From the NCBI GenBank assembly GCA_963765895.1, contig CAVXZB010000062.1, positions 1 through 17,024 on the forward strand: a DNA stretch of 17,024 nt, read 5' to 3'. Position 1 is the stretch's first letter; every line of letters starts with the position of its first letter. A program made the position numbers and the translations under genes. Source of the stretch: an uncultured Nitrososphaeraceae archaeon (GTDB taxonomy: Archaea > Thermoproteota > Nitrososphaeria > Nitrososphaerales > Nitrososphaeraceae). Positions 1 through 17,024 of this stretch are shown in pieces. The notes under the pieces are model-generated. The model had not been told where the DNA came from, ran no database searches, and saw only the letters and a program-made list of their open reading frames with translations.

Positions 1-189
1 CAATAATCGTCAAAAATTAAAGCGCTAGTAATAGTTCATTATTTTTATTATTTGTGGTGTATCTCTCAAAATATGGAGATATGTGCTATTTGATGAGAAG
101 AGTATTGATAAAAGCTAAGCACTTTGGTAAGTGTTCCTTAATCGTTAAATATGCAATTCTGACATCTATTTGCCAAGAGCTTACATCAA

Positions 190-417
190 ATGAATGAATT
201 CTATGCTTTATTAATAGTTGGAGTCTTGACATCAGCTCTGGTGGTGTTAAGCTTATTATCGCAAGGTAGTTCAACAGACATTCAATCTGTGACACGCAAC
301 ATCGAGAATGGAAAATTAACGTATGAGATAGAGATTGTGAAAAATAATAATCAGTACTTTGATGTAATCGTGGATCCAAACATTGACAAAGTTACAAAAA
401 TTAATGATACATCATAG
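190..417 (+). CDS. Small membrane-anchored/secreted protein with a partial PepSY-like motif (possibly an internally deleted remnant)
   Basis: Hydrophobic N-terminus (FYALLIVGVLTSALVVLSLL) followed by ENGKLTYEIEIV...FDVIVDPN, resembling the C-terminal half of a PepSY domain. Only 75 aa. Confidence 0.5.
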   Translation: MNEFYALLIVGVLTSALVVLSLLSQGSSTDIQSVTRNIENGKLTYEIEIVKNNNQYFDVIVDPNIDKVTKINDTS

Positions 418-569
418 TCATCAAAATAGGTTGTTTCATTATTTAGTATATCCAGGTGCACCGTTAGATTCATAATTCATAGAAGATAAATTATAGATAT
501 ATTAGAATTCAGATACAATCGACTAAATTTACAATGCTTAGTTACAAGAAATCGTATGAGATTCGTAGT

Positions 570-1679
570 TCATCTATTCCCCAAAACTCTTAACTGCATT
601 GGTGCATACACATTACCTTGTGTATTGCCATCAAAATTTATTTTTACATAGCGAGTTGTGACAGGAAAATCAGAAGAAATATCGTAAGACTCTTCCCCTG
701 AAACCGCTGCAGTATTATCATAGTATATAGGTTTACTAAAGTAATTTCCGTCCAGGGATGTCTGTATGTTAAAGTGATTCACAACTTTGTCGCCATTGCT
801 AAATTTTAAACTCAGCGAACAAATCGACATCTCCTGCCCCAAGTCAATTATATATGATGAATTTCCCTTCGCTGATTCTATTGAAAGGATGTTACTGATA
901 CTATTTACAGTTATGTTCTTATCGCTAGTCGCTGGCTGATAATTGAAGTTACCTGGATGTTCTAGCCGTCCTCCTGGGCCAGATACTTTAGCAATTCCAA
1001 TATTTTTATTCGCACATGTATTTTGACCTATTTCATTAGTATTTTTCGCGAAAGTCGTAGGCATCATGTCAACGCCTAATTCGTAAGACACGTATCTGTA
1101 ACTAGAATTATTGGTCGAATTGACATTAGCGTTCTTATCAATATTGCTACTGCCCAAAGCATTATGGTTAGGAAATATGGCGTGGACTTCAATATTCCAT
1201 AGACCATGCATCCCGGAGAGCTTAAATTTGTTATCAGATAACTCCTTTAGTGCATGTAACGATGGGATATCTGCTTCATAATCCGCAATATACGCCTTTA
1301 TGCTTACAGGATTTTCACTAAAGTCGATACTTACATTGCCTCCTTCCTGTACTGTTAATACAGGAGTAACGTCTGCGGAAGGATATATGATCTTGGTCAT
1401 GTTCTTGCCATCAAAATTAACAAATGGAATCATTTCATAATTTTGATTACCATAGATCAAAAAGGCCTTGGGCACAGAGAGTCCATTATCTGCAGCAATC
1501 CCATAGGCACTTTGCGTTAAAGAGAAAAATGTTGTTGTGGGGCAATTAGCCCAAGCCACGATAAAAATAAGACATACCGGTAACAATATTGCAATGATCA
1601 TCAAATTGCACTCTTTGAATTTCGCATTTTGTTCTATTGCCTTGCTCAGGAGTGCACTGCCCAATCTAGATGATTTCAT
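570..1679 (-). CDS. Secreted/membrane-anchored protein with a C-terminal discoidin (F5/8 type C) domain
   Basis: 369-aa ORF. Hydrophobic segment MIIAILLPVCLIFIVAWA (alternative ATG at 1601). C-terminal YIIDLGQEMSICSLSLKF...FNIQTSLDG...TRYVKINF matches the F5/8 type C pattern. Confidence 0.75.
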   Translation of the reverse strand: MKSSRLGSALLSKAIEQNAKFKECNLMIIAILLPVCLIFIVAWANCPTTTFFSLTQSAYGIAADNGLSVPKAFLIYGNQNYEMIPFVNFDGKNMTKIIYPSADVTPVLTVQEGGNVSIDFSENPVSIKAYIADYEADIPSLHALKELSDNKFKLSGMHGLWNIEVHAIFPNHNALGSSNIDKNANVNSTNNSSYRYVSYELGVDMMPTTFAKNTNEIGQNTCANKNIGIAKVSGPGGRLEHPGNFNYQPATSDKNITVNSISNILSIESAKGNSSYIIDLGQEMSICSLSLKFSNGDKVVNHFNIQTSLDGNYFSKPIYYDNTAAVSGEESYDISSDFPVTTRYVKINFDGNTQGNVYAPMQLRVLGNR

Positions 1680-2134
1680 ATCATCCTTACTGTTAGGCTA
1701 ATGCTACTGATATTTAGACAATTTCGAATTTGTTACCAGACCAATACTCTATAAAAGTTTAGTTGATAATGTAGTAATTCGGATTGGAACTAATCATGTG
1801 TAATATACTTCATATTCTGCTTGATAAATGCCCCTGTGGATAGCGATAATGGTTTGAAGGTTTGATGATCGTCCATCCTACAGTCACGATCACATTATAG
1901 TTCGATTCATTAGATATAATTAGATGGTTGAAACATTAGGTGATATTAAGTGATATAAATATCGAACTAGCATAAATAGTTTATTTCTACATGAGCTCAT
2001 GAATTGAGTCTTGCTTATTCATCAATTCTACTGGAATCATCTATTCAGTATGAGTTGCTACGTGTTTTACATTTGACCATTGCTTGTGATTTCATAATTC
2101 TTGATGAGCGTATTACTAACATACCTAGAGTGTA

Positions 2135-3991
2135 TTGAATGAGTCCAGAGTTAGTATGGAGCAAGACAAGGATGTCGCATTAACTTTGGTATTTACACGA
2201 TTAACAAACATACCTTTGTTTGCAGGACTTGTTACAACTTTAATTTTGACAGCACTTGTAATAACACAAAATAGTCAGGCATATTCTATACCTTCTAGTT
2301 ACAATATAACGCAACAACGTCAATATGATAGTAGTAAAGTTTGCAAAAGTGTTCCGATAATAAGATTGACCTCAAGTGCAAGTGAACGAGGTAATCCACC
2401 AATTAATGCTATAGATAGGAACTTGAACACTCGCTGGTCAAGTAATGCTGTCAACAAATACATTCAAGTTGACATGGGTTCAAATAAAACAATTTGTGGT
2501 CTAAGTACTGCATGGTTCAAAGGAGACACTAGACAGTACTTGTTTACAATTTCTACTTCAGTTGATGGATTAAACTATTCAAATGTCCTTCAGGGAAGTA
2601 GTAGCAGTCATACGCAGCAACCAGAGAACTATCAAATTCATAGCACTTCTGCTAGATACGTAAAGATTACTGTCTCGCGAAATACCCAGAACGATCGGGC
2701 CAGCATAAGCGAGATCACAATTTATGGACTAGATGCATCTACAAATCCACCTATTTCTGTAAACCATGCGCCTACTGTTAGGAATGTTACTGGCATTTCA
2801 ACACCCCAGGATAATGCTGTAGCTATTCCAATAGTTGTATCAGATCCTGACAAAGGAGACAGTGCAACGATCACCAACAAGAGTTCTCCTGTGCATGGAA
2901 AACTAACGCTTGGTCCAAGCCAAAATAGTTTTGAGTACACGCCCATATTAGGATATTCAGGACAAGATAGCTTTACTATCCAAGCAATCGATAATCGTGG
3001 AGTCTTAAGCAACATCGCAATGATAATTATTACTGTTACCCCATCTGCTGGCGGAGATGGAGGCAGCAGCGGCAGTACAGGTCAGGGCTTTGACAAATTT
3101 GGCATAAAGGAGCTTTATCCTACGAAATCAGGAGGGGAGCAATGGTTCATGAATATGCAAGATCCAAATCAAGATAAGCAGACAAATCCTCCAAGTATGA
3201 CTAAAAATCCCGATGGATCCTTTAAAGTAACTTCAACTCAAGTAAGATATGCTGTTTCCACATCATCTGGATATAATCCTAGCCAAATTAAAACAACAAA
3301 TCAGAAGACAATGATACAGCATGGATATATGCAATCGCCAGGTGACTGGAAGAATGTGGAGATGACAGGGTATTTCAAAGTCAATAGTTTTACCAGTTCG
3401 ACCAAAAATGGAGCGGCACATATAGAATTATTAGCACGTGGAGGAGTACATACTTCAAGTAAATCGTGTGAAGGAACAGCATACCACTCTAACCTGTATG
3501 AAACTGGACGAAGTAAATTTGAAAAAGAGCTGGAACACACAGCAGGCTATGCCACAAACGATCCTGAGAAATCTGGTGTAACCAAGAAATTAGATGGACG
3601 ATGGATTGGACTGAAAGCCATTTTCTTTACCCGTGTAGATGGGACTGTAAAATTAGAGCAATGGATTGATGATGGTACAAATAATACTAGTACACCTGGC
3701 AATAATTGGCATAAATCAATAGAATTTGTAGATACGGGAAATAATTGGGGTGGTGGACATCTGAATTGTGGTGGTACCGACAAAATAATGATCTCATGGG
3801 GTGGTCCACTTACTCACTTCAGATGGGATAATATAGACAATATGGATGTACAACTTTTCAGCGTTAGGGAGATTCAATCTCCAGTATCTGGGCCTGCGAC
3901 TACACAAGCAATAACTTCTCCTAACGTCTCGAATGAAAGTAATTACTCTCCTCCATCTATAGTGATTATAAACCCGTATACTCTCCCCTAA
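2135..3991 (+). CDS. Secreted multidomain protein: F5/8 type C (CBM32-like) + Ig-like/cadherin-like (Big_9) + Gly/Ser linker + uncharacterised beta-rich C-terminal domain
   Basis: Hydrophobic segment LFAGLVTTLILTALVI. Discoidin NAIDRNLNTRWSS...IQVDMG...ARYVKITV...ASISEI (~2340-2730). Big_9-like NHAPTV...DPDKGD...HGKL...YTP..GYSGQDSFT (~2762-3040). Linker GGDGGSSGSTG, then a ~260-aa Trp/Gly-rich domain. ATG 2156 is a plausible alternative to TTG 2135. Confidence 0.85.
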   Translation: MNESRVSMEQDKDVALTLVFTRLTNIPLFAGLVTTLILTALVITQNSQAYSIPSSYNITQQRQYDSSKVCKSVPIIRLTSSASERGNPPINAIDRNLNTRWSSNAVNKYIQVDMGSNKTICGLSTAWFKGDTRQYLFTISTSVDGLNYSNVLQGSSSSHTQQPENYQIHSTSARYVKITVSRNTQNDRASISEITIYGLDASTNPPISVNHAPTVRNVTGISTPQDNAVAIPIVVSDPDKGDSATITNKSSPVHGKLTLGPSQNSFEYTPILGYSGQDSFTIQAIDNRGVLSNIAMIIITVTPSAGGDGGSSGSTGQGFDKFGIKELYPTKSGGEQWFMNMQDPNQDKQTNPPSMTKNPDGSFKVTSTQVRYAVSTSSGYNPSQIKTTNQKTMIQHGYMQSPGDWKNVEMTGYFKVNSFTSSTKNGAAHIELLARGGVHTSSKSCEGTAYHSNLYETGRSKFEKELEHTAGYATNDPEKSGVTKKLDGRWIGLKAIFFTRVDGTVKLEQWIDDGTNNTSTPGNNWHKSIEFVDTGNNWGGGHLNCGGTDKIMISWGGPLTHFRWDNIDNMDVQLFSVREIQSPVSGPATTQAITSPNVSNESNYSPPSIVIINPYTLP

Positions 3992-4046
3992 ACCAAGAAA
4001 CCAGGTTTGTCAATTTGGAGTTTGTCATAGACGAATCCACGCATTA

Positions 4047-4330
4047 TTACGCTCCTCTAAGGGATATCATCGGGTCTGTGGCAAATCCTGCAAATAATCC
4101 TACCAAGACTTCAATCATTACTATGTTATTCATAGTTTGCTTTCTTGCCGAATTGTACATAACTAAAGAGACATAATCAAAGCACCTCCAGCTATGAAGA
4201 GAAATAATATAGACGCTAGGCTAGAGTTCCATAAGCTACCAAGCAAAGTACCCACAAAAGATTGGTGCGCCACCAATGAATCCCACTAATATTAGAAATC
4301 CTATTCTGGGTTTATTCGCAAATCCTGCAA
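4047..4330 (-). pseudogene. C-terminal remnant of a ZIP (ZupT-like) metal transporter
   Basis: Manual minus-strand translation across two frameshifts: KPRIGFLILVGFIGGAPIF/VGTLLGSLWNSSLASILFLFIAGGALI/YVSLVMYNSARKQTMNNIVMIEVLVGLFAGFATDPMISLRGA*. The AGGALIYV helix is characteristic of ZIP C-terminal TM segments. The N-terminal part is absent. Confidence 0.7.
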
Positions 4331-4534
4331 AAAAAACTATACTTATCTCTGAAGTTTCCTCTTTATTGGTACCATAAGCCGTGATTTTATAGATTTAATT
4401 GAACCAATAAAAATGAAGGATATGCCGATTTATTCATTAAAATTAAAGTTTAGTAGGCAATGAGTATTTAAAAACTGAAATCAATTTTTTACCCTTGACA
4501 TTGTTGATTACCATCCTATCAATTATTTGAAGAG

Positions 4535-5185
4535 TTAAGACGAAGTAGTTAATCTAAGTGATCCAATCATATTTCGCGCCGTCTGCGCAAATTCCGCGTA
4601 ACTCAACGGTTCTGCATTAAATGTAGCATAATAAATCCTATGTCCGCAAAGGGTTGCACTATCCATAGTGATAGTTTTTAGTCCGTTGTATGTACTAGCA
4701 TAGATCATAGTGTAAGCCTTTCGTCCTGCAAGTATCGTATCGGTTGTTGAGGATAGTAATTTAAAATCTGAAGTATTATTGTCATTCTTGATAATGTTCA
4801 TGTTATTTGTCATCAGAGTTTCCAAAGACATGTTTCGAATGTTATTTTGCACATTAATGTCTAAGTAAGTACTACCATCGCTTGGATCTGTATCAAATGA
4901 TTTGTGAATATCGAATGCTGGTGTTATCCGAATAATAGTAACTGTACTCCCGTTCAACCTATTCCCAACCTCCAGGAGATCCCAGTTTGAGGGAACTTGC
5001 ATCTTGATACCAAAAGTAGAATTGACGTAGGTGAAAAAATCCGATACTACCGAATTCTGTGATGCTAAACTGATATTAGTTCTATTTGATAATATGAATA
5101 TCAATGTAATACCAGCTAGGAATACACATATACTAACCGTATTAATCATTTCAGTTCTTAATACATTTGTGTAATTAATCAACAT
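4535..5185 (-). CDS. Secreted PsbP-like (Mog1p/PsbP fold) protein
   Basis: N-terminal TM/signal segment. FFTYVNSTFGIKMQVPSNW and TILAGRKAYTMIY...RIYYATF...FAQTARNMIGSL match the PsbP-related family expanded in Nitrososphaerales. Confidence 0.8.
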   Translation of the reverse strand: MLINYTNVLRTEMINTVSICVFLAGITLIFILSNRTNISLASQNSVVSDFFTYVNSTFGIKMQVPSNWDLLEVGNRLNGSTVTIIRITPAFDIHKSFDTDPSDGSTYLDINVQNNIRNMSLETLMTNNMNIIKNDNNTSDFKLLSSTTDTILAGRKAYTMIYASTYNGLKTITMDSATLCGHRIYYATFNAEPLSYAEFAQTARNMIGSLRLTTSS

Positions 5186-5315
5186 CTATTAAAATTTAAG
5201 GTACATGTGTCTAAACGTGCTTGCAATATTACATTATTATTATCATAATTGTGGTGTCAATTCCTCGTATTAGTTAGCGAAGCGTACCTTAAAAAATTAA
5301 ACTCAGATATGGATA

Positions 5316-6010
5316 ATGCTTTACAATATATGCAAAAGAAAAAACGTAGCAATATACTCCATTCTAGTTTTAACTATAATATTAGTAATAATATCTGCAA
5401 TTGTTATGTATCCAGTTCCATATTCTTTGAAAAATAGTAACAAAAATAATGCCAACATAGTTCCTGTATTTCTCGGAGGTAGTCATTATAACAAGCAGAT
5501 CTTGCTCCATTTTCTGACATATCAAGATCCTATTTATGGAATAAAGATTCAGTATCCCTTAGATTGGGAAAAAATACGGTTTAATAGGAATTTTATTGTT
5601 GGTTTTGTATTTAGCTCTAAGCGAGATTCAGGATTGTTACCTAATCTAATGATTGCTGTTTTAAAATCATATTCCCAAGCACATTCTTAATCGATTTTGG
5701 CAATGCAAGGATTTCAACCCTCGAATCGCAATATCGTGATTTTCATCTAGTAAGCTCTGGTTCTTTCATGACTTCACCTGGTTCGCCACTTTATAAAATA
5801 GAATATACCCATACAGATGACAATTTGCCGATCACTACAACTGAAATATGGTCATTGAAAGGTACTCAAGCCTTTATGCTCTTAGCTAACGTCGACACAT
5901 CTGAGACTCCAACATATATGCCAATATTTCGAAAAATGATAAATTCATTTAATTCATTCTCGACCGCAACACATTACATCCAACGAAAGTGCACAGTGTA
6001 TAGAGGATAG
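5316..6010 (+). pseudogene. PsbP-like secreted protein split by a -1 frameshift (ORFs 5316-5690 and 5768-6010 are one gene)
   Basis: First half has a TM segment and FLTYQDPIYGIKIQYPLDW. The -1 frame is open from 5645 to 6010 and supplies ...DFHLVSSG...PLYKIEYT...YMPIFRKMINSF, the typical PsbP-like C-terminus. Confidence 0.75.
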
Positions 6011-6849
6011 ATAACTTCAATAGTTTAGGTAGGGTTTTAAATAGCTGCTATTCCAAAATAATTTGCAGGTTAATCTAACGAGAGTACTAGTAACCGTTGT
6101 AGCTAAGTCATCTGGTAACAATTTCTACCTACCTATAATCATATTGATATTTGGCCGTTGGTATATTGCGATTAGGGTTTCTACCGGTGGTGGAGCTTTA
6201 TCGCAAGTGCCTGCGGCCAATTCAAATCTAAATTTGAAAAATTCGATGGATTTTTATGTAGATTACTTAACTTAAATCTCTCTAAACTAAAGGACCTAGG
6301 AAAATACAGTTCTATGACTAACCCACCCCAATTTATAAGAAAGCCACTATGCTATCAGGACATTTTGTTGCACGTGAACTTAAGTCATTTTAGCCTAGAT
6401 TTGCCTAGGTTTTGCAAATAGATCATAAGACTTTATAGTTGAATTTGCTTCTATTATAATAGAAAAGAGAAGGAAGGACAGTGTAGATGACAATTCCAGT
6501 AACTGTTGTTATATCAGAACCACTTCGCCATACTACTGCTGCCAGTAATAGGTCATATTGCCTGAGGTCAGATTCCTATTCATGATTCCTGTCTATTTTC
6601 TTGTTGCATCGCCATAGCAATGTATTTGGAGTTATAAGGGTTATTGCTATGGAGGATATTAATATACAACCAATGCTGTAAGTATTGTATAAAGTAACGA
6701 TTGCTGGAATGCTTGGTGTGTTGTCCTTACGTAGAAGCATATTATATAGAAGACGTCTAAACAATGAAAATATGCTATACCTACATGAAATTATGCAATA
6801 TCTGGGTTTATTAATACCGAAACTAAACCGACATTAAGGAAATTCTGAG

Positions 6850-7551
6850 CTAGTTCATAACAGCTGCAACTTCTGCATATTGTCTCTTTCCTGCAGTCTT
6901 GAATACAATATCTTTTATCCTTAACTTTAATAATTCATGTGGCCTGCAGCCTGTATCCCGAGACATAACATGATAACATTTTATTCTTTTCGAAGGACAA
7001 TATTTTAGAAATAGTAAATCATTGTCTGCAGTCCACAAATCAGTAGGCTTGTAAATTGATTGTTCTTTCCGCTTTAGTTGTACTATATTCTGAATCACTT
7101 CTGGTTTAGGTCGTTTCTTCTGTTCAAGACTTGGATAATATAACCATTTAAAAAGCCTAAACAAAAGCATTCTAAATAGATTATAAGTTCCAATCCATCT
7201 ATGCATAGGATCTGATATCTCTGGCTTACGATAACTCTCTAGAAAAGAAATTATGTCATCTCTATTCATATCCTTAAAAGAATGGTTTTTATTATAGCGC
7301 GAGAGCGTGCACAGCAGTCTGATAACATCTCTTCTATAATGGTCAAATGGATTGATCTCTACTCTCAATGCTTGGATGTAATTTCCTATTGTGAGTACAT
7401 TCTCTTCTGATATAGAATGAAGTAACCCAGAATATTCAGGTTGCGAGCCAGAAGTACTATCATCTATTTTTGTTTCTAAAATAATATCATGACGTTTACT
7501 ATTGATTCTTACTAGTCTTCGTTTGCGCGCTGCAGTAACTGTATCGTTCAA
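6850..7551 (-). pseudogene. Truncated tyrosine recombinase/integrase (N-terminal and core-binding part only)
   Basis: Contains box I motif RDTGCRPHELLKLRIKD but ends shortly after (YAEVAAVMN*). The catalytic Lys hairpin, HxxR and Tyr are absent, and I see no continuation in other frames. Confidence 0.8.
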
Positions 7552-7682
7552 TTAATAAATAAATATAGTATCTACTTTGACATATAAGTTAGTATTGTAT
7601 ATCCACCTATAATCAAATAAGTGGATCTAAATACAAGTCATTACAAGCTTTATTAGGTGCACGACATAATACCATTATAATT

Positions 7683-8000
7683 ATGGTAATGAAGCGAATT
7701 GAAGCGTTTATTGCATCTGAGAAGACTCGTTATGTAATATCCGCTCTAGAAACCCTAGATTTACAGGCTACTTTTTATGAATCTAAGGGAATGGGAAAGG
7801 GTGAAAAATACACGTTAAGTTATGGTAAAGGGTCAGGAACTCAAAAGATGGCATATTCTACAAGGACCATAGTGGTATCTATTGTTGATGAGAATAAGGT
7901 CAAGGAAGCAGTTTCTGTTATCAAAGAAGCGGCAAAGACAGGAACAATTAGTGGCGGGATAATAGTAGTTTCATCTGTTGATGAATTAATGATGATCTGA
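7683..8000 (+). CDS. P-II family signal transduction protein (divergent, C-terminally short)
   Basis: MKRIEAFI start, GMGKG T-loop base, B-loop-like AAKTGTISGGIIVVSSVDE. 105 aa; may start at ATG 7689. Confidence 0.88.
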   Translation: MVMKRIEAFIASEKTRYVISALETLDLQATFYESKGMGKGEKYTLSYGKGSGTQKMAYSTRTIVVSIVDENKVKEAVSVIKEAAKTGTISGGIIVVSSVDELMMI

Positions 8001-8200
8001 ATATATGATAGGAAGAGGATAGCATAAAATAATATGTTTAGAAAACAGTAACAATTATATCGAGTTTTTCAATTGTTAAATTCCGTTGTAGTATCAAAAG
8101 CATATTTATCTATATGTTTAGTAGTGTTATCTATGAAAGCCTCGATCAGGAATGCAATAATCTTGAGTAGCTTTATAGCATTTCAACCATGAATTAACTT

Positions 8201-8228
8201 ATTATATATTATATATTATATATTATAT
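8201..8228. repeat. Tandem repeat (ATTATAT)x4
   Basis: Four perfect 7-mers read directly. Confidence 0.9.
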
Positions 8229-8389
8229 ACCTAGATCAGTATCAACTCCGGTACTTACGAGTAGATGGTCATTTAATATCAATTGATATAGAAGTGCAAG
8301 ATATAGGACCACCGTTGTTAAGAAGTAGTCTAATGAAATGATAAACCTAAGTAAAAGTACTATATCACTGATATTGCTATTGTATTCGT

Positions 8390-8436
8390 AAGATAGATTA
8401 GTATAGTAATCTAACTTGTATCTATCTATCTATCTA
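8390..8436. repeat. Imperfect palindrome (8390-8417) plus (TATC)x4 microsatellite (8419-8434) just 3' of the VOC gene
   Basis: AAGATAGATTAGTA|TAGTAATCTAACTT has 12/14 matching arm positions. The TATC repeat nearly abuts the stop codon at 8438. Confidence 0.6.
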
Positions 8437-8437
8437 C

Positions 8438-8824
8438 CTACTTAGCATTTCGGTCACTTTGTATAATACCAAACGAAATGCCTTCAGTGTCTTCACATAT
8501 CGCTAAATATCCAATACCCGGAATGGCCATTTTGGGTCTCACAATCTTGCCTCCTTCCATAGTAATTTTCTTAGAGAATTCATCTACGGAAGGCACATCA
8601 ATCGTATTTGTCACTCTGCTACCGGTATTGCCATTACTACCTTGATTCATTTTAGGAGTAAGTCCGCCGTTTATGCCTGGCTGGCTGTCTTCTCCTGTTT
8701 TTACAAGCCAGTATTCTTGAGGGCCATTCCACTTGTTGAACTCCCAACCAAAAACTTCCTTGTAGAATTTTATTGCTCTTTCCGGCTTATCTGCCACAAT
8801 TTCAAAATGAATTACTCTTGGCAT
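8438..8824 (-). CDS. VOC family protein (glyoxalase/bleomycin-resistance, COG3324-like)
   Basis: VIHFEI.ADKPERAIKFYKEVFGW...INGGL...TIDVPSVDE...GGKIVRPKMAIPGIGYLAICEDTEGISFGIIQ. Confidence 0.93.
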   Translation of the reverse strand: MPRVIHFEIVADKPERAIKFYKEVFGWEFNKWNGPQEYWLVKTGEDSQPGINGGLTPKMNQGSNGNTGSRVTNTIDVPSVDEFSKKITMEGGKIVRPKMAIPGIGYLAICEDTEGISFGIIQSDRNAK

Positions 8825-8847
8825 AACTATAAAGACGTGGTAGTCAA

Positions 8848-8855
8848 TTATTTAA
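8848..8855 (-). promoter_or_regulatory. Putative archaeal TATA box of the VOC gene
   Basis: TTAAATAA on the minus strand about 24 nt upstream of ATG 8824, a spacing typical of leaderless/short-leader archaeal transcripts. Confidence 0.5.
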
Positions 8856-8870
8856 GTTTGATGATTAATA

Positions 8871-9818
8871 GGCTATGTAGAAAACATCATCAATATTACA
8901 AGATTAGTCAGTCTATGCATATTGTAGGTGATACATCTAAATGATAACTCTCTGTTCTGCATTCTAGTCAATCTAGACATAAGATTCTCTCCAAATAGTC
9001 GTTTTATGACTGATATTATGGTTTCATCTTTGTTTCGTTGATTGTACAGCAATTTGGAGTAACCACGCTTCATCTGCTTTCTGTACTTACCATGTGTTCT
9101 CCACATCGGTACATGTTCATATCGAGCAGGAATAATACTGAATGCATGTAAGTCCTCTCTTACGAGAAGGTGATTATCTTCACTATCGTAACCCTTATCA
9201 GCTGTAACTACGGATAATGGAAGAATATTTGATGTCCTTGTTATAATTGGCCTGAAATCTACATTATCATGCCTTGTTGGAGCTCGTCTTATCTTAATTG
9301 TACATATGATTTGTTGTAATACATCTACTCCAATAGATAATTTCGCATATTTTCTTCTCAATTCTGTTCGATCAGTATAATATTGTGATGCATGAGTTAT
9401 CTTAAATCCTGTTGAATCTATTCCTGCAAAGATATGCTTGGTACCACTAATTACAATGAATGACGAAATTATCTTTTCAAGCAATGAATTATTGATTCTA
9501 TCTGTAAACTTTTGCAATGTTGTAAAATGAGGAATACGTGACAACCGTAGAAATGACCTTAGGTAATAGGCTTCAATTAACCACTCGACAAACATTCTAT
9601 AACTCTTACCTTCATACTGTCGTATAGCAACTAGAACTATGTGCTGCCATATTGTAAATATGTGATTACTTTTCCTGTTAGAAAATAGAGGAATCCTTGC
9701 ATGCTTCAAAACACGGAACATAGTACCTGCAAGTCTGACGTACATTGATTCTTTCAATAGACTATTGGTATTATACTCTTACAAAGCTTTGACTGTATGA
9801 GATGGTTTCTACACAGCC
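8871..9818 (-). mobile_element. Complete IS5-family insertion sequence (probably ISH1 subgroup), 948 bp
   Basis: TIRs GGCTATGTAGAAAACATC (8871-8888) and GGCTGTGTAGAAACCATC (reverse complement of 9801-9818), 16/18 identical. Perfect 8-bp target duplication GATTAATA at 8863-8870 and 9819-9826. Size and 8-bp DR fit the ISH1 subgroup. Confidence 0.93.
8873..9757 (-). CDS. IS5-family DDE transposase
   Basis: IPHFTTLQKF, GIDSTG (D), ADKGYDSE (D), YNQRNKDETIISVIKR (E). The stop codon lies inside the TIR and the ORF is uninterrupted. Confidence 0.95.
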   Translation of the reverse strand: MKESMYVRLAGTMFRVLKHARIPLFSNRKSNHIFTIWQHIVLVAIRQYEGKSYRMFVEWLIEAYYLRSFLRLSRIPHFTTLQKFTDRINNSLLEKIISSFIVISGTKHIFAGIDSTGFKITHASQYYTDRTELRRKYAKLSIGVDVLQQIICTIKIRRAPTRHDNVDFRPIITRTSNILPLSVVTADKGYDSEDNHLLVREDLHAFSIIPARYEHVPMWRTHGKYRKQMKRGYSKLLYNQRNKDETIISVIKRLFGENLMSRLTRMQNRELSFRCITYNMHRLTNLVILMMFST

Positions 9819-10411
9819 GATTAATATTAATATTAAAGATCTAGCACACATATTTGTTGAGGCATTATACGTATATGCTTATAAATTGGCTATGTTTTGC
9901 GACCAGAAAAACAGATGACCTATTGATACAAGGAACATGCTCCTACTTCAGGTTGTACTGTACAATAAAAATATTCCTGTTTAATAACGATCATAACATG
10001 AAATTGACTTTGCTCTAGTCTGTATTCTTGAGACGAGATGACGAATAAGGCTATTGTATCGTAATAAACGAAATCGTCTATTGGACGCAGATTGGTTTTG
10101 TCTTCAGAATATATAGATAAATCTGTTGGTAACAGAGGGATGTAAGAAGGCGTTTCCTTATCATTTAACATCTTTACAATTTATATCCACTATCGACCAG
10201 TATGGCTTTTTGTCTTGTACGTAAGTTGACTGTCATCATAGACGTCAAGTTCTCAAAAGTACACCCTTTAAGACTAATAATATTATCAAGTCTGAAGCTA
10301 AGCTTAATAATTTTACAATATCTATCTGTTCGTGTCGACGTCCTTTTAGAGTAAGTGGTATTGAGCTAGGTATCACAAGTGTCCATGATAAGTGCAACAA
10401 ATGATCATATT

Positions 10412-11867
10412 CTACCACCCTAATGTGTTTGCAGATTTTGAAGCGGCTTCTGCTAACGCTTGGCTTGGATCCTTATTTTCAAATTGAACTTCATAGATTG
10501 CTTGCCGAATATTATCAGCTATTTGAGGGTATTCAGGAATTGATGGCCGTGTTCCTGCAAACGGAATCATGGAGACTAGTTGTCTATAATATGGATAAGA
10601 TAAAGCAGTAGAATTTAATAAATCACTTTTACCCATGGATATTTGAGTTGGCAGTACCCCAGTTTGACGAAGATAAGGACCAAGTATCTTGGGCTCGAGG
10701 GTTAGTTCAATTAGCTTCCATGCAAGATCCTTATGAGTGGATGCCTTGGGTATGCCTAATGCATAGCCTCCCATCAATGTTGAAGTTTGATTATTTTTAT
10801 ATGGAACTGGTAGCGCTGGGATAAAACCAATCTTGTCTTCAAATTCTTTTTCAGACTGCCTTTGAAGAAAGCTTACTGGTAGCCATGATCCTTCAATCAT
10901 GACTGCAAACTTCCTTTCAAGAAATTCTAACCCCCAAAAATGATTTTTCTGTGGTTTAATTCCAGCATCGACTTGCTGTTTGATAAAATTCATTGCTTTT
11001 ACACCTTCAGGTACTATTAAAGGCAGGAAACCAGTAAGTACATTTTGTAGGATGTCCGGACTTCATCTTCAATATCTCACCGCCAAGCATCCACAGATAT
11101 GGATACCATAAGTCAGGAGAATGACTAGCTCCTGTAAGATGAATACCTTCTATTCCCTGAGGTCTTAGCACAGTGTTTAGTTTTTTTGCAGCTGCAATAT
11201 ATCCGTCCCAAGTCCTTAAGGAATCTGGATTGACGCCTGCCTTGCCTAATAGATCTTTCCAATACCATATTCCTCTGATATCTGTCCATGCCCATATTCC
11301 ATAGACTTTTCCACCATAAATCCCACTATCCCAATTCTCATCATACCAGTCGTTTTGTCTTCCCCAATTCTTTGTATAATTTGTAAGATCAGTCAAGAGT
11401 CCTTTCTGAGCGAACTCTCCAAGCCATATTTGATCTAAGGATATTAGGTCAATTGATCCAGAGACTGTTGTGCCATTAAGTGCCTTTAGTATCTGAAATC
11501 GAATTTGATTCGAGGGATATTCCAAATATTTTAATTGAATATCGAAATTTGGATACATCGTTTTCAACTTGGTTAATGCACTCTCGAGTAGTGGTTTTCC
11601 CATTTCGCGGTTATTATCTAATTGTACGAAAATAACAGTTAGGACAATCTTTTCCTTTTGGGTTAATAACTGGGCAAAACTAGGCTGAGCAACAGTTGTA
11701 AAAATAATTACAGTAAGTCCTACCAACAAAAAGAGTAGCAAGGGTGTAAGTTTACTGTAAATTCTAAATGTAAAAAAGATTTTGATAATCTGAATAATAG
11801 ATCCATTCCCGAATCCATTCAGTACATCATAATAAAACGAACAGAATTTCCTAGTTAACATTTTCAC
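10412..11867 (-). pseudogene. ABC-type sugar/extracellular solute-binding protein (family 1) disrupted by a single-base insertion
   Basis: Motifs DLISLDQIWLGEFAQKGLLTDL, YWKDLL, AVMIEGSW, LMGGYALGIP, RPSIPEYPQI. Removing one base at 11010/11011 (AGT ACC TGA AGG to AGT ACT GAA GGT) fuses the two ORFs as FNSTEGVKAMNF. The true start is probably downstream of 11867. Confidence 0.85.
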
Positions 11868-12437
11868 ACATATTTCAAGGATTAGATACCTTCGTAGTCA
11901 TGCCGTTTAGAGTAAAAAAATACAATGTTATATAAAGTATTGCTATGACTATATTAATATACACCATAGCATTAGTGAGCAGACCATTCATTACTGGAAA
12001 TCCCATTAGAGAACTACCTTATAGAGGATAAGTATTTATAATATACTGGACATTCTTAATAGAAAATTACCATAATTGGTAAACTAAGACAGTATCAAGC
12101 CGGCCAACTGGTGAATATGATCAAAAAATGGACTGTGTCGTCAGCCATTAGTTGGCCAGATGGAGGTTTACCATTGTCTCCAGGGTTAACATTGGTCGAT
12201 GAGGAGATGCAAGATCTTTATTATAGAATTAAATATCTGCATCCTATACTCTGCATGGTCAAGATATTTTTCTAATTCAGGGCAGTTAATACATGAAGAT
12301 TTTAAGCTGTTAGAAAAAATCGTACTAATTTAGATATGAAGTGCAAGGTTTTAGTTCAGGCCTAGCTGACCAATATGATGATATAAACGCCCATAGAAAC
12401 ACTAGTATTATTAGCAATATTGTCTATAGATTTATCG

Positions 12438-12602
12438 ATGAGTATAGAAAGGAAAAATCCACTAAAGCGTGATCAAGCATTAAATGATGCTACTGGCGGG
12501 CAAATGGGAGAGCAGCCAAGACCACAACCATCAAAACCGGCAGATGACAACTTGAATGAACAACGCCGAAGGGCTGCTCGAAAAATGTCGAGAGACCTGT
12601 AA
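12438..12602 (+). CDS. Small hydrophilic hypothetical protein (54 aa)
   Basis: ATG at 12438. GC-richer than its flanks; charged, Pro/Gln-rich sequence MSIERKNPLKRDQALNDATGGQMGEQPRPQPSKPADDNLNEQRRRAARKMSRDL. Confidence 0.6.
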   Translation: MSIERKNPLKRDQALNDATGGQMGEQPRPQPSKPADDNLNEQRRRAARKMSRDL

Positions 12603-13244
12603 TCATAGTTTGTCTTCTCGCGCTTACTAATACATATATAAAATTTCAGTATGGAGTAGTTATGTATTAAATTGAAGACAGAATCGGATTATTGAATTAT
12701 TATATCCATGTGGAAAACGTCTCTAAAGTATGTTCCTAGATGAAATTATAAGTAACTCCCTTTTTGTTATTTAGTAATAATAATTTGGGAATATCCTATT
12801 ATCGCAAACTAATGCATTCATGTACCTACCAGTATCTATCTCTTACTATCATCCTGATAGTCTAAGCGAAACCATCGTTCAATAATGAGTTTTCCAATTC
12901 AAATCTATTTACATATGTCTATCTTACATTAAACTTTTACCCATTTTTCATTCAGTTTAGTAGATAATGACAAATTCTATTACAACTCAGATCAACGAAG
13001 GAAAAAGGCACATACCACAAACATCATCGACGTCGTCGTCGTCGTGATGAACAATAAGATAATAGTAGCAATCATAATGGTTATTTCAAAAATTCTGTAT
13101 ATTCATAAAACTAGCAGTAGATGATTTTTAAGAAAAGTGATGCATAATAAGTTATGAAGACATAATACTCCCATTCTAAATATGTGTTGATATGGCAAAA
13201 AAATAGTTAAAAACATTTTATAGTTTATACTCCATTCTGATTTA

Positions 13245-13664
13245 ATGGCAACAAAAACTTTGTAAAATTTACTAGTAAAAGATCTCACTAAAATAGTATA
13301 GTTCTTTAGCAAGCTTGGTTTTAAATTTAACCCTCAATTTACTGATAAGAATGCGACATGTATGATTATTGGTGATGATCTATTCGTTATGCTCTTGATT
13401 GAAAGGTCTTTTAAAAAACCTTTACTAAAAAGGCAATTTATGATACCTCAAAAAATACTAAAGTTATAGTAGCATTATCGGCCAAAAGTAGAAAAAAGTG
13501 ATCAGATGATAAGCACAGCTATAGAATATGGAGAAAGTGAGTCTAAAGAACCACTAGACCATGGATGGATGTATGGACGTAGTTTTGAGGACACCGATGG
13601 GCATATCTGGGAAATAATATACATGGATGAAACTGCGATAAAAAATAATGAAAAGCCTTCATGA
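13245..13664 (+). pseudogene. Decayed VOC family protein (COG3607, lactoylglutathione-lyase-like)
   Basis: Manual translation: MATKTL*NLLVKDLTKIV*FFSKLGFKFNPQFTDKNATCMIIGDDLFVMLLIERSFK/TFTKKAIYDTSKNTKVIVALSAKSRK/DQMISTAIEYGESESKEPLDHGWMYGRSFEDTDGHIWEIIYMDE. Full length, with 2 stops and 2 frameshifts. TTTTATA about 23 nt upstream. Confidence 0.9.
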
Positions 13665-13915
13665 TGCCATAAGTAACTTTTTGTGCGAAAAATGATGAGA
13701 TATTATTGAATATAAACATGCTATTCCCAAATGACACATAACAATAAACTTCTCATATCTAGTTGCTCAAACTAGTTATGTTTAATAAATAAAAGTTGTT
13801 TAAGAAATAAGGCTGTTTCTTGTTGTAGTTGCTATTGTTATTACTACTAATCATTTTCCAAATTAGGATTTTAAATTATACAATTAAAACTGGATACAAA
13901 ATAGTAGATAGCTAG

Positions 13916-14161
13916 CTAAGACAGCATATCTTTTATTTGTTAAAAATGTCTAGAAAATGTAATACTTTTCTGTCGTCTTACAGGTTCTTTCTCTTGACGA
14001 ATATTCTATTAATCCATTTCTATGTAAAAGAAACAGATATTGTTAAATGGAATATGGCTTATTGATGCTGTCCGGAGTATTTCTGTATGTCTTACCCTCT
14101 GAGCTTTCGCTGTTTCCAGTATTGAAGCAATTATATCAAATCTATTTCGATACAGAGTCAT
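13916..14161 (-). pseudogene. Decayed archaeal winged-helix transcriptional regulator (COG3432/HTH_45-like)
   Basis: MTLYRNRFDIIASILETAKAQRVRHTEILRTASISHIPF/QYLFLLHRNGLIEYSSRERTCKTTEK/LHFLDIFNK* matches the YR.R.DII..IL...YL..L...GLI.....TT.KG..FL pattern, with at least 2 frameshifts. Confidence 0.8.
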
Positions 14162-14292
14162 TTACGACCTAGGAATATAATGCTAGACATCATTAATGAA
14201 TGTATTAGTGATAAGTGGCTGACACTTTATGTAAGAATATGATATTTTTTCAATCTTTATATTCAATATTAACCAAAATTTGTATTGTCTGC

Positions 14293-14524
14293 TGAGGTCT
14301 TCTTGCTTCGATATTGTATGTATGATGGCAATATCTAAACTACGGAAACCGGTTTAGAGGTTTGCTATGGATCAGGTATATTCTTTGTAGCATTTATATC
14401 TGACATATCAATGAATCCTATTTACTCCCTGACTCCTGCTCTTATCTCTGGAGTTTTGAACAATTCATGGTTTTATTGGTCGGCTACGTTTGTGGTCCTA
14501 TCTATTATACAAGATATCCTATGA
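14293..14524 (+). pseudogene. C-terminal remnant of an aquaporin (MIP family)
   Basis: IFFVAFISDISMNPIYSLTPALISGVLNNSWFYWSATFV corresponds to the second NPA loop (GASMNPARSLAPAL.SG....W.YW), with NPAR mutated to NPIY at 14414-14425. The upstream part is frameshifted and the N-terminal half is missing. Confidence 0.75.
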
Positions 14525-15278
14525 TCTAATTATGAAATTTAGTTAAGGAATTACTCGTGAACATTTTCTTTGGCGATGTTTAATTTGTAAATTTCATCCT
14601 CCTCCAAAATAAATATTTAGTTATGTATTTTGAATAAATTATCAAATCTTTTGTTTCTGAATTAAACAAAGTATCTGTTTTGAAGTACAGCGTATCACGG
14701 ACATTCTATTTTTATCATACGCTTTCTCTAAATATAACATCTACTTTAATGAAGTCTTTGACACATCATTCATCAAAAAATCCATACAACATATTTGTTT
14801 GTTACCAGCACGCGTGACGACATTTCTTACTACTTTGTCACAGTATTTCACGATCTTTTTCACTATATATTCAAATCTGATTTTGTCTTTCTGTTTGTAG
14901 TTTTTCTTTAAATCTAAGTAAAAGAATAGTAATATGTTTTATGGTATCATTAAACCACTTTAATTTGATCATCTGTTTGGTAGAAGAACTATTTGGTGGG
15001 CCAAAAAACATCTAAATAGATTGCCATCATTGGCATAGCGGTCTATGGATCTTATCAATTGTACCATCAATTCATCATTTGGATAAATTGATAGATGATG
15101 TTTACGCGGCACTCCTGAATTGTCATGATTTAGCTACATATTAACGGCATCTTTCACTATAGAATTTACAGTAAGTCCTCTGCTTAGATATAATTACTAA
15201 TCTCTCATGAACTTCAAAGCCCCCCAATTATAAGAGTGTGAGTTAGATAGATATTTTATTTGGCGCGTGTAAAATATA

Positions 15279-15329
15279 GATAGCTTGATAGCATTATTGT
15301 ATAGCTTTATATATTGCTATCATGCTATC
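15279..15329 (+). promoter_or_regulatory. 19-bp inverted repeat enclosing a TATA box (TTTATATA, 15306-15313) upstream of MGMT; candidate operator
   Basis: Left arm GATAGCTTGATAGCATTAT (15279-15297) versus reverse complement of the right arm (15311-15329) GATAGCATGATAGCAATAT: 17/19 match, 13-nt spacer. The TATA box ends about 24 nt before ATG 15337. Confidence 0.65.
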
Positions 15330-15336
15330 ATATTCT

Positions 15337-15732
15337 ATGAATAAATACTGGAAAAAAGGAACGACGAATCATGATAACAAGAGTCCAATTCACAAGGCAA
15401 TTAAAGATGAAGATGTTTATCACTTACTGCTACAAATACCAAAGGGAAAGACTACTACATATGGGGATCTTGCAGCGGCCCTCGGACATCCTTCAGCTTC
15501 CAGATTAATAGGGCAAATCGTGGGTAGAAATCCTAATCCAATCAAAGTACCGTGTCACCGCGTAGTAAAATCTGATGGAATGTTGGGCGGTTACAGTGGC
15601 GGGGTTGATAGAAAAATAGAACTGCTCAAAAAAGAAGGCATATCCATTAGCAATAATATAACCATTGATGACTTTGAAAATGTACGATTCTATCCTAAAA
15701 AAGTATTAATGAAGATACAAAATAATAATTAG
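15337..15732 (+). CDS. ogt: O6-methylguanine-DNA methyltransferase (MGMT family, single DNA-binding/catalytic domain)
   Basis: IPKGKTTTYGDLA, SRLIG, NPNPIKVPCHRVV (active-site Cys retained), LGGYSGG...K..LL..EG. ATG 15337 is preferred over 15322 because of TATA spacing. Confidence 0.9.
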   Translation: MNKYWKKGTTNHDNKSPIHKAIKDEDVYHLLLQIPKGKTTTYGDLAAALGHPSASRLIGQIVGRNPNPIKVPCHRVVKSDGMLGGYSGGVDRKIELLKKEGISISNNITIDDFENVRFYPKKVLMKIQNNN

Positions 15733-15733
15733 T

Positions 15734-16171
15734 TTGAATAAAAATACACGAAAGATTTTCGACGTGAACTGGCAAAAAGTAATTAAAGAATTAAACCGAA
15801 AGGATATTCTTTAATACCCAATCCTGCTTATATGTGTGAATAACTTGAATCAGATCTGAACTTAGACTCAAAATAATGAAAAACTACAATTCTATATTGG
15901 AATATTAGAATAGGCCATCACATACCGCATCAAGATTCGTATGAAAAGATTTTCCATTTTAACTAGTTATATTCCTAGATGAGCCTTAGATGACTATACT
16001 GACTGAGATTTGTGTCAACACAACAAATTCCGAGTATAATCAAAAGCTATTGACTTCAAATTTCAGGCCTCAGATCCAAAGGGATATTATCAATCATCAA
16101 ATGAGATATGGATTTAGTGAAGTGCATGATGGAAAGAGATACATTTGATATTATTTTTTCATGACGGCCTA
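15734..16171 (+). pseudogene. Heavily decayed 2OG-Fe(II) oxygenase of the DUF2086/Oxygenase-NA family
   Basis: Collinear fragments across frames: DVNWQKVIKELNRK/GYSLIPN; HQDSYEKI/FPF*LVIFLDEP/DYT/STQQIP/SKAI/TSNFRP/SKGYY/MRYGFSEVHDGKRY/FHDGL. These match the family's HQDLYG..FP...L.EP..DYTGGEF..QQ.PR.QS...RP..G..GYY...HGVS.V..G.R..LGIIFHDA. HQD is at 15928-15936. Internal deletions are likely. Confidence 0.8.
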
Positions 16172-16229
16172 GAAGATATATTTATCTATATAATATTAAC
16201 TATGAGGAGATTATCAACATATATAGGAA

Positions 16230-16427
16230 ATGATAAAGATGAATTTGCTTTGCTTTGAGTTTAATAAGATTAATAAGATTAACGATAAACCAAATTACAG
16301 CTCAAAAAAAAGAAGAATAAAAATAGAATGTGTACATTTCGATCAGAACATGACAGGACTTTATAATTTAGATATTGATCCCCATGATCAAGATATTCAT
16401 AAAGAATATATGGAATTGAACAGATAG
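16230..16427 (+). pseudogene. Short ORF, possibly a decayed Ada-type metal-binding (Ada_Zn) protein
   Basis: NYSSKKRRIKIECVHF, an off-frame FRSEHD and HKEYMELNR loosely echo C.SGKRMK..NRVFF.SE.EA...RPC.HC...Y. Size and position between DUF2086 and alkB fit, but the key cysteines are not preserved. Confidence 0.35.
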
Positions 16428-17024
16428 ATGAATCTAATTAATAATAATAAAATAGTCCAGGTCTTGAATAGAGATGGAAGAGCAGATTATTATGGAAAAA
16501 TAATGACAAATATGGAAGCTAACCTATATTTTGAAATTTTATTACAAAATATAGTGTGGAAAAATGATGAAGCTATAATTTTGGGAAAGCATATAATTAC
16601 TAAAAGAAAAACTGCATGGTACGGCGACTCTGATTATCTATATACATATTCAAATACTACAAGACGAGCACTACCATGGACTAGCGAACTTAGAGACCTT
16701 AAACAATTGGTCGAAAAGTTAACAGAAACAAAATTCAATTCTTGCCTACTAAACTTATATCACGACGGAAATGAAGGTCTGGCCTGGCATAGCGATGATG
16801 AAGAAGTATTGAGAAGAAATGGCACTATTGCTTCCTTGAGTTTTGGAGCGGAGAGAAAATTTTCACTTAAACACAAAAAGACCAAACAAACAATCTCGAT
16901 TGTACTTGAACACGGAAGTTTGCTCGTAATGAAGGATGAGACTCAAGTCTACTGGCTACATAGCTTACCGAAGACAAAAAAAATTGTAATGCCTAGAATA
17001 AACTTAACTTTTCGGGAAATAATA
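16428..17024 (+). CDS. alkB: AlkB-family Fe(II)/2-oxoglutarate dioxygenase (ALKBH2/3-like group); stop codon lies beyond the window
   Basis: 199 open codons from ATG 16428, not in the ORF track. RKTAWYGD..Y.YTYS, FNSCLLNLYHDGNEGLAWHSDDE (HxD), IASLSFGAERKF, LEHGSLLVM, WLHSLPK (distal His), PRINLTFR (RxxxxxR). Confidence 0.95.
   Translation, partial: MNLINNNKIVQVLNRDGRADYYGKIMTNMEANLYFEILLQNIVWKNDEAIILGKHIITKRKTAWYGDSDYLYTYSNTTRRALPWTSELRDLKQLVEKLTETKFNSCLLNLYHDGNEGLAWHSDDEEVLRRNGTIASLSFGAERKFSLKHKKTKQTISIVLEHGSLLVMKDETQVYWLHSLPKTKKIVMPRINLTFREII

Follow-up and report, generated by a model that had tools for sequence, protein, structure and literature searches.

Bacterial Ada cassettes and the archaeal locus

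The closest described counterparts of the locus reported here are the ada-alkB operon of E. coli and the "split Ada" cassette of Bacteroidota. In a bacterial sample made up of the best 80 matches to an archaeal query, genes for MGMT, DUF2086, a small Ada-type Zn-binding (Ada-Zn) protein and AlkB occur in this order on one strand in 20 of 74 loci, mostly from Bacteroidota, which bears out the bacterial clustering of ogt/ada, DUF2086, small Ada protein and alkB that an earlier note on this DNA had described. The locus search used a 12-sequence alignment. The first gene of the bacterial cassette joins an HTH_18/AraC domain to MGMT and aligns to residues 86-348 of E. coli Ada, and the small gene encodes a PF02805 protein (E 3e-9 to 4e-8) that aligns to Ada residues 41-76.

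The window, by which we mean the whole stretch of DNA that was analysed, is an entire contig of 17,024 bp from a Nitrososphaeraceae genome. The order and orientation of its repair genes are the same as in the bacterial systems, its DUF2086, Ada-Zn and AlkB units are homologous to theirs, and both combine two direct-reversal chemistries. The archaeal arrangement differs in its first gene, a native MGMT of 118-157 aa without an AraC-HTH; in the Zn sensor, of which no full-length copy is present in 20 archaeal loci, with the DUF2086 gene of the window dead as well; and in its promoter, which is of the archaeal TATA type with dyads of an RHH family. In our judgement the locus is very probably a chimeric archaeal alkylation-repair cluster, in which a native MGMT is followed by a captured bacterial DUF2086/Ada-Zn/AlkB module that later decayed. 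Its features, in window coordinates, are:

14542-15184, minus strand: RHH-domain protein pseudogene, divergent from MGMT, located by tblastn with the intact 248-aa protein of genome G126
15279-15329, no strand assigned: control region, with dyad GATAGCTTGATAGC (15279-15292), TATA-like TTTATATA (15307-15314) and inverted dyad GCTATCATGCTATC (15316-15329)
15322-15732, plus strand: MGMT/Ogt, intact single-domain O6-alkylguanine-DNA alkyltransferase (136 aa; PF01035, E 5.1e-32)
15734 to about 16188, plus strand: DUF2086/PF09859 (Oxygenase-NA) 2OG-Fe(II) oxygenase pseudogene, from DNA alignment to the intact 241-aa gene of genome G005
About 16189 to 16427, plus strand: relic of a small Ada-type Zn-binding (PF02805) gene, with 75% DNA identity to the G005 spacer
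16428-17024, plus strand: AlkB-family Fe(II)/2-oxoglutarate DNA dioxygenase, ALKBH2/3-like (199 codons, open 3' end; PF13532, E 4.2e-33)

The four co-oriented units read by the earlier note were all recovered at the same coordinates. The DUF2086 relic starts two bases past the last base of the MGMT stop, and the AlkB ATG lies directly 3' of a TAG at 16425-16427. That the two outer genes are intact and the two middle ones decayed holds up in profile matches and in DNA alignment to G005, a genome of the same genus.

The archaeal nature of the genome, also claimed earlier, agrees with an archaeal amoA on another contig (C24) and with the rest of the window contig, which is 83-95% like genomes of the same genus; the names of these relatives are Nitrososphaerales, Nitrososphaeraceae or Ca. 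Nitrosopolaris. Contamination of this draft genome is estimated at 2.4%. Its assembly carries signs of indel error, with amoA split into three pieces and frames of at least 100 aa covering only 60% of bases, so single-base lesions taken alone are unreliable here.

The intact repair genes

MGMT scores well above the cut-offs of both PF01035 (110 bits against 27) and TIGR00589 (ogt; E 3.2e-25, 88 bits against 46.4), and a second PF01035 gene was not found in the genome. Judging from the position of the TATA-like element, translation may begin at the ATG at 15337 instead, for a protein of 131 aa. Within the reading frame, KVPCHRVV aligns with VPCHRVI of M. tuberculosis OGT (4wxd) and keeps the acceptor cysteine; we take PCHRV to be the MGMT active-site motif. 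The acceptor cysteine of this motif tells true transferases from alkyltransferase-like proteins. With a dN/dS of 0.30 (against G005) and an intact motif, MGMT would remove O6-alkylguanine by suicide transfer to the cysteine of PCHRV.

AlkB runs to the end of the contig and, compared to the 206-aa ortholog of genome G004, lacks only about the last 7 codons and the stop; the last AlkB codons sit on another contig, in an ambiguous arrangement. PF13532 (2OG-FeII_Oxy_2) matches over profile positions 5-194 of 194 with 115.6 bits against a cut-off of 31.2. The stretches WHSDDE, LHSLP and RINLTFR align with the HxD...H and RxNxTFR motifs of human ALKBH2 (3bty), of which the first presumably holds the iron ligands and the second binds 2-oxoglutarate. 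Identity is 96% to G004 and 84-85% to G005, and dN/dS is 0.11. From motifs and selection, the enzyme would remove methyl groups oxidatively from 1-methyladenine, 3-methylcytosine and similar lesions with Fe(II) and 2-oxoglutarate. Since it is under purifying selection, AlkB appears to be a repair function that soil ammonia oxidisers put to use.

The best solved relatives of this AlkB are human ALKBH2 (E 2e-31) and ALKBH3, and E. coli AlkB is absent among its PDB matches at E <=1e-5. The equivalog models for E. coli-type AlkB, NF011930 and TIGR00568, score far below their cut-offs (30.1 bits against 267 and 28.9 bits against 231). According to one study, ALKBH2 and ALKBH3 are closest to bacterial AlkB group 1B, and the single group 1B protein assayed repaired DNA in every assay (van den Born et al., 2009; PMC2790896). 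The window AlkB seems to resemble this ALKBH2/3-like bacterial group through its ALKBH2 and ALKBH3 matches.

The two decayed genes

As a protein, the DUF2086 relic is barely recognizable. PF09859 stays below its cut-off of 26.2 bits on the window alone (E 0.03, 14.3 bits and E 0.41, 11.8 bits), and a profile built only from bacteria picks out 15990-16145 at E 2e-4 from 1187 six-frame pieces. The PF09859 similarity that the earlier note expected in 15734-16171 is weak at the protein level and is shown by DNA alignment to the G005 gene. The intact cassette of G005 aligns to window positions 15302-15846 at 78.4% (E 1.5e-125) and to 15880-17024 at 75.6% (E 0), and this DNA homology is decisive for the identity of the relic. 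Relative to G005 the ATG has become TTG, an internal deletion of about 246 bp has occurred along with further deletions of 2, 4, 28 and 11 nt, and stops fall in all three frames, leaving no open frame.

The intact G005 ortholog covers the full PF09859 profile (positions 1-172, E 3.6e-77), and is modelled (pLDDT 96.6) as a 2OG oxygenase with a double-stranded beta-helix. A sequence search gave no solved relative. By predicted fold, the closest solved structures are prolyl-4-hydroxylases and PHD2 (TM 0.5-0.6, 12-16% identity), and ALKBH6 ranks 42nd. The state of DUF2086 was compared at the 26 archaeal AlkB loci that have 900 bp or more of upstream sequence: 11 carry an intact gene and 2 a relic, and in the other 13 it was not detected.

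The Ada-Zn relic shows no match to PF02805 at E <=10 and only E 0.83 with a profile of the bacterial small proteins. Positions 16189-16427 align to the G005 spacer at 75% (168 of 224 aligned bases; z 12.8 against 300 shuffles), and that spacer, with one internal TGA, matches PF02805 at E 2.8e-4 (21.3 bits, cut-off 23) and the profile of bacterial 81-aa Ada-Zn proteins at E 7.6e-14. Hence the unit that the earlier note had entered with a question mark is real, as judged through a chain of homology that passes through the less decayed G005 copy and not directly. A 65-aa ORF at 16230-16427 has NYSS and DPHDQD, by eye, where bacteria have KCSS and RPCGHC, so the Cys ligands are not retained; the ORF is not conserved. 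No PF02805 match above the cut-off exists anywhere in the genome, and among the 20 archaeal loci none has a full-length Ada-Zn gene, with partial matches to the bacterial small-protein profile in 5 (E < 1e-5).

An Ada regulator is defined by a Zn methyl-acceptor and an AraC-type HTH, and neither is found here: MGMT has no HTH and the genome has no PF02805 match above the cut-off. With no AraC-HTH, no full-length Zn sensor and an archaeal promoter, Ada-type induction presumably cannot operate in the window.

Origin of MGMT and of the captured module

The acquired-operon claim of the earlier note stands for DUF2086, Ada-Zn and AlkB, which are bacterial and Bacteroidota-like, and fails for MGMT, which is a native short archaeal gene. 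Trees were made by a "quick" method with a midpoint root. In the MGMT tree, 11 rows from the family and 7 from its sister family group together (SH-aLRT 99), separate from 36 bacterial rows. Of 301 genomes of the phylum, 250 have an MGMT homolog, as do 43 of 43 from the sister family, and MGMT is present in 5/5 Nitrososphaeraceae genomes that lack AlkB. Pfam finds neither an AraC-HTH nor N-terminal Ada domains in the archaeal MGMT. On these comparisons, we take the window MGMT to be a native archaeal gene that was not acquired with the bacterial operon.

The archaeal DUF2086 genes are 47-69% identical to bacterial ones, and AlkB 56-64%. The DUF2086 tree has 83 rows, of which the 18 archaeal ones come out as a single clade (SH-aLRT 99) within a group rich in Bacteroidota, a nesting that comes from a biased sample because the bacteria were the best 80 matches to an archaeal query. 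The AlkB backbone is without resolution; the free tree needs 2 changes for Archaea, and an AU test does not reject one archaeal AlkB clade (p 0.571). PF09859 was found in 10 of 24 other Nitrososphaeraceae genomes. AlkB is present in 55 of 121 genomes of the family (53 of 119 without two unpublished genomes), in 13 of 18 genera. The capture is therefore old and family-wide, and the idea of a feature particular to this genome falls. Around MGMT, loci that have the module and loci that lack it have no other gene in common within 1.5-4 kb.

We propose that the native unit of Nitrososphaeraceae would have consisted of a short single-domain MGMT, a divergent RHH-domain gene and 14-bp dyads around a TATA box. 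Downstream of this MGMT a bacterial DUF2086 - small Ada-Zn - AlkB module, part of the "split Ada" cassette, would have been captured, most likely once and from a Bacteroidota-like donor. Some archaeal lineages would have retained DUF2086 and others lost it. In the window lineage, a state common to G004 and in part to G002, DUF2086 and Ada-Zn would now be neutral relics next to an RHH gene that is also dead. Pruning down to MGMT and AlkB, as suggested earlier, is supported in that these two are under purifying selection and the relics diverge near the synonymous rate; what needs amending is that the loss is recurrent, graded and shared with G004.

Alternative explanations

The earlier note had the whole four-gene operon, MGMT included, come from bacteria and be set under an archaeal promoter. 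The identical gene order in 20 bacterial loci speaks for this, as does an MGMT domain that is 40-48% identical to the MGMT of the bacterial cassette. We nonetheless regard it as unlikely, since the MGMT tree places the archaeal cassette genes with the sister family and away from bacteria, the AraC-HTH and N-terminal domains are missing, identity is 45-53% to the sister family and 50-74% to family genomes without the module, and in G014, which has no AlkB, MGMT still adjoins its native RHH partner. Transfer in the opposite direction, with Nitrososphaeraceae as the source of the DUF2086-AlkB module for bacteria, would fit the high cross-domain identity and trees that are unrooted. It is very improbable given that the DUF2086 family has 3030 representative clusters at E <=1e-3 and in the fetched loci spans at least 6 bacterial phyla, compared to one shallow archaeal clade. 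Moreover, the regulator parts of the bacterial cassette (AraC-HTH and Zn domain) are intact and Archaea hold only a decayed Zn gene, and other archaeal families are empty of the module, with PF09859 in 0 of 16 genomes from other families of the order and AlkB in 0 of 300 genomes from the rest of the phylum.

Least credible of all is an artefact, be it a contig that is bacterial contamination or a chimera, or decay produced by assembly errors. A draft genome with some estimated contamination, a seemingly frameshifted amoA and low long-ORF coverage would invite that suspicion, but contig bases 1-15000 match four genomes of the same genus at 83-95%, the relic-bearing layout recurs in the independent assembly G004 at 95.5% identity and, deletion junction included, in contigs from other public runs, and deletions of 246, 28 and 11 bp go beyond homopolymer slips. 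More room is left for a role of the 695-bp stretch between the intact genes, as an AlkB leader or internal promoter or through the 65-aa peptide, which we consider possible and on balance doubtful. In its favor, AAAGAATATA, 31-22 nt ahead of the AlkB ATG, is conserved between the window, G004 and G005; one RNA-library contig begins at 16427; and in several genera part of the small gene is still there just ahead of AlkB, also where DUF2086 has gone (G020). Against G004, however, the relics show 95.0% (DUF2086) and 94.9% identity with 7 and 8 gap columns, compared to 97.0% and 97.2% with 3 and 0 gap columns for the intact genes (dS 0.065-0.073), so that both relics diverge at about the synonymous rate and accumulate indels. 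A 1-nt deletion in G004 breaks the 65-aa frame, the spacers of G002 (499 bp) and G020 (116 bp) are far shorter, and conservation seems limited to the last ~30-150 bp. A native MGMT followed by a captured and decayed bacterial module is the reading that we retain.

Expression and the control region

The archaeal promoter between the dyads would drive MGMT, and AlkB would depend on read-through, on a promoter within the Ada-Zn relic, or on both. The 3' end of that relic probably carries this AlkB promoter, AAAGAATATA. No intrinsic-terminator-like site lies within 15100-17024, and Rfam gave no family match in the window. RNA-library contigs from three metatranscriptome runs (~97% alike) start within MGMT and continue past its stop into the relic (15367-15953), and others cover AlkB; these are assembled contigs in which DNA may be included, and transcript ends or a single transcript are not readable from them. 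The segment 16127-16426 is without an RNA-library contig, which by the rule of the tool is not evidence of absence.

The inverted dyad GCTATCATGCTATC overlaps the first ATG of MGMT. Only 3 such dyads occur in the 4.9-Mb genome, where ~0.3 are expected per arrangement, and 2 of them are here. The dyad-TATA-dyad layout between the RHH gene and MGMT recurs in G014, G126, G020 and G002, and homology to G002 starts exactly at 15279. A dyad lies within 200 nt of the RHH start in 28 of 28 RHH loci, and MGMT is the divergent neighbour in 15 of these, 76-221 nt away.

The RHH pseudogene aligns to the G126 protein over residues 24-202 (43% identity) and 217-248 (66%) with E 3e-39 and several stops, of which 1 TGA, 2 TAG and 2 TAA fall in 14675-15184. 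It is nearer to the MGMT-linked type than to the intact paralog that the genome holds on contig C84. Short inverted repeats linking 14600-15170 to the cassette had raised a second, inverted relic copy as a candidate; blastn and tblastn gave chance-level E values (0.017-0.7), and this stretch was identified as the RHH pseudogene instead. A MEDS domain in the RHH protein was likewise dropped (no Pfam match at E <=0.1), as was Metallophos as a conserved partner of the C84 paralog, which recurs in only 3 of 28 loci.

We regard the RHH gene as a candidate native regulator of the MGMT promoter. Its N-terminal 45 residues resemble FitA-like proteins (E 1.4e-3) and ParG (E 2e-3 to 0.025), weak matches below Pfam cut-offs. 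As with the divergent operators of the ParG, FitA and CopG autoregulators, paired 14-bp dyads occupy the divergent promoter in 28 of 28 loci, where the RHH protein would bind. Unlike these proteins, the RHH protein has a C-terminal domain of ~200 aa without a Pfam family. This domain has five invariant cysteines, and a low-confidence model (pLDDT 64.7, TM 0.3-0.4) gives a weak hint of a RecA/KaiC-like fold. The family was found only in Nitrososphaeraceae and the sister family (9 of 43 genomes), with 0 of 257 genomes elsewhere in the phylum.

It is conceivable, and we offer it tentatively, that Nitrososphaerales have their own Ada-independent alkylation response with an order-specific RHH regulator, into which the AlkB module was plugged. 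The predicted regulator would bind the 14-bp GCTATC-NN-GATAGC dyads around the MGMT TATA and control its own gene along with MGMT. With such a response in place the bacterial Ada-Zn sensor would have become superfluous, which would account for the lack of a full-length copy in the 20 archaeal loci. The operator of the C84 paralog itself is GATATC-AT-GATATC.

Implications for Nitrososphaeraceae

A literature search on AlkB and DUF2086 in these archaea returned none that describes this arrangement, and one on the RHH regulator none that describes such a family, with subscription journals mostly outside the coverage of both; work on AlkB with Nitrososphaera consisted only of alkane-hydroxylase papers, and work on DUF2086 (PF09859) of a single unrelated paper. 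An ALKBH2/3-like AlkB, obtained from bacteria, is present in ~45% of the sampled Nitrososphaeraceae genomes, and DUF2086, a gene with a function not yet assigned, is dispensable in about half of the archaeal loci. The locus amounts to a natural dissection of a transferred operon, in which the catalytic genes survive and the regulatory parts of the donor, the AraC-HTH and the Zn sensor, are gone. The locus also brings to light a putative regulator family, as yet uncharacterised, and the clear and conserved operator that it would use. In this genome the linked regulator is dead and its putative operator survives; if the RHH-regulated response is true, the cassette would be constitutive or cross-controlled by the C84 paralog.

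Layout of the repair locus

The window is a whole contig (C62, 17,024 bp) from a draft genome of 4.9 Mb and 36.8% GC. It ends in two intact genes, separated by 695 bp in which every frame has stops and no open piece exceeds 52 aa. The earlier note read this region as four units, two intact and two decayed, and this layout stands: MGMT and AlkB are clean ORFs around a stop-ridden middle, the first relic begins at 15734 right after the MGMT stop, and a TAG is followed by the AlkB ATG at 16425-16430.

Features of the locus and the region upstream
14542-15184, minus strand: stop-ridden copy of a 248-aa protein resembling ribbon-helix-helix (RHH) proteins, intact in family genomes G126 and G014
15279 (start): first dyad, GATAGCTTGATAGC, beginning at the first base of the region marked in the earlier note
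Between the two dyads: TATA-like element, TTTATATA
15316-15329: inverted dyad, GCTATCATGCTATC, partner of GATAGCTTGATAGC
15322-15732, plus strand: MGMT, 136 aa (PF01035, E 5.1e-32)
15734 to ~16188: DUF2086 (PF09859) relic
~16189 to 16427: Ada-Zn (PF02805) relic
16428-17024, plus strand: AlkB-family protein, open at the contig end (PF13532, E 4.2e-33)

Among solved structures, AlkB is closest to human ALKBH2 and ALKBH3 (E 2e-31), whose metal and 2OG motifs align with its own; it falls below the equivalog models for E. coli-type AlkB and has a dN/dS of 0.11 against the same-genus genome G005. MGMT retains PCHRV, has a dN/dS of 0.30 and is the genome's sole PF01035 gene. Contigs ~97% alike from three metatranscriptome runs cover MGMT and run on 200 bp into the DUF2086 relic, with AlkB covered separately, and show presence in RNA libraries only, not transcript structure.

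The final ~12 codons of AlkB and the downstream DNA (window 17009-17024; G000:C3:4091-4500) also lie inside another contig of this genome, after unrelated sequence, so the contig break is either a failed assembly join or a structural variant. This downstream DNA is 93% identical to G004, the nearest relative.

Decay of the two middle genes

In the window alone the PF09859 signal is sub-threshold (E 0.03 and E 0.41 in two profile searches), and a profile from 65 bacterial DUF2086 proteins, run on 1187 six-frame pieces, matches piece 15990-16145 at E 2e-4. G005 carries the same order of MGMT (131 aa), intact DUF2086 (241 aa), a 243-bp spacer and AlkB (199 aa), and its cassette aligns as DNA to window 15302-15846 (78.4%, E 1.5e-125) and 15880-17024 (75.6%, E 0). 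Compared with the G005 gene, the relic lacks ~246 bp from the middle, carries extra deletions of 2, 4, 28 and 11 nt, and has TTG as its start codon. We take this alignment as the decisive evidence for the DUF2086 relic and the PF09859 similarity that had been proposed. The predicted model of the G005 protein (pLDDT 96.6) has a 2OG oxygenase fold nearest to prolyl hydroxylases; no solved structure related to it by sequence was found.

G004 carries the same relics in a single alignment (15361-17024, 95.5% identity), so the decay is older than the split between them and did not arise from faulty assembly; G002, another family genome, retains a smaller remnant. Between the window and G004 (dS 0.065-0.073) the relics show 5.0-5.1% divergence and 7 and 8 gap columns, the two intact genes 2.8-3.0% and 0 and 3, a pattern that fits neutral decay.

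The Ada-Zn unit, which the earlier note had marked with a question mark, is correct, but the proof is indirect. PF02805 has no match on the contig, and no Pfam family matches the 65-aa ORF at 16230-16427; this open frame is not conserved, with a 1-nt deletion in the G004 copy. The corresponding window stretch (16189-16427) has roughly the length of an intact small gene and shares 75% identity with the G005 spacer (168/224 aligned bases, z 12.8), which itself matches PF02805 at E 2.8e-4 (21.3 bits, just below the cut-off of 23) with one internal TGA. Bacterial cassettes hold an 81-aa PF02805 protein between DUF2086 and AlkB (E 3e-9 to 4e-8). When a profile of 18 such proteins was scanned against 20 archaeal loci, six pieces had E of at most 1, five of them below 1e-5: G021 (E 2.8e-16, profile positions 1-59 of 81), G049 (3.2e-15, 1-44), G005 (7.6e-14, 19-62), G095 (1.1e-12, 8-58) and G020 (1.8e-6, 52-81). 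None of the matched pieces from these loci is a full-length gene.

A second, stand-alone DUF2086 copy (G000:C25:41611-42083, minus strand; locus L001) is closest to the solo copy of G002. A 1-nt loss in an A-run splits the gene, which has a second lesion close to its 3′ end. Either genuine decay or an assembly slip could account for this, and the status of the copy is less certain because the assembly is frameshifted even in amoA and long-ORF coverage is low. The sole archaeal amoA locus (G000:C24:168102-168652) is spread over three frames, implying two frameshifts within ~75 nt, either assembly indel errors or a broken ammonia-oxidation gene. Stop-to-stop frames of at least 100 aa cover only 60% of the genome and 56% of the contig.

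Elsewhere in the window, ~2.7 kb (11870-14540) lacks any ORF reaching 70 aa and includes fragments such as an HTH_45 piece (14012-14161, minus strand, E 5.5e-4). A solute-binding protein, SBP_bac_1 (10412-11867, minus strand), occupies two adjacent ORFs, 10412-10993 and 11007-11867, probably split by a frameshift. The DNA of an IS-type DDE transposase (8873-9757, minus strand, PF01609 E 1.1e-13; DNA 8871-9818) recurs at dozens of sites across all four same-genus genomes searched.

Origin of the cluster

The source genome is that of an ammonia-oxidising archaeon of the Nitrososphaeraceae, as the earlier note had it: it has an archaeal amoA and named relatives, and the rest of the contig matches same-genus genomes. 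That note also proposed an acquired bacterial operon, which holds for part of the cluster. The best 80 of 599 DUF2086 relatives (12-sequence alignment query; one genome per species) comprise 6 archaeal and 74 bacterial sequences, mostly Bacteroidota, at 47-69% identity, and tblastn places MGMT, DUF2086, small gene and AlkB in this order on one strand in 20 of these 74 bacterial loci, bearing out the expected synteny. The 83-row DUF2086 tree, which omits the 334-aa fusion L124, joins the 18 archaeal rows in one clade (SH-aLRT 99) within a Bacteroidota-rich group. The backbone of the 53-row AlkB tree is unresolved, and archaeal AlkB as a single clade is compatible with the AU test (p 0.571). PF09859 is present in 6/6 same-genus and 10/24 other family genomes, and in 0/16 genomes from other families of the order.

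The operon is neither wholly bacterial nor peculiar to this genome. AlkB occurs in 55/121 family genomes and 13/18 genera, with the window's own genome and two that are unpublished counted (53/119 without those two), and in 0/300 other genomes of the phylum. MGMT is found in 250/301 phylum genomes and, as short ORFs, in 43/43 from the sister family, and is kept in 5/5 family genomes without AlkB. In its tree, 11 cassette MGMTs join 7 from the sister family (SH-aLRT 99), separate from the 36 of bacterial cassettes. This tree and distribution, unlike those of the module, point to a chimera of native MGMT and a captured bacterial module. The bacterial first gene is AraC-HTH plus MGMT, aligning to E. 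coli Ada residues 86-348, and the small protein aligns to residues 41-76; together they form a "split Ada".

The full bacterial cassette (AraC-HTH-MGMT, DUF2086, Ada-Zn and AlkB) also occurs in a bacterial ammonia oxidiser, an uncultured Nitrosomonas MAG (L063:3120-5746). Natural fusions join the small Ada-Zn to AlkB in a Flavobacterium MAG (L068:4786-5625, 279 aa) and DUF2086 to the small Ada-Zn in a Bacteroidetes MAG (L124:3995-4999).

Recurrent pruning and a candidate regulator

DUF2086 has been pruned repeatedly. We compared 26 archaeal AlkB loci from published genomes, the window counted, each with 900 bp or more of sequence before AlkB: DUF2086 is intact in 11, a relic in 2 (window and G004) and undetected in 13; MGMT and AlkB lie 116-700 bp apart in G020, G043, G002, the window and G004. 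A second AlkB fragment in this genome (G000:C47:93724-93978, plus strand) has 51% identity over residues 113-198 and two TAG stops, and fragments bearing stops are likewise common among family genomes.

The N-terminus of the 248-aa protein resembles RHH weakly, and the remainder matches no Pfam family. Its 782 homologs are all annotated hypothetical, and five Cys are invariant. The family occurs in 62/121 family genomes (60/119 without the two unpublished), 9/43 sister-family genomes and 0/257 elsewhere in the phylum. A 14-bp dyad lies within 200 nt of the gene start in 28/28 loci examined. The divergent neighbour is MGMT in 15 of the 28, 76-221 nt away in six genera, followed by DUF2086 or directly by AlkB. 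The layout of dyad, ~22 nt holding a TATA element, and second dyad is conserved; the window's genome has only three dyads of the window's type. By inference, the RHH-like protein would bind these dyads and control both MGMT and AlkB.

An intact paralog (G000:C84:466677-467444, minus strand; L154:2178-2945) is 64% identical to the G126 type and has a glutamine-rich linker, its own upstream GATATC-type dyad, GATATCATGATATC, and a 426-aa calcineurin-like phosphoesterase as divergent neighbour.

The locus is a variant of an already known kind of system. AlkB is family-wide in these archaea, contrary to published statements. The donor's regulatory parts were lost selectively, and a putative, uncharacterised archaeal regulator-operator pair is now testable.
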